The notes beneath the pieces were generated by a model. That model was not told the origin of the DNA. It worked only from the letters and a program-made list of their open reading frames with translations, and made no database searches. A DNA stretch of 64,000 bases from an uncultured Acidobacteriota bacterium (GTDB lineage Bacteria > Acidobacteriota > Thermoanaerobaculia > Multivoradales > SZUA-115). Positions 1 through 64,000 of the stretch are shown here, piece by piece. A program made the position numbers and the translations under genes. Within the stretch, counting starts at the first letter, position 1. Every line of letters begins with the position of its first letter. The stretch lies in contig CAWDVR010000003.1 of assembly GCA_963805975.1 (NCBI GenBank), forward strand, positions 768,001 through 832,000, in the 5' to 3' direction.

Positions 1-127
1 CGAGGCCTTCCCAAAGACCCTCGCTCTTGGAAGCGGCGAACACGAGGACGTTTGGCTGGGCGATCAGGCGGCTGACCCGGCGATAGACAGCCGGCTGATC
101 GATGACGACGAGGATGCGGATCAGCAT
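1..127 (-). CDS. 5' end of a receiver-like protein running off the window; possibly a sigma-54-dependent (NtrC-family) regulator
   Basis: Read manually on the minus strand: MLIRILVVIDQPAVYRRVSRLIAQPNVLVFAASKSEGLWEGL. RILVV-D resembles the first strand of a receiver domain. Divergent from genes with -24/-12 promoters. Confidence 0.45.
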   Translation of the reverse strand, partial: MLIRILVVIDQPAVYRRVSRLIAQPNVLVFAASKSEGLWEGL

Positions 128-276
128 GCGAGGTCACTCTTCAAGTTTCGGAGATTGTGTATCCGATCGGTTCGGATTTCAAGGCTCCGAATCTTGTTTC
201 GGGGTAGTTTGCCGCTCAGCGGGTCGATGGACTAGCAAGTCTTTCATTTCAAAGGACTTGGTCCGTTGGCCCGGAG

Positions 277-293
277 CTGGCATCCGGTTTGCC
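277..293 (+). promoter_or_regulatory. Candidate sigma-54 (-24/-12) promoter for the lipoprotein/L,D-transpeptidase operon
   Basis: CTGGCATCCGGTTTGCC fits TGGCA...TTGC with exact GG-N10-GC spacing. Weaker GG-N10-GC matches start at 481 and 556. Confidence 0.5.
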
Positions 294-638
294 AAGGCAG
301 TGAATCGAAACCGGCGGGTATGAGCGAGTGTGTCGCTTGTCCGTACCGGTATCGAATGCGGTCCCTCCATGGGCAGAGGAGAACTCCACCATGGCTGGCA
401 AACCGAAGGCACCCGTTCCGGAGCGCAGGCTCGCGGTAACGCGGCCGGCAAGTGCGGGCGGTTCCACCGGCAAGCAGGCCGGCACTCCTGGTGCGATCAA
501 AGCACTGATCGCTCAAGGGCCGAAACGCTAGCCAGTAGAACCGACGCGAGGGTTGGGCACGGCGCAAGCGCCTACCCGGCCTCGAGCCAGGTCGCACGGG
601 GTGTCGGGACCGTGGTTTATTTGAGAGGAGATTGTAAA

Positions 639-1250
639 ATGCGCAGCAAGACGATCCTGATCGGCTCGGTGCTGCTCTCGTGCGTGTTGCTGGTCACGGG
701 TTGTGCCAAGCCACCGCAGGCGGAGCTCGATGGCCTCAAGGCTTCTGTCGCCGGTGCCGAGTCGGCGCAGGCCGAGACCTATTCACCTTCCGAGCTCGCT
801 ACCGCCCGCGACGCGCAAGCCGCGGCGCAGGCCGAGATCGATGCCCAGGCGAAGAAATTCGCCCTCTTCCGTTCCTACAAGAAGGCCAACGAGCTGATCA
901 CCGACGCCAACGCCAAGGCGAAGGCCGCCCAGGAAGCCGCGGTCGCCAACAAGGCCAAGGCCAAGACGGACGCCGATGCCGCCGTCGTCGCCGCCAAGGA
1001 CGCGGTGACCGCTCTCCAGACCGCTCTCACCGAGCTCGAGGCCTGCCCGCGCAAGCCGAAGGGCTTCTCCGAGGACCTCGCGGCGCTCAAGGCTCGCGCC
1101 GAGGGCCTGAGCTCGCAGGCTGCGCAGCTCGACTCCCAGATCTCTTCCGAGGACTACAACGGTGCGAAGTCGACGGCCGAGTCCGTGGCGAGCGGTGCGG
1201 CGACCTTGACCACCGACATCACGGGAGCCAAAGAAAAGATCAAATGCTAG
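639..1250 (+). CDS. Ala/Lys-rich helical lipoprotein (DUF4398-like)
   Basis: GAGGAG RBS, then MRSKTILIG...LLVTGC lipobox, then AKPPQAE and an Ala-rich coiled coil. Confidence 0.75.
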   Translation: MRSKTILIGSVLLSCVLLVTGCAKPPQAELDGLKASVAGAESAQAETYSPSELATARDAQAAAQAEIDAQAKKFALFRSYKKANELITDANAKAKAAQEAAVANKAKAKTDADAAVVAAKDAVTALQTALTELEACPRKPKGFSEDLAALKARAEGLSSQAAQLDSQISSEDYNGAKSTAESVASGAATLTTDITGAKEKIKC

Positions 1251-2407
1251 GAACCGGCTATCCAAAAGCCGTTACCGCGGCGTCCTTCCGGCGCCGCCCG
1301 CGTTTCCTTCTGCAACTCTCGCTGGGCGCCGCCTTCTTGGCGGCGTCCGTTTTCTCTTTTGGGGGCTGCTCGAAGGAGCCGGAGTTCGACGTGCCGGCCG
1401 CCCGCTCGGCGGCAAACCGCGTGCTGTCGACCCTCGGCACCGCGGAGCCCGAGCAGACAAAGCTCCTCAAGACCCTGATCGAGCTCGCCGAGCAGACCAC
1501 GGTTCGCGAACGCGCCGAGTGGTTCTGGCAGCGCGAGCCCGAGCTGATCGAGGGCTCCTGGGGACGCGTGGCGGCGACCTCGGTGGTGGCGCTCGAGCAG
1601 CTCAAGACACACAAAGAGGCCTCTCGCACCCGTTGGGTGGAAGCCGAAAAGAAAGCAACAGCGGCGCTGGCCAAAGCGCGCGAGGAGGTCAAGGCGCCCG
1701 GCCTGTCGCGGCGCGAGCACAGCCTCGTGCAGCAGGCCGCCGTGGTCCTCGACACCTCCCGGCGGCTCGCCGCCGCGGGCGAGGTCAGCCGTGCTACAGC
1801 ACTGGCGGGTCTCGCTCTGCAGAAGACCGCCGAGGTGCACACCGCCTGGGACCATCTGCACGCTCGTTTCGACGACCGGAGCACGCTCCGGCGCTGGATG
1901 GCGCTGGTCGAAGCGGAGATCGCCAGGACTGCCTCCAGCCAGTCGAACGCTTTCGTCGTCGACAAGCTGAACCGCCGGCTCTACGTCTATTCACGCGGTA
2001 GAAAAGTAGACTCTTTTCCCGTGGAGCTGGGAGCCAAGGGCCTGCGGGCCAAGCTCCACGCCGGTGACCGCGCGACGCCCGAGGGCCGCTACCGCGTCAC
2101 CGAGGTCCGTTCCCCCGGCCAGACCCGCTACTACAAGGCCCTGATGCTCGACTATCCCAACAGCGAGGATCGCGCCCGCTTTGCCGAGGCGCAGCGCCGG
2201 GGGCAGGTTCCGCGCGGCGTGGGCCCCGGGAGCCTGATCGAGATCCACGGCGACGGCGGCAAGGGCAAGGACTGGACCGATGGTTGCATCGCGCTCACCA
2301 ATGCGGCCATGGATCGGCTGTTCCGCTACGCCGCGATCGACACTCCGGTCGTCATCGTCGGCAAGGTGCCGGAGGTCAAGGCCAACCAGAGAGCGGAGGG
2401 AAGATGA
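1244..2407 (+). CDS. L,D-transpeptidase (YkuD family) with N-terminal helical region, probable lipoprotein
   Basis: VVDKLNRRLYVY, GDRATPEGRY and catalytic IEIHG...DWTDGCIAL. SFGGC is a possible lipobox. Start overlaps the upstream stop. Confidence 0.85.
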   Translation: MLGTGYPKAVTAASFRRRPRFLLQLSLGAAFLAASVFSFGGCSKEPEFDVPAARSAANRVLSTLGTAEPEQTKLLKTLIELAEQTTVRERAEWFWQREPELIEGSWGRVAATSVVALEQLKTHKEASRTRWVEAEKKATAALAKAREEVKAPGLSRREHSLVQQAAVVLDTSRRLAAAGEVSRATALAGLALQKTAEVHTAWDHLHARFDDRSTLRRWMALVEAEIARTASSQSNAFVVDKLNRRLYVYSRGRKVDSFPVELGAKGLRAKLHAGDRATPEGRYRVTEVRSPGQTRYYKALMLDYPNSEDRARFAEAQRRGQVPRGVGPGSLIEIHGDGGKGKDWTDGCIALTNAAMDRLFRYAAIDTPVVIVGKVPEVKANQRAEGR

Positions 2408-3120
2408 GCATGCACTCGGAAGCAGTCACCGTCTCCACCCTGGCTCCTCCTGTTGCCGAACCGGTCGCGGCTCCTCGGCGCCGGATCTGGCGCGGCCTGC
2501 TGCTGGTCTTCCTGGTCTTGGGTTTCCTGGCCGTGGGCGCCGTGGGTTACGTCGTTTCGCGCGGAGGGTGGTTCGACGTCGAGCCGCTGGTCGGCTCGGC
2601 TCCGACGCCCGACCCGAGCTCGAAGGAGGTCGTGCGGCAGGAGAAGCTGGGACGGAAGCTGGGCTCTCTCGCCCCCACCGGCGTCTACGTGACGGTCGAC
2701 ACCTACAACAACCGGGTGATCGTCTTCCAGGACGGGAAGCCGCTGCGCGAAGCCGTGTGCTCGACCGGCAGCGGCACCATCCTCAAGGATCCGGAAAAGG
2801 GCCGCGAATGGGTCTTCGACACTCCCCGCGGCGAGCGCAAGGTGCAGCGCAAAGTGAAGAACCCCATCTGGGTGAAGCCGGACTGGGCGTTCATCGAGGA
2901 GGGATTCCAGCCCCCTCCCAAGGACTCTCCGGACCGCTACGACGATTTCTCGCTCGGCGACTACGGCCTGTACCTCGGGGACGGCTACATCATGCACGGC
3001 ACGCTCTTCCAGACCCTCCTGGGCCAGCGCGTGACCCACGGCTGCATCCGCCTGGGAGACGCTGACCTCGAATGGATCTACAAGACAGTGCCGCTGGGAG
3101 CCCGGGTTTATCTCTTCTGA
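2404..3120 (+). CDS. Membrane-anchored L,D-transpeptidase (YkuD/ErfK family)
   Basis: N-terminal TM helix, CSTG, FDTPRG, NPIWVKPDW and IMHGT...THGCIRL. ATGA coupling to the upstream gene. Confidence 0.9.
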   Translation: MSMHSEAVTVSTLAPPVAEPVAAPRRRIWRGLLLVFLVLGFLAVGAVGYVVSRGGWFDVEPLVGSAPTPDPSSKEVVRQEKLGRKLGSLAPTGVYVTVDTYNNRVIVFQDGKPLREAVCSTGSGTILKDPEKGREWVFDTPRGERKVQRKVKNPIWVKPDWAFIEEGFQPPPKDSPDRYDDFSLGDYGLYLGDGYIMHGTLFQTLLGQRVTHGCIRLGDADLEWIYKTVPLGARVYLF

Positions 3121-3836
3121 TGCGGGCGAGGGTCCTGGTGCCGGGAGGCGCCCTGCTGCTCGCGTTGGCGACGATCGCCCTCGCAGCTCCGCTGGTGGCG
3201 GCCCCTCCATCGAAGGCGGCCAAAGGGCCCCCTCCGCCCAAGAGCTTCCTCGAGGCCGAGCTCGCGACGGCGCAGACCATCGACCTCTACCTCGTGCTGA
3301 GGCCTAAAGCCAAGGCTCTCGAGATCAGGGCACGCGGAGTTACGCTGGCGACGGTGCCGGTCGAGCAGGTGGCGCTGCTGCGCTACCGAGCGCCGCGCGG
3401 GACGAGCTCGGAGCCGGGACGCATGCCCTTCTTCTATTGGACGGTGGCGGAGGATCCCGAGGCAGCCCACCGCAAAGTGATTGCGCCCGCCGAGCTGCGA
3501 CCCTATTCCGAACAGGAGTCCGCGGAGGAAGAGCAGAGCACTCAGGTTCCGGTGGCCACCGCGCCTGCCGGTGCCGCAGAGCCGCTGCCCACTCCGCCTA
3601 CCGACTACAAGATCGCTCTGGATCTGGGCTGGCAGCTCTGGGTCACTGGCAAACTGCCGGACACCAGTCTCCTGGCCCGGCTCAAGTACGCGTTCGCCGA
3701 GGGCTGGGGACGGCTGCGCGGAAAGCAGCCCGACATCCAGGATCGCGTCGTGCTGGTCTTTCCGCCTGCAGAGGCGCAGCGCATGCACCACCTCTTCCGC
3801 GCAGGTACCCGGATCTACCTCGACCCCACCGGGTAA
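3120..3836 (+). CDS. Exported protein, probable catalytically inactive YkuD-fold homolog
   Basis: Signal peptide. LYLVLRPKAKALEIRARG and AQRMHHLFRAGTRIYL resemble YkuD domain ends. The protein has no Cys. TGATG coupling. Confidence 0.55.
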   Translation: MRARVLVPGGALLLALATIALAAPLVAAPPSKAAKGPPPPKSFLEAELATAQTIDLYLVLRPKAKALEIRARGVTLATVPVEQVALLRYRAPRGTSSEPGRMPFFYWTVAEDPEAAHRKVIAPAELRPYSEQESAEEEQSTQVPVATAPAGAAEPLPTPPTDYKIALDLGWQLWVTGKLPDTSLLARLKYAFAEGWGRLRGKQPDIQDRVVLVFPPAEAQRMHHLFRAGTRIYLDPTG

Positions 3837-3866
3837 CGCAGCCGAACCCCACCCACCGGTTTCACT

Positions 3867-4436
3867 TCAGCGCGCGATCCGAATCACGATCGCCGCCCCA
3901 AGCGCCAGGAGTCCGATCAGACCGATCAGACCTTGATTGCTGGCGGTCGCCGGAAGTGCCGTGCGCGAAGTCGGAGCGTTGGCGTCGTACGCCGGGGTTT
4001 CATAGGCTGGGGTTGGGGTCGCCACCTCGGGAGCAGGCGCCGGAGCCGGGACCATAGCCGTCGGAGGCGGCGTCACGGCTGCCGTGGGGGTCGTCGTCAC
4101 TGCCACGGGAGGCGTCGTCACCATAGGCTCAGCCTCTCCCTGGTAGCCGAGGATCTCGTCGGCGATCGCTCTACCCTTCTCGACGTGATAGTTGACCTTG
4201 ACGCGGCTTCCCGTGGTGCGGTTCTGGGCGCCGACCGTCGCGTCGACGAGAAACACAGTCATGGTCTGCCCCGCGTCGTCGCGAATCACGAGCTGATCGT
4301 TGGAACTCGAGACCACGATGCCGGTGGCAAAAGTCGAGCCGGGTGTCGATGCGTTTCCCATATCCTGCGGTGCCTGGGCAATCGCAGGACCGACGCTGAG
4401 CAGGGTCAGAACGGCGAGTACAGTCAGTCTTTTCAT
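3867..4436 (-). CDS. Exported protein with Pro/Thr linker and C-terminal LPxTA sortase-type sorting signal
   Basis: Signal peptide MKRLTVLAVLTLL, small beta domain, P/T/A-rich stalk, then LPATAS, a hydrophobic helix and basic tail RIAR. Confidence 0.75.
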   Translation of the reverse strand: MKRLTVLAVLTLLSVGPAIAQAPQDMGNASTPGSTFATGIVVSSSNDQLVIRDDAGQTMTVFLVDATVGAQNRTTGSRVKVNYHVEKGRAIADEILGYQGEAEPMVTTPPVAVTTTPTAAVTPPPTAMVPAPAPAPEVATPTPAYETPAYDANAPTSRTALPATASNQGLIGLIGLLALGAAIVIRIAR

Positions 4437-4571
4437 TTTGTTCTCCTCTTTCGTTGCAGCTCGGATCGAAGTCACCTTCGCCTCCGGAGCCTTGCGCACC
4501 GGAGCTCCCGACGACTCGATTGAGTTTCTTGAGTTGAGTCACGCGAGAGCAGCGTGACGGAAAGTAGTGAG

Positions 4572-4588
4572 AGCAAGGGAGATGCCAG
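4572..4588 (-). promoter_or_regulatory. Sigma-54 promoter of the LPxTA protein gene
   Basis: Minus strand reads CTGGCATCTCCCTTGCT, a near-consensus GG-N10-GC element. Confidence 0.7.
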
Positions 4589-4701
4589 TGCGGCGCCGCC
4601 CGAGTACCGGACACACCCCAAGTAAGAAGAGCCCCAGAGCGTCGCGCGCCTGGGGCTCGGATTACTTGTTTTGCCGCTAGTCAGCGGCGCGGTTGCAGTT
4701 T

Positions 4702-5226
4702 CTACCGGCCGTCGCCGTCGGCGTCGCCGGGCAGGGCCCGCTCGACCCGGTGCCAGGCGTCCCTGGTAGCGTCCTTCGCCTGGTGCCAAGCCAGGTTGGA
4801 GCCGGCCTTGGCGCGATCCCAGCCGCGCTCGAGATCGCTCTCGACCTCGTCCCAGCTTCTGTTCGGCTGAGCCGCGCGCGACTCCCACCCGTAGCGGTAG
4901 GCGCTCTGGTAATCACTGTAGGGACGACTGCGGTCGACGTAGTCGCTCTTGGTGTAGTTCTGCTGCCAGTAGGCCGCCTCGGCGGTGGGATTGATCGCTT
5001 CGCCGCCGGCATGGCCCGCCGCAGCCCCGGCGACCGCTCCAGCTACGCCGCCAACCACCGCTCCGACTGGCCCGCCCACCACTGCTCCGACTGCTGCACC
5101 CGCCACTCCTCCGCTCGTCGCTCCGACCGCGGTGCCGACCGGATGGGAACCCGGCGCGCCGGTGATGGGATCGCGATTGAAGTCCGTCGCTTTGGGATTG
5201 TTCTCCGTACCATATTTCGTCGTCAT
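4702..5226 (-). CDS. Glycine-zipper hydrophilic protein (general-stress-protein-like)
   Basis: RDPITGAPGSHPVGTAVG...GGPVGAVVGG glycine zipper, then AYRYGWES and AKDATRDAW. AGGAGG RBS. Confidence 0.75.
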   Translation of the reverse strand: MTTKYGTENNPKATDFNRDPITGAPGSHPVGTAVGATSGGVAGAAVGAVVGGPVGAVVGGVAGAVAGAAAGHAGGEAINPTAEAAYWQQNYTKSDYVDRSRPYSDYQSAYRYGWESRAAQPNRSWDEVESDLERGWDRAKAGSNLAWHQAKDATRDAWHRVERALPGDADGDGR

Positions 5227-5307
5227 CGAAGCCTCCTGGTTGTGGATTCCTGTTGAGTCACGCGTGGTATCGATTCGCGAGAGTGCAGCGTGACCACGAA
5301 CCCCAGG

Positions 5308-5324
5308 AGCAAGAGGGGTGCCAA
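5308..5324 (-). promoter_or_regulatory. Sigma-54 promoter of the glycine-zipper gene
   Basis: Minus strand reads TTGGCACCCCTCTTGCT, a near-consensus GG-N10-GC element. Confidence 0.7.
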
Positions 5325-5362
5325 GGCAGAGACAGAGAACCGGAGGCGAAGCGGTTCTCTGC

Positions 5363-7243
5363 CTAGAGCGCCACCTGCGTCCCCAGCTCCACGACACGGT
5401 TGGGGGGGATGCCGAAGTACTCCGTCGCCGAGCTGGCGTTTCTCGCCATCACCCCGAACAGCCGCTTCCTCCAGCGTGCCATGCGGCCACGGCCGGTGGG
5501 CAGGATGGTCTCGCGGCCGAAGTAGAAGCTGGTGCGGGCGAGATTGATGGAGTGGTCGCCGAGCTTGGTCTCGGCGAGCGACTGGGTGACGTTGGGGGCG
5601 CTCATGAAGCCGTGGCGCAGGACCATGCGGTAGAGGCCCGATCCCAGCTCTACGACCTCCACCCGCTGGTCGGGCGGAACGTCGGGCACCCGCTCCGCCA
5701 CGACCGACAACAGCACCACCTGTTGGTGCAGCACTTCGTTGTGCTTCAGGTGGTGCAGGAGCACGGGCGGCACACCCTTCTGCTCGCGGGTCATGAACAC
5801 CGCCGTGCCGGGCACCCGGGGCGGGTTGCGGTTCGCGACCTCGGCCAGGAAGGGCTCCATGTCGAGGATCGAATCGCGGAAGGTCTCCCGCAGGAGCAGG
5901 CGTCCCTTGCGCCAAGTGGACATCAGAACGTAGAGCACACCGCCCACCGCCAGCGGAACCCAGCCGCCGTGCACGATCTTGACGACATTGGCGCTGAGCA
6001 GCGCCAGCTCGATGATCAGAAAGCAGCCCGCCACCAGGCCGGCGCGGAGACGGCTCCACTGCCAGTGGGTACGGGCCACGAAGTAGAACAGGATCGTGGT
6101 CACCGCCATGCTGCCGGTCACCGACAGGCCGTAGGCCGCAGCCAGAGCGCTCGAGCTGCGGAAGGCGAGGACCAGCGTCACACACGTCAGCATCAGCAGC
6201 GTGTTGATCCGCGGGACGTAGATCTGGCCTTCGTAGCGGTCCGAGGTATGGACGATCTCGACCCGTGGGATGTACCCGAGGTTGACTAGTTGCTTGGTCA
6301 GAGAGAAGGAGGCGGAGATCAGGGCCTGGGAGGCGACGACGGTGGCGGCGGTGGCCAAAAGGACTAGAGGGAAGCGGCCCCACGACGGCGCCAGCTCGTA
6401 GAAGGGGTGGATGGCGTCGGCCGGGGTCTGGAGCAGGAGGGCTCCCTGGCCGAGATAGTTGAGCACCAGGGCCGGAAAGGCCACCGTGAACCACGAGAGC
6501 CGGATGGGGAGACGCCCGAAGTGCCCGAGATCCGCGTACAGCGCCTCGCCTCCGGTCACCGCCAGCACCACCGCGGAGAGGACCAGGAAGCCGGTCGGGC
6601 CGTTCTCGAGAAAGAACCGCAGGGCGTGGATGGGGTTCAGGGCGGCGAGGACGCGCGGCTCGGCGAGGATCCCTCGCACCCCGAGCAGGGCCAGGACCAC
6701 CATCCAGACCAGGATCACCGGGCCAAAGACGAAGCCGATCGATCCGGCGCCTCGCTTCTGCGCCGCGAAGAGGACGAGCAGAATGCCGACGGTCAGTGGG
6801 ACGACGAGCTGCGAGAGGCCCGGTGCCGCGATCGTCAAGCCCTCGACCGCCGAGAGCACGGAGATGGCCGGGGTGATCATGCCGTCGCCGTAGAGCAACG
6901 AAGCGCCCACCAACCCCAGGACGATGAAGGCCGCGCGCCGCCGGCCGGAGGCGCGGCTATCGGTCAGCAGGGTGAGCAGTGCCAGGATCCCGCCCTGACC
7001 TTGGTGGTCGGCCCGCAGCAGCAGGCCGAGGTATTTGACCACCACCAGCACCACGATGGTCCACAGCATGAGCGAGATGACGCCCAGGACGTTGACGTCG
7101 TTGATCGCAATGGCGAAGGGTCCGTAGAAGGCCTCCCGGACCGCGTAGAGGGGGCTGGTGCCGATATCGCCGTAGACGATGCCCAGGGCGCCCAGGGACA
7201 GCAGCGCCAGCTCGCGCCGCCCCCCGGTTCCAGAATGGCTCAT
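5363..7243 (-). CDS. kup: KUP/HAK/KT potassium transporter
   Basis: GIVYGDIGTSPLY, YGDGMITPAISVLSAVEG, EALYADLGHFG, GQIYVP and C-terminal VVELGTQV. Confidence 0.97.
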   Translation of the reverse strand: MSHSGTGGRRELALLSLGALGIVYGDIGTSPLYAVREAFYGPFAIAINDVNVLGVISLMLWTIVVLVVVKYLGLLLRADHQGQGGILALLTLLTDSRASGRRRAAFIVLGLVGASLLYGDGMITPAISVLSAVEGLTIAAPGLSQLVVPLTVGILLVLFAAQKRGAGSIGFVFGPVILVWMVVLALLGVRGILAEPRVLAALNPIHALRFFLENGPTGFLVLSAVVLAVTGGEALYADLGHFGRLPIRLSWFTVAFPALVLNYLGQGALLLQTPADAIHPFYELAPSWGRFPLVLLATAATVVASQALISASFSLTKQLVNLGYIPRVEIVHTSDRYEGQIYVPRINTLLMLTCVTLVLAFRSSSALAAAYGLSVTGSMAVTTILFYFVARTHWQWSRLRAGLVAGCFLIIELALLSANVVKIVHGGWVPLAVGGVLYVLMSTWRKGRLLLRETFRDSILDMEPFLAEVANRNPPRVPGTAVFMTREQKGVPPVLLHHLKHNEVLHQQVVLLSVVAERVPDVPPDQRVEVVELGSGLYRMVLRHGFMSAPNVTQSLAETKLGDHSINLARTSFYFGRETILPTGRGRMARWRKRLFGVMARNASSATEYFGIPPNRVVELGTQVAL

Positions 7244-7467
7244 CGAGGTCTCTTTCGTAGAGGCTGGATCGGTAGGTCCAAGGGGAATCACAGCCGCCGG
7301 CGGGCGAGCGCCCTTTACGGGCTGGGGCCAGATCGAGGCTTGAAAGATTACTCTAGCTCAAGTCGGGACCCGCCGGCAGGCGGCGGCACTCCCTTGGGTT
7401 GGGAGGCGCCGGAACAGTAGAATCCGCCCTCCAGACAACCGTCCCGCCGACCCGAGGGCCTCTCCTC

Positions 7468-8118
7468 TTGCTCCATGACCTGCTCGACCTGTTCCTGCAC
7501 CTCGACCGCCACCTCGCGGAGCTCATCGCCACCTATGGCGGCTGGACCTACCTGATCCTGTTTCTGATCGTCTTCTGCGAGACCGGCCTGGTGGTGACGC
7601 CCTTCCTGCCGGGCGACTCGCTGCTGTTCGCAGTCGGCGCCTTCGCGGCGCTCGGCATCCTCGATCTGACGCTGGCCTTCGTGCTGCTCCTGGCGGCGGC
7701 GGTCCTGGGCGACACCGTGAACTACTGGATCGGCCGGACCCTGGCGCCGCGGATCGTCTCGGGGAAGAAGCTTCGCCTGGTGAAGCAGGAGCACTTGGAC
7801 CGCACCCATGCCTTCTTCGAGCGCTACGGCGGCAAGACCATCGTCATCGCCCGCTTCGTGCCCATCGTGCGCACCTTCGCGCCCTTCGTCGCCGGCGTCG
7901 GCAGCATGAGCTATGGCCGCTTCATGAGCTACAACGTGGTGGGTGGCCTGATCTGGGTGACGAGCTGCCTCGCGGCGGGCTACTTCTTCGGCAACCTGCC
8001 CTGGGTGCGCGACAACTTCAGCGTCGTGGTGCTGGGGATCGTGGCGGTATCGCTGTTGCCGGCCGTGGTCGAGTACCTGCGCCACCGGCGGGAGAGCGCG
8101 AGAGACCGGAAGGTGTAG
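7468..8118 (+). CDS. dedA: DedA family membrane protein
   Basis: FCETGLVVTPFLPGDSLLF and ARFVPIVRTFAPFVAG. Start codon (TTG) uncertain. Confidence 0.93.
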   Translation: MLHDLLDLFLHLDRHLAELIATYGGWTYLILFLIVFCETGLVVTPFLPGDSLLFAVGAFAALGILDLTLAFVLLLAAAVLGDTVNYWIGRTLAPRIVSGKKLRLVKQEHLDRTHAFFERYGGKTIVIARFVPIVRTFAPFVAGVGSMSYGRFMSYNVVGGLIWVTSCLAAGYFFGNLPWVRDNFSVVVLGIVAVSLLPAVVEYLRHRRESARDRKV

Positions 8119-8142
8119 GGGCGCACGGCCGTGCGCCCCTAC
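8115..8142. repeat. Perfect 28-bp GTAG-type REP-like palindrome between convergent genes
   Basis: GTAGGGGCGCACGG/CCGTGCGCCCCTAC is its own reverse complement. Confidence 0.75.
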
Positions 8143-8161
8143 GAGGATGCGACCGGCTGCG

Positions 8162-10621
<2,460 letters not shown>

Positions 10622-10774
10622 AGTACCTCCAGGTTCGAAACAGGGGATGTGGACGGCAACACGAACCCCTCCCGGCCGCCGGCCGGAGGGCCCTCGCGGG
10701 CTCCCGGCCTCGGTCTGGAAGGGGCTGGAACTTGCGTAGTTTACGCGATCAGGCGGCGGGTGTCAGGCAGGGTG

Positions 10775-11185
10775 CTACCGGATGTCGTCGAAAACGAGGC
10801 CGATGTTCTCGGCGCCGTTCTTCTGCACCATGTCGAGGAACTCCGCGACCTTGCCGTACTCGAGCTCGCCGTCGGCGGCGAAGAAGGCGATCTTGGAGCT
10901 GCGCCCCTGCATGACCTCTTGCAACCGGAAAGGAAACTCGGAGGCCGGAATCAGATCCTTGTTGATGTAATAGCGCCCGTCGCGATCCATCCGCACGATG
11001 ATCTGGTCGGTATTGGGCAGCACCACCTGCGTCTCGAGCTTGGGCGGCAGGCGGGTCTCGTGGCCCACCTGCGTCAGCGGCGTGACCACCATGAAGATGA
11101 TGAGCAGCACCAGCACCACGTCGACCAGCGGCGTGATGTTGATGTCGGTCTTGTAGCCACCGCTTCCTCCTACGCTCATCGCCAT
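10775..11185 (-). CDS. exbD: ExbD/TolR family protein
   Basis: DINITPLVDVVLVLLIIFMV motif. AAGGAG RBS. Confidence 0.92.
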   Translation of the reverse strand: MAMSVGGSGGYKTDINITPLVDVVLVLLIIFMVVTPLTQVGHETRLPPKLETQVVLPNTDQIIVRMDRDGRYYINKDLIPASEFPFRLQEVMQGRSSKIAFFAADGELEYGKVAEFLDMVQKNGAENIGLVFDDIR

Positions 11186-11204
11186 GTCGATGTCTCCTTC
11201 GCGG

Positions 11205-11664
<460 letters not shown>

Positions 11665-11690
<26 letters not shown>

Positions 11691-12351
11691 CCTTCTTGAC
11701 GAAGAAGTCGACCAGCTCGGAGGAAGAGTTGGACATCTCGACGCCGAAGCGCTCCATCTTGCCCACGAAGTAGTTGAAGCCCCAGGCCGCCGGGATGGCC
11801 ACCAGGATGCCGATGGCCGTGGTCACCAGCGCCTCGGCGATACCCGCGGAGACGGCGCCGATACCAGCGGAGCCGGAGGCGGCCATGCCGCCGAAGGCCT
11901 TGATGATGCCGACCACGGTGCCGAACAGCCCGATGAAGGGCGCGGTGGTGGCGATCGTCGCCAGGTGCGAGGTGCCCTTCTTGAGGTCGGAGGCGGCGAT
12001 CAGGGTCTCGCGCTCGATGGCGCGCTGCGCTGCTTCGATCTTCTCGTCGGCCGACAGCGGAGCGGTCCGGTTGTCGAGCAGGTACTCGATCAGGCCGGCG
12101 CGGGTGACGCGGGCGATGTGGCTCCACTTGAACTTGGAGGCGGAGTCGGCGGCCTCCTGCAGCTTGTCCTGCTGCAGCTTCTGGGTGGCGAGCTTGGCGA
12201 ACTGCTGGGACTCTTTTCTGGCCTTGTTGAAGGCGAGCAGCCGCTCGATGGTGATGTAGAGCGACCAGATCGACAACAGGAGCAGGGTGATCACCACGAA
12301 CTTTCCGATGAATCCCATGTGCTCCCACAAGGCTCCCAAACTCATATCCAT
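11665..12351 (-). CDS. exbB: MotA/TolQ/ExbB proton channel protein
   Basis: [15 protein letters not shown] and [12 protein letters not shown]. Confidence 0.93.
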
Positions 12352-12394
12352 GGCAATCTCTCCTTTTGCGGCCGATGGTTGATTGCAGAAGATT

Positions 12395-13126
12395 CTACTG
12401 GAGCTGGAAGTTCACGGTCAGCGTGTAGTACACGGTGACCGGCCTGCCGTTGAGGGTTGCGGGCTTGAACTTCCACTTTCTCACGGTTTCCACCGCGGCG
12501 GTGTCGAGCCCCATCGGCAGCCCTTTGAGCACCTTCACGCTCTCCACGTCGCCATTCTTGTTGATCACGGCTTCGACGATCACCACGCCCTGCACGCGCG
12601 CCCGGCGCGCGACCTCGGGGTAGCGCGGCAGCGGGGCGCTGATCTTGACCGGCGCCTGGATGTTGCCGCCGACGCGCAGGATCTCTTCCTGGACCGGGGG
12701 CGGAGCCTCGGTCGGGACGCCGCCCGGAATGCCGCCCAGGCTGCCGCCGGGGACGCCACCCTCGACGCCACCGGCGACGCCGTAGTCGGAGGTCACCGGC
12801 TCGACAGAGGCCTCGGGGATCACGTCCGGGATCTCGACCGGCTGCACCGGCTCCGTCGGCACCACCACGGGCTTCTCCTGCACCGCCTCCTGCTTGGCAG
12901 CCGGCGGCGGCGGCGGTGGCGGAGGGGGAGGTGGCGGCGGCGGCGCCGCGGTGGCGTAGAAGCTGACGTTGATCGGCGGCTCCGGCACCGCTTCGACCTG
13001 CCAGTACTGGGCGAAGACGAAGCTCATCAGAGCGATCAGGTGGATGGCGACCGCCACCGGCAGATTAATAAACCGCAGTTTGGGCAGCTTGCGCTTCTCG
13101 GACTCGATCAGGGAGTGCTCGAACAT
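12395..13126 (-). CDS. tonB: Energy transducer TonB
   Basis: N-terminal TM with His, poly-Pro tract, [10 protein letters not shown] and C-terminal [14 protein letters not shown]...WKFKPA. Confidence 0.92.
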
Positions 13127-13135
13127 GACTTCCCC

Positions 13136-13990
13136 CTAGGTTCCTGCTGCTTTGGCTTGTTGGGCGGCTTGTTTGGCTGCTTCGAGCTCGGCCTTCTGCC
13201 GCAGCTCGAGGGCCTTCTTGCGGATCTCCTCGGCCTGGGCGAGCATCTCCTGCTTCTTCACCAGGTCGGGCTCGAGCTCGATCTGCTCGCGGATCAGCAG
13301 GCCCTGGTAGACCATCGCCTCGTGATAGTCGGGCTTCAGGCGCACCGCTTCGGCCAGCACCTGCTTGCCGAAGTCGATCCACTGCTGCCGGACCACGAGG
13401 TCCGTGTCCCCGGCTTTCCGGGCCTGGTAGGCCTTGTCCCAGGCGGTGACGCCGATCGAGTAGAAGACCGCAGGGTCACTCTTCGACGCGTGGGCGCGCG
13501 CCCAGTTGTAGGCGTCCTGCAGCTTGTCCTGGCGGATGAGAACCGTGACGATGGCGCCGTCGACTTTCACGTCGGTGGGCTTCGAGGCGGCATCGGCCTT
13601 CAGATACCGGAGCGCGTCTTCGTACTGCCCGGCGTTCATGAAGGTCGTCATCATGTAGTCCTTGACCTTCTCGTCGGTCGGATAGGACTGCAGGTACTTC
13701 TGGAACGACTCGATCGCGAGCTGCCCGTACTTCTTGTTCTCGGGTGTGTCGAGGTCAGGCCGGAACATGGCCATGGCGGCGAGGCCGACGGAACGGTGCA
13801 CGAAGGTAGCGGTGGGATCGAGCGCGAGGCCGTCCTGGTACTGCTTGATGGCTTCGCGGTAGTTCTCCTTCGAGTAGGCCTCGTTGCCTTTCTTCATCTC
13901 GATGCGCGCCCTCATCTTCTGGCAGCCGGCGAGCGGCAGGATCACCGCCAGCGTCAGAAGCGAGAGCGCAACAGGGGCGACTTTACGCAT
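13136..13990 (-). CDS. TPR lipoprotein heading the tonB-exbB-exbD operon
   Basis: LAGC lipobox and TPR-like helices (GNEAYSKENYREAIKQYQDGLALDP; AVRLKPDYHEAMVY). Confidence 0.8.
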   Translation of the reverse strand: MRKVAPVALSLLTLAVILPLAGCQKMRARIEMKKGNEAYSKENYREAIKQYQDGLALDPTATFVHRSVGLAAMAMFRPDLDTPENKKYGQLAIESFQKYLQSYPTDEKVKDYMMTTFMNAGQYEDALRYLKADAASKPTDVKVDGAIVTVLIRQDKLQDAYNWARAHASKSDPAVFYSIGVTAWDKAYQARKAGDTDLVVRQQWIDFGKQVLAEAVRLKPDYHEAMVYQGLLIREQIELEPDLVKKQEMLAQAEEIRKKALELRQKAELEAAKQAAQQAKAAGT

Positions 13991-14238
13991 GGCGATCCTC
14001 ACTCGTCCCGATCGGTTCTCATGTCAGCAGAAAAGACGGCATGCAGCTTCGAGGCATGCACCCGATCGGGTCTCGCCATCAGCCTGACGGGCGATCCGCG
14101 GAGCTACCGAAGCTGCTGGCTCGGAATCCATCGTTACAGAGACTCTAGCACAACAAAAGCGCTGTCCAGTCAAGCTCGAAGAGCCCTGCCGCAGCCCTCG
14201 GGCAGTGTTCCATCCCCAAGCGCTGCAATAAGTTACGC

Positions 14239-15540
14239 TCATATCGAGAGATCTCCGCGCAGCTCTCCGGCCGAGCCGTCACCGGCCCTGTCCGACTCCC
14301 CTCTCGACACCACCACGGCCGCTGCGAGGTCACCCGTGACGTTCAGAGTCGTGCGGCACATGTCGAGAAAGCGATCGACTCCCAGGATCAGTCCGATACC
14401 TTCCACCGGCACGTTCACCATCCCCAGGATCAAAGCGACCACCGGGATCGATCCCGCCGGCACGCCCGCTGTTCCGATACCTCCCAGGATGCAGATCAGC
14501 AAAACGAGTGCCTGCTGCGAGAGAGAAAGGGACACCCCGTAGAACTGCGCCAGAAAGAGCACGGTGACGCCCTCGAAGAGCGCCGTGCCGTTCTGGTTGG
14601 CGGTGGCGCCGACCGTGAGCACGAAGCGGCTCACGTGGCGGGGCAGGCGGAGGTTCTGCTCGGCCACCTTGAGGGCCGTGGGCAGGGTGGCGTTGCTCGA
14701 GGCGGTGGAGAAGGCGGTGATCATCGCCTCCTGGATGCCGCGGAAGAAGGTGATCGGGCTCATGCCGCCGGCCAGCCGCACGGCGAGCGAGTAGACGACG
14801 AACTGGTGGATGGCGAGCGCCAGGACGACCACTCCCACGTAGCGCGCGAGCTGCACCAGGATCTCGTATCCCATCTGCGCGGTGAGCGTGAAAAGGAGTG
14901 CCGCGACACCGATCGGCGCCAGCGAGATCACGATGCCGATCAGCCGCATGGTGACCTCGTAAAGGCCCTCCAGCACCTCCTCGAAGCGGCGCGCGGCCGG
15001 GGTCTTGGCGAGCGTCAGACCGATGCCGATCGCGAGCGAGAAGAACATCACCGCCAGCATGTCGCCGTCGGCCATGGCCTTGATCGGGTTCGCGGGCACG
15101 ATCTGGATCAGCAGGTCGAGCCCCGTCTTGGGCGCGGTGGCGCCGGTGATCGCCTTGGCGCGGTCGCCGGCGCCCTCGGTGAGCCGAGCCCGGGTCTCCT
15201 CCGACATGCCGTCGCCGGGGCGCAGGGTGTTGACCAGGAAGAGGCCGAGCACGACCGCGATCGAGGACACGACGACCGTATAGAGGAGCGCTTTGAGGCC
15301 GATCCGGCCCAGGCTCTTCAGGTCGCCGAGGCCGGCGACGCCCAGCGCCAGCGCCGAGAAGATGAGCGGCACCACCAGCATGAAGAGCAGCCGCAGGAAG
15401 ATTTGTCCGATCGGCTGCGAAACGTACCGGACCGCGGCGTCGAGCGAAGGGCTGCCGCTCGCCATGACGTGCGCGGCGACACCCAGGCCGGCTCCGAGCA
15501 CGCCGCCGATCAGTACTCGGGTGTGAAGAGGAATGCGCAT
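14239..15540 (-). CDS. Dicarboxylate/amino acid:cation symporter (DAACS, GltP-like)
   Basis: AFSTASSNATLP, GATANQNGTAL, GTAGVP and GVDRFLDMCRTTLNVTGD. Confidence 0.94.
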   Translation of the reverse strand: MRIPLHTRVLIGGVLGAGLGVAAHVMASGSPSLDAAVRYVSQPIGQIFLRLLFMLVVPLIFSALALGVAGLGDLKSLGRIGLKALLYTVVVSSIAVVLGLFLVNTLRPGDGMSEETRARLTEGAGDRAKAITGATAPKTGLDLLIQIVPANPIKAMADGDMLAVMFFSLAIGIGLTLAKTPAARRFEEVLEGLYEVTMRLIGIVISLAPIGVAALLFTLTAQMGYEILVQLARYVGVVVLALAIHQFVVYSLAVRLAGGMSPITFFRGIQEAMITAFSTASSNATLPTALKVAEQNLRLPRHVSRFVLTVGATANQNGTALFEGVTVLFLAQFYGVSLSLSQQALVLLICILGGIGTAGVPAGSIPVVALILGMVNVPVEGIGLILGVDRFLDMCRTTLNVTGDLAAAVVVSRGESDRAGDGSAGELRGDLSI

Positions 15541-15590
15541 CCTTCGCCGGCCGGCGTCGCGCCGCTATACAGCGCGCGCTTCGCCGCTCC

Positions 15591-16892
15591 TCATTCCGGC
15601 AGCTCCTCGCTCTTGGGCTCGGGCAGATAGAAGCTCGCCGCCACCCCGATCAGCAGGGCCACGCCTCCCACCCACGCCGCCGCCTGCGCCAGGGGCATCG
15701 TGTTGGCCAGCTTGGAAGTCAGGAACGCGCCACCGGTCCCGAGCACCCTGCCGCCGACGTTGACGGCGAACCCCTCGCCAGTGCCTCGCAAGTGAGTCGG
15801 CAGCACTCGCGGCAGGTAGTTGCCCCAGAAGCTCATCTGCGATACCACCAGGAGGCCGCAGGCGAAGAGGCCCCAGCGCAGGAAGTCGAGGTCCTGGGTC
15901 GGAGCCAGCCAGAAGACCAGCGGCACCACCAGCAGGGCGGGGACCTGGAAGGTGCGCAGCAGCTTGCGGCGCGAGACGATGCGGACCACCAGGAGCGCGA
16001 GCAGCACACGGCCGGTGAGGCCGCCCCACTCCTGGAGCCATTGCACGTCCTTCGAGGCCAGGGCCTGGGCCTGGGGTGCCAACGTCGAGACGTCCGGGAG
16101 CGAGCGGGCGATCCGTGGCGCTTGCTGGATCGCCCCGAAGGCCACGGTGAAGGTGGTCATCACCATCAGGGTGCTCACCAGGGTGGTGCGGCGCAGGCCG
16201 GGAGCGAAGAGCTCGGCGATCGACGGGCGCTTCAAAGTGCCCGCCGCGCGCTTCTCCTGCCAGGCGAGCGACTCGGGCAGCCAGGGCCGCACCAGGATCA
16301 GCGGCAGGGCCGGAATGACGCCCGACATCAGCGTGTAGCGCCAGGCGTCGTGCCCGCCCATGATGGCCGGCAGCGAGGCACCGTACTTGACAGCCCAGCC
16401 GTAGGCCACGGTCACCAGCAGCCCGCCCAGGGAACCGAACGCCTGGGTGTAGCCCAACACCTTCTCGCGCAGCTTGGGCTCGGGGAAGAGCTCGGCCAGC
16501 CAGGCCACCCCGGCGATGAACTCCACACACACCCCGGCGAAGGTGAAGCAGCGCAGCACGAGCAGCATTTGGGGCGAGGTCGAAAAGCCGGCGGCGAAGG
16601 CAGAGAAGGCATAGATCAGGATGCTCCACACCAGCACCCGGCGGCGGCCGAAGCGATCGGTGAGGTAGCCGCCCACCAGCCCCAGGAGGCCGCCAAAGAT
16701 CGCCGGCACCCAGAACAGAAGCCCCACCCAGTGGTTGAGCTCCGGGCTGTTGGGCGCCGCGCCCAGAAGCTGAGCCAGCGCCGGGGTGGCGACCAGCGGC
16801 AGCATCAGCAGCTCGTAGGTGTCGAACATGAAGCCGAGCGAGGCGATGGCGCAGATCAGCCACTGCAGAGGAGTGAGGCGGGACAGGCGCAT
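15591..16892 (-). CDS. MFS transporter
   Basis: Motif A GYLTDRFGRRRVL, FDTYE in TM1, and PTHLRGTG. Confidence 0.9.
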   Translation of the reverse strand: MRLSRLTPLQWLICAIASLGFMFDTYELLMLPLVATPALAQLLGAAPNSPELNHWVGLLFWVPAIFGGLLGLVGGYLTDRFGRRRVLVWSILIYAFSAFAAGFSTSPQMLLVLRCFTFAGVCVEFIAGVAWLAELFPEPKLREKVLGYTQAFGSLGGLLVTVAYGWAVKYGASLPAIMGGHDAWRYTLMSGVIPALPLILVRPWLPESLAWQEKRAAGTLKRPSIAELFAPGLRRTTLVSTLMVMTTFTVAFGAIQQAPRIARSLPDVSTLAPQAQALASKDVQWLQEWGGLTGRVLLALLVVRIVSRRKLLRTFQVPALLVVPLVFWLAPTQDLDFLRWGLFACGLLVVSQMSFWGNYLPRVLPTHLRGTGEGFAVNVGGRVLGTGGAFLTSKLANTMPLAQAAAWVGGVALLIGVAASFYLPEPKSEELPE

Positions 16893-16918
16893 CGGGCTCC
16901 CTCTCTTGCGGTCAGTAG

Positions 16919-18700
16919 CTAGCGGCCGGCGCGTGCGGTGCCCAGGCGTAGGACCGATGCCCAGCCCAGAAGGCCGACGGCGAGGCCCGCGACGGCGCAC
17001 CAGGTCGCGATCGTGGCGCGCAGCGAGATGCCGGTATCGAAGAGGCTGGCTACGAGCCCGGCGATCGGCACCTGGTGGGGCATGAGAATGAGACCGATCC
17101 CCGCGGCCAGGAAACCGAGGCTGGCGAGCGACAGGCCTCCCGGGGTCTTCGTCGGCCGGCCCAGCTTCTGGCCCACCTTGCTGTGCGTGAAGCCGTAGGT
17201 CGAATAGACGGCCATCCCCAGCGCCAGCCAGCCGATGAATCGCCACCAGGAGGTCGGCGGCAGGAAGACCATCAAGCCGATGCACGAGGCGGCGCCCAGG
17301 AGGGCCAGTGGCCAGGCCCCGAGGCCGGGCACGCTCGGCACGCGGAAGCCGCTGCCGTGCTCGATCTCGCCCCTCGCCTCCTTGCGGCGCAGGAGCGGGA
17401 TGCCGATGCAGACCAGAACGAAGGCGAAGAGGGTGCCGATGTTGGTCAGGTCGACCATCTCGTCGATGTTCGCGACCCCGGCGATCAGGCCTACCACGAG
17501 GCCGGTGATGATGGTGGTGACGTGCGGCGTCTTGAACCGCGGGTGCACCCTGGCGAAGGTCTGCGGCAGCAGGCCGTCACGAGCCATGGCAAAGAAGATG
17601 CGCGGCTGGCCGAGCTGGAACACCAGCAGCACCGCCGTCAGGGCCACGACCGAGCCCAGGGCCACCAGGATGTTGGCGAAGTCGAAGTTGAGACCACCGC
17701 CGGCGGCCGTGCCCGCGGCGTGCTTGAGCGCCAGCGTCAGCGGCTCGGCGCGCTCCGTGGGAGAGGCGCTCTCGAGCACCGAGTAGGGGATCAGGCCGAT
17801 GAACACCGCGGAGACCACGATGTACAGCACGGTGCAGATGATGAGCGAGCTGAAGATGCCGATCGGCAGGTCGCGTTGCGGGTTCTTGGTCTCCTCCGCC
17901 ACCGTGGAAACGGCGTCGAAGCCGATGTAGGCGAAGAAGACCACGGCCGCTCCGGTCAGCGTTCCCTTCCAGCCGTTGGGTTGGAAGGGAACCCAGTTGG
18001 CCGCCATCTCCGAGGGCGACAGCAGCCACAGGCCCACGCCGACGAAGAACACCAGGATCAGCACCTTGAAGATCACCATCGCGGCGTTGAAGCGGGCCGA
18101 CTCGCGGATGCCCCACACCAGGACGGCGGTCACCGCGAGGACGATGGCGAAGGCCAGGACGTTGAAGACGATCGGGATCCCGAACAGGTGAGGCGCCTGA
18201 TCCAGCAACCCGGCCTTGGCGGCGCTCCGGTAGTCGGTCGAGAGCCAGATCGGAACGTCGATGCCGAGCCCGGACAGGAGGCTGCGGAAATAGCCCGCCC
18301 AGCTGATCGCCACCGCCACGTTGCCGATCGCGTACTCGATGATCAGGTCCCAGCCGATGATCCAGGCCACCAGCTCACCCAACGTGGCGTAGGAATAGGT
18401 GTAGGCCGAGCCCGAGATCGGCACCCGCGAGGCGAACTCGGCATAGCAGAGCGCGGTGAAGGCGCAGACCACCGCGGTGATGACGAAGGAGAGCATCAGC
18501 GACGGCCCGGCGCCGACGCGCACCGCGTCGCCGGCGGTGGCCGTGCCCACGGTGGTGAAGATGCCGGCGCCGATGATCGCGCCGACGCCGAGGAGCGTGA
18601 TCTGGAGCGGCCCCAGGGCGCGCTTGAGAGAGGAGCTCGGGTCGGAAGCCGAGGCCAGGATCTCGTCTAGGCTTTTGGTATGCAAGAGGGTACGGAGCAA
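16919..18700 (-). CDS. APC-superfamily amino acid permease (CAT-like) with extra C-terminal TMs
   Basis: GAIIGAGIF, GSAYTYSY, FFAYIGFDAVST and MARDGLLP. Confidence 0.93.
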   Translation of the reverse strand: MLRTLLHTKSLDEILASASDPSSSLKRALGPLQITLLGVGAIIGAGIFTTVGTATAGDAVRVGAGPSLMLSFVITAVVCAFTALCYAEFASRVPISGSAYTYSYATLGELVAWIIGWDLIIEYAIGNVAVAISWAGYFRSLLSGLGIDVPIWLSTDYRSAAKAGLLDQAPHLFGIPIVFNVLAFAIVLAVTAVLVWGIRESARFNAAMVIFKVLILVFFVGVGLWLLSPSEMAANWVPFQPNGWKGTLTGAAVVFFAYIGFDAVSTVAEETKNPQRDLPIGIFSSLIICTVLYIVVSAVFIGLIPYSVLESASPTERAEPLTLALKHAAGTAAGGGLNFDFANILVALGSVVALTAVLLVFQLGQPRIFFAMARDGLLPQTFARVHPRFKTPHVTTIITGLVVGLIAGVANIDEMVDLTNIGTLFAFVLVCIGIPLLRRKEARGEIEHGSGFRVPSVPGLGAWPLALLGAASCIGLMVFLPPTSWWRFIGWLALGMAVYSTYGFTHSKVGQKLGRPTKTPGGLSLASLGFLAAGIGLILMPHQVPIAGLVASLFDTGISLRATIATWCAVAGLAVGLLGWASVLRLGTARAGR

Positions 18701-18863
18701 AACATCCTCCCTGAGAGAAAGCGCTGGACCGGACCGTCGGCGTGCGCGGGATTGTACAGGAGAAAATTGCCGAGCAGGGCTGCTACACTACGCCGCCAGC
18801 AAGTCACTACAGAGCTCGCGGGCGGAGGTCGCACCGCGCGGTCCGCGGAGGGTCGGTGCCAGG

Positions 18864-20402
18864 ATGATCGCAGAGTCCGAAGGCCAGGCGTCTCACGGCA
18901 AGACCACCGGTTTCCTGAGGGAGCTGGGCCTCGGCGACTCGACGATGATCGTCGCCGGCTCGATGATCGGCTCCGGCATCTTCATCGTCTCGGCCGACAT
19001 CGCGCGGCTGATGGGCTCGGCGGGCGGCCTGCTCGCGGTGTGGATCGTCACCGGCCTGCTGACGGTGGCCGCGGCGCTCTCCTACGGCGAGCTCGCGGCC
19101 ATGATGCCGGCGGCCGGCGGCCAGTACGTCTATCTCCGCGAGGCCTACTCACCGCTCTGGGGCTTCCTCTACGGCTGGGCCCTCTTCCTCGTCATCCAGA
19201 CCGGCACCATCGCCGCGGTGGCGATCGGCTTCGCGCGCTTCCTGGGCGTGCTGGTGCCGTCGATCTCACCCACGGCCTGGATCGTCGAGCCGATCACCCT
19301 GTCCGACAAGTACGCCCTCTCGCTCTCGACGCAACAGCTCGTCGGCATCGTGATGATCCTCTTCCTCACCTGGCTCAACACGCGGGGCATCCGTCTGGGC
19401 AAGGTGATCCAGAACGTCTTCACCTCGACCAAGACCCTGGCGCTGGTGCTGCTGATCCTGGTCGGGCTGGTGCTCGGCTGGAACTCGGAAGCGGTGTCCG
19501 CCAACTTCGGCCAGCTCTGGACGGTGCAGAACCCCACCACCATCAAGCCGGACCTGCCCTTCCTCAGCCCGGTGACCGTGGGGAGCGGCGCCCTGGCTTT
19601 CCTCATCGCCTTCTGCGTGGCGCAGGTGGGCTCGCTCTTCTCTTCGGACGCCTGGAACAACATCACCTTCACCGCCGGTGAAGTGAAAGACCCGCGGCGC
19701 AACATCCCCCTGTCGCTCGCCGCCGGCACGCTCTTGGTCACCGGCCTCTACTGCCTCGCCAACCTGGCCTACCTGGTGACGCTGCCGCTCGCCGCCATCC
19801 AGACCGCGCCGGACGACCGCGTGGCCACCGCGGCGCTCGCCACCATCCTGGGGCCGGCCGGGGCCACGGTGATGGCGGTCGCCATCGTGATCTCGACCTT
19901 CGGCTGCAACAACGGGCTGATCCTGGCCGGCGCGCGCGTCTACTACGCGATGGCGAGGGACGGCCTCTTCTTCCGCCGCACCGGTGAGCTGAACAAGAAC
20001 CACGTGCCGGGTTTCGGGCTCCTGCTGCAAGGGCTGTGGGCAGCCTTCCTGGTGCTGCCGCGCACCCGCATCGTGGACCCGGCGACCGGCGGCGTGACCT
20101 ACGGCAACGTCTACAGCGACCTGCTCAACTACGTGGTCTTCGCGGTGCTCATCTTCTACGTGCTGACCATCGGCGGCCTGTTCGTCCTGCGCAAGAAGCG
20201 GCCCAACGCCGAGCGGCCCTACAAAGCCTTCGGCTACCCGCTGGTGCCGGCGCTCTACATGGTGGCGGCATCGACCATCGCCCTGGTGCTGCTGCTCTAT
20301 CAGACGCGGACCAGTTGGCCCGGCCTGGCGCTGGTCCTGACCGGCATCCCCGTGTTCTTCCTCTGGCGCCGCTCGGCCGCGGCGACCTCTTCCGACTCCT
20401 GA
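18864..20402 (+). CDS. APC-superfamily amino acid permease (LAT/APA-like)
   Basis: GSMIGSGIF, GGQYVYL, AGEVKDPRRNIP and RPYKAFGYP. Confidence 0.93.
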   Translation: MIAESEGQASHGKTTGFLRELGLGDSTMIVAGSMIGSGIFIVSADIARLMGSAGGLLAVWIVTGLLTVAAALSYGELAAMMPAAGGQYVYLREAYSPLWGFLYGWALFLVIQTGTIAAVAIGFARFLGVLVPSISPTAWIVEPITLSDKYALSLSTQQLVGIVMILFLTWLNTRGIRLGKVIQNVFTSTKTLALVLLILVGLVLGWNSEAVSANFGQLWTVQNPTTIKPDLPFLSPVTVGSGALAFLIAFCVAQVGSLFSSDAWNNITFTAGEVKDPRRNIPLSLAAGTLLVTGLYCLANLAYLVTLPLAAIQTAPDDRVATAALATILGPAGATVMAVAIVISTFGCNNGLILAGARVYYAMARDGLFFRRTGELNKNHVPGFGLLLQGLWAAFLVLPRTRIVDPATGGVTYGNVYSDLLNYVVFAVLIFYVLTIGGLFVLRKKRPNAERPYKAFGYPLVPALYMVAASTIALVLLLYQTRTSWPGLALVLTGIPVFFLWRRSAAATSSDS

Positions 20403-20419
20403 TCCGTGGAGGACCCTAG

Positions 20420-21904
20420 ATGTCGATCTTTGCCACGAAGTCGATTGACCAGATCAAAACCGAAGCGTCGGAAGGCGGTGCGCACAGCCTCAAGCGCGTG
20501 CTCACGGCCCTCGACCTGACGACCCTCGGCATCGGCGCCATCATCGGCACCGGCATCTTCGTGCTGACCGGCCAGGCGGCGGCGGCCCACGCCGGGCCGG
20601 CCATCGTGCTGTCGATGGTGCTGGCGGGCCTGGCGAGCGCGCTCGCCGGCCTCTGCTACGCCGAGTTCGCCTCCACGGTGCCCATCGCCGGCTCGGCCTA
20701 CACCTACGGCTACGCCACGCTGGGCGAGTTCTTCGCCTGGATCATCGGCTGGGACCTGATCCTCGAGTACGCCCTGGGCGCGGCCACCGTGGCGGTCGGC
20801 TGGTCCGGCTACATGGTGAGCTTCCTCGCCGACTTCGGCATCCAATTTCCGGCCACACTGGCGGCGGCGCCGGGAACCGTGACGACGCTCGCCGACGGCA
20901 GCACGGCGACGGCGGTGTTCAACCTGCCCGCGGTGCTCATCACGGCGCTGGTAACGACCCTGCTGGTGGTCGGCATCCAGGAATCGGCACGGGTCAATGC
21001 GGTGATCGTGATCCTCAAGGTCGCCGTGGTGCTGCTGGTGATCGCGGTCGGTGCGATGTTCATGGACACCGCCAACTGGAGCCCGTTCATCCCAGACAAC
21101 ACCGGCAAGTTCGGCGAATACGGCTGGAGCGGCATCGTGCGCGGCGCGGGAGTGATCTTCTTCGCCTACATCGGCTTCGACGCCGTGTCGACCGCGGCGC
21201 AGGAGGCGAAGAATCCGCAGAAGGACATGCCGATCGGCATCCTGGGATCGCTCGCCATCTGTACCGTCCTCTACGTGCTGGTCTCCGGCGTGATGGTCGG
21301 CCTGGTTCCCTACACCGAGCTCGGCGTCCCGGCCCCGATGGCGGTGGCGATCGACGCCGCCAAGGCCAAGGCCGCGGGCGGCAGCATGGCGGGCCTGGTG
21401 GGCGTCATGCCCTTCATCGTCAAGCTCGGCGCCATCGCCGGCCTCTCCTCGGTGATGGTGGTGATGATGCTCGGCCAGCCACGCGTCTTCATGTCGATGT
21501 CCAACGACGGCCTGCTGCCGGCCTGGGCGGGCAAGATCCATCCCCGGTTCCGCACGCCGTACGTCACCACGATCCTGACCGGCGTCATGGTGGCGATCGC
21601 CGCCGGCTTCACGCCGATCAACATCCTGGGCGAGCTGGTGTCGATCGGCACGCTCTTGGCCTTCGTGATCGTCTCGCTCGGCATCCTGGTGCTGCGCTAC
21701 AAGCGGCCTGACCTCCACCGTCCCTTCCGCACGCCGTGGGTGCCTTTCGTACCGATCCTCTCCGCACTGGTGGCCCTCGGCCTGATGGCCGGCCTGCCCT
21801 GGCACACCTGGGAGCGGCTGATCATCTGGATGGTGATCGGCGTGGTGCTCTACTTCCTCTACGGCTACCGCCACAGCAAGCTGCGCGGTTCTGGCGCAAG
21901 GTGA
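20420..21904 (+). CDS. APC-superfamily amino acid permease (CAT-like)
   Basis: GAIIGTGIF, GSAYTYGY, FFAYIGFDAVST and RPFRTP. Confidence 0.94.
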   Translation: MSIFATKSIDQIKTEASEGGAHSLKRVLTALDLTTLGIGAIIGTGIFVLTGQAAAAHAGPAIVLSMVLAGLASALAGLCYAEFASTVPIAGSAYTYGYATLGEFFAWIIGWDLILEYALGAATVAVGWSGYMVSFLADFGIQFPATLAAAPGTVTTLADGSTATAVFNLPAVLITALVTTLLVVGIQESARVNAVIVILKVAVVLLVIAVGAMFMDTANWSPFIPDNTGKFGEYGWSGIVRGAGVIFFAYIGFDAVSTAAQEAKNPQKDMPIGILGSLAICTVLYVLVSGVMVGLVPYTELGVPAPMAVAIDAAKAKAAGGSMAGLVGVMPFIVKLGAIAGLSSVMVVMMLGQPRVFMSMSNDGLLPAWAGKIHPRFRTPYVTTILTGVMVAIAAGFTPINILGELVSIGTLLAFVIVSLGILVLRYKRPDLHRPFRTPWVPFVPILSALVALGLMAGLPWHTWERLIIWMVIGVVLYFLYGYRHSKLRGSGAR

Positions 21905-21976
21905 TCCGGAGCGCTGCCGAGTAACCTGGGCCCTCACGGCCGAGACCTGAACCGGGTCTCGGCCGTATTCAGAAAG

Positions 21977-22273
21977 TCAGTAGTGGTAGCGCGCCTGCAG
22001 GAAGTCGATCCGATCCTGGCGCACGGTATAGACCAGGCGATGCTCCTGCGTGATACGACGCGACCAGCTTCCGGCAGCGAGGTGGCGTAGCGGCTCCGGC
22101 TTGCCGATGCCGACGAAGGGGTCGCGCAGGACGGCGTCGACCAACTGCAGGATCCGCAGGGCCGTCTTCCGGTCCGTCTCGACCCAGAAGCGAAGATCTT
22201 CCAGGAAGCCCTCCTGGAAGACGGCCTCCCGCTGTGTCCGACGCGAGCCGTCACTCCTCGGCGTCGAGCCCAA
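21977..22273 (-). CDS. yoeB: YoeB/Txe family toxin
   Basis: PFVGIGKPEPLRH, WSRRITQEHRLVY and C-terminal RYHY. Start uncertain. Confidence 0.93.
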   Translation of the reverse strand: MGSTPRSDGSRRTQREAVFQEGFLEDLRFWVETDRKTALRILQLVDAVLRDPFVGIGKPEPLRHLAAGSWSRRITQEHRLVYTVRQDRIDFLQARYHY

Positions 22274-22538
22274 CTTTCTTCTTGAGCTCCGTTACCGTCA
22301 TGCGGGTTCCGCGGCCGGTTTGCGCGGCGTGAAGGGCCTTGAGGAGACGCGCGGCGTTCTTGGGCGACCTCAGCAGATGGGCAGTCTCGGTGAGCCCGGC
22401 CAGCTCGGAGGCGGCAACCAGCGCCACGTCCTCGCGGCCCCGGCGCCGGATCACCACCGTCTCTCGGTCCTCACCGACGCGGTCGAGGATCTTGGCCAGA
22501 TTGGAGCGGGCGTGGGAGTAGGTAGTCTGTGTAGGCAT
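22251..22538 (-). CDS. yefM: YefM/Phd family antitoxin
   Basis: TYSHARSNLAKILDRV, VIRRRG and ETAHLLRSPKNAARL. Confidence 0.93.
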   Translation of the reverse strand: MPTQTTYSHARSNLAKILDRVGEDRETVVIRRRGREDVALVAASELAGLTETAHLLRSPKNAARLLKALHAAQTGRGTRMTVTELKKKVGLDAEE

Positions 22539-22556
22539 GTACAGAGAGATTGTACG
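22538..22556 (-). promoter_or_regulatory. Probable YefM-YoeB operator overlapping the -10 box
   Basis: TGTACA (22538-22543) and TGTACG (22551-22556). Minus strand reads TACAAT-N10-ATG. TGTACA is the known operator core of E. coli yefM-yoeB. Confidence 0.6.
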
Positions 22557-22648
22557 TGGAGCGGGGGCGCTGTTCAAGCCTTGTGTGCTGCTGACGCCTG
22601 TCTAGGGGATTGCTCCTCTCCCTTTCCCCGTGCCACACTTCCGCCGCT

Positions 22649-24343
22649 TTGAACCTCGCTCTGCTCGCCGTTTGCTTCATGGCTCTCTTGGCCGTGGCCT
22701 ACATGGGCTATGGCCGCTGGGTGGCGCGGAAGCTGGCGATTGATGATGGGAGGGTGACGCCGGCCAGGTCGCGCGAGGACGGCGTCGACTTCGTGCCCAC
22801 GCGGCCGTTCTATCTCTTCGGGCAGCACTTCTCGGCCATCGCGGCGGCCGGGCCGATCGCCGGGCCCATCCTCGCCTGCCAGGCCTTCGGCTGGTTGCCC
22901 TGCCTGTTGTGGATCGGCCTCGGCGTGGTGCTGATCGGCGCCGTGCACGATTTCACCAGCCTCTTCGCCTCGGTGCGTCACGACGCGCGCTCGGTGGCGG
23001 ACATCGCCCGCGAGCACCTGGGGCCCGGCGCCGGGCTCGCCATGATGGCCTTCATCTGGATCGCGCTGATCTACGTGGTGGTGGCCTTCGCGGACATCAC
23101 GGCGGCAAGCTTCGTGGTCGGCACCGAGGAGTTGCAGCAGCGGGCGGCGAGCTTCCATCCTGGTGGCGCCGTGGCGGCGGCGAGCGTGATGTACCTCGGG
23201 CTCGCTCTCCTGATGGGCTTGGTGCAGCGCTTCCTGAAGCCGCCGCTATGGTTGCTGACGGTGATCTTCGTGCCGGCCATCTTCGGCTCCGCGTGGCTGG
23301 GCACCCAGGTCTCGGGCGCCCTGCTCCTCGACCGCAACACCTGGGGCCTGCTGATCCTCGCCTACTGTGCCGTGGCCTCGATCACGCCGGTCTGGGCACT
23401 GCTCCAGCCGCGTGGCTATCTGGGCGGCTTCGTCCTCTACTCGGCGCTGGCGCTGGGCGTCATCGGCATCTTCTTCGGCGGCTACGAGATCCAGCAGCCG
23501 GCCTTCACCACCTGGAACGCCGGCGGCATGACGGGGAGCCTCTTCCCGTTCCTCTTCGTCACCATCGCCTGCGGCGCCTGCTCGGGCTTCCACGGCCTGG
23601 TGTGCTCCGGCACCACCTCGAAGCAGGTGGAGCGCGAGGCCCATCTCCAGCCGGTGGGCTACGGCGCCATGCTGGCCGAGGGCTTCGTGGCGGTGATCGC
23701 CCTGGTGACGGTGATGATCGTGGCGCCGGGCGCGCTCCAGGGCCTGGCGCCCGGCACCATCTACGGCGACGGCATCGGCCGTTTTCTGACGCTGCTGATC
23801 GGCCCCGAGCACCAGGCTTTCGCCGTGACCTTCGGCGCCATGGTCTTCTCGACCTTCGTCTTCGACACCCTGGACGTGTGCACCCGGCTGGGGCGCTACC
23901 TGCTGCAGGAGCTCTTTGGCTGGAAGGGCCGCCTGGGGGCGCTGGGGGCGACGCTTGCCACGATCGGCGTCCCGGCGCTCTTGATCGGCTCCGCGGAGCC
24001 CGGCATGTGGGTCAAGTTCTGGACGCTCTTCGGCGCTTCGAACCAGCTCCTGGCGGCGCTCACGCTGCTGGCGGTCACGGTGTGGCTGAAGCGCTCGGGG
24101 CGGCCGATCGCCTTCACGCTGCTGCCGCTCCTCTTCGTGATGACGATCACGCTCTGGGCGCTCGCCAAGCTCGCCTGGGCCAATTTATCGGTGTTCCGCA
24201 GCGCCGCGGCCGGCTCCGGCGGCACGATCGCGGCGGTCAACACCGTGGCCTCGGCGGCACTCATCGCCCTGGCGCTCTACCTGGCGCTCGCGGCGTTGCG
24301 CGCGGCGCGGCGGGATCGCGGCCTGACGGCTAGCCTTTCTTGA
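22649..24343 (+). CDS. cstA: Carbon starvation protein A family peptide/pyruvate transporter
   Basis: DGVDFVPT, GQHFSAIAAAGPIAGP, LLQPRGYL, TIACGACSGFH and FGASNQLLA. Confidence 0.93.
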   Translation: MNLALLAVCFMALLAVAYMGYGRWVARKLAIDDGRVTPARSREDGVDFVPTRPFYLFGQHFSAIAAAGPIAGPILACQAFGWLPCLLWIGLGVVLIGAVHDFTSLFASVRHDARSVADIAREHLGPGAGLAMMAFIWIALIYVVVAFADITAASFVVGTEELQQRAASFHPGGAVAAASVMYLGLALLMGLVQRFLKPPLWLLTVIFVPAIFGSAWLGTQVSGALLLDRNTWGLLILAYCAVASITPVWALLQPRGYLGGFVLYSALALGVIGIFFGGYEIQQPAFTTWNAGGMTGSLFPFLFVTIACGACSGFHGLVCSGTTSKQVEREAHLQPVGYGAMLAEGFVAVIALVTVMIVAPGALQGLAPGTIYGDGIGRFLTLLIGPEHQAFAVTFGAMVFSTFVFDTLDVCTRLGRYLLQELFGWKGRLGALGATLATIGVPALLIGSAEPGMWVKFWTLFGASNQLLAALTLLAVTVWLKRSGRPIAFTLLPLLFVMTITLWALAKLAWANLSVFRSAAAGSGGTIAAVNTVASAALIALALYLALAALRAARRDRGLTASLS

Positions 24344-26669
24344 AAAACGCCTCCAGCAGCTTGTCGGTCGACGAGCGCCAGGAGCACCAGCCGAACTTGC
24401 CCGGGTTCTCGCTGCGGATCACCTCGACGCCCTTGGCGTTGAGCGCCTCCTCCAGCCGGGCCGTGTCCTTCTTGACGTCGAAAGGCACCTGCGGGGGCGA
24501 CAGCTCGTAGCGCGAGGTCTCGATGCGGACGCGGCGCGGGCCGCCCTGAGCCGCGGCGACCGTCGCCAGCAGCTCGTCGTTCTCGGGTGCCATCAGTACG
24601 AAGGACTGGAGCGCCAGGCCGCCGAACACTTGCGGCTGAGCGTAGGCGGCGTAGGCCGCGGCGTAGGCGCCGCGGTTGATGCCGCCGATCACCCGCGCCT
24701 CGGGCCGCGCGTCGGTCCGGTACTTGCCGTCGAGCATGGGGATCAGCTCCTCGGCCACCAGCTTGGCAAAGAGCGGCGCGCCGGCCGGCTGGGTGTCCGG
24801 TCCGCGGCGCTCGAGGAAGGCGACGATCAGCGGCTCGACCGTGGTGCCGATCAGGTTGTCGAGCGAGTTGGCCATGCTGCCGGAGGCGAGCTGGAAATCG
24901 CCGTTGGCGAGCACCAGCAGGGGATAGCGGGCGGCACCCGATTCGTAGCCCGCCGGCAGGTAGACCCAGACGCGGCGCAGCGATTCCCCAGTGCCGAGCT
25001 CGATCGTCTCCACCCTGCCGCGGGGCCGGCCGGCCGACGGCTCGTCGATGTGCGCCGGCACCTGCCAGCGCGGCATGGCCAGCTCCGAGCTCAGGTTGGG
25101 CCCGGCACCGACCCTGAGCGGGTTGGCCGGGTCGGGCTGGGGCTCGCCGAAGTCCACCCGCAGGCGGTAGTCGTAGCAGGACTCGGGGTCGAGCTTCAGG
25201 GTGCGAATGTGGAGGTCGGTGCCGGCGATGCGGTCGAGCGCCAGCTCCTGGTTGGGGGCTTCGGTCACGCTGCCGGAGACCGCCACGTCCTTGACCTCAC
25301 CGCGGTAGAGGAAGTGCGCGCGGCCGTCGTCCTCGAGGATCGGCAGCCGGGGCTTCTTGGCGAAGAACTCCTCGACCAGCTTCGGCTTGGCCGCGGCCTC
25401 GGCCGCCTCGATCCGGGCCAGCAGGGCACCGAGCTCGCCGCCCACCTTGCCGAGGTCCGGGCCGCTCGCCTTGGCGGCCGCCGGCGGCGCCTGCTCCGTG
25501 ATGCGGAGAGCGGCAATCTCTGTGAGGTTGCGGACGAAGAAGCGGCCGGAGGCGAAGGTAGGCGCGGTCAGCGCCTCGCGATCCAGCGCCTTGCCGCGCG
25601 CCTTCTCCACGTAGCCGGTGGGGGTCGCCTCGACCAGCACCACCTCGCCGCCGGTGGCGAGCACCGCGAGGTGGTCCTCCACCAGGGTCATCGCGTGGCC
25701 GCCGGGCGGGCGCGACTTCCACACTACCTTGCCGGTGGCGGCGTCGACGCAGGTGAGGAAGCGGCCGGTCAGGCCATAGAGGTGGCCCTGGCGGTAGATC
25801 GGCATGGCGTAGGCGTTCATGAACTCGTTCGAGCGCCACAGCTCGTTGACCCCGAGGCCGCCGTCCTTCTTCACCACCTGGAAGGCGGCGGTGCTCTCTC
25901 CCAGGACCACCACGAAGCGGTCGTCGCCCATCGCCACCGGCCGCGCGAAGCCGATGCCGTCCGCGGGCGTGTGGCGGTGCTGCCAGAGGATCTTCCCGTC
26001 CTTGGGATCGAGGCCCAGCAACAGATGGTTGGTCACCACCACTACCTGCGGCCTGCCGGCCACGGTGGCGAGCACCGGCGACTGGTAGTCCACGGTGTCG
26101 TCGCCGCGCGACCAGAGGAGCTTGCCGTCCCGGCGGTCGTAGGCCGAGATGGCGCCACCGCTCTGGCGGCCGGTGAGCACGATCAACGAGTCGCCGGCCG
26201 GAAGCGGGGTGGTGGCGAAGCCGTACACCGGCACCTTGGCTTCCTTCTCGGCCTCGAGGGTGCGGGCCCAGATCTCCTTGCCGTCGGCGAGGCGAACGGC
26301 GAACAGGCGGCCGTGCGGGTCCAGGCCGTAGACTGCGTCACCCGCCACCACCGGCGAGCCGGCGGGGCCGTCGTCCGAGCCGTCGTGGCCCTTATAGACC
26401 GGGCCGATCCGGTAGCGCCAGCGCTCCTCGCCGGTCGCGGCGTCGAGCGCCGCCACCAAGTCGTGCTCGGCATCGCTGAACATGGTCACCATCAGATTGC
26501 CGGCCGCCGCCACCTCCGAGTAGCCGGAGCCCAGGGCTTTCTTCCACGCCACCTCGAGCCCGAAAGGCTTGGCGGGGAAGACGGTCTCGGCAGCGGTGCG
26601 GTCCGCTCCGGCCAGGGCAGCGACGAGCAGGGCGAGCGCGAGGCGGGAGCGATGGGCGCGGGCGGTCAT
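24330..26669 (-). CDS. Secreted fusion: PQQ-type (BamB-like) beta-propeller, Ig/CBM48-like domain and degenerate Fes-like esterase domain
   Basis: Signal peptide, repeated ALDAATGEERW-type blades, DPANP motif, then VWVYLPAGYE...RYPLLVL alpha/beta-hydrolase region. Confidence 0.8.
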   Translation of the reverse strand: MTARAHRSRLALALLVAALAGADRTAAETVFPAKPFGLEVAWKKALGSGYSEVAAAGNLMVTMFSDAEHDLVAALDAATGEERWRYRIGPVYKGHDGSDDGPAGSPVVAGDAVYGLDPHGRLFAVRLADGKEIWARTLEAEKEAKVPVYGFATTPLPAGDSLIVLTGRQSGGAISAYDRRDGKLLWSRGDDTVDYQSPVLATVAGRPQVVVVTNHLLLGLDPKDGKILWQHRHTPADGIGFARPVAMGDDRFVVVLGESTAAFQVVKKDGGLGVNELWRSNEFMNAYAMPIYRQGHLYGLTGRFLTCVDAATGKVVWKSRPPGGHAMTLVEDHLAVLATGGEVVLVEATPTGYVEKARGKALDREALTAPTFASGRFFVRNLTEIAALRITEQAPPAAAKASGPDLGKVGGELGALLARIEAAEAAAKPKLVEEFFAKKPRLPILEDDGRAHFLYRGEVKDVAVSGSVTEAPNQELALDRIAGTDLHIRTLKLDPESCYDYRLRVDFGEPQPDPANPLRVGAGPNLSSELAMPRWQVPAHIDEPSAGRPRGRVETIELGTGESLRRVWVYLPAGYESGAARYPLLVLANGDFQLASGSMANSLDNLIGTTVEPLIVAFLERRGPDTQPAGAPLFAKLVAEELIPMLDGKYRTDARPEARVIGGINRGAYAAAYAAYAQPQVFGGLALQSFVLMAPENDELLATVAAAQGGPRRVRIETSRYELSPPQVPFDVKKDTARLEEALNAKGVEVIRSENPGKFGWCSWRSSTDKLLEAFFKKG

Positions 26670-26750
26670 GCGACACCTCCGTGAGAGTGTTCTTCTTCTA
26701 CGACGATTGTACGAGAAAGTTGGGTCTGACGGAGGGTACCCGGGGTGAGG

Positions 26751-26801
26751 GAGCGCAGCGGGATCTCGAGAAGTGGTACGCCGAGATCCTGCGCTGCGCT
26801 C
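26751..26801. repeat. Intergenic long hairpin (REP-like or terminator)
   Basis: GAGCGCAGCG-GGATCTCG pairs with CGAGATCC-TG-CGCTGCGCTC. Confidence 0.55.
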
Positions 26802-26824
26802 GGGATGGCACTTCGACTAGAGCT

Positions 26825-28966
26825 TTAGTCCCAGGGATTGGCGGGCTGGTCGTTGATCGCCACCCAGACGCGGCCGGTGAGGAAGAACGGGCTGCCGTGC
26901 GCCCAGAAGCTCCAGCCGCCGGAGAAGGCGAGGCCCGGGCCGTAGCGGCCGTCGTGGAACTCCGCCATGCGCCAGCCGGCGCCGAAGCTCGTGGCGCAGA
27001 AGGCGTCCGCTACTGCCCGGCTGGTCAGCGTCGCTCCCTGCACGGCAGCCGTTTCCCGTACCTGGCCGCGGGCCCAGCCGTTGTAGAAGTCCGGGGTGAT
27101 TCCCGGGGGCACCGGGCTGTTGTCCACCAGCAGGCAGAGCACCGGCAGCGAGGTGCTGGCCGGGGTGTCGCCGGAGTACGGGTTGGTCTGGCCGTCCGCG
27201 CCCACGTGGACCAGGTTGGGGAAGCGCCGCTCCAGGTACGTCCAGGTCATGCCGGCGTGGGTGGCGCCGGCGCGGCCGAGGTAGAGCAGCCGGTTGGGCG
27301 AGCGGGGATCGATCACCACGTTGGGGGTGGCGCGGCCCTGGAGCCAGCTCCGTACCTGGGCGGGGCTGGCCGTGGGGTTGTCGTGCAGGAAGAGGGCCGC
27401 CGCACCGGCCACCGCCGGGGCGGCGTAGGAGGTACCGCTCCCAGTCCGGTAGTTGCTGTCGCCGTCGAACCAGGCGGTACGGATGCTCTCGCCGGGGGCG
27501 AAGATCTCGACCTTGCCGTAGTTGGCGTCCGAGGGCCGCCGGTCGTTGCGGTCGGTGGAGCTGACCGAGATTGCCTCGGGTGCCCGCGCCGGTGTCGAGC
27601 GATCGGCGTTCTTGCCCTCGTTGCCGGCCGAGACCACCACGGTGACGCCGGCGTCCACGGCGCGGCGCACGGCGCGGTCCATGGGCGTGCGCCAGCCCAG
27701 CCAGCGGCGCCAGAAGCCGGGCGGGAAGCCGTAGCTGACGTTGGCCACCGCCGGCTTGCGGTGGTAGCGGGCCACGTAGTCCAGCCCGGCGACGATGGTG
27801 GAGTTGAACACCGAGATCTGCGGGTTGTAGGCGTTGCCCTTGCAGCCGGCGATGCGGATGGAGATGAGGTTGGCGGCCGTCGCGACCCCGACCGTGCTGC
27901 CGCCGGCGATGCTGCCCACTGCGGTGCCGTGGCCGTGGCAGTCGTCGCGCTGGCCGAAGAGGCGGATGAAGTCCCGTTCCTGCCAGGCACGGCCGCCGAA
28001 CTCCTGGTGCGAGCGGCGGAAGCCGGTGTCCAGGACGTAGATGTTGACGCCCGCGCCACAGCCGGCCGGTGGCGTGCAGTCGTAGGGGGCGAAGTTGAGG
28101 TCGTCGAGCGGCAGGGTGCGCTGGTCGATCCGATCACGGTGCCAGTGCTCGGCAGGCTGGCCGTAGCTGTCCTGCTCCACAGACTCGACACGGTAGTCCT
28201 CGCTCATCGCCCGCGCCTGGGTGTCGTCGCCGGTGAACGAGAACCCCTGGACCGAGGTGAAGACGTCGAGGATCGTGCCGCCGTAGATGGCCACGAGGCT
28301 CGAGGCCAGCGATTCGACTTCGGCCTCCGGCAGGTCCTCGCCGAACATGGCGAGGTACTGGTTCGGGACCGGCATCTCCGAGGGGATGAACTTGGGAGGA
28401 AAGATGACCGTGGGCACCGTGCCGGCCGAGTCCCAGGGGTTGGCCGGCTGGTCGTTGATCGCCACCCAAAAGCGGGTGCCGGTCGGGATCTGGCCCTCTC
28501 CCCAGAAGGACCAGCCGCCGACGGCGGAGAAGTCCCCACCGTAGCGGCCGTCGTGGAACTCGGCCAGGCGCCAGCCGCCGCCGAAGGTGTCGGCGCAGAT
28601 CTCGTCGCCCTGCGCTTGGGAGGTCAGCACGATGGCCGGGACCGCGGGCGTCGCCCGCACCGCGCCGCGGGCCCAGCCGTTGTAGAAGTCGAACGGGATG
28701 CCGTCCGGGGCCGACCGGCCGTCGACCAGCACGCAGAGAATGGACAGGAACTGGTCGATGGTGGTGTCCCCCGCATAGGCGTTGGTCTGCCCGTCCGAGC
28801 CCACGTGAACGTAGCTGCCACTCTGGCCGACCACCGTCCAGGTCATCCCGATGCGGAGCGGGCCGGCCGGTTTGTACGCGGCGGCGGGCGCTGCGGCTGC
28901 GACTGCGAGCAGGAGCCCGAGCAGGCCGGGGCTCCAGGCTGCGAGGCGTTGGAACACGGTCTTCAT
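26825..28966 (-). CDS. Secreted S8 subtilase (proteinase K/aqualysin-like) with I9-like prodomain and two copies of an unknown ~140-aa domain
   Basis: Catalytic triad VLDTG, HGHGT, SGTSYAAP and oxyanion SAGN. Duplicated GMTWT...AINDQPANPWD module at both ends. Confidence 0.9.
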   Translation of the reverse strand: MKTVFQRLAAWSPGLLGLLLAVAAAAPAAAYKPAGPLRIGMTWTVVGQSGSYVHVGSDGQTNAYAGDTTIDQFLSILCVLVDGRSAPDGIPFDFYNGWARGAVRATPAVPAIVLTSQAQGDEICADTFGGGWRLAEFHDGRYGGDFSAVGGWSFWGEGQIPTGTRFWVAINDQPANPWDSAGTVPTVIFPPKFIPSEMPVPNQYLAMFGEDLPEAEVESLASSLVAIYGGTILDVFTSVQGFSFTGDDTQARAMSEDYRVESVEQDSYGQPAEHWHRDRIDQRTLPLDDLNFAPYDCTPPAGCGAGVNIYVLDTGFRRSHQEFGGRAWQERDFIRLFGQRDDCHGHGTAVGSIAGGSTVGVATAANLISIRIAGCKGNAYNPQISVFNSTIVAGLDYVARYHRKPAVANVSYGFPPGFWRRWLGWRTPMDRAVRRAVDAGVTVVVSAGNEGKNADRSTPARAPEAISVSSTDRNDRRPSDANYGKVEIFAPGESIRTAWFDGDSNYRTGSGTSYAAPAVAGAAALFLHDNPTASPAQVRSWLQGRATPNVVIDPRSPNRLLYLGRAGATHAGMTWTYLERRFPNLVHVGADGQTNPYSGDTPASTSLPVLCLLVDNSPVPPGITPDFYNGWARGQVRETAAVQGATLTSRAVADAFCATSFGAGWRMAEFHDGRYGPGLAFSGGWSFWAHGSPFFLTGRVWVAINDQPANPWD

Positions 28967-29243
28967 GGTGCGCTCTCCTTGTACCAGCGAGGTCCGATGA
29001 GGATCTCGGAGTCGCCGCCAGTGGGCGGACCTCGCGGTTGAGCCGGCGGTGCGCGTTCTGTCGCGCCCTCCAGACGCGTAGACCGCCGTGGCTCGGGCTC
29101 ACGGGTGGGGAGAGACCCCTCCTTGGGCAGGGTCGACCCCTGACGGCCGGCTGGCGAGGGTCGGCCCTTCGGGCGTGGCGGGCACACGGGCCGGGCGCCG
29201 AGACTGCACGGCGTACCGAACCGGGCAACCCAGGAGGTCCGTC

Positions 29244-31868
29244 GTGAAGGAGATCTTTCGTCGTATCCGCTCGCAGGCGGTCATCACCCTGGCGGCGCTG
29301 GCCACCACGACCGTGGCGGCGTCACCTGTCGAGAGCCAGAGCATCACTCCCCGCACCACCGGCGGAGGCGGGCCGGGCACGAGCTGCACCTGCTACGTGG
29401 ACGGCTTCCAGACCGAGTGCCCGATGATAGACACCACGGGCTTTCCCCAGGCCGATTGCGGCTACCTGGGCGACGAGATCGGGGGAGGGGGCGGCGCGCC
29501 GGGCCCGGACGATTTCCCGCCCGACCTCACCCCGCTCGGCAGGTTCTTCTTCTTCGGCCGGCCGTCGGGGGGAGGCTCCTGTGTGCCCGCCACCACCTTC
29601 GAGCCCGGCGACCCGTACTGCGCACAGATCGTGATGATCAATCAGGGGGGCCTCGACACCTCGGGCGATCAGTACGAGGGCCTCGTCATCGACCAGGGCG
29701 GATCGAAAGTGGTGCCGGGTGTCGTGGTGCGGATCTTTCTCCAACCCACCGGCAGCGGGCTCGGGCAGGTGGACCTCGGCCAGGAGACGATCGATTTCCC
29801 CCTCGTACCGAGGACCGGCCTGGAGGCTCCCACTCCCGTGCTGCTGAACGTCGCTGGCCAGCTCCCGCCCGCGACGCCGCCGGGCGGCTACCGGCTGGGC
29901 GCCACGGTCGACGTCACCGACGTGCTGCCGGAGGTCGGCGGGGACAACAACAGCAAGCAGGCCGATCCGGACGAGGCGATCACCGTTGCCGGCGAAGGCC
30001 CCGATCTCGCTTCCGTTTCCGGCTCCGGGGCCGTGACCGGCTTCGGCAAAGCCGGCGGCGCTCCCACCCTCGGCCAGTCGTACCGGGTCACCTCGCGGGT
30101 GCGCAACGAAGGCAGCGCACCGATCAGCGGCACCTTCGAGGTCACCTATGTGGCGACTGTGGCCGGGGGTGACGAGCTGGCGGTGGGAGTCCGCCTCGGG
30201 CGGCAGAGCTTCACGCTCGAGGGCCTCGAGCCGCAGGCGGTCCGCACCGTGACCTTCAACAGCGCCGCCGGCTTGCGCGGTCTCCAACCCAAGGTGCGCT
30301 ACGAGCTGCGGGCGACGCTCGATCGCGGGTCGGAAACGCTCGAAGAGCGGCGGCTCATCGGCACCTTCACCGTGGCCGCCTCCGGCTCGACCTGCAACTC
30401 GCTGGTCCTCGACGCCAAGGTGGACGGGGTGGGGAGGAAGGTCAAGCACGTCGGCCAGCCCTTCACCTTCAGCGCCGAGGTCTCCCCGCCGCAATGCGCC
30501 AACCTGCCTCTCCACTTCAGCTGGAACTTCGGCGACGGCGGCTCGGCGTCGGGCCAGACCGCGACCCACACCTACTCGACGCCCGGCTCCCGCACCGCCA
30601 CGGTGAGCGTGAGCTGCTTCAAATGCCCCTTCCCCGGCAAGACGACCTCGACCGGGGTGACGGCAGTGCCTTTCGATTTCGAGATCGCCAAGCCCAGCGG
30701 CGATCCTGCAACCGCCGGCGTCGCGGGCATCAACCAGATCACGTTCAGCGGCGCGGACGGGCAGGCGGTGATCGCCGTCGAGGCGACGATTGACCCCGCC
30801 TCGGCCGGCGTGGACGCAGCCAAGCTCCTGCGCTGGTCGCTGATCCGCCGGCGGGGCGCCTTCGTCATCCGCGCCACGCCTCCCGGCACCACCTCCAACC
30901 TATGGGCGAGCGCCGATCCCACCAGCAAGCTGGGCCTCGGTCTCACCAACACGCTGACCCTTCGCGGCTACCCCGCCGAGAACGGCGATTTCGGTCCCTG
31001 GGAGGTCCGGCTGACGGTCGAGCAGGGCGGGGTCTCGGTCCACCGGCAGACGCCGGTCGAGCTGTTCTTCGAACGCAATCGGGTAGCGGACGGCCACACG
31101 GCGCCAAACTGGTTCCGCTACTGGCTTGAGGCCTACCGCAAGGGCCACGGCGACGAGCCGCGGCACTCCCGCTACGGTGGCTCACGGCCCGGCGTCGCCG
31201 GGTCCACCCCCGCGTTGGAGAGCTGGAGCTATCAGCAGGTCCTGACGGCCACCGACAAGCTGCGGATCGTGGTCTACGACGACGCGGCGACCGAGCTGCC
31301 CACGCTCTACTGCCCGGGCGCGCACAACCTCAAGGGGATCGAGCATCTCTTCGCGACCCTCGACCACGAGCGGCGCCACCTCGAGCAGATCCGCGTCTGC
31401 GACGCCCAGCTCTGGCGGGAGAACGGCTTCCCGCTGAGCCCCGTCGGCAGCTCTGCCTTTGTCAATGGCTGGTCGTGGGACACGGTACCGATCAACCATT
31501 TCGCGGTGGGACCGAACTCGGTTGCCGGCGCGGCAGGCGATGACGACGGCGACGGGGTCGCCGACCCGACGGGGCTCTTCGGGGCCAACCGGCGTGACTT
31601 CCTCGACGAGCTCGGCTGCCCCGCTACGGACGACGTCCAGCTCTTCGACGCTTCCAATTGGGACTGGTGCACCGATCTGGGAAATCCGCCGGTGGGAGCC
31701 GTGGCACGGCCCGCTCCGCTCTTGTGCCCTCAGCGCGTGCCGCCGCCACCGCCGCCTCCGACCTTCCCGGTGACGGACGCCATCGAGATCGACGCCTGCA
31801 ACCACGAGCAGGCTTCCTATCCCGCGGCCGTCAAAGCGGACTGGGCCAACCCAGGCCGGCAGCACTAA
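29244..31868 (+). CDS. Large secreted protein with CARDB/Ig-like and PKD domains and a C-terminal HExxH region
   Basis: AGGAGG RBS and signal peptide. PKD signature FSWNFGDGG...THTYSTPG. TLDHERRH and DDDGDGVAD near the C-terminus. Confidence 0.7.
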   Translation: MKEIFRRIRSQAVITLAALATTTVAASPVESQSITPRTTGGGGPGTSCTCYVDGFQTECPMIDTTGFPQADCGYLGDEIGGGGGAPGPDDFPPDLTPLGRFFFFGRPSGGGSCVPATTFEPGDPYCAQIVMINQGGLDTSGDQYEGLVIDQGGSKVVPGVVVRIFLQPTGSGLGQVDLGQETIDFPLVPRTGLEAPTPVLLNVAGQLPPATPPGGYRLGATVDVTDVLPEVGGDNNSKQADPDEAITVAGEGPDLASVSGSGAVTGFGKAGGAPTLGQSYRVTSRVRNEGSAPISGTFEVTYVATVAGGDELAVGVRLGRQSFTLEGLEPQAVRTVTFNSAAGLRGLQPKVRYELRATLDRGSETLEERRLIGTFTVAASGSTCNSLVLDAKVDGVGRKVKHVGQPFTFSAEVSPPQCANLPLHFSWNFGDGGSASGQTATHTYSTPGSRTATVSVSCFKCPFPGKTTSTGVTAVPFDFEIAKPSGDPATAGVAGINQITFSGADGQAVIAVEATIDPASAGVDAAKLLRWSLIRRRGAFVIRATPPGTTSNLWASADPTSKLGLGLTNTLTLRGYPAENGDFGPWEVRLTVEQGGVSVHRQTPVELFFERNRVADGHTAPNWFRYWLEAYRKGHGDEPRHSRYGGSRPGVAGSTPALESWSYQQVLTATDKLRIVVYDDAATELPTLYCPGAHNLKGIEHLFATLDHERRHLEQIRVCDAQLWRENGFPLSPVGSSAFVNGWSWDTVPINHFAVGPNSVAGAAGDDDGDGVADPTGLFGANRRDFLDELGCPATDDVQLFDASNWDWCTDLGNPPVGAVARPAPLLCPQRVPPPPPPPTFPVTDAIEIDACNHEQASYPAAVKADWANPGRQH

Positions 31869-31880
31869 TCCACTGAATCC

Positions 31881-31914
31881 TTGGAATGGCACCGCATCCG
31901 CGGTGCCATTCCAA
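31881..31914. terminator. Perfect 15-bp stem hairpin after the PKD gene (terminator or REP-like)
   Basis: TTGGAATGGCACCGC-ATCC-GCGGTGCCATTCCAA. No U-tract on the + strand. Confidence 0.5.
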
Positions 31915-31995
31915 AGCCAATCCTGCCCCAAGCGCTCGCCACCGCAACGAAAGGCTCCGACTGCGCGGGAAACACCAGCTACAGGAAATGCATGC

Positions 31996-32024
31996 TTGAC
32001 AGACTGTGCGGAACACAGTAGTGT
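31996..32024 (+). promoter_or_regulatory. Sigma-70 promoter with a palindromic operator in the spacer (probable PadR autoregulation)
   Basis: TTGACA-17 nt-TAGTGT, ending 7 nt before ATG. The inverted repeat ACTGTG-N5-CACAGT spans 32003-32019. Confidence 0.7.
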
Positions 32025-32031
32025 GCGCGGC

Positions 32032-32373
32032 ATGGTTGACGCAGACGCTTTCGGTAAGTTGGAGCTCGAGCTGCGACGCGGGGTGGTGGTGTTGGCCACG
32101 CTCTCGCAACTGCGCACTCCGCGCTACGGGTATGAGCTGCGGCAGGCATTGGCGGACAAGGGAATGCCGATCGAAGAGGGCACGCTGTATCCGTTGCTGC
32201 GCCGCCTGGAAGCGCAGGGTTTGCTGAAAAGCGAGTGGAAGATCGAGGATGGGCCGCCGCGGCGTTACTACTCACTGAATGCGGACGGCCGAAAGTTGCT
32301 CAAGAAGCTCACCGAGTCATGGCAGGGCATGAACGACGCAATGGATCGACTCTTGAAAGAAGGCTCACAATGA
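32032..32373 (+). CDS. PadR family transcriptional regulator
   Basis: ELRRG, YGYEL, EGTLYPLLRRLE and RRYYSLNADG. Confidence 0.93.
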   Translation: MVDADAFGKLELELRRGVVVLATLSQLRTPRYGYELRQALADKGMPIEEGTLYPLLRRLEAQGLLKSEWKIEDGPPRRYYSLNADGRKLLKKLTESWQGMNDAMDRLLKEGSQ

Positions 32374-33314
32374 ACGCGAATGACTTGATCGAATCCTACG
32401 TCACCGACGTCGCCGTGCAGTTGCCCTGCAAGCAACGCAACGATGTGGCGTTCGAATTGCGCGCACTGCTCAAGGAAGAGTTGCAGGCCAAAGCCGAAGC
32501 CGCCGGGCGCGGCGTCGATGCAGCCATGGCAACCGAGTTTTTACATGCCTTTGGTCGGCCCATGGAGGTGGCCGCGCGCTATCGTCCAACGCTGACCATC
32601 ATCGATCCCGCGGACGGCCCCAGATTTCTGCGTGCGGCTGTCATCGGCCTGGCGGTGATCTGGTGCATGGGGCTGTTGATGAGCCTGCGGCCCATCGATT
32701 CCGGATGGGACCTTCTCAGCGTTCTTGGCCCGTGGTGGGTAGGCACAGTGATTCCTTCCCTGTGGTGGCCAGGTGTGTTGGTCGTGTACTTCGGTATAGC
32801 CTCGTGGGTCCGCCGCCGATGGCCGCAAACCTCAGAGTGGAAGCCGCGTGCGGGGGATCTCTCTCACGGCAGCCGCGCAGGGATGGCGATGGGACTCGTC
32901 GGCATCGTATGCGGGGTCTTCGTGCTCATCGATCCCAGTTGGTTGTTGGATGTCTTTTGGGGCGGTCGAGCGGCGCCTTCGGCGTATGAGGCGCTCACTT
33001 ACACCGATACGTTTCTCCAGCGACAAGCGCCTTGGCTGCTGGTGCTTCTCGTGCTCAATATTCCCCTGTTCATCGCCGTCATTGTAAAAGGTCGCCGGTC
33101 GGCCCTGATGCAACGCCTTGAAACGGGACTGAGCCTGGTCCTCTGTGCGGTGATGGCGTGGACCGTCCTGGATGGTCCGGTATTCATGGCGCCAAGCAGC
33201 GATCGAACGGTCAAGTTTTTTCTGGTGCTCATCACCGTCTTCACGCTCGTGATTCTCGCCATCCAACTGCACCGGAGCGTCAGGCCAGCTCCGAACCAAC
33301 AGATTCGAGCCTAG
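32370..33314 (+). CDS. PadR-associated membrane protein with N-terminal HAAS-like helical domain
   Basis: LIESYVTDV...RNDVAFEL...FGRPMEVAARY followed by several TM helices. ATGA coupling. Confidence 0.75.
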   Translation: MNANDLIESYVTDVAVQLPCKQRNDVAFELRALLKEELQAKAEAAGRGVDAAMATEFLHAFGRPMEVAARYRPTLTIIDPADGPRFLRAAVIGLAVIWCMGLLMSLRPIDSGWDLLSVLGPWWVGTVIPSLWWPGVLVVYFGIASWVRRRWPQTSEWKPRAGDLSHGSRAGMAMGLVGIVCGVFVLIDPSWLLDVFWGGRAAPSAYEALTYTDTFLQRQAPWLLVLLVLNIPLFIAVIVKGRRSALMQRLETGLSLVLCAVMAWTVLDGPVFMAPSSDRTVKFFLVLITVFTLVILAIQLHRSVRPAPNQQIRA

Positions 33315-33318
33315 TCCA

Positions 33319-35109
33319 TCAAGAGAGTCCCCCCGGCCCTGCCGGGGGATAGTTACCGAGCGGCGACGGCTTGGCGATCGCGGTCCGCAGCTCGGCGAGC
33401 GGCAGGGTGTTGAGCACGTCCGCTGGCTCGAGCCAGGCGCGGCGCGCCTGCTCGATGCCGTAGCGGGCGAGCGCCAAGTCCTGGGCGAGGTGGGAGTCGG
33501 TCGAGATGGTGATCTTGACCCCCAGCTTCTTCGCCAGCATGAGGTGCGTGTCCTTCAGGTCCAGGCGCTCCGGGTGGCTGTTGAGCTCCACCGCCACCCG
33601 GTGCTGGGCGCAGGCGTGGAGCACCTCGTCGAGGTCGAACTCGAAGGGCTTGCGCTTGCCGATCAGGCGGCCGGTGGGATGGGCGAGGACTTGCACCCGC
33701 GGGTGCTCCACGGCTTTCAGGATGCGGCGCGTCTGCTCGGCCGCCGGCAGCTCGAAGCGCGAGTGGACCGAGACCAGCACCAGGTCCAGCTTCTCGATCA
33801 TTTTCTCCTCGAGGTCGAGGCTGCCGTCGGCCAGGATGTCGATCTCCATGCTCTTGAGGAGGGTGATCTCCGGGTGGCGCGCCTGCACCTCGTCGATCTC
33901 CACCCACTGGCGGGCGAGCTTCTCGGCGTTCATGCCGCCGGTCATGGCCAGTGACTTGCTGTGGTCGGTGAGCGCGAAGTACTCGTAGCCGCGCGCCGCG
34001 CAGGCCAGGAGCATCTCCTCGACCGAGTTCCGGCCGTCCGACCAGGTGGAGTGCATCTGGAGGTCACCGCGCAGGTCGCGCTCGGTGATCAGCCACGGCA
34101 GGCGGCCGAGAGCGGCGGCCTCGATCTCGCCGCGGTCCTCGCGCAGCTCGGGCGGGATCCACGGCAGGCCGACGGCGTCGTAGATCTCCGCCTCCTCGCG
34201 CCCGCACACCCAGCCGGGGCCGCCGGGAGCGGTCACGAATTCGGTGCCGGCGGCGAAGATGCCGTACTCGTTGAGCTTCACGTCGCGCGCCAGGGCCCGC
34301 TGGCGCAGCTTCACGTTGTGGTCCTTGGAGCCCGTGAAGTAGACCAGCGCCGCGCCGTAGCTGTCGCGCGGCACCACCCGCAGGTCCACCTGGAGGCCCG
34401 AGCCGAGCACGATCGACGAGCGCGTGTCGCCCGCGTTCTCGACCCGCGCCGCCATGGCGCAGGAGGTGAAGGCCGCCATCACCGGGCCCGGGTTCGAGGC
34501 CACGGCCAGGAGGTCGATGTCGCCCACCGTCTCACGGCGCCGGCGCCAGCTCCCCGCCACCTCCAGGCGCTCCACCTCGGGCAGGCCCTTGAGCAGCTCG
34601 ACCAGCGGCAGCACCAGGCGGTCGGCGTAGTCGATCCGGAAGCGGCCGGTGTGCTTCTTGTAGTCGGCGAGGCCCTGGAGGATCTTCTGCTGGCTCTTCT
34701 CGCCGAAGCCCGCGAGCGCCGCCACCCGGCCCTCGGTGGCGGCGGCCTCCAGCTCGCCGACGGAGGTGACCCCCAGCTCTTCCCAAAGCCGCTTGGCCTT
34801 CTTGGGGCCCACGGAAGGCAGGCGCATCAGCTCGAGGAGACCGCGGGGCACGGTGGCGGCCAGGTCTTCGAGGATCGACAGCCGCCCGGTGGCGACCATC
34901 TCGGCGATGTGCGCCGCCATCTCCTTGCCGATGCCCGGCAGCTCGGTCAGCTCGCGGCCCTCGGCAATCCAGCGCGCGCAGGGCGTGGTCAGCACCTCCA
35001 CGGTGCTCGCCGCCTTGCGATAGGCGCGCACCCGGAACGGGTTGGCGGCCGAGATCTCGAGCAGATCGGCCACCTCGTCGAGCCGGTGCTGGATCTCGGC
35101 GTTGTCCAT
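33319..35109 (-). CDS. polX: DNA polymerase X with PHP domain
   Basis: NPFRVRAY, AGSWRR, GDID, YFTGSKDHN, IPPELRE and PHP motifs MHSTWSDG, TDHS, AHPTGR and TDSH. Confidence 0.95.
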   Translation of the reverse strand: MDNAEIQHRLDEVADLLEISAANPFRVRAYRKAASTVEVLTTPCARWIAEGRELTELPGIGKEMAAHIAEMVATGRLSILEDLAATVPRGLLELMRLPSVGPKKAKRLWEELGVTSVGELEAAATEGRVAALAGFGEKSQQKILQGLADYKKHTGRFRIDYADRLVLPLVELLKGLPEVERLEVAGSWRRRRETVGDIDLLAVASNPGPVMAAFTSCAMAARVENAGDTRSSIVLGSGLQVDLRVVPRDSYGAALVYFTGSKDHNVKLRQRALARDVKLNEYGIFAAGTEFVTAPGGPGWVCGREEAEIYDAVGLPWIPPELREDRGEIEAAALGRLPWLITERDLRGDLQMHSTWSDGRNSVEEMLLACAARGYEYFALTDHSKSLAMTGGMNAEKLARQWVEIDEVQARHPEITLLKSMEIDILADGSLDLEEKMIEKLDLVLVSVHSRFELPAAEQTRRILKAVEHPRVQVLAHPTGRLIGKRKPFEFDLDEVLHACAQHRVAVELNSHPERLDLKDTHLMLAKKLGVKITISTDSHLAQDLALARYGIEQARRAWLEPADVLNTLPLAELRTAIAKPSPLGNYPPAGPGGLS

Positions 35110-35261
35110 GGGAGAAAGGCTATCTCAGAAGAGCGGGGAGCTTTTCTGGCCAGGAGAGTCCGAGCAGGGCGCTTCACCCCGCCACGAGCCCTCCGGTGAG
35201 GGCCGCCTGCGCTGGAGAGGAGTAGAGTCCGGGACTGGGAGAGAACACCGAGGAGGTTGCC

Positions 35262-37821
<2,560 letters not shown>

Positions 37822-37895
37822 CTAGCATGGCGCCAAGGCCGGGCCCTGGGGCCTTCTCTCTCGCGAGAAGGCCCCGCCGCTCTCGCCTCCTTACC

Positions 37896-38786
37896 TCACG
37901 GGCAAGGGTTGCCGGACGGCCAGCACTGGCCGTCGCACACACCGCCGATGACCACTCCGCAGCACTTCTTCCCGCTGGGGCAGGCCGATGCCGGCGGAGG
38001 GGTGTAGATCGGTCGCGGGTTGCCGCAGGTCCAGCCCGGAGGGTTCCTGATCCGGTTGGCCATGCGGCTGTTCGACTCGCTCTTGGCGGCGTTGGTGATG
38101 GCGACCGGCACCCACCATTCGGCGAACTCGGACAGGTCACAGAGGTACTCGATCTGGATCTGGTTCATCGAATGCTTGTGGCCGGCGAGCGAGCCGTACG
38201 AGTACTGCCCCAGCAGGTGGTTGAGCCAGTCGTCCGTGCAGTCCTCCGAGCAGTTGCTCCCCGGGTTGTTCGCGCCGTGGCTGAACCGCCAGTACGTGAT
38301 GTGCGTCGCTTCGTGCACCATGGTCCCGGCTCGCAGGCCGGCGATCCGGTTGTTGAAGCTCAGGCACTGCATCTCCACGCGGTTGGTCTGATACCAGCCG
38401 GCGAAGGCGCTGGCGAAGACGTCGTTGGCGTCCTCCGGCTCGAACCGGAAGTCGTGCTGCGAGCCCCCGGCCCAGCGGTAGTAGTCCACGTCGCTGTGCC
38501 AAGGGCCGAGCGTGCTGTCGCGCAGCCCGTAGGTCAGCAGGATGCCCGAGTCCATCATCTTGGTGAAGGCGTTCGTGGTGTCGCAGGTGTCCCAGCCCCA
38601 GCTCCCGCCCCAATGGCCGGACTGGAGGTTGAAGTAGGAGCGGAACCAGGTGCGGAAGTCTTGCCAGCAGCCGTGTACGTCGAAGAGAGCCTGCTCGGCA
38701 GTCTCCGTGGAGTTGGTGCATACCGCTATCGCGCTCGTGGGCGCGAAGGTAAAGGCGAGTACGAGAAGGGTGGCGATTGTGCGCAT
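37896..38786 (-). CDS. Secreted Cys/Trp-rich putative zinc metallopeptidase (HExxH) with a small Cys-rich C-terminal module
   Basis: Signal peptide, RAGTMVHEATH, PPP linker, then CPSGKKCCGVVIGGVCDGQCWPSGNPCP. Confidence 0.6.
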   Translation of the reverse strand: MRTIATLLVLAFTFAPTSAIAVCTNSTETAEQALFDVHGCWQDFRTWFRSYFNLQSGHWGGSWGWDTCDTTNAFTKMMDSGILLTYGLRDSTLGPWHSDVDYYRWAGGSQHDFRFEPEDANDVFASAFAGWYQTNRVEMQCLSFNNRIAGLRAGTMVHEATHITYWRFSHGANNPGSNCSEDCTDDWLNHLLGQYSYGSLAGHKHSMNQIQIEYLCDLSEFAEWWVPVAITNAAKSESNSRMANRIRNPPGWTCGNPRPIYTPPPASACPSGKKCCGVVIGGVCDGQCWPSGNPCP

Positions 38787-38852
38787 GGTCTTCCTATGTG
38801 GAGCTGGATGGTTGGTTTTCTCGGGTGGTGAAGCCGGCTGCTCCGCGGCTCC

Positions 38853-39689
38853 TCAGGGCTTGGCAGAGGCCCACTTCGCCTGCCAGGCACCGAGGCGCTC
38901 CGCGAATGCCTTGGCGTCCATGCCGGGGTGGAAGCGGGGCCGCTCGACGTACGGGTGCAGCTCCGAGGGCAGCAGCGCGTAGAGCTCCTTGGCGGCCTCG
39001 GCGCTGTCGCCGTGGTTCCACATGTAGGCGTCGATCGCCGTCGCGCGGACGTGGGTCGAGGGGTGCTTGAGCATCACTTCTTTCGCCGCCGCATCCGCAT
39101 CTGCCGTGGCCACGAAGGCGATGCCTTCCACGGCCTTCACCTGGACCATCTCTTCGATCTCGCGTGGGCTCAGCCGCTCGCCGCTCCCTTCCTTGGCCGG
39201 CAATGGCGTCCAGACGACCTCTTTCAAGAAAGGGATGGCGTCGGGCCGCCGTAGCTCGCCGACCATCCCGAGGGTGAGGAGGCGCTCCTGCAACGCCTCG
39301 GGGCGCAGCTGCTTGTAGCTCTCGGCGAAGGCGGCCACGATCCGCGGCTGCTGGCTGAGCGCCGCGAGCGTCTCGGTGAGCGCCGGGAGGTCCTCCGAGT
39401 TCGCCCGGAAGAGCTGGGGCAGAAGGCTCTGGAGCGCCCGGCCCAGGTCGGCGGCGGAGGCATCCTTGGAAAGGCCGGCCAGGGTCGAGCGGACGCTCGC
39501 GGCCTCGATGGCGGGAGCTGGCGCCTGGTTCGCTCCCGGGCGCTCCGGAGGAGCCTGCTCGGCTGGCGCCGTCCCGGAGCCCGCGGGTCGTGGCTCGGCC
39601 GCGCTCGCGGCGACCGCCCACGCGCCCAATAGGAGTGAGGCCGTTAAAAATCCCAATGGCGAAAGGTTCTTTTCTCTGGTCATCGTCAT
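38853..39689 (-). CDS. Secreted helical (HEAT-repeat-like) hypothetical protein
   Basis: Signal-like N-terminus, Pro/Ala linker and helical repeats (AIPFLKEVV; HPSTHVRATAIDA). Co-oriented upstream of the HExxH gene. Confidence 0.55.
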   Translation of the reverse strand: MTMTREKNLSPLGFLTASLLLGAWAVAASAAEPRPAGSGTAPAEQAPPERPGANQAPAPAIEAASVRSTLAGLSKDASAADLGRALQSLLPQLFRANSEDLPALTETLAALSQQPRIVAAFAESYKQLRPEALQERLLTLGMVGELRRPDAIPFLKEVVWTPLPAKEGSGERLSPREIEEMVQVKAVEGIAFVATADADAAAKEVMLKHPSTHVRATAIDAYMWNHGDSAEAAKELYALLPSELHPYVERPRFHPGMDAKAFAERLGAWQAKWASAKP

Positions 39690-39859
39690 GTTTGCATCAA
39701 TTAGGAATGTAAATAGACATCGCATGCCACGGGCATGCCTCATCTCGGCTTCGGAGGCGGGCCATCCGCGGCCCGTCCTGCCCCGCCGAGCCTTGCTCGT
39801 CGTTGGCCTACTTTTCTAACACGGCGCTCGAAAGCTGCGCAACCCCGCCGTGGGGGCGC

Positions 39860-41446
39860 TTACGCGCAGGTTTGCACGCAGCTCTGCCAGGTGCCCCCGA
39901 AGTCCGCCGGGTCGAGGCAGCGGAGGCTGCCCGGCACCGCTTCACCGCTGCAGCAATCGGTGCTCCGGAGCGTGTCGTCCACGCCGCCGGGAGGGATGCA
40001 GGAGACTGGCCGCGTGCCGCAGATGTGGCGGCAGCTCTCCCAGCTGGTGCCGAAGTCGGCGGCCACCTCGCAGACCGTGCTGCCGAACACCGCGACTCCG
40101 CTGCAGCAGTGGGTGCTCCGGAGCGTGTCGTCCACGCTGCCGTCCGGAACGCAGCGCTGCCCGTCGAGCGGCCCCGGGCCCGGTCCGGGTTGCCGGTGGC
40201 CCACCGAGGCCACCGTCCCCCAGCCCAGGACCGTGAGCAGCAGGGCAGCCGCCGAGCCCAGCGCGAGCGGCCGCCGCCGGGCGCGATGGAAGACGCCGGC
40301 GCGCCGCGGGCCCACGGGCCGCCCGGCGAGATGGCGGCGGACCTCGGCCGCGAGCTCGCCGGCCGTGGCAGGGCGGCGTGCGGGGTCCCTGGCGAGCGCT
40401 CTCGTCACCATGCCGTCCAGGTCGCCGGCGAGGTAGCGCGAGAGCGCGGCCGGGGAGAGGCCGCGAAGCCCGGCGAGCGCCGTTCGCTCGGCCTCGGTTC
40501 CCGCCCGGCGGGCGGCGGCGCTCGGTCGCGGCGGCGGCGCCTCGCGGAGCACCCGGGCGACCTCCTCGAGCGAACCGGACGGCGCGCTGTGAGGAAGCCG
40601 CCCGGTGAGCAGGCGGTAGAGCAGCACGCCCAGGGAGAAGACGTCGCTCGCCGGGGTGATCGCCCGGCCCTCGACCTGCTCCGGGCTCGCGTACTGCGGC
40701 GTCAGCACCCGCACCCAGGTGCCGGTGGTCTCGGCCTGGGTGAGCGCCTCGGGGTCGAGCAGCTTGGCGATTCCGAAGTCGAGCAGCTTGGGCACGCCGG
40801 CGGGGGTCACAAGGATGTTGGCGGGTTTGAGGTCGCGGTGCACGATGCCGCGCCGGTGGGCGTGCTCGACGGCGTCGCAGACCGTGGCGAAGAGCCGTAG
40901 CCGCGCCGCGAGGGAGAGCCGCCGGTCGTCGCAGTGGCGGTCGAGCGGCACTCCTTCCACGGGCTCCATGACGAAGTACGGAGTGCCCCTCGCCGTGCCC
41001 ACGTCGTACAGCCGGGCCACGTTCGGGTGCTCGAGGCTGGCCAGGATCCGCCATTCGGTTCGGAACCGCCGTTCGAGCACCCAGGCGCAAGGGGCCTGGC
41101 GGAGCATCTTGAGGGCCACCTCCGGCGCGCAGGGGAGGTCGGAGCGGCGAGCCAGGAACACGTACCCGCTGCCGCCGCGGCCGAGCTCCCGCAGGATCTC
41201 GTAGGGCCCCACCCGCTCGCCGGGGCGCGGTTCGGGGGCGGACCGGACGTGAAGCTCGCCCAGGAAAGCGCCGCAGCCGGCGTCCGCGGCGAGCAGCTCT
41301 TCGACCTCGCGCCGCAGGCCACCGCTTTCGCCACCGGCACGGTTCTCGCCGCAGGCACGGTCGAGGGCCGCGGCCCGCTCCTCGTCCGGCAGGCCCAGGA
41401 TCTCCTCGAAGATCAGCGCGGCCTGGCGGGCCTGTTCAGGCGTCAC
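39860..41446 (-). CDS. Hanks-type membrane Ser/Thr kinase with two extracellular 6-Cys repeats
   Basis: GRGGSG, VALK, HRDLKPAN, DFG, YASPEQ and DVFSLG, then TM LALGSAAALLLTVLGW. GTG start overlaps the ECF stop. Confidence 0.92.
   Translation of the reverse strand: MTPEQARQAALIFEEILGLPDEERAAALDRACGENRAGGESGGLRREVEELLAADAGCGAFLGELHVRSAPEPRPGERVGPYEILRELGRGGSGYVFLARRSDLPCAPEVALKMLRQAPCAWVLERRFRTEWRILASLEHPNVARLYDVGTARGTPYFVMEPVEGVPLDRHCDDRRLSLAARLRLFATVCDAVEHAHRRGIVHRDLKPANILVTPAGVPKLLDFGIAKLLDPEALTQAETTGTWVRVLTPQYASPEQVEGRAITPASDVFSLGVLLYRLLTGRLPHSAPSGSLEEVARVLREAPPPRPSAAARRAGTEAERTALAGLRGLSPAALSRYLAGDLDGMVTRALARDPARRPATAGELAAEVRRHLAGRPVGPRRAGVFHRARRRPLALGSAAALLLTVLGWGTVASVGHRQPGPGPGPLDGQRCVPDGSVDDTLRSTHCCSGVAVFGSTVCEVAADFGTSWESCRHICGTRPVSCIPPGGVDDTLRSTDCCSGEAVPGSLRCLDPADFGGTWQSCVQTCA
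39863..40153 (-). repeat. Tandem 6-Cys module (two copies) in the kinase
   Basis: CVPDGSVDDTLRSTHCCSG...CRHIC and CIPPGGVDDTLRSTDCCSG...CVQTC. Confidence 0.9.
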
Positions 41447-42008
41447 GCCGGGGCTCCGCCGCGAGGAATCGGAACAGCCAGGCACGGGCGGCCCGCCAGC
41501 GGCGGGTGACCGTGGGCACCGAGACGCCGAGCGCCTCGCCGATCTCCTCGGCCGAGAAGCCGGCGAAGACGCGGAGCTCCACCACCCGCGCCTGGTCGGG
41601 TGCCACGCTGGCCAGGCGTTCGAGCGCTTGGTCCAGCTCGAGGAGGCCGGCCCGTGGCGGGCTCGAAGGCAGCCGTGCCTCTTCGAGCGGGACGGCCGCT
41701 CGGGCGGCGCCCCGCTTCTGGTAGCCGCGGGTCCGGGCGTGGTCGACCAGCACCCGCCGCATGGTGGTGGCGGCGATGGCGAAGAACTGGCCGCGGCTGT
41801 GGCACTCCACGCTGTGCTGCCGCGCCAGACGCAGGTAGACCTCGTGGACCAGCGCCGCGGTCTCGAGCGTGTGATCACCGCGCTCGCGCCGCAGGTGGCC
41901 GTGCGCCAGGCGCCGCAGCTCGGCGTAGAGCAGGGGCACGACCCGGGGGAGGGCGCCGGGCTCGCCGTCGCTCCAGAGATCCAACAGCAGAGAGGCTTCG
42001 GAGCCCAT
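41436..42008 (-). CDS. ECF sigma factor of the STK-associated type (ECF43/TIGR02999-like)
   Basis: LYAELRRLA, HTLETAALVHEVYLRL, MRRVLVDHAR, QKRG and VVELRVFAG. Overlaps the kinase gene. Confidence 0.92.
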   Translation of the reverse strand: MGSEASLLLDLWSDGEPGALPRVVPLLYAELRRLAHGHLRRERGDHTLETAALVHEVYLRLARQHSVECHSRGQFFAIAATTMRRVLVDHARTRGYQKRGAARAAVPLEEARLPSSPPRAGLLELDQALERLASVAPDQARVVELRVFAGFSAEEIGEALGVSVPTVTRRWRAARAWLFRFLAAEPRRDA

Positions 42009-42124
42009 GGGCTTCTTCAAGGCAGAGTGTCGCCCGCCCTGGAAAGGGTGGCAGAGGCTGCCGGGCACCCGGTTGATCAGATCCGCCGCCGGTTGTCGCC
42101 ACGAGCGGAAGACGACCAAGGAGG

Positions 42125-43699
42125 ATGACGATGAGAAGACTCGTGCTCGGTGGCCTCGGAACGGTGCTCACCCTGGTGCTGGGGGCCGGCTCGGCCTCGG
42201 CCGGGTATCTGATCGCTCCCCTGGAGCAGGGGGAAGAGGCCAAGGCCCTCACCCCGGAGCTCGCCGCGAGCTCCGCCTACCGCGCCCTGGCGGAGGACCC
42301 CGCGAGCGCTTCGATCCGCGTCGTGCAGGCGGACCCGGAGGCGGTGGGCCTCGACACCGCCGCGCTGGCGCTTGCCCTCGGCGACGGTCTCGATCTCCGG
42401 GTCCAGCGGATCGGCTCGTACGTCAACGAGCGCGGCATCCTCGTGTGGCACGGCGTCGTCCTGCAACCGGGCGGGAGAGCCATGGACTTCGACCCCGCCG
42501 ACACGCTGATGCTGGTCGAGAATGGCGGCAAGCTCACCGGCAACCTGCGCTACCAGGGCCAGTGGTATCAGATCCTGCCGGTAGCCGAAGGCAGGCACGT
42601 GCTGGTACGCGTCGACCGCAGCCGCCTGCCGCTCGACCACTCCCCGGGGGAGCCCGAGCCGCGCGTCATCCCGATGCCCGCGCTGAGCGCCGGCACACCG
42701 GACAAGGCGCCGGGGGACACGGTCATCACGGTGCTGGTCAACTACACGCCGGCCGCCGCCGCGACCACGGGGGACATGGACGGCCTGATCGCGCTGGCGA
42801 TCGCCGAGTCCAACCAGGGCTACGCCAACAGCGGGGTGGCGATCGAGATGCAGCTCGCCCACAGCTCCCAGACCACCTACACCCAGAGCGGCTACGCGAG
42901 CACCGACCGCAGCCGCTACCAGAGCACCTCGGACAACCACATGAAGTACATCCACACCGAGCGCACCCAGCACGGGGCGGACGTGGGCATCCTGCTGGTC
43001 TCGGTGATCCTGGCCGACGACGGCGCGTCGCTCTGCGGCCAGGCCTCGAACATCGGCTCGACCGCCTCGACCGCGTTCGCCGTGGTGAAGACCACCAATT
43101 GCGCCACCTTGAACTACACCTTCGCGCACGAGATCGGGCACCTCCAGTCCGCCCGCCATAACCTCGAGTCCGACGGCTCCCTTTCCCCCTACGCCTACGG
43201 CCACGGGTACAGGTACGGGACGAGCTGGCGGACCATCATGGGCGTCGCCTCCACCTGCGGCGACTGCCCACGGCTCAACTACTGGTCGAACCCGAACAAG
43301 CTCTACAACGGCGTGCCGATGGGCACCGCCACCCGCGCCGACAACGCGCGCGTCCTCAACACCACGCGGGGCACGGTTGCCGCCTTCAATACGGCGCCGA
43401 GCTGCATTCCGGACGGCGGCTTCGACGACACCCTCGGTCAGACCAGCTGCTGCAGCGGCTTCGCCGTCAGCGGCTCGACCTATTGCACCAACCCCGCGGA
43501 CTGGAACAACGGCTGGGCGAGCTGCACCCACATCTGCGGCACGCCGCTCGCCAGTGGCTGCGTTCCATCCGGCGGCGTCGACGACACCCTGGGCCGCACG
43601 CACTGCTGCAGCGGCACTGCGGTGCCCGGCAGCACCTTCTGCAACGACCCCGCGGACTATGGCGACGACTGGACGACCTGCGCACAGATCTGTCAGTAA
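42125..43699 (+). CDS. Secreted reprolysin-like (M12B-type) metzincin with prodomain and two C-terminal 6-Cys repeats
   Basis: AAGGAGG RBS, signal peptide, HEIGHLQSARH (HExxHxxxxxH) and Met-turn TIM. Confidence 0.9.
   Translation: MTMRRLVLGGLGTVLTLVLGAGSASAGYLIAPLEQGEEAKALTPELAASSAYRALAEDPASASIRVVQADPEAVGLDTAALALALGDGLDLRVQRIGSYVNERGILVWHGVVLQPGGRAMDFDPADTLMLVENGGKLTGNLRYQGQWYQILPVAEGRHVLVRVDRSRLPLDHSPGEPEPRVIPMPALSAGTPDKAPGDTVITVLVNYTPAAAATTGDMDGLIALAIAESNQGYANSGVAIEMQLAHSSQTTYTQSGYASTDRSRYQSTSDNHMKYIHTERTQHGADVGILLVSVILADDGASLCGQASNIGSTASTAFAVVKTTNCATLNYTFAHEIGHLQSARHNLESDGSLSPYAYGHGYRYGTSWRTIMGVASTCGDCPRLNYWSNPNKLYNGVPMGTATRADNARVLNTTRGTVAAFNTAPSCIPDGGFDDTLGQTSCCSGFAVSGSTYCTNPADWNNGWASCTHICGTPLASGCVPSGGVDDTLGRTHCCSGTAVPGSTFCNDPADYGDDWTTCAQICQ
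43403..43696 (+). repeat. Tandem 6-Cys module (two copies) in the protease
   Basis: CIPDGGFDDTLGQTSCCSG...CTHIC and CVPSGGVDDTLGRTHCCSG...CAQIC. Confidence 0.9.
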
Positions 43700-43724
43700 A
43701 CCAACAGTTTTCCAAGGAGGTTCT

Positions 43725-45101
43725 ATGCGATCGACGAGCGCTCCGCGATGGGCCCGGTCCCGCCGGGCCCTGACCTCTGCCGCCGCCCTGGCGGTGGTTG
43801 CCCTGGGCTCCACGCACGCAACCGCCACCTCCACCCAGTTTCCGGGACTCGAGCTCTCGAGCTTCGACGAGCGCCAGATGAGCGAGGTGGTGCGCACTGC
43901 CTACAGCCGGCTGCAAGAACTGGTACGGGCCTCGGGCAACTCAGGATTCACGATCGAGGTGGAGAGCTTCGAAACCATCTATCCGGGCGACTTCGGCCGC
44001 GTCTACTGGTTCGGCCTGGTGGACATGCCCGAAGGCCGGGTGGTCGACGTGGTGCGCCAGGCGCACCGTGCCTCATGGGTAGGGGAGGACCGCACGCGGA
44101 CCGTCGAGCAGGTGAGCTACCGGGCGACCTGGCAGACCCTGGCGGCGGAGTGGCAGGACGCCGAGTGGGCCGCGAAGTTGCCCGCGATGGCGGTCTCCGA
44201 GGTGCTGTCCGCCTTGGGAGAGGGCCAGCCCGCGCTGCGCCGAGCTTCTTCGGTGAGCAGCTTCCGGGTGCGCGTGAACCTCGAAGGCGAGACCAGGCAC
44301 TATCGCGCCGCGGTGGTGTGGGTCCTCAACCGGGCGGCGAAACGGCTCGACTTCTTCGTCCAGGACCACATCGTCCAGGGGGTCGAGGCGGCGATCCGCG
44401 AGCCGGTGGCGGCGGCACCGGCAAAGCCGGGTGGACGCGGTTTGCAGGTGAACCGACTGGCGACCAAGAGCGCCCGCTGTTTCGAGAGCAATGTTCCCTC
44501 GATCGGCTCCGCCTTCCGCCAGGGGACCAATGGCCATACCGGCAGCAACTACCACCGCTCCGACGCCAGCTTCTCCAATACCTGCGCCTGCAACTACTAC
44601 TGCAGCCAGACTTGTACTGCCGCCGTGACCTCCTCGAACTGCTACGACACCGGCGGCTTCACTTCTGACGCCTGCCACAAGATGGCGCAGGACGTGGGCG
44701 GCAGCAGCCAGACGGTCGCCGACGGGCACGTCAATCCCGCGAGCTGCGGCGCGGGCTTCGGTTGTATCCAGAAGGCCTGCCTCTTCTGCTCCTGCTCGCT
44801 GGGCGTGAGCGTCAGCAGCTCGGGGGCCAGCGTCTCTTTCAACTCCTTCGGCAGCCCGGACTGGGACGGCAGTCTCCAGTACGGGCGGACCTGCACCCCC
44901 TGCTCGACGATCACCGACGACGAGGGCGACGATGACGACGACGATGGAGGGGGCGGAAACCCGCCCGGCGGAGGTGGAGGAGGCGGGGGCAATCCCCCCC
45001 TGGTCGATGAGTGCGACCCGGACGGCGACGGCTGGGTGACGGAGTCGGAGTGTGTCCTGCAGTGCGGAGGCACGGTCAACGGCGAGTGGTGCGATCTCTG
45101 A
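43725..45101 (+). CDS. Secreted protein with a Cys-rich domain, Asp/Gly linker and EF-hand-like tail
   Basis: AAGGAGG RBS, signal peptide (RR-containing), many Cys in the C-terminal half, DDEGDDDDDD, poly-Gly and DPDGDGWVTESE. Confidence 0.7.
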   Translation: MRSTSAPRWARSRRALTSAAALAVVALGSTHATATSTQFPGLELSSFDERQMSEVVRTAYSRLQELVRASGNSGFTIEVESFETIYPGDFGRVYWFGLVDMPEGRVVDVVRQAHRASWVGEDRTRTVEQVSYRATWQTLAAEWQDAEWAAKLPAMAVSEVLSALGEGQPALRRASSVSSFRVRVNLEGETRHYRAAVVWVLNRAAKRLDFFVQDHIVQGVEAAIREPVAAAPAKPGGRGLQVNRLATKSARCFESNVPSIGSAFRQGTNGHTGSNYHRSDASFSNTCACNYYCSQTCTAAVTSSNCYDTGGFTSDACHKMAQDVGGSSQTVADGHVNPASCGAGFGCIQKACLFCSCSLGVSVSSSGASVSFNSFGSPDWDGSLQYGRTCTPCSTITDDEGDDDDDDGGGGNPPGGGGGGGGNPPLVDECDPDGDGWVTESECVLQCGGTVNGEWCDL

Positions 45102-45198
45102 ACGAGCTCCACGTCGCTCTTCCAAAGCCCGGTGCTCTGCGCCGGGCCCCGCCTGCAAATCGGTAGACTGTCCCCAGTCTCTTCCCCGAGGAGCCGCG

Positions 45199-46524
45199 AT
45201 GGCTGAGCTGGCGACGGTTGCACCCACCACCGCTGTATCGACCGCCGTTGCACCGGCAACGTCCACCGCCTGGAGCCCGGCACGGCGGTTCCTCTTCCGC
45301 TTTTCCTTCCTCTACTTCGTGCTCTACCTCTTTCCCGCGCCGCTGGAGTCGCTGCCGGTCATCAAGGTGGTGAACAAGCCGGTGCAGTGGCTCTGGAACC
45401 TGCCGGTGGCCTGGGTGGGGGAAAAGTTCTTCGGCCTCGAGGTGCAGTTGACCGAGACCGGCAGCGGCGATACCACGCACGCCTGGGTGCAGGCGCTCTG
45501 CATTCTCGTGCTGGCCCTGGTCGGGGCCCTGGTGTGGACACGTCTCGACCGGAAACGGGTCGGCTACCCGCGGCTCGCCGAGTGGTTCCGGATCTACCTG
45601 CGCTTCTGCCTCGCCGTGATCATGATCGGTTACGGCGCGGCGAAGTTCATCCCGTCCCAGTTCATTGCCCCCGGCCTTGAGCGGCTGCTGCAGCCGTTCG
45701 GCGACGCTTCTCCCATGGGCCTCTTGTGGACTTTCATGGGCGCCTCCCGGCCCTACACCGTGTTCGCCGGTGCGATGGAGCTGGTGGGCGGCCTGCTGCT
45801 CACGCTGCGCCGCACGGCGCTCCTCGGAGCGCTGGTCAACATCGCGGTGCTCTCGAACGTGCTGATGCTCAACCTGAGCTACGACGTGCCGGTGAAGCTC
45901 TACTCCTTCCACCTGCTGCTGATCGCCGTCTTGATCGCGCTGCCGGACTTGGAGCGCCTGGCCAACCTCTTCCTCTTCAACCGCGGGGTGGAGCCGGCGC
46001 CGGAGCCACAGCTCTTCGCGCGCCACTCGCTGCGGCGAGCGGCGTGGGTGGTGGGCGTGGCGTTCGTGGTCTTCGCGACGGGCAGCGCGCTCTGGAGATC
46101 GCACGAGGCGCGGACCACCTACGGCGATCTGGCGCCCCGGTCACCGCTTTACGGTGTGTGGAACGTGGTCGACTTCGAGCTCGACGGCCAGGTGCTGCCG
46201 CCGCTCGCGACCGACGAGCGCCGGTGGGAGCGGGTCGTCTTCGACGGTCTCGAGTGGGTCGGCATCAAGACCATGGGCGCTCGCCGCCGCTACCACGGGC
46301 TGGCGCTCGACCTCGACAAGGGGACGCTCCACCTGACCCGGTGGGACAAGCCGGACTGGGCCGCGGATTTCACCCTCACCCGGCCCGAGCCTGACCGGCT
46401 GGAGCTCGCGGGCGTGCTCGACGGCCAGAAGGTCCGCGCCCACCTGAGCCGGGCCGGCGCCAAACCGTTCCTGCTCCGCGAGCGCGGCTTCCACTGGATC
46501 GCCGAGTACCCGTTCAACCGCTGA
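45199..46524 (+). CDS. DoxX-like membrane protein
   Basis: TGSGDT, YGAAKFIPSQF, SPMGLLWTFMG, LNLSYDVPVK and C-terminal RGFHWIAEYPFNR. Confidence 0.75.
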   Translation: MAELATVAPTTAVSTAVAPATSTAWSPARRFLFRFSFLYFVLYLFPAPLESLPVIKVVNKPVQWLWNLPVAWVGEKFFGLEVQLTETGSGDTTHAWVQALCILVLALVGALVWTRLDRKRVGYPRLAEWFRIYLRFCLAVIMIGYGAAKFIPSQFIAPGLERLLQPFGDASPMGLLWTFMGASRPYTVFAGAMELVGGLLLTLRRTALLGALVNIAVLSNVLMLNLSYDVPVKLYSFHLLLIAVLIALPDLERLANLFLFNRGVEPAPEPQLFARHSLRRAAWVVGVAFVVFATGSALWRSHEARTTYGDLAPRSPLYGVWNVVDFELDGQVLPPLATDERRWERVVFDGLEWVGIKTMGARRRYHGLALDLDKGTLHLTRWDKPDWAADFTLTRPEPDRLELAGVLDGQKVRAHLSRAGAKPFLLRERGFHWIAEYPFNR

Positions 46525-46583
46525 GCCCGGCGTGCCCGGGAACCGGGCCCTTTGCGGGTAGGATCGTGCGCCGGACGCCGATC

Positions 46584-47528
46584 ATGACCTCACTCTGGAC
46601 TCGGGCAGGCCTCTCGTGGCGCACACTCCTCGCCCGCATCGGGCGCGAGATCCTGGCCGACGAGGTCTTCGCCCGTTCGGCAGAGCTCGCGTACTACTTC
46701 CTGTTCTCGCTCTTTCCGTTGCTCCTCTTCATGACCTCCATCTTCGGTCACGTGATGGGCGAGCGTGCCGACCTGCGCCAGCAGATGTTCGAGTACCTGC
46801 ACGCCGTGATGCCCAACCAGAGCAGCCTCGACCTGGTACGGGACACGCTGCAGCAGATCATCGACGAGCGGGGCCTGCACTTCTCGCTCGGCATCCTGTT
46901 CTCGCTCTGGGGCTCGTCGCAGGGCATCATCGCCGTCGGCCGGGTGCTGGACAAGGCGTACGACGTCGAGAAGCGGCGCGGCTTCCTCTACTCCCACCTG
47001 GTGGGCATCGGCCTCACGGTCACCTTCGCGGCGCTGATCCTGATCGGCCTGGTGCTGCTCTTCTACGGTGCCTCGATCGTCGACACGCTCGCCGGACGGG
47101 GGAGCCTGGGCGAGACCCTCACCCGCGTCTGGTCCGCCGTGCAGTGGCCGGTGGTGCTCTTCTTCCTCGTCGCCGGTTTCGAGCTGATCTATAACTTTGC
47201 GCCTGGCGACAGCCGGCGTCGGGCCTTCCAGCTCTCCTCGCCGGGCTCGCTGGTGGCGGTGGGAGTGTGGCTCGCCGGCTCGTTCGGGCTGCGCCTCTAC
47301 CTCTCCCGCTTCACTCTCTACAGTTGGGCCTACGGCACGCTCGAGGCGTTCATCCTCCTGGTGCTGTGGTTCTACATCACCGGCTTCGCCATCGTGGTCG
47401 GCGGACAGGTCAACGCCCAGATCGTCAAGGCCCTGGCCGAGAAGAACGACTCCCAGAAGCCGCCACCGCCCGCACCACGAAACGCAGCGGCCCGCCGGGG
47501 GCGACGGCATCGAAGGGATAGCAGGTGA
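46584..47528 (+). CDS. YihY/BrkB family membrane protein
   Basis: SAELAYYFLFSLFPLL, PGSLVA and YGTLEAFILLVLWFY...GGQVNA. Confidence 0.9.
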   Translation: MTSLWTRAGLSWRTLLARIGREILADEVFARSAELAYYFLFSLFPLLLFMTSIFGHVMGERADLRQQMFEYLHAVMPNQSSLDLVRDTLQQIIDERGLHFSLGILFSLWGSSQGIIAVGRVLDKAYDVEKRRGFLYSHLVGIGLTVTFAALILIGLVLLFYGASIVDTLAGRGSLGETLTRVWSAVQWPVVLFFLVAGFELIYNFAPGDSRRRAFQLSSPGSLVAVGVWLAGSFGLRLYLSRFTLYSWAYGTLEAFILLVLWFYITGFAIVVGGQVNAQIVKALAEKNDSQKPPPPAPRNAAARRGRRHRRDSR

Positions 47529-48120
47529 CGAGGGTGAGCGTGGGTTCTAGCGTGGGCCGGAGAGGGCGGCGGTCCCGGTAGTCCACCACCTCGCTGCCTT
47601 CCACGCGGTAGAGGAGCGTGCCGCCGCCGGCGCTCTCGACCGTGATCTCGTCGCCGGCCTCCAAGTCGCGCAGGAAGCGGAAGTGGGTATCGCGGTGGCC
47701 GGCGAGCACGACATTGCCGGTGGAGCCGGTCGTGGACCGACCTCCCGCGAGCACCGCCTGCGCCGGCCCACCCCAGGCGGCCCGTTTCATTCCATCCTCG
47801 ATCAGCGTCGGGCCGAACGCCATGGCCTCGCCGCTGCCGCCCGCGAGCACGATCTCGTCGACCCCCAGGCGCGCCACCGTGAGCCGCGCCACCGGCCAGG
47901 TGTCGGCCCAAGGCCAGGGCTTGACGCCCGTTGCGCCGGTCATGGCGCCGTCCGCCCGCGTGTCCTCCCAGGCCTGGGCCAGGAGGGCCTGCGCCAGGTG
48001 GGCCTTGCCGATGATCCACGCCCCCTTGCCCAGGAAGAGCACGCTCGAGGCGATGAGAGCCACGGCCATCGTGGCGACCACCTTGCCGCCCCAGACCTCG
48101 TTCCGGCCGGCACGGCTCAT
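47425..48120 (-). CDS. Sortase of the Gram-negative/proteobacterial type
   Basis: N-terminal TM, KPWPWADTWPVARL, catalytic AGHRDTHF, TLVTCYPF and downstream Arg. Confidence 0.93.
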   Translation of the reverse strand: MSRAGRNEVWGGKVVATMAVALIASSVLFLGKGAWIIGKAHLAQALLAQAWEDTRADGAMTGATGVKPWPWADTWPVARLTVARLGVDEIVLAGGSGEAMAFGPTLIEDGMKRAAWGGPAQAVLAGGRSTTGSTGNVVLAGHRDTHFRFLRDLEAGDEITVESAGGGTLLYRVEGSEVVDYRDRRPLRPTLEPTLTLVTCYPFDAVAPGGPLRFVVRAVAASGSRSSRPGP

Positions 48121-48143
48121 CACCGTGCTCGCCGCCGCTCCGG

Positions 48144-48186
48144 CCCCCTCGCCCCGCGGAGCGGGAAGAGGGCCGGGGTGAGGGGC
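48144..48186 (-). repeat. REP-like palindromic element (CCCTCACCCCGGCCCTCT...GAGGG type)
   Basis: Minus strand reads GCCCCTCACCCCGGCCCTCTTCCCGCTCCGCGGGGCGAGGGGG between the VIT and sortase genes. Confidence 0.45.
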
Positions 48187-48200
48187 GCTCTGCACGGCGC

Positions 48201-50240
48201 TCACCGCGCCACCCGCCGGGCGGCGAGGCCCAGGCCCAGCAGACCGAGACCGATCAACAACTGGAGCCGCGCCGCTGTACTGCCCGCGGGCAGCACGCTC
48301 TCGTCGAAACCGGCCTCCCAACCCGCGGGCACATTCACCGGGATGAGCTGGGTGTGGCTCGGCTCGCCGGCCGGCGCCGTGGGAGTCGTATCCACCGCCA
48401 CCAGGCTGGTGAGCTCGGTCACCAGGCCGTGCGCCAGCCCGATCTCGACGACACCGGCGCGCAGGCTTGCCTCGTCCCCGCCGGACAGCCGCTGGTCGGT
48501 GAGCGCGTTCACCTTGCGCCGTGCCCAGAGCTTGTCCAGACCAGCGAGCTCCGCCGTCGGCACGGCGTCGAGCTTCATTTCCCAGAGCCTGCCGTCGGTG
48601 CGTCCCGAGAGGGTGGCCGGTCCGCCGGCTGCGCGCAGCCGCGCGGCGACGACCACCGGCTCGCCGAGGTAGAGGTCCGGAATGCGTACCGGGTAGGCCT
48701 CGGCATGGGGGTCGTCCCAGGTGACGGTGAGGTCGGTGAGCACCGGGCTCGAGAGCTTGGCGAACAGGGATCCCATCTTCTCGGCGACCTCCGCGGCGTC
48801 CCCGATGTAGGTGAAGGTGCCGCGGCCGAGCTCGGCCGCCTTGGTCATGAAGAAGCCGTTCGGCGCCGAGCCGATGCCGACGGTGAACAGGCGGGTCGCG
48901 CCGAGCTTGGCGCTGATCAGCGCGAACAGCTCCTCTTCGTTGGCCACCTGGCCGTCGGTGATGAAGATCACCTGCCGCAGCGACCCGGAGCTGGCCGCCG
49001 CCGGCCCGTCGAGGGCGGCATCGAGCGCGGCGCCCATCTCGGTGCCGCCGTCGGCGTCGAGGTCACGGACGAAGCTGCGGGCATCCGCGATCGCCTCGGC
49101 GGTCGCCGGCACGCTGGCCGCGAAGAGGTGCCGGGTGATCGAGTCGAAGTCGATGACGTTGAAAGAGTCCCTGGGCTCGAGGCGCGAGAGAGCCAGGTCG
49201 AGCGCCGCCTTGGCCTCGCGCATCGAGGTCCCGGCCATCGAGCCCGAGCTGTCGACCACGAAGACCACCTCGCGGGGCAGGTCGAAGCGGCCCCCCGCCG
49301 CCGCGGCCGGCGGCATCACCATCAGCAGCGCGTAGGTCTCGCCGTTCCACTGCTCGGTGAACAGGCCCGCCGCCGGACCGGTGCCGGCCGCCGGCTCCCA
49401 CTCGAGCACGAAGTCGCGGTCCGCGGGCACCACGTCGGAGGCGAGGTGCAGCTCGTAGCGCGAGGCATCGAGGCGCTGGGCTCTGAGATCGTGCGACGGG
49501 CTCGCGACCCGCGCCAGCGGGAAACCCGCGGCGAGATCGATCCGCAGGCTGACGGCGTTGATCTTCCGCGCGCTCTGCGGCGGCTCCGGGAGCGGCGCCG
49601 CCTCGGGCCCAGCGTCGCCGGCCGTGGTCCCCGGCCGATAGCGCGGGGCCGCCACCAGCGGGAAGCGCAGGGAGAGCTTCCCGCCGTCGTAGCGCAGCTC
49701 CTGCTGGTACTCGATCGCCACCTCCACCACCTCTCCCGGGCCGAGGTTGGCGACCGAGGTGGTGAACAGGTTGGGCCGCTGCTGCTCGAGGAGGGCGGCC
49801 TTCCGGCCCTCGCTCCTCGCCTCTTCGTAGATCTGCCGTGCCACTTCCCGCTCCTTGACCTGGCCTTCGATCACCCGCTCGCCGACCACCAGGCGCAGGG
49901 TGTCGACGGCGGCGTTCTCGGGGAGCGGGAAGGCGTAGACGCCTTCGACCCGGAGCGCGGTCTCGTTGAGGAAGCGCTGGGTGACCCGGGTGCGCGCCAC
50001 CAGGCCGGTGATCCGCATCTCGACATCCGTATCGAGGATCGGTGCCGCCAGGTAGACGCCGGCGACCGTGGTCTTGAGCAGCAGGCTTCCCTGCTGCACG
50101 TCCGAGAGGCGGGCGAGGTGCCGCGGGTCGCCCGGGGGTGGCTCGGGCTCGCCCGGCTGGGCGCGGCCAGGGGTGGGGAGGAGGAGAGCGAAGAGGAGCG
50201 GAAGCACGGCCAGGATCCGGGAGGCGGGTGTTTTTCTCAT
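48201..50240 (-). CDS. VIT + vWA domain sortase target protein
   Basis: VIT region (EGVYAFPLPENAAV), MIDAS DSSGSM, FITDG, GIGSAPN, then LPAGS, a TM helix and RRVAR. Confidence 0.92.
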   Translation of the reverse strand: MRKTPASRILAVLPLLFALLLPTPGRAQPGEPEPPPGDPRHLARLSDVQQGSLLLKTTVAGVYLAAPILDTDVEMRITGLVARTRVTQRFLNETALRVEGVYAFPLPENAAVDTLRLVVGERVIEGQVKEREVARQIYEEARSEGRKAALLEQQRPNLFTTSVANLGPGEVVEVAIEYQQELRYDGGKLSLRFPLVAAPRYRPGTTAGDAGPEAAPLPEPPQSARKINAVSLRIDLAAGFPLARVASPSHDLRAQRLDASRYELHLASDVVPADRDFVLEWEPAAGTGPAAGLFTEQWNGETYALLMVMPPAAAAGGRFDLPREVVFVVDSSGSMAGTSMREAKAALDLALSRLEPRDSFNVIDFDSITRHLFAASVPATAEAIADARSFVRDLDADGGTEMGAALDAALDGPAAASSGSLRQVIFITDGQVANEEELFALISAKLGATRLFTVGIGSAPNGFFMTKAAELGRGTFTYIGDAAEVAEKMGSLFAKLSSPVLTDLTVTWDDPHAEAYPVRIPDLYLGEPVVVAARLRAAGGPATLSGRTDGRLWEMKLDAVPTAELAGLDKLWARRKVNALTDQRLSGGDEASLRAGVVEIGLAHGLVTELTSLVAVDTTPTAPAGEPSHTQLIPVNVPAGWEAGFDESVLPAGSTAARLQLLIGLGLLGLGLAARRVAR

Positions 50241-50287
50241 GGCGCGTATCTCAGCGCCGGCTTGTGCAGAGGGGAGGGCGGAGGCGG

Positions 50288-50322
50288 GGAAAGGTGGAGG
50301 CGAAATGTGGCGCCGGCGTGGC
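50288..50322 (-). promoter_or_regulatory. Putative response-regulator binding box (copy 1)
   Basis: 29 of 35 nt identical to 55721-55755. Contains GCCAC-N6-GCCAC on the minus strand. Confidence 0.65.
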
Positions 50323-50374
50323 ACCTGGCCGGCGCCCCTTCCAGTAGACCCTAGTCTTCAGTAGATTTGGCAGC

Positions 50375-51166
50375 GTGAAATCACGACCCCAGGGTCCGAA
50401 GCCGGCCGCCACCGCGGCCCCGCCGGTGGCCGCAGCCCCGCTCGCGGCGCGCGCCGCTCCCCCCGCGACGGCGCGCGTCGCCCTCGTGGACGACGAGCCC
50501 AGCATCCTCGAGACCGTGGGTTTTGCGCTGCGCCGCGAAGGCTATCTGGTCGTGGCGTACCCGGACGGGCTTTCCGCCTGGCAGGCCTTCGAGGAGGATC
50601 TTCCGGACCTCGCGGTGCTCGACATCCTGATGCCGCGGATGGACGGCCTCGAGCTCTGCCGCCGCCTGCGCGGCATCTCGGAGACCGTGCCGATCCTCTT
50701 CCTGACCTCGAAGGACGAGGAGTTCGACCGCGTGCTCGGGCTCGAGATGGGGGCCGACGACTACCTGGTCAAGCCGTTCTCGATGCGCGAGCTGGTGGCG
50801 CGCGTCAAGGTGCTGCTGCGGCGCTCGGCCCTGGCCCAGAACCAGGGCCGGGTGGACGAGGAGGAGCTGCTCGCCGTGGGTTCCCTGGCGCTCGACCTCG
50901 CCCGCCACCAGGCGAGCTGGAACGGCCGGCCGATCCAGCTCACGGTGCGCGAGTTCAGGCTCCTGCTGGCCCTCTCCCGCCACCCCGGCCACGTCAAGAC
51001 GCGCGAGCAGCTCCTCGAGGAGGGCTACCCGCACGACACCTATCTCGCCGAGCGCACCATCGACAGCCACATCAAACGGCTGCGCCGCAAGTTCGCCGAG
51101 GTGGCACCGGAGTTCGACGGCATCGAGACCGTCTACGGCCTCGGCTACCGGTACCGCGTCGAGTGA
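50375..51166 (+). CDS. OmpR-family response regulator (ChvI/PdsR-like)
   Basis: LVDDE, VLDILMPRMDG, FLTSKDEEFD, GADDYLVKPFS, RTIDSHIKRLR and IETVYGLGY. Confidence 0.93.
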   Translation: MKSRPQGPKPAATAAPPVAAAPLAARAAPPATARVALVDDEPSILETVGFALRREGYLVVAYPDGLSAWQAFEEDLPDLAVLDILMPRMDGLELCRRLRGISETVPILFLTSKDEEFDRVLGLEMGADDYLVKPFSMRELVARVKVLLRRSALAQNQGRVDEEELLAVGSLALDLARHQASWNGRPIQLTVREFRLLLALSRHPGHVKTREQLLEEGYPHDTYLAERTIDSHIKRLRRKFAEVAPEFDGIETVYGLGYRYRVE

Positions 51167-51176
51167 GCTGGCTCTC

Positions 51177-52799
51177 GTGAGCTGGAAGCCCCCGGTCTAC
51201 CCTCCGCGCGCCCTGGTCTCCCCCCTGCGCGCGCTGGTCCGGCGGCTGCGCCGCGCCACGGCCTCGATCTCGATCCGCCTGGCGGCCTTCAACCTGCTGC
51301 TGGTGTTCCTGCCTGCCGCCGGCTTCCTCTATCTCGACACCTACGAGGAGCGGCTGCTGGCGGCACAGGAGCGCTCGATGGTGCAGCAGGGCAGAATCCT
51401 GGCTGCGGCGCTCTCCGGCCGCGCGGCGCTCGACTCCATCGAAGCCGCGCGCGTGCTGGTCGAGCTCGGCCAGCGCACCACCTCGCGGCTGCGGGTCTTC
51501 GACGCCGGCGGCACGGTGATCGCCGACTCGAGCCTCCTCGGGCCGCGGCGCGAGCCGGACGAGGAGCCGAGCGATGCGCCGACCGTGCGTGCCAACTGGC
51601 TCTACCGGGTGGGGGCGGGGGTCTTCGTGCTCGCCAACCGCCTGCTGGGGCGGGACGATCCGGAGGCGGAGCGCAGCCTGGACGCAGTACCCGCGTCACC
51701 GCCGGCAGACTACGGAGTGGAGGCGGCGCTCGCCGGACGCTACGGCGCCGTCACCCGCAAGTCCCCGGGCCAGCGCTCGGTGACGCTCTACAGCGCCATT
51801 CCGATCGCGAGCGGCGAGCAGGTGGTGGGCGCGGTGCAGGTCTCGCAGTCCACGCTCCGCCTGCTGCGCGACCTCTACGAAGTGCGCCTCGCCGTCTTCC
51901 AGGCCTTCCTGGTCTCGGTGCTGGTGGCGATCGTGCTCTCGGTCTTCGTCTCCGGCACCATCGCCCGGCCGCTCAAGCGGCTGCGGCGCGAGGCGAGCGA
52001 GCTGCTCGACCGGCGCGGGCGCCTCAAGGGCCGCTTCACCGGCTCGAAGCGGCTCGACGAGATCGGCGACCTGGCGCGCACGCTGGCCGAGCTCTCGCGC
52101 CGGCTGGGCGAGCATCTCTCGTTCACCGAGTCCTTCGCCGCCGACGTCTCGCACGAGTTCAAGAACCCGCTGGCTTCGATCCGCACCGCTACCGAGATGC
52201 TCTCCGAGAGCGAGTCGCCGGAGGACCGGCGGCGGTTCCAGTTGATGGTCGAAGCCGAGGTGGCGCGGCTCCAGAAGCTCCTCTCGACGGTGCGCGAGAT
52301 CACCCAGATCGACTCGCAGATCGACGCCGAGGCGCCGGTGGGAGTGGCCCTGCCGCGGCTGCTCACCGATCTCGTGGACAGCTTCCGCCTGCGGGCGGGC
52401 AAGCGCAGCGTGCGCTTCCTGCTCGACACGCCGCCCGACCCGCTCACCGTGCTCGGCTCGCCCGACCGCCTGGCCCAGGCCTTCGAGAACGTGCTCGACA
52501 ACGCCTTCTCCTTCGCGTCCGAGGGCTCGATCGTGTGGGTGAGCCTGGGCCAGGAGACCGGCGAGGCCGTGCTCCGCGTCGCGGACCAGGGGCCGGGCAT
52601 CCCGCCCGAGCACCTGGCGCGGATCTTCGACCGCTTCTTCAGCTACCGGCCCCACGACTTGGTGGCCCGCCGCGACCACGCCGGCCTGGGCCTCGCCATC
52701 GTCAAGGCGATCGTCGAGGGCTACGGCGGCACCGTCACCGCCGCCAACGGCACCGCCGGCGGCGCCGTGATCACCATCCGCCTGCCGCTGGCGGGGTAG
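51177..52799 (+). CDS. Sensor histidine kinase (ChvG/CreC/PdsS-like)
   Basis: Two TMs, HAMP (DEIGDL), H-box SHEFKNPL, N-box, DQGPGI and GLGL. Confidence 0.93.
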   Translation: MSWKPPVYPPRALVSPLRALVRRLRRATASISIRLAAFNLLLVFLPAAGFLYLDTYEERLLAAQERSMVQQGRILAAALSGRAALDSIEAARVLVELGQRTTSRLRVFDAGGTVIADSSLLGPRREPDEEPSDAPTVRANWLYRVGAGVFVLANRLLGRDDPEAERSLDAVPASPPADYGVEAALAGRYGAVTRKSPGQRSVTLYSAIPIASGEQVVGAVQVSQSTLRLLRDLYEVRLAVFQAFLVSVLVAIVLSVFVSGTIARPLKRLRREASELLDRRGRLKGRFTGSKRLDEIGDLARTLAELSRRLGEHLSFTESFAADVSHEFKNPLASIRTATEMLSESESPEDRRRFQLMVEAEVARLQKLLSTVREITQIDSQIDAEAPVGVALPRLLTDLVDSFRLRAGKRSVRFLLDTPPDPLTVLGSPDRLAQAFENVLDNAFSFASEGSIVWVSLGQETGEAVLRVADQGPGIPPEHLARIFDRFFSYRPHDLVARRDHAGLGLAIVKAIVEGYGGTVTAANGTAGGAVITIRLPLAG

Positions 52800-52825
52800 G
52801 GTGCGGGCGGCACTGCTGATCCACC

Positions 52826-53614
52826 ATGGAGCCCTGCATGAGCACATCCAGAGCGCACCGATCTCGTGTCTGCATCGCGATGGTCCTCGCCATCGTGTCC
52901 CTGACCCTCTCTCCAGCCAGCAGGGCCGCTAGCAAGAAGAAAGAACGACTCAGTGCCCGGGTGAGCGAGTCGGTGCAGGATCACCTGCAGCGCATCGAAG
53001 CGCACCTCGCCGAGGAGGAGTGGCCGGACGCGCTGAGCAGCAGCAAAGTCCTGCTGCGGGACTTCTCCGCCAAGGTCACGGGCGGCGAAGCTGCCGGGCC
53101 CCTGCTCGGCATGGCGCTGCTCTTGCGAGCGGTCGCCGAGTCCGGGCTCGGACGGACCGAGGCCGCGTTGTGGGATTGGCACTCTGCCGTAACCCTGTTC
53201 CCGGGGTTGCTCACCGCGGACCTGGCGAAGTACGGAGCCGCCGGGAAGCTGCTCGAAGAGAACAAGCCCATCCCCCGGGATCCATCGCCAATCCCGGGCG
53301 TGGAGACGCCGGCAGGGTCCTCATACCCGGACGAGGTCACTCCCCCGAAAATGCTCCACGCCAGACCGCCGGCCTACCCGAAGGGCCTGCTGCTTTCGTG
53401 CGGCGAAGGCCGGGTGGTGATCGGAAGCGTGATCGATGAGCAGGGACGGCCTACGAAGCCCGTGATCCTGGAAGCGCCGGGTGGTCCGGTAGCTGCCTAC
53501 GCCGCTCTCGAAGCCCTACAAGGTTGGCGCTTCAGGCCGGCCAGCCTCGCAGGAAAGCCAGTGGCCGTCTACTACACGCTGACCGTGAGCTTCTCGATAC
53601 CCGATTGCGGGTAG
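52826..53614 (+). CDS. Exported protein with helical N-terminus and TonB C-terminal domain
   Basis: Signal-like N-terminus, then PPAYPK...EGRVVI...IDEQG...WRFRPASLAGKPV. Confidence 0.75.
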   Translation: MEPCMSTSRAHRSRVCIAMVLAIVSLTLSPASRAASKKKERLSARVSESVQDHLQRIEAHLAEEEWPDALSSSKVLLRDFSAKVTGGEAAGPLLGMALLLRAVAESGLGRTEAALWDWHSAVTLFPGLLTADLAKYGAAGKLLEENKPIPRDPSPIPGVETPAGSSYPDEVTPPKMLHARPPAYPKGLLLSCGEGRVVIGSVIDEQGRPTKPVILEAPGGPVAAYAALEALQGWRFRPASLAGKPVAVYYTLTVSFSIPDCG

Positions 53615-53836
53615 GAGATCGCCACGGACCTGCGCACTGACGCTGGGCGAGTCGCTTTCCGCCCGACCGGTGGCGGCTTCGATGGCCTATTGCGAGGCGG
53701 CCTCGTGGCGGCGCACTCTGCGCACCAGCGCCGGCTCAGCTGCGATAGAGTGGCAGGCGCATCCAGCAGAGGAATGAATGCGGGAAGGGTCATGACAGGC
53801 CCTTCCCATTCCCAGGGAAGGATCAGGAGGAAGACT

Positions 53837-54250
53837 ATGCGCAAGGCAATCGTCGTTTTCGCCCTCGCCCTCGCCGTGCTCGGCGTTTCGATGGCGCGCG
53901 CCCAGGGCCCCACCACCCAGCCCGGGCTGTTCTTCACCATCGTGAACCAGTGCCCGTCGCCGGTCCGGGGCTTCGCCGTGGGCGACACGCTGTGCCTGCT
54001 CAAGATCAACACGGCGACTTTCACCCGGGCGATCTTCCAGGGCGACATGGTGGCCGGCGAGAAGAAGTCCGCCATGGCCTGCACGGGCGCCGACGGCCAG
54101 GCCGTGGTGCTGTTCGTACCCTCGGTCTCGATGCCGGTGCAGGCGGTCAAGGTGAACGTCAAGCCCGGTCAGGCAGTGCCCATCCCCAGCACTTTCTGTG
54201 GCAAGGCGGTGGGCGACGAGGCTCCGGGCAGCCAGTTCAAGACTGAATAG
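53837..54250 (+). CDS. Small secreted beta-rich protein with 4 Cys
   Basis: AGGAGG RBS and signal peptide MRKAIVVFALALAVLGVSMARA. Confidence 0.6.
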   Translation: MRKAIVVFALALAVLGVSMARAQGPTTQPGLFFTIVNQCPSPVRGFAVGDTLCLLKINTATFTRAIFQGDMVAGEKKSAMACTGADGQAVVLFVPSVSMPVQAVKVNVKPGQAVPIPSTFCGKAVGDEAPGSQFKTE

Positions 54251-55646
54251 CGGGTGCCTCCCGGAACTCGAGCCGGCGCCAGTCGAGGCGCCGGGTGAGG
54301 AACATCACCAGGCCGAGGATCGCGAAGAGGCCGATCGCGCCCATCAGCAGCGCGTAGTCCTCGGCCTGGAGCAGCAGGTAGAGGTAGCCGTAGAGTGTCG
54401 CCAGGCAGGCGAGAAGCAGCCCGGCCCAGCTGGCGCTGCGCAGCAGGCTCTTCGCGTAGCCGGCGATCAATCCTGAGCAGCCTGCCGCGGCCAGCGCGTA
54501 GGCCAGGCCGAAGCCCAGGTGCTCCGAGAGCGCGAGCAGCAGCAGGTAGAAGAGCACCAGCGCGAAGCCCACCAGCAGGTAGTGCATGGCGTAGAGACGC
54601 ACCGGGCTCACCAGCTCGATCAGGAAGAAGGTGAGTGTGGTGAGGAGTATGAAGAGCAGCGCGTACTTCACCGAGCGCTCGGTCTTCTGGTAGTCGTCCG
54701 CCGGCAGAAAGAGGCTCACCCCGAACGACGCGGCGCTGAGCTGGAAGGAGTTCACCTGCTCCCCGGCCCACTGCTGTGGCACCCCGCGGGCGAGGAAAGG
54801 AATCTTCCAGGTGGCCTCGAAGCCTTGCTCGGTGATCCGGTGCGAAGCCGGCAGGAAGGCGCCGCCGAAGCTGGGGGAGGCCCACGGCGAGGTCAGCGCG
54901 ACGCTCGTCTCCTCGCCGGCGGGGAAGAAGTGCAGGTCCCCCGAGCCGCGCAGCACCAGCTCGAAGGAGAACGGGACGAGGCCCTCGGCCCCGGCGCCCG
55001 CTAAGGCCGTGGGGGCGAGCGCGAGCGGCGCGTGCAGGCCGACCGGCAGGAGCTGGGTCTGCGTGGTGCCCGGCAGGAAGGGGTGGGGCTTCCCGGCCCA
55101 GGAGAGGACGGCGCGTTCCTGCAACCCTCGCACCTCGCTCAAGCCCACCACCAGCCGCGCCTGGTTCCACAGCACCTCGTCGTCCGGCTTGATCCCCAGG
55201 GCCGCGAGATCCGGCGCCGCGAACGTGCCTTCGACCGTGAGCCGTGTCTGGTACACCACCGCCTCGAAGATGCCGCGCTTCCTGATCTCGGGCTCGATCG
55301 TGCCTCGCCAGGCGATGGTCCGCGGCAGGAAGTAGCCGGTCCACGGCACGATCACCGGCTCGGGCAGCTCGCGACGGTCCTTGGCGGCGGCCTTCAGATC
55401 CTCCTCCGTGGGCTTGATGACCTCGCGGTAGGGAAGGACGAGGATCGGCCCGGTGAGAGCCTGCGCTCCTCCCCACACGCCGGCTACCTCGTCGGCCACT
55501 TCCGTTTTGCGCTGCGCGCGTTCGCGAATTAGGCCGGTGACCTGGGCCACCGGGATCAGCAGGGCCAGCACCACCAGCCCCAGCACCGCCAGCTTGATCG
55601 GCGTCGACTCGGTCCAGCGGCGGGGGACTTCGTGTGGAGTTTCCAT
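54237..55646 (-). CDS. creD: Inner membrane protein CreD
   Basis: LIRERAQR, QALTGP, RKRGIF, WASPSFGG, YQKTERSVKYA and LLLALSEH. Confidence 0.93.
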   Translation of the reverse strand: METPHEVPRRWTESTPIKLAVLGLVVLALLIPVAQVTGLIRERAQRKTEVADEVAGVWGGAQALTGPILVLPYREVIKPTEEDLKAAAKDRRELPEPVIVPWTGYFLPRTIAWRGTIEPEIRKRGIFEAVVYQTRLTVEGTFAAPDLAALGIKPDDEVLWNQARLVVGLSEVRGLQERAVLSWAGKPHPFLPGTTQTQLLPVGLHAPLALAPTALAGAGAEGLVPFSFELVLRGSGDLHFFPAGEETSVALTSPWASPSFGGAFLPASHRITEQGFEATWKIPFLARGVPQQWAGEQVNSFQLSAASFGVSLFLPADDYQKTERSVKYALLFILLTTLTFFLIELVSPVRLYAMHYLLVGFALVLFYLLLLALSEHLGFGLAYALAAAGCSGLIAGYAKSLLRSASWAGLLLACLATLYGYLYLLLQAEDYALLMGAIGLFAILGLVMFLTRRLDWRRLEFREAPAIQS

Positions 55647-55720
55647 GTCATTCCTCCTGGGAAGGGATCTCGATGGCGAGATTCCAAGCCGCTGCCGTGG
55701 CACGGATGCGGCGAGGATGA

Positions 55721-55755
55721 GGAAAGGTCGGGGAGGAATGTGGCCGCGGCGTGGC
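55721..55755 (-). promoter_or_regulatory. Putative response-regulator binding box (copy 2), upstream of creD
   Basis: 29 of 35 nt identical to 50288-50322. Confidence 0.65.
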
Positions 55756-55837
55756 CCGAAGACGAGCCGGGCGCCGGGCTCGGGGCGTACGAGGCTCGAG
55801 CGACTACAATTCCTCCCATGCCCTCCGAGCTGCCGCC

Positions 55838-57010
55838 GTGAGGGTTCTCCTCACCAACCACACTCTCGCCCACCGCGCGGGGAGCGAGCTCTGCGTGCGC
55901 GACCTGGCGCTGGCGCTCCTGGCGCGGGGGCATCAGCCGATCGCCTACAGCCGCCGCCTGGGCGCGGTGGGCGAGGAGCTGCGGCGGGCCACGGTGCCGG
56001 TGCTCGACGACCTGGGCCGCCTGCAGACGCCGCCGGACCTGATCCACGGTCAGAACCACCTCGAGACCATGACCGCGCTCGCCCGTTTCCCCGGAGTGCC
56101 GGCGATCCACGTTTGCCATGGCTGGCTGCCGCCCGAGGAAGCGCCGCCGCGGCACCCGCGGATCTATCGCCACGTGGTGGTGGACGAGCTGGGCCGGCAA
56201 CGGCTGGTGGAGGAGTGCGCGGTCCCGCCCGAGCGCGTGGTGACGATCCGCAACTGGGTGGACCTCGACCGCTTTCGCCCGCGCGAGCGGCCCCTGCCGC
56301 CGGCCCCGCAGCGGATCCTGCTGTTCAGCAACCTGATGGACGAATCCACGGGCGCGGGCGCGGTTCGCGAAGCCTGTCGAGCGGCCGGCCTGCCGCTCGA
56401 CAGGCTCGGTCTTGCGGCCGGCCGGCCCTGCGAGCGGCCCGAGGAGGTGCTCGGCGAGTACGACGTGGTGCTGGCCAAGGGGCGTGCCGCGCTCGAGGCC
56501 GCGGCCGTGGGGTGCGCCGTGATCCTCTGCGACACGGTGGGGCTGGGGCCGATGGTGACCGCTGCCGAGCTGCCGCACCTGCGCGCCTTCAACTTCGGCG
56601 TGCGGGTGCTCTCCGCGCCGATCACCGCCGCCGGCATCGCCCGCGAGCTGGCGCGCTACGAGCCCGCGGACGCGGCACAGGTCTCGCGGCAGGTGCGTGC
56701 CGAGGCCGGCCTGTCGGCGGCGGTCGATCAGTACCTGGCGCTCTACGCCGAGGTGCTCGCCGAGCATCACGCACGACCGCTGCCGGACCCCGAGGAAGAG
56801 GGCCGCGCCGTGGCCGCCTACCTGCGCCATGGCCCGCTCTCGGCCGGCGATTTCTTCCAGGCCGAGCGCGAGCGCCTGCTGGCCGAGGCCGCGAGGCTGC
56901 GCGCCGAGATCGGGTGGATGCAGGCGACCGCCGCTTGGCGCTGGCGCGAGCGGCTGGTGGGCCGGCGCTGGCTCCGGAGCCTCTACCGCGCCGTTTTCCG
57001 ACGGCAGTAG
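55838..57010 (+). CDS. GT-B (GT4-like) glycosyltransferase with C-terminal coiled coil
   Basis: RVLLTN...AGSEL, PDLIHG, NWVDLDRF and RAALEAAAVG. Confidence 0.8.
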   Translation: MRVLLTNHTLAHRAGSELCVRDLALALLARGHQPIAYSRRLGAVGEELRRATVPVLDDLGRLQTPPDLIHGQNHLETMTALARFPGVPAIHVCHGWLPPEEAPPRHPRIYRHVVVDELGRQRLVEECAVPPERVVTIRNWVDLDRFRPRERPLPPAPQRILLFSNLMDESTGAGAVREACRAAGLPLDRLGLAAGRPCERPEEVLGEYDVVLAKGRAALEAAAVGCAVILCDTVGLGPMVTAAELPHLRAFNFGVRVLSAPITAAGIARELARYEPADAAQVSRQVRAEAGLSAAVDQYLALYAEVLAEHHARPLPDPEEEGRAVAAYLRHGPLSAGDFFQAERERLLAEAARLRAEIGWMQATAAWRWRERLVGRRWLRSLYRAVFRRQ

Positions 57011-57041
57011 CATCCGCCTGAGCCGTGCTACTCTGCCGCCG

Positions 57042-57305
57042 ATGCGCCGTCCGACCGCTTACGTCCTCCTTGCGCTGATTGCCGTGCTCCTCGCCGGCGC
57101 CGCGTGGGACGACTGTGAGGCCGACGAGGGTGGCTGCCCGCCGGGCTGCCATCTCGCCTGCGCCGACGGCTGCGGCGTCGCGCCCTCGCTCGAGCTGCCG
57201 GCGCCGCGCGTGACGCTGGTGCCGCTCGAAGCCGTCGGTCTCTCGGCCGACCTGCTCCCCGCCTCGTCCGCTCCCCGCCCCGAGATCGGCCCTCCGCGAG
57301 CCTAG
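57042..57305 (+). CDS. Small exported Cys/His-rich peptide ending in PPRA (DUF2946/CzcI-like)
   Basis: Signal-like N-terminus, CPPGCHLACADGC and C-terminal RPEIGPPRA. First gene of the metal-efflux operon. Confidence 0.65.
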   Translation: MRRPTAYVLLALIAVLLAGAAWDDCEADEGGCPPGCHLACADGCGVAPSLELPAPRVTLVPLEAVGLSADLLPASSAPRPEIGPPRA

Positions 57306-57372
57306 AGAAGCGTCGTTCCGCCGACCGGCAGGTGCCGGCCGGCAACGCTTTTCTAGGCTTCAGGAGGAGTGA

Positions 57373-58578
57373 ATGCACGCCCTTGCAGTGCTGGCGCTCG
57401 TCGTTGCGCTGGCGGCGGAGCTGCCGCCGGCCGTGACACTTTCCGATCTTCTGGCTCGCGCCCGGCCCTCGCCCGAGCTGTTGCAGGCCGAGGCGCGCAT
57501 CGCCGAGCTGGAGCGCGCGCTCGCCGAGACCGCCGGGCGGCTGCGCGAGGGGCCGACGGTCGCCTTGGCGGCCGGCCCGCGCCGCGCCGAGGGCTCGACC
57601 GAGCCGGACCTCGGCCTCGATCTCGAGCTGCCGCTCTTTTCCGGCGGCGGCACGAGGGAGAGGCTCGCGAGCCTGCTCCAGGCATCCTCCGCGGCCTGGC
57701 GGGCGGAGGCTCGGGCCCTCGCCGAGGCGCGCCTGCGATCGGCGTACCTCGCCGCGTGGGCTGCCGAGCGACGCCTTGCCCTGCGCCGCGACGAGCTGGC
57801 CACCGCGGAGCGCCTGCTCGGTGTGGCGCGGCGGCGGGTGGAGGCCGGCGCGGAGCCGCCCTACCAGTCCGTGCTCGCCGCGGCGGATCACGCCGTGGCC
57901 GGGATGGCGGTGGCCGAAGCCGAGGGCGAGCGCGCCCGTGCCTGGGCCGAGATCGCGGTGCTGGCGGAGCCGGGTACGGAAGGAGCGTTGGCCGACCCGG
58001 AACCGGACCGAGACGGGGCGAGGCCAGTGCCTTCGGACTCTGCAGGGCTCGATGCGACGGGGCTCCGCGAGCGGCTCGCGGCCGGCGCGCTCCGTGCCGC
58101 TGCCGTGGCGCGCGGGGAAGTGGCCGAAGCGCTGGCCCGCCTCGGCGCCGCCCGCGACGACTCGCGATGGAGCCTCGCCTCCGGCGTGGCACGCGAGGCG
58201 GACGAGCGCGTGGCGCGGGTCGGCGTCGCCTACCGCTTCGCGCGGCGCGGAGAGCGCGAGGCTCTCGTCCGCGCCACCGAGGCGGCGGCCCACGCCGCGC
58301 GCCGGGAGGCCGAGGTGGAGTCCGCCGGTCTCGCCGCCAGGCTCGACGCGGCCCTCGGCCGGCGCCGCGCCCTCGCGGCGTCACCGGCTCCGGTCGCGAC
58401 CGAGCCGGCGCTCGCCGCGCTCGAGCTGCGCCTCACCGAAGGCAAGTCCTCGCTCTCCGAAGTGCTGCTCCTCCGGCGCCAGCTCGTGGCCGCACGCGAG
58501 GCCACGCTCGACCGCCGCCTCGCGCTCCATCAGGTGGACGCCGAGATCCTTCTCCTGACTGCCGAGGTGACGCCATGA
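57373..58578 (+). CDS. TolC/CzcC-like outer membrane efflux protein
   Basis: Signal peptide, SPELL, LELPLF and Ala-rich helices. Upstream of the adaptor and RND genes. Confidence 0.8.
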   Translation: MHALAVLALVVALAAELPPAVTLSDLLARARPSPELLQAEARIAELERALAETAGRLREGPTVALAAGPRRAEGSTEPDLGLDLELPLFSGGGTRERLASLLQASSAAWRAEARALAEARLRSAYLAAWAAERRLALRRDELATAERLLGVARRRVEAGAEPPYQSVLAAADHAVAGMAVAEAEGERARAWAEIAVLAEPGTEGALADPEPDRDGARPVPSDSAGLDATGLRERLAAGALRAAAVARGEVAEALARLGAARDDSRWSLASGVAREADERVARVGVAYRFARRGEREALVRATEAAAHAARREAEVESAGLAARLDAALGRRRALAASPAPVATEPALAALELRLTEGKSSLSEVLLLRRQLVAAREATLDRRLALHQVDAEILLLTAEVTP

Positions 58579-59738
58579 GGTTCTGCCGCGCTCTGCTCCC
58601 CTGGTTCTCGATCGTCGTCCTCGCCGCGGCCTGCGGCCGTGGGGCCTCCGATCCTGCGGAAGACGAGCACGCAGCGGCCGCCCACGAGCACGAGGAATCG
58701 GGCCACCAGGACTCACCCGGCGAGCACGGGACGCCGGGCCGGCTGCCCCTCGCCGGCGTGCGCGGCGTCTCGTTCGAGACCGTGGGCCAGCCGCAGCAGG
58801 AGTGGGTGTGGTACGCGGCCGAAGCGCTCGCCGAGGAAGGGGCCGTGGCCTCGCTCGCGGCGCCGGTGTCCGGCGTGATCGTCGCCCTGCACGCCTCCCC
58901 CGGCGAGCGGGTGGCGGCCGGCGCGCCGATCGTCGCCCTGCGCAGCCCGGAGGTCGCCGACCTCAAGGCCGTCTGGCTTTCGGCAGAGGCGCGCCGCGTG
59001 CGGGCCGAGAAGGAGGTCGAGCGGGAGAGGCGCCTCTACGCGGGACAGGCAACGTCCCAGCGCGACCTGGAGTCCGCCGAGGCCGATGCCGCGGTGGCGG
59101 CGGCCGACGAGGAGGCGGCGCGCCTGGCGCTCTCCGCGCGCGGGCTGTCGGTCCGGGAGGCCGGGGCGAGTGTCACCGTGCGCGCGCTGCGCGCCGGCAC
59201 CGTCGCCGCCCTGCCGGTGCGGCTCGGCCAGAACGTGGCGGCCGGCGAAGCGCTCGGAGAGCTGCTCACCGGGGCGGCGCGCCTGGCGCGGGTCGAGCTG
59301 CCGCTCCCGGCTCCCGAGGCGTGGGAAGCGGGAGCCGCCAGCGAGGTGCGGCGCTCGGACGGGCGCCGCTGGCCGGCCCGCGTGGAAGGCGTGCCGGCCG
59401 CGCTGACCAGCGACACCCGGCGCCTGGCCTACCGCCTGCGCCTGGAAGGTGACGACCTCCCGGTGCCCGGCACGCCGCTCGAGGCGCGCGTGCCGCTGGC
59501 GCGAGGGCTGGTGCTGCCGCAGACCGCCTTGCAGCAGATCGAAGGCGCCTGGGGCGTCTTCGTGCGCGACGGCGAAGAGGCCTCCTTCCGGCCGGTGCAG
59601 AAGGGAGCGGAGCTCGGCGGCGACGTGCTGGTGCTCGCGGGTTTGGAGCCTGGCGAGACCGTGGCCACGGACGGCGCCTACCTGCTCAAGGCCCTGCACC
59701 TGAAGCTCGCGGGCGGAGGGGGCGGCCATGACCACTGA
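58575..59738 (+). CDS. RND periplasmic adaptor (CzcB-like) lipoprotein
   Basis: LAAAC lipobox, His-rich linker, APVSGVI, GLEPGETVATDGAYLLK and GHDH tail. Confidence 0.88.
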   Translation: MRFCRALLPWFSIVVLAAACGRGASDPAEDEHAAAAHEHEESGHQDSPGEHGTPGRLPLAGVRGVSFETVGQPQQEWVWYAAEALAEEGAVASLAAPVSGVIVALHASPGERVAAGAPIVALRSPEVADLKAVWLSAEARRVRAEKEVERERRLYAGQATSQRDLESAEADAAVAAADEEAARLALSARGLSVREAGASVTVRALRAGTVAALPVRLGQNVAAGEALGELLTGAARLARVELPLPAPEAWEAGAASEVRRSDGRRWPARVEGVPAALTSDTRRLAYRLRLEGDDLPVPGTPLEARVPLARGLVLPQTALQQIEGAWGVFVRDGEEASFRPVQKGAELGGDVLVLAGLEPGETVATDGAYLLKALHLKLAGGGGGHDH

Positions 59739-62700
59739 GACCCATCGCGGCCTGAGGCGGTGGTTCGAGGGAGTGCTCCGCCACAAGGGATGGAGCGTGG
59801 CCCTCTCCCTCCTGCTGGGGGTCGCGGGAGGGCTCACCTTCTCGAGCCTGCGCCGGGACCTGTTCCCGGACCTGGCCCTGCCCACCATCCAGTTGCTGAT
59901 GCAGAGCCCCGGCCGCGCGCCCTCGGAGCTGGAGCTCGCCGTGGCCCAGCCCGTCGAGCAGGCGCTCAACGGCCTGCCCGGCGTACGGCGGGTCACCAGC
60001 ACCATCCAGGCCGGCGTGGTGCAGGTGATCGTCGCCTTCGAGAGCGGCGTCGATCCCTGGCGTTCGCGCCAGCTCGTGGCGGAGAAGCTCTCCGGCGTCG
60101 TGGGCGGCTTCCCCGAGGGCACCTCGGCGCCCCTGATGACCTCGGCCGCCGGGCGCCTGCAGGAGATCCAGGAGCTGGTGCTGCAGGGGCCGGTGGTGGA
60201 CCCGATGAAGCTGCGCGACCACGCGGTCAAGGTGCTCGTGCCGCGGCTGCAGTCGGTGCCCGGGGTGGCACGCATCGAGCTCCTGGGCGGCGAAGGGCGC
60301 CAGCTCCAGGTCTCGATCTCGCCCGAGCGCATGCGCCTCGCCGGGGTCTCCCTGGAGCAGATCATCGAAGCCCTCGAGGGCAGCGAGAAGGACTCTTCGG
60401 CAGGCGTTCTCGAGATCCGGGACAAGCAGTGGTACGTCACCGTCGGCACTCTGACCGAGACCCCCGAGGCGGCGCGGCGGCTCCCGGTCCACACGGCGCG
60501 CGGCCTGGTGGCGCTGGGGGACCTGGCCGAGGTGCGGGAGGCGCCCGAGTTCCGGCAGGGGCTCGCTCGCTACCAAGGGTTCGAGGCGGTGTCGATGCGG
60601 GTCATCAAGCAGCCCACGGCGGAGACCCTGGCGACGGCGGAGCGGGTGCGCCTGGCCTTGCCCGATCTGCGCAAGACCCTGCCGGAAGGCATGTCGCTCG
60701 ACCTCTTCTACGACCAGGGGCGCCTGGTCGAGCACGCCCTGGGCGGCGTGACGCAGGCGCTCCTGGTGGGCGCGATCTTCGTGGCGCTGGTGCTGGTGGT
60801 TCTGCTGGGCAGCCTGCGGGGCGCGCTGATCGTGCTCGTGGTGCTGCCCCTTGCCACGCTCGGCGCGGCGCTGCCGCTCAAGGCGCTCGGCCTGGGGCTC
60901 AACGCCATGACGCTCGGCGGGCTCGCCATCGCCGTGGGCCTGCTGGTGGATGCCGGGGTGATCATGGTGGAGAACCTTGTTCACCGGCTGCACGTTCTCG
61001 GGCCGGGCGCAACCCGATCCGCGGTCCTCGCTCGCGCGGCGGCGGAGGTGGCGGTGCCGATCGCCACTGCCGTGCTGGTGATCCTGGCGGTCTTCATTCC
61101 ACTGCTGGCCCTCGGCGGCGTGGCCGGGCGGCTCTATGCGCCGCTTTCCGTCTCCGTGGCGTCGGCGATGGCGATCTCGCTCGTCCTCTCGTTCACCCTG
61201 GTGCCGGTGCTGGTGGATCGGTTCCTGCCGCCGGGCACGCGGCTCGACGAGCCGCGCCTGGTGCGGGGGATCAAGAAGCTCTATCGGCCGGTGCTCGACC
61301 TGGTGCTGCGCCACGGGCTGGCGGCCCAGCTCATCGCCCTGGCCGTGGCGCTGCCCGCCCTCCTGCTGGCCGCTCGCCTGGGCTCGAACTTCCTCCCGGC
61401 GCTGGACGAGGGAGCGCTCATGGCCCAGACGCTCCTCACCTCGGACGCCAGCCTGCCGGCGATCGACGCGGCGAACGGACAGTTCGAGGAAGCGATCGCC
61501 AAGGTCCCCGGGGTCCGCGCCTCCTACCGCCGCACCGGCCGCGGCGAGGTGACGGAAGACCCGATGCCCACCTACCTGTCGGACATTCTCATCGTCCTCG
61601 AAGAGGGCGCGGAGCCGGGCGAGGTGGAACGAGAGCTGGTGGAGATCGGCGAGCACATGCCGTTCGCCGTCGAGCTGACGACGCCGATGAACATGCGCAT
61701 CTCGGAGGGCATCGGCGGCACGCCCGCGGACATCCAGGTCGAGCTCTTCAACCCGGACCTCGACGCGATCGCGCCGCGCATGACCGCCCTTCAAGAACAG
61801 ATCTCCGAGGTACCCGGCGTGGTGAGCGTGACCCCGGACACCGGGGCGTCGCTCCCCCGCTGGCGCCTCATCCCCGACGACGACGCCCTGCGCCTGCTCG
61901 ACGTGCCGCGCCCGGCGCTCCTGCGCACGGTGCAGGCGGCCCTCCAGGGCATCCCGCTCGAGCCGCGCTTCGACGGGCCGCAGCGCATAGAGCGCGCCGT
62001 GCGCTTTCCGAACGACGGCCGGCTCACCGCCGAGTCCATCAAGCGGCTGCCGATCGTGGTCGAGGAGGGGCGCATCGTCGAGGTCGGCCAGGTGTCGCGG
62101 CTGGTGGAAGAGACGATGCCGTCGATGATCCGGCGCAAGAACGGCCAGCGCCGGCTGGGCTTCAACGTCCGGACGGCGGGTGACCTGGGAGGGACGGCGC
62201 GCCGGCTGGAACAGGCGCTGGCCGGCATCGAGCTGCCGCCGGGGACCTCGGTGGCGCTGGCGGGCAAGATCGAGGAGGCGCGAGAGACCCAACGCCGGCT
62301 GCTCGCCGCGAGCGCCGTGGCGCTGGCGCTGGTGGTCTTCCTGCTGTTCCTGGCCCTCGGCCGCGTGCGCGAGGTCCTGGTGGTGGTGGGAACGCTGCCG
62401 CTCGCCTTCGCGGGCGGCCTCTACGCGCTCTGGCTGGCGGGGGAGACCTGGAACGCCAGCTCGATCGTCGGCATCATCGGCCTCTTCGGCGTGGCCGTCC
62501 AGAACAGCCTGGTGCTGATCTCCCAGACCCAGTCGCTGCTGGCCCAAGGTATGCCGTTCCGCGAAGCGCTGCGGGAAGCCTCCCTCGGCCGCGTGCGGCC
62601 CAAGCTGATGACCGCCGGCGCGGCGATCCTCGGCTTGGCCCCCATGCTGCTCGGCTTCGGCGGCTCCGAGCTCGAACGGCCGCTCGCGGTGGTGATGATC

Positions 62701-62790
62701 GGGGGCCTCGTCACCTCGACGCTCTTCACCTTGCTCGTGCTGCCCTCCGTTTACGCGAAGTTTGGCCAGGGGAGCGAGGCCTCGCCATGA
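59728..62790 (+). CDS. Heavy-metal efflux RND permease (CzcA/CusA family)
   Basis: DLFPDL, AIAVGLLVDAGVIMVEN, FLPALDEG, RVRPKLMT and RPLAVVMIGG. Confidence 0.93.
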   Translation: MTTETHRGLRRWFEGVLRHKGWSVALSLLLGVAGGLTFSSLRRDLFPDLALPTIQLLMQSPGRAPSELELAVAQPVEQALNGLPGVRRVTSTIQAGVVQVIVAFESGVDPWRSRQLVAEKLSGVVGGFPEGTSAPLMTSAAGRLQEIQELVLQGPVVDPMKLRDHAVKVLVPRLQSVPGVARIELLGGEGRQLQVSISPERMRLAGVSLEQIIEALEGSEKDSSAGVLEIRDKQWYVTVGTLTETPEAARRLPVHTARGLVALGDLAEVREAPEFRQGLARYQGFEAVSMRVIKQPTAETLATAERVRLALPDLRKTLPEGMSLDLFYDQGRLVEHALGGVTQALLVGAIFVALVLVVLLGSLRGALIVLVVLPLATLGAALPLKALGLGLNAMTLGGLAIAVGLLVDAGVIMVENLVHRLHVLGPGATRSAVLARAAAEVAVPIATAVLVILAVFIPLLALGGVAGRLYAPLSVSVASAMAISLVLSFTLVPVLVDRFLPPGTRLDEPRLVRGIKKLYRPVLDLVLRHGLAAQLIALAVALPALLLAARLGSNFLPALDEGALMAQTLLTSDASLPAIDAANGQFEEAIAKVPGVRASYRRTGRGEVTEDPMPTYLSDILIVLEEGAEPGEVERELVEIGEHMPFAVELTTPMNMRISEGIGGTPADIQVELFNPDLDAIAPRMTALQEQISEVPGVVSVTPDTGASLPRWRLIPDDDALRLLDVPRPALLRTVQAALQGIPLEPRFDGPQRIERAVRFPNDGRLTAESIKRLPIVVEEGRIVEVGQVSRLVEETMPSMIRRKNGQRRLGFNVRTAGDLGGTARRLEQALAGIELPPGTSVALAGKIEEARETQRRLLAASAVALALVVFLLFLALGRVREVLVVVGTLPLAFAGGLYALWLAGETWNASSIVGIIGLFGVAVQNSLVLISQTQSLLAQGMPFREALREASLGRVRPKLMTAGAAILGLAPMLLGFGGSELERPLAVVMIGGLVTSTLFTLLVLPSVYAKFGQGSEASP

Positions 62791-64000
62791 GCGAGCGGCT
62801 GGCGTTCAAGATCCGCGGCATGGACTGCGCGGAGGAGATCGCCATCCTGAAGCGCGAGGTTGGGCCGCTGGTCGGCGGCGACGAGCATCTGGGCTTCGAC
62901 CTGCTCAAGGCGAAGATGACGGTCGCACCGCCGGCCGGCGGGCTCGACCCGCGGGAGATCGTGCGCGCGGTCGAGCGCACCGGGATGGGAGCCCAGGTAT
63001 GGGAGGACGCCGCCGCGCGCCTGGAGCCCGAGCGGTTCTGGCAACGCCGCGGCCGCACCGTGCTCACGGCGGCGAGCGGCGCCGCGGCGCTGGCCGGTTT
63101 CGTCACCCACGCCGCGCTGGCGGGCGGCATCGCCGCGGCGCTGGGCTCCGAAGGCCTGGGCCTTGCCGCCTGGGTGCCGCCCGTGTCACGCGCCCTGTAC
63201 ACGGTGGCGATCCTCACCGGCGCCTGGTTCGTCCTGCCCAAGGCCTGGTTCGCGCTCCGGCGCCTGCGGCCGGACATGAACCTGCTGATGACCCTCGCCG
63301 TGGTCGGCGCCGTCGCCATCGGCGAGTGGTTCGAGGCGGCCACCGTCTCCTTTCTCTTCAGCCTGTCGCTGGCTCTCGAGGCCTGGAGCGTGGCCCGGGC
63401 CCGGCGCGCGGTGGAGGCCCTGCTGGACCTGACGCCCCAGACGGCGCGGGTGCGGCAGCCCGACGGCCACGAGCTGGAGCTGCCGGCGGAAGCGGTGGCC
63501 GTCGGTTCCCGGCTGATCGTCAAGCCCGGCGAGCGCATCCCGCTCGACGGAAGGGTGGTCGCCGGTGCGAGCGCCGTCAACCAGGCGCCGATCACGGGCG
63601 AGAGCCTGCCCGTGGCCAAAGCTCCCGGTGACGAGGTCTTCGCCGGCACCATCAACGGCGACGGCGCCTTGGACCTTACGACCACCCGCGGGGCCGAGGA
63701 CACCACGCTCGCTCACATGATCCGCCTGGTCGACGAGGCGCAGTCGCGCCGCGCACCTTCGGAGCAGTGGGTGGAGCGCTTCGCGCGCGTCTACACCCCC
63801 GCGGTGATGGTCCTTGCCGTGGCGCTGCTGCTGATCCCGCCCCTGGTGCTCGGAGCTGCCTGGAGCGACTGGATCTATCGTGCCCTCGTCCTGCTGGTCA
63901 TCGCCTGTCCCTGTGCGCTGGTGATCTCGACGCCGGTGAGCGTGGTCGCGGCCCTGGCCGCCGCCGCGCGCCACGGCGTGCTGGTCAAGGGCGGTCTGTT
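62787..64000 (+). CDS. P1B-type heavy-metal ATPase (ZntA/CadA-like), truncated by the window end
   Basis: Read manually: MSERLAFKIRGMDCAEE, DMNLLM, PGERIPLDG, ITGESLP and IACPCALVISTP. Confidence 0.92.
   Translation, partial: MSERLAFKIRGMDCAEEIAILKREVGPLVGGDEHLGFDLLKAKMTVAPPAGGLDPREIVRAVERTGMGAQVWEDAAARLEPERFWQRRGRTVLTAASGAAALAGFVTHAALAGGIAAALGSEGLGLAAWVPPVSRALYTVAILTGAWFVLPKAWFALRRLRPDMNLLMTLAVVGAVAIGEWFEAATVSFLFSLSLALEAWSVARARRAVEALLDLTPQTARVRQPDGHELELPAEAVAVGSRLIVKPGERIPLDGRVVAGASAVNQAPITGESLPVAKAPGDEVFAGTINGDGALDLTTTRGAEDTTLAHMIRLVDEAQSRRAPSEQWVERFARVYTPAVMVLAVALLLIPPLVLGAAWSDWIYRALVLLVIACPCALVISTPVSVVAALAAAARHGVLVKGGL

Follow-up and report, generated by a model that had tools for sequence, protein, structure and literature searches.

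Why should a membrane-bound kinase and the secreted protease encoded beside it end in the same small domain? This question is raised by a locus of an uncultured Acidobacteriota bacterium within a contig stretch of 64,000 nucleotides (the window, in which all coordinates given here are positions). The kinase and an ECF sigma factor are encoded on one strand, with the ECF gene overlapping the kinase start by 11 nt, and a metzincin gene is divergently oriented to them (Table 1).

Table 1. Features of the kinase, ECF sigma factor and metzincin locus, numbered in the 64,000-nt window.
Feature	Position	Strand	Basis or remark
Hanks-type Ser/Thr receptor kinase, ECF43-associated type	39860..41446	-	528 aa, GTG start; PF00069 E 2.5e-44
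Kinase predicted transmembrane helix, aa 394-412	40211..40267	-	hydropathy
Kinase six-Cys module 1, aa 432-476	40019..40153	-	pattern match
Kinase six-Cys module 2, aa 483-527	39866..40000	-	pattern match
ECF sigma factor, ECF43-like	41436..42008	-	TIGR02999/PF07638
Promoter-like bipartite box TGATC-N17-TCGC	42074..42099	+	function inferred
Secreted M12/reprolysin-type metzincin, 524 aa	42125..43699	+	signal peptide, pro-region, zinc motif, C-terminal tandem module
Zinc-binding motif HEIGHLQSARH, aa 335-345	43127..43159	+	within metzincin
Protease six-Cys module 1, aa 427-471	43403..43537	+	pattern match
Protease six-Cys module 2, aa 479-523	43559..43693	+	pattern match

The kinase and the metzincin each carry two modules of 45 residues, and a pattern scan of the open reading frames (ORFs) found that all four fit C-x14-CC-x10-C-x12-C-x3-C exactly, as the original prediction had it, with 26-29 of 45 residues (58-64%) identical between pairs. 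The DNA of the two tails forms inverted repeats that are 71-75% complementary. The exact cysteine pattern is confined to these two proteins when all six frames of the 5.36-Mb genome are scanned (50,947 ORFs), and a genome search with a hidden Markov model (HMM) of 148 modules gave no further match above 17 bits. The module had not been recognised as a named family, and this is confirmed, as no family in Pfam, NCBIfam or PHROGs and no PDB sequence (best E 0.95) was matched. Similarly, of two Atlas searches one returned nothing usable and the other scores of 0.79 or less, and no paper describing the module was found in the literature, where word searches cannot catch an unnamed domain. The family comprises 67 clusters among 1.84 billion, 3 of the 67 being false matches.

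The tandem was modelled confidently by AlphaFold2 (pLDDT 96). Fold searches of the PDB and BFVD with the module gave no match with E below 0.7, which does not show a new fold, and the weak structural matches (VIA Z 2.0-2.7, four of them with an rmsd of 2.0-2.3 Å across 31-33 residues; Foldseek E of at least 0.7) are to peptides that we take to be of the cystine-knot type. At about 45 aa, with six cysteines including a CC pair, little regular structure and a tandem arrangement, the module is like inhibitor cystine knots, double knots (DkTx) and the colipase fold. However, the inhibitor cystine knot framework is C-C-CC-C-C, whereas the order in 148 aligned modules is C-CC-C-C-C, and unlike these peptides the module comes from bacteria and is attached to enzymes and receptors, with fold matches only at the levels given above.

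The catalytic motifs of the kinase are intact (GRGGSG at 89, VALK at 110, HRDLKPAN at 203 and DFG at 223), and its single hydrophobic segment is preceded by basic residues. The C-terminal outer part of 116 aa consists of a 19-aa linker and the two modules, with no TPR array. Fourteen other kinases of the same type were checked in the genome, of which 11 have TPR arrays and two have domains of other kinds, while the last is truncated within a linker of TPR type; an ectodomain common to kinase and neighbour was not found at these 14 loci. Iyer 2020 is said to be a survey of ECF43 kinase ectodomains and may bear on the novelty of the one described here.

The ECF sigma factor scores 190.5 bits against TIGR02999 (cut-off 126.15) and 168 bits against PF07638. 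Together with the co-encoded Hanks kinase and its one predicted transmembrane helix, these matches bear out the prediction of a pair of the EcfK/PknS (ECF43) type, the group name being assigned by type and not by an ECF43 group HMM. As in EcfK/PknS of X. citri and EcfP/PknT of V. parahaemolyticus, in the descriptions available, such an ECF is encoded with a Hanks kinase that spans the membrane, an anti-sigma gene being absent, and ECF43 factors are activated by their co-encoded kinases (PMC13147305, PMC8999054). Unlike PknS, for which a periplasmic TPR region is described, the kinase here has the six-Cys tandem only, and unlike both pairs, to which a T6SS or polymyxin regulon is ascribed, the likely target here would be one adjacent protease.

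A further difference concerns the phosphorylation site. In sigma2.2 the deviant motif E49-T50-A51-A52 stands in place of DAED, with one acidic residue kept. The position of EcfK T51, set from the motif consensus in the available descriptions (PMC13147305, PMC8999054) and not by alignment to EcfK, is held by Thr in 88% of ECF43 factors according to the same sources, but is Ala51 here, Ser in G001, and Gly in G501 and G580, the three other genomes with readable loci of this kind. The motif ET[A/S/G]A is thus found in four of the four ECFs that accompany module kinases, against Thr in 12 of 12 other paralogues of the genome. A T51E-type phosphomimic cannot be copied here because of this Ala, and phosphomimetic design needs other sites since the ECFs of all four loci are without the canonical phospho-Thr.

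The metzincin has an N-terminal hydrophobic segment and matches Reprolysin_5 (E 1.8e-15; PF13688, 58.1 bits, cut-off 27), and its zinc motif at 335 (Ser for Gly) and the Met-turn TIMG at 370 are those of M12. Pseudomonas aeruginosa Mep72, as far as it is described, has two CBMs in the slot taken by the tandem here and is alike in its signal peptide, M12-type metzincin and two tandem C-terminal predicted binding modules (PMC4334185). However, the metzincin reaches 83.6 bits over the catalytic domain against the Mep72 model NF052434, where the cut-off is 645, and so falls outside that family; unlike Mep72, it has a six-Cys tandem instead of the CBM tail of that equivalog and is linked to an ECF/kinase pair, with no BamI-like gene recognised.

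A conserved promoter-like box, a candidate promoter of the protease, faces this gene 26-51 nt before its start, with both blocks invariant in comparison with a same-genus orthologue. TGATC-N17/18-TCGC precedes the protease gene or operon at all four module-kinase loci, which are the loci from which the pattern was derived. The boxes of G501 and G580 have 25 of 25 fixed positions in common and occur once per genome, although the proteases differ, one lying divergent and one downstream. A Gibbs search run de novo on the 12 other ECF43 loci did not converge on a single promoter motif, and one scoring of 30 ECF43 loci for the box left out 19 (ECF not located or flank short). Two candidate boxes were discarded: TGATC..TCGC at -58 before five M10-module genes, which has a 16-nt spacer and falls within the last coding part of the gene upstream, and a two-mismatch match in G551, located at a housekeeping sigma/primase-like region.

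Beyond this locus the module is a promiscuous mobile domain that is also found on many unrelated secreted proteins. Its carriers include M10, M12, trypsin-like, BNR, Vps10 and M23 proteins, small lipoproteins, phage-type proteins (with an FN3 protein among the tandem carriers) and 38 kinases. Such promiscuity had been named in advance as counting against a matched circuit, although the family is not a known one. In 130 of 133 tandem proteins the last Cys lies at most 2 aa from the protein end, and the close M12 relatives of the metzincin (21 of 21, in 20 loci) stop at ..AFR without a tandem. Judged from such sequence comparisons, the tandem is attached to unrelated secreted hydrolases in the manner of accessory binding modules, and it behaves like a detachable C-terminal binding domain, in line with its proposed role in ligand binding.

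The expectation that the shared domains would cluster by locus is not borne out. An AU test rejects sisterhood of the kinase and protease tandems (p 1.6e-82), kinase tandems clustering with kinases, and in a ranking of 126 non-kinase tandems against the kinase tandem, that of the neighbouring protease comes 86th (117th of 154 in a second ranking). Furthermore, among non-kinase module genes flanked by 4 kb or more on each side, 22 of 23 are without an ECF43 factor or module kinase in their neighbourhood, and 30 of 34 genomes with the module are without a module kinase. The two tandems appear to have been recruited separately from a mobile pool and not to form a co-evolving private pair.

Functional coupling of kinase and protease is nevertheless plausible despite this lack of locus-matching. 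A secreted metalloprotease gene or operon lies next to each of the four module-kinase loci that could be read in genomes, although several other ECF43 loci of the same genome also adjoin predicted secreted proteins, so that adjacency alone is weak support. A kinase and protease paired in exactly this way were seen within a single orthologous lineage, comprising the window, G001 and a relative in run X2. The protease that adjoins the kinase in G501 is without the module and the kinase is the sole module match in that 79%-complete genome, and in G580 the adjoining protease is cut by the contig end. Among TPR-less module kinases on contigs longer than 6 kb, three of four have a module-bearing secreted protein adjoining or on a same-size contig, namely the window, G001 and, indirectly, P0049/P0081 (both contigs 18,698 bp). 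For TPR-plus-module kinases on contigs longer than 8 kb the count is 1/18, from a same-size contig (669-kb), and a possible P0175/P0223 pairing is seen only as equal-sized contigs. Equal size can arise by chance, since P0069/P0096, both 3,013 bp, come from different sources and such a contig cannot hold both genes; this pair was rejected. A 38416/43339 joint was seen in a single contig of run X1, which has low depth and was taken to be probably chimeric.

The strongest rival explanation, unlikely but to be taken seriously, is that each protein separately recruited the module as a promiscuous tail, for stabilisation or generic adhesion, with no shared ligand and with a neighbourhood that reflects only the frequent location of ECF43 loci near secreted genes. 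The tree and rank tests, the unlinked module genes and the secreted neighbours of other ECF43 loci all agree with this, as does the state of module 1 in TPR kinases with the module, which is degenerate in 31 of 32, with DD replaced, mostly by AE or AD. On the other hand, the sole two module genes of the genome stand head to head across the ECF gene, an arrangement kept in G001 and the run X2 relative, and in a second lineage the pairing probably recurs, there with a non-protease. In addition, the tandem is the kinase's sole ectodomain, and DD is kept in six of six TPR-less module kinases.

The explanation that we favour, with middling confidence, is that the common tandem is a disulfide-held binding module through which the kinase senses an outside target and the induced protease is aimed at it. 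Binding of the tandem to a polymer of a surface or matrix, a glycan or glycoprotein being the likeliest candidate, would be followed by dimerisation of the kinase and phosphorylation of the ECF. As position 51 is Ala, the phosphorylated site would be a non-canonical one, either T50 or, near the linker, T93/S115/S116. The ECF would then fire the TGATC-N17-TCGC box, and the protease would be secreted and dock via its own tandem, the two tandems sharing a ligand class. We take the locus to be an ECF43 kinase circuit in variant form, its presumed binding domain unnamed, and by analogy it likely works like RsgI/CBM sensing. In the available account of Clostridium thermocellum, RsgI1, 2 and 4 carry CBM3 as an outer sensor and so does the secreted scaffoldin CipA, which is under SigI control (PMC4711584), so that the outer domain of a sigma regulator is of the same family as one on a secreted product. 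With this precedent, the concept of a sensor that shares a domain with its effector is not new. However, SigI/RsgI acts by anti-sigma release with known CBMs and ligands, whereas the system here would act through phosphorylation, and no sequence relationship between the two was found.

Two other explanations of the tandem are improbable, to an equal degree. The protease tail could be cut off during or after export and bind the kinase tandem as a homotypic signal, for feedback or density sensing. The tandem CBMs of Mep72 are described as being released on export (PMC4334185), there are many stand-alone proteins made up of a signal peptide and a tandem, and small non-enzyme tandems group with kinase tandems in a quick tree; but a private ligand-receptor pair should co-vary by locus, which this one does not, and most stand-alone tandems are in genomes where no module kinase was found. 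Alternatively, the module could be a cystine-knot-like protease bait or inhibitor that restrains the protease and, on the kinase, senses proteolysis or an incoming protease. M10, M12, trypsin-like or M23 peptidases make up 72 of 167 censused carriers, and the presumed class of the weak fold matches would also fit, yet the carriers span four unrelated peptidase classes as well as non-peptidases (BNR, Vps10, lipoproteins, a phage-type protein), and those matches never exceed Z 2.7. Least probable of all is that Glu49 supplies the negative charge and so makes phosphorylation of the ECF unnecessary for its activity, the protease being expressed independently of a kinase with other substrates, since the ET[A/S/G]A motif fits this but the kinase motifs are intact, the genes overlap and EcfK T51A is described as still functional through T106 (PMC13147305).

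Returning to the common tandem as a binding module, a broader reading is tentative: a cystine-knot-like bivalent binding domain of bacteria, not described before, may mark a distinct branch of ECF43 factors that has its own promoter (TGATC-N17/18-TCGC) and whose phosphoswitch is shifted (ET[A/S/G]A). Sensing by the receptor and the aiming of the hydrolase that it induces would then draw on one domain family, in a see-and-cut circuit of soil Acidobacteriota directed against the surfaces of other cells. If true, this would for the first time make the ligand of an ECF43 kinase tractable to search for, the available descriptions of PknS and PknT identifying an activating ligand for neither. A confidently modelled ectodomain of 97 residues offers a cheap route to a kinase ligand, as it also sits on secreted enzymes and the ligand of an enzyme's tail is thus a candidate kinase signal. 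Furthermore, an ECF sub-lineage without the canonical Thr tests the generality of the ECF43 phosphoswitch. Small disulfide-rich binder scaffolds are, to our knowledge, mostly known from eukaryotes, and the module represents an unnamed family of such predicted binders in bacteria and phages.

In the window, a receptor kinase and a neighbouring secreted metzincin both carry the tandem six-Cys module first described from the sequence, with the spacing C-x14-CC-x10-C-x12-C-x3-C and 26-29 of 45 residues identical between modules. The two 45-aa modules form the last 96-97 residues of each protein; when all six frames of the genome are read (50,947 ORFs), only these two ORFs show the pattern. In the kinase, the modules are predicted to face outward, as they follow the single hydrophobic segment (aa 394-412), which has basic residues N-terminal of it. 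The impression that the module is not a named family was borne out by the lack of a sequence match in Pfam, NCBIfam, PHROGs or PDB. Several other secreted proteins are predicted nearby. The two-gene cassette downstream of the kinase is tandemly duplicated in G001, a genome of the same genus; its HEATH protein is without a Pfam, NCBIfam, PHROGs or PDB match. The 458-aa protein has no family match and is missing from the orthologous place in G001.

Coordinates of the module locus and surrounding genes
Feature	Position	Strand	Remark
Receptor kinase	39860-41446	-	
ECF sigma factor	41436-42008	-	overlaps kinase start by 11 nt
Gap between ECF and metzincin			116 nt
Secreted metzincin	42125-43699	+	
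Cassette gene 1	38853-39698	-	secreted HEAT-repeat-like protein; PF13646 score slightly below cut-off
Cassette gene 2	37896-38786	-	Cys-rich secreted protein; HExxH motif (HEATH); Cys-rich tail unlike the module
Cys-rich predicted secreted protein, 458 aa	43725-45101	+	starts 25 nt past protease
Predicted secreted protein, 926 aa	29088-31868	+	PKD/CARDB domains; HExxH motif near C-terminus

Searching 1.84 billion 50%-identity representatives with a profile produced 67 matches at E <= 0.001, three of which showed no module when rescored. Once the database copy of the window's protease is set aside, all searches combined yielded 255 distinct carriers, with single modules under-counted because the queries were tandems. 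The domain is mobile: the first 167 carriers comprise peptidases (48 M10, 17 M12, 5 trypsin-like, 2 M23), 38 whole or fragmentary kinases (a TPR array in 32, none in 6), 5 BNR and 6 Vps10 proteins and, for the rest, 1 of another conserved type and 45 that are small or of other kinds. The last Cys lies within two residues of the protein end in 130/133 tandem carriers. Named carrier records come from Thermoanaerobaculia, Holophagales, other Acidobacteriota and Kofleriaceae; within the window's order, the module occurs in 34 of 300 genomes. A single module is present on each of two viral contigs, and in the one read it ends a 353-aa protein. Phage-type proteins that have a single module together with FN3-like repeats are P0127, P0132 and L156:412-1473, the module being at the very C-terminus in L156; P0127 matches a PHROGs tail family. 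Five predicted surface proteins (P0107, P0109, P0110, P0117, P0120) have a single module followed by a conserved second Cys motif (CPYGPTGT..CPCP..), and their N-termini presumably resemble DPANN archaeal proteins.

The module was modelled confidently by AlphaFold2 (pLDDT 96.3 for the tandem, 91.9 for a single module), and its fold matches were weak. Small Cys-rich peptides or colipase filled 7/9 rows of a VIA fold search (Z 2.0-2.7) and 6/6 Foldseek rows for the single module, while the double-knot toxin DkTx headed the Foldseek list for the tandem (E 0.73). We take these small Cys-rich peptides to be cystine knots. The modelled likeness is a lead only, since the Cys order of the module departs from that of the canonical knot, and the module is not a canonical knottin. 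DkTx is described as a tandem of bivalent design (PMC6262176). The near-invariant residues DD, T, L, D and W suggest a binding surface.

The original prediction was of a matched sensor-effector circuit, which would be supported by recurrent kinase/secreted-enzyme pairs whose shared domains cluster by locus. A quick tree built from 164 tandems (97 columns, poorly resolved at many forks) has a branch (SH-aLRT 96) that separates 38/38 kinase tandems, along with nine small non-enzyme proteins and zero enzymes, from the rest. In a careful 31-row tree, the kinase state needs one change (support 56/95) and sisterhood of the kinase tandem with its neighbour protease tandem is rejected (AU p 1.6e-82). 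By identity to the kinase tandem, the neighbour ranks 86/126, and 117/154 in a larger set. As such, the pair is not locus-matched in sequence. As to gene context, of 23 non-kinase module genes flanked by 4 kb or more on both sides, 22 lack an ECF43 or module kinase nearby, the sole exception being the G001 orthologue, and no module kinase was found in 30/34 module-bearing genomes. The exact arrangement belongs to one lineage, with the same layout in G001 and, in pieces, in a ~90% identical relative (sequencing run X2). A private, locus-matched circuit is not supported.

Indirect pairings come from contigs of equal size, namely 18,698 bp for P0049 (a kinase) and P0081 (a secreted non-protease), and 669,409 bp for P0175 (a kinase) and P0223 (a small protein). 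With these counted, by eye, a module protein is paired with 3/4 TPR-less kinases (contigs >6 kb) versus 1/18 TPR kinases (>8 kb). The DD of module 1 is kept in 6/6 TPR-less kinases and lost in 31/32 TPR kinases. The kinase-domain tree fits either single or multiple origins of module kinases. Judged by its relatives, the protease tail is an add-on, because 21/21 close M12 relatives (51-58% identity; 20 loci chosen from top matches for long flanks) stop at ..AFR without a module. That the tandem is an unlinked accessory tail is the most serious rival reading, and we consider it rather unlikely.

Eight ~220-aa secreted proteins (P0081, P0083, P0090, P0235, P0241, P0243, P0246, P0249) join an unnamed N-terminal part to a tandem; the three put in the tree all fall on the kinase side. 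At L014, L018, L021, L029, L043, L096-L098 and L092:12424-14549, an M10-plus-module gene comes second in an operon that also encodes a ~200-aa secreted partner. In genome G501, the operon that diverges from the module kinase begins with a gene for a homologue of this partner. Equal-sized contigs (9,665 bp) of P0008 (M12-plus-module) and P0247 (small lipoprotein-plus-module) suggest that module genes may cluster without a kinase.

The locus is an atypical ECF43-type sigma/kinase pair, its sigma factor being of the TIGR02999/PF07638 type. The genome holds 13 such ECFs, 13/13 beside a Hanks kinase with mostly TPR ectodomains. Several of these loci adjoin predicted secreted peptidases, and one kinase (C1:913186-914994) appears separated from its TPR array, which is in another frame. 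Sigma-factor phosphorylation by the kinase is established for ECF43, which is listed among kinase-associated groups typically without anti-sigma factors (PMC7826278). The reported switch is the Thr of a QTTA/STTA motif (T51 of EcfK, 88% conserved), and EcfK T51A is described as still functional via T106 (PMC13147305, PMC8999054). This canonical Thr is lost in the window (ETAA), G001 (ETSA) and the module-kinase genomes G501 and G580 (both ETGA) and is kept in 12/12 paralogues of the genome, so the module-kinase ECFs appear to share a derived switch. Their phosphosite must therefore be found anew.

The ECF probably has the protease among its targets. In 4/4 module-kinase loci readable in genomes, the neighbour is a gene or operon for a secreted metalloprotease: an M12 with module in the window and G001, a divergent two-gene operon in G501 whose zinc protease has other tails, and a downstream M12 interrupted by the contig end in G580. 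A promoter-like box is conserved, with TTGATCAGATC and CGGTTGTCGCCA in the window's gap unchanged relative to G001 and oriented toward the protease; its 13 fixed letters gave one genome match at one mismatch, as did the control. Furthermore, TGATCCCTTTTC-N5-CTCGCCTCGCGTA is exactly common to G501 and G580, once per genome, in non-coding DNA upstream of protease genes, though their layouts differ. A shorter form occurs in 3/300 genomes at two mismatches versus 2 control matches. The core common to all four loci, TGATC-N17/18-TCGC (background 0.25% per 200 nt), is suggestive, not proof, of an ECF promoter, as it was derived from those same loci, which are two related pairs. It was found upstream of 0/11 scored ECF43 genes (of 30 fetched) in five other genomes, and three times within 4 kb of 12 other ECF43 genes of the genome, as expected from 149 genome-wide matches.

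We give about an even chance to the reading in which the kinase tandem would bind an outside polymer or surface and so activate the kinase, the ECF would then transcribe the protease gene, and the secreted protease would dock through its own tandem. The pair could then work like SigI/RsgI, for which a CBM3 common to sensor and secreted product is described (PMC4711584). A tail shed as a homotypic signal would recall Mep72, reported to shed tandem CBMs (PMC4334185); the window's protease is not Mep72, and we regard shedding as improbable. Equally improbable is a module serving as protease bait, and an ECF active independently of its kinase is the least probable of all. What is new is an unnamed domain family, its use as the sole ectodomain of a kinase, and an ET[A/S/G]A sub-lineage of ECFs with its own putative box.
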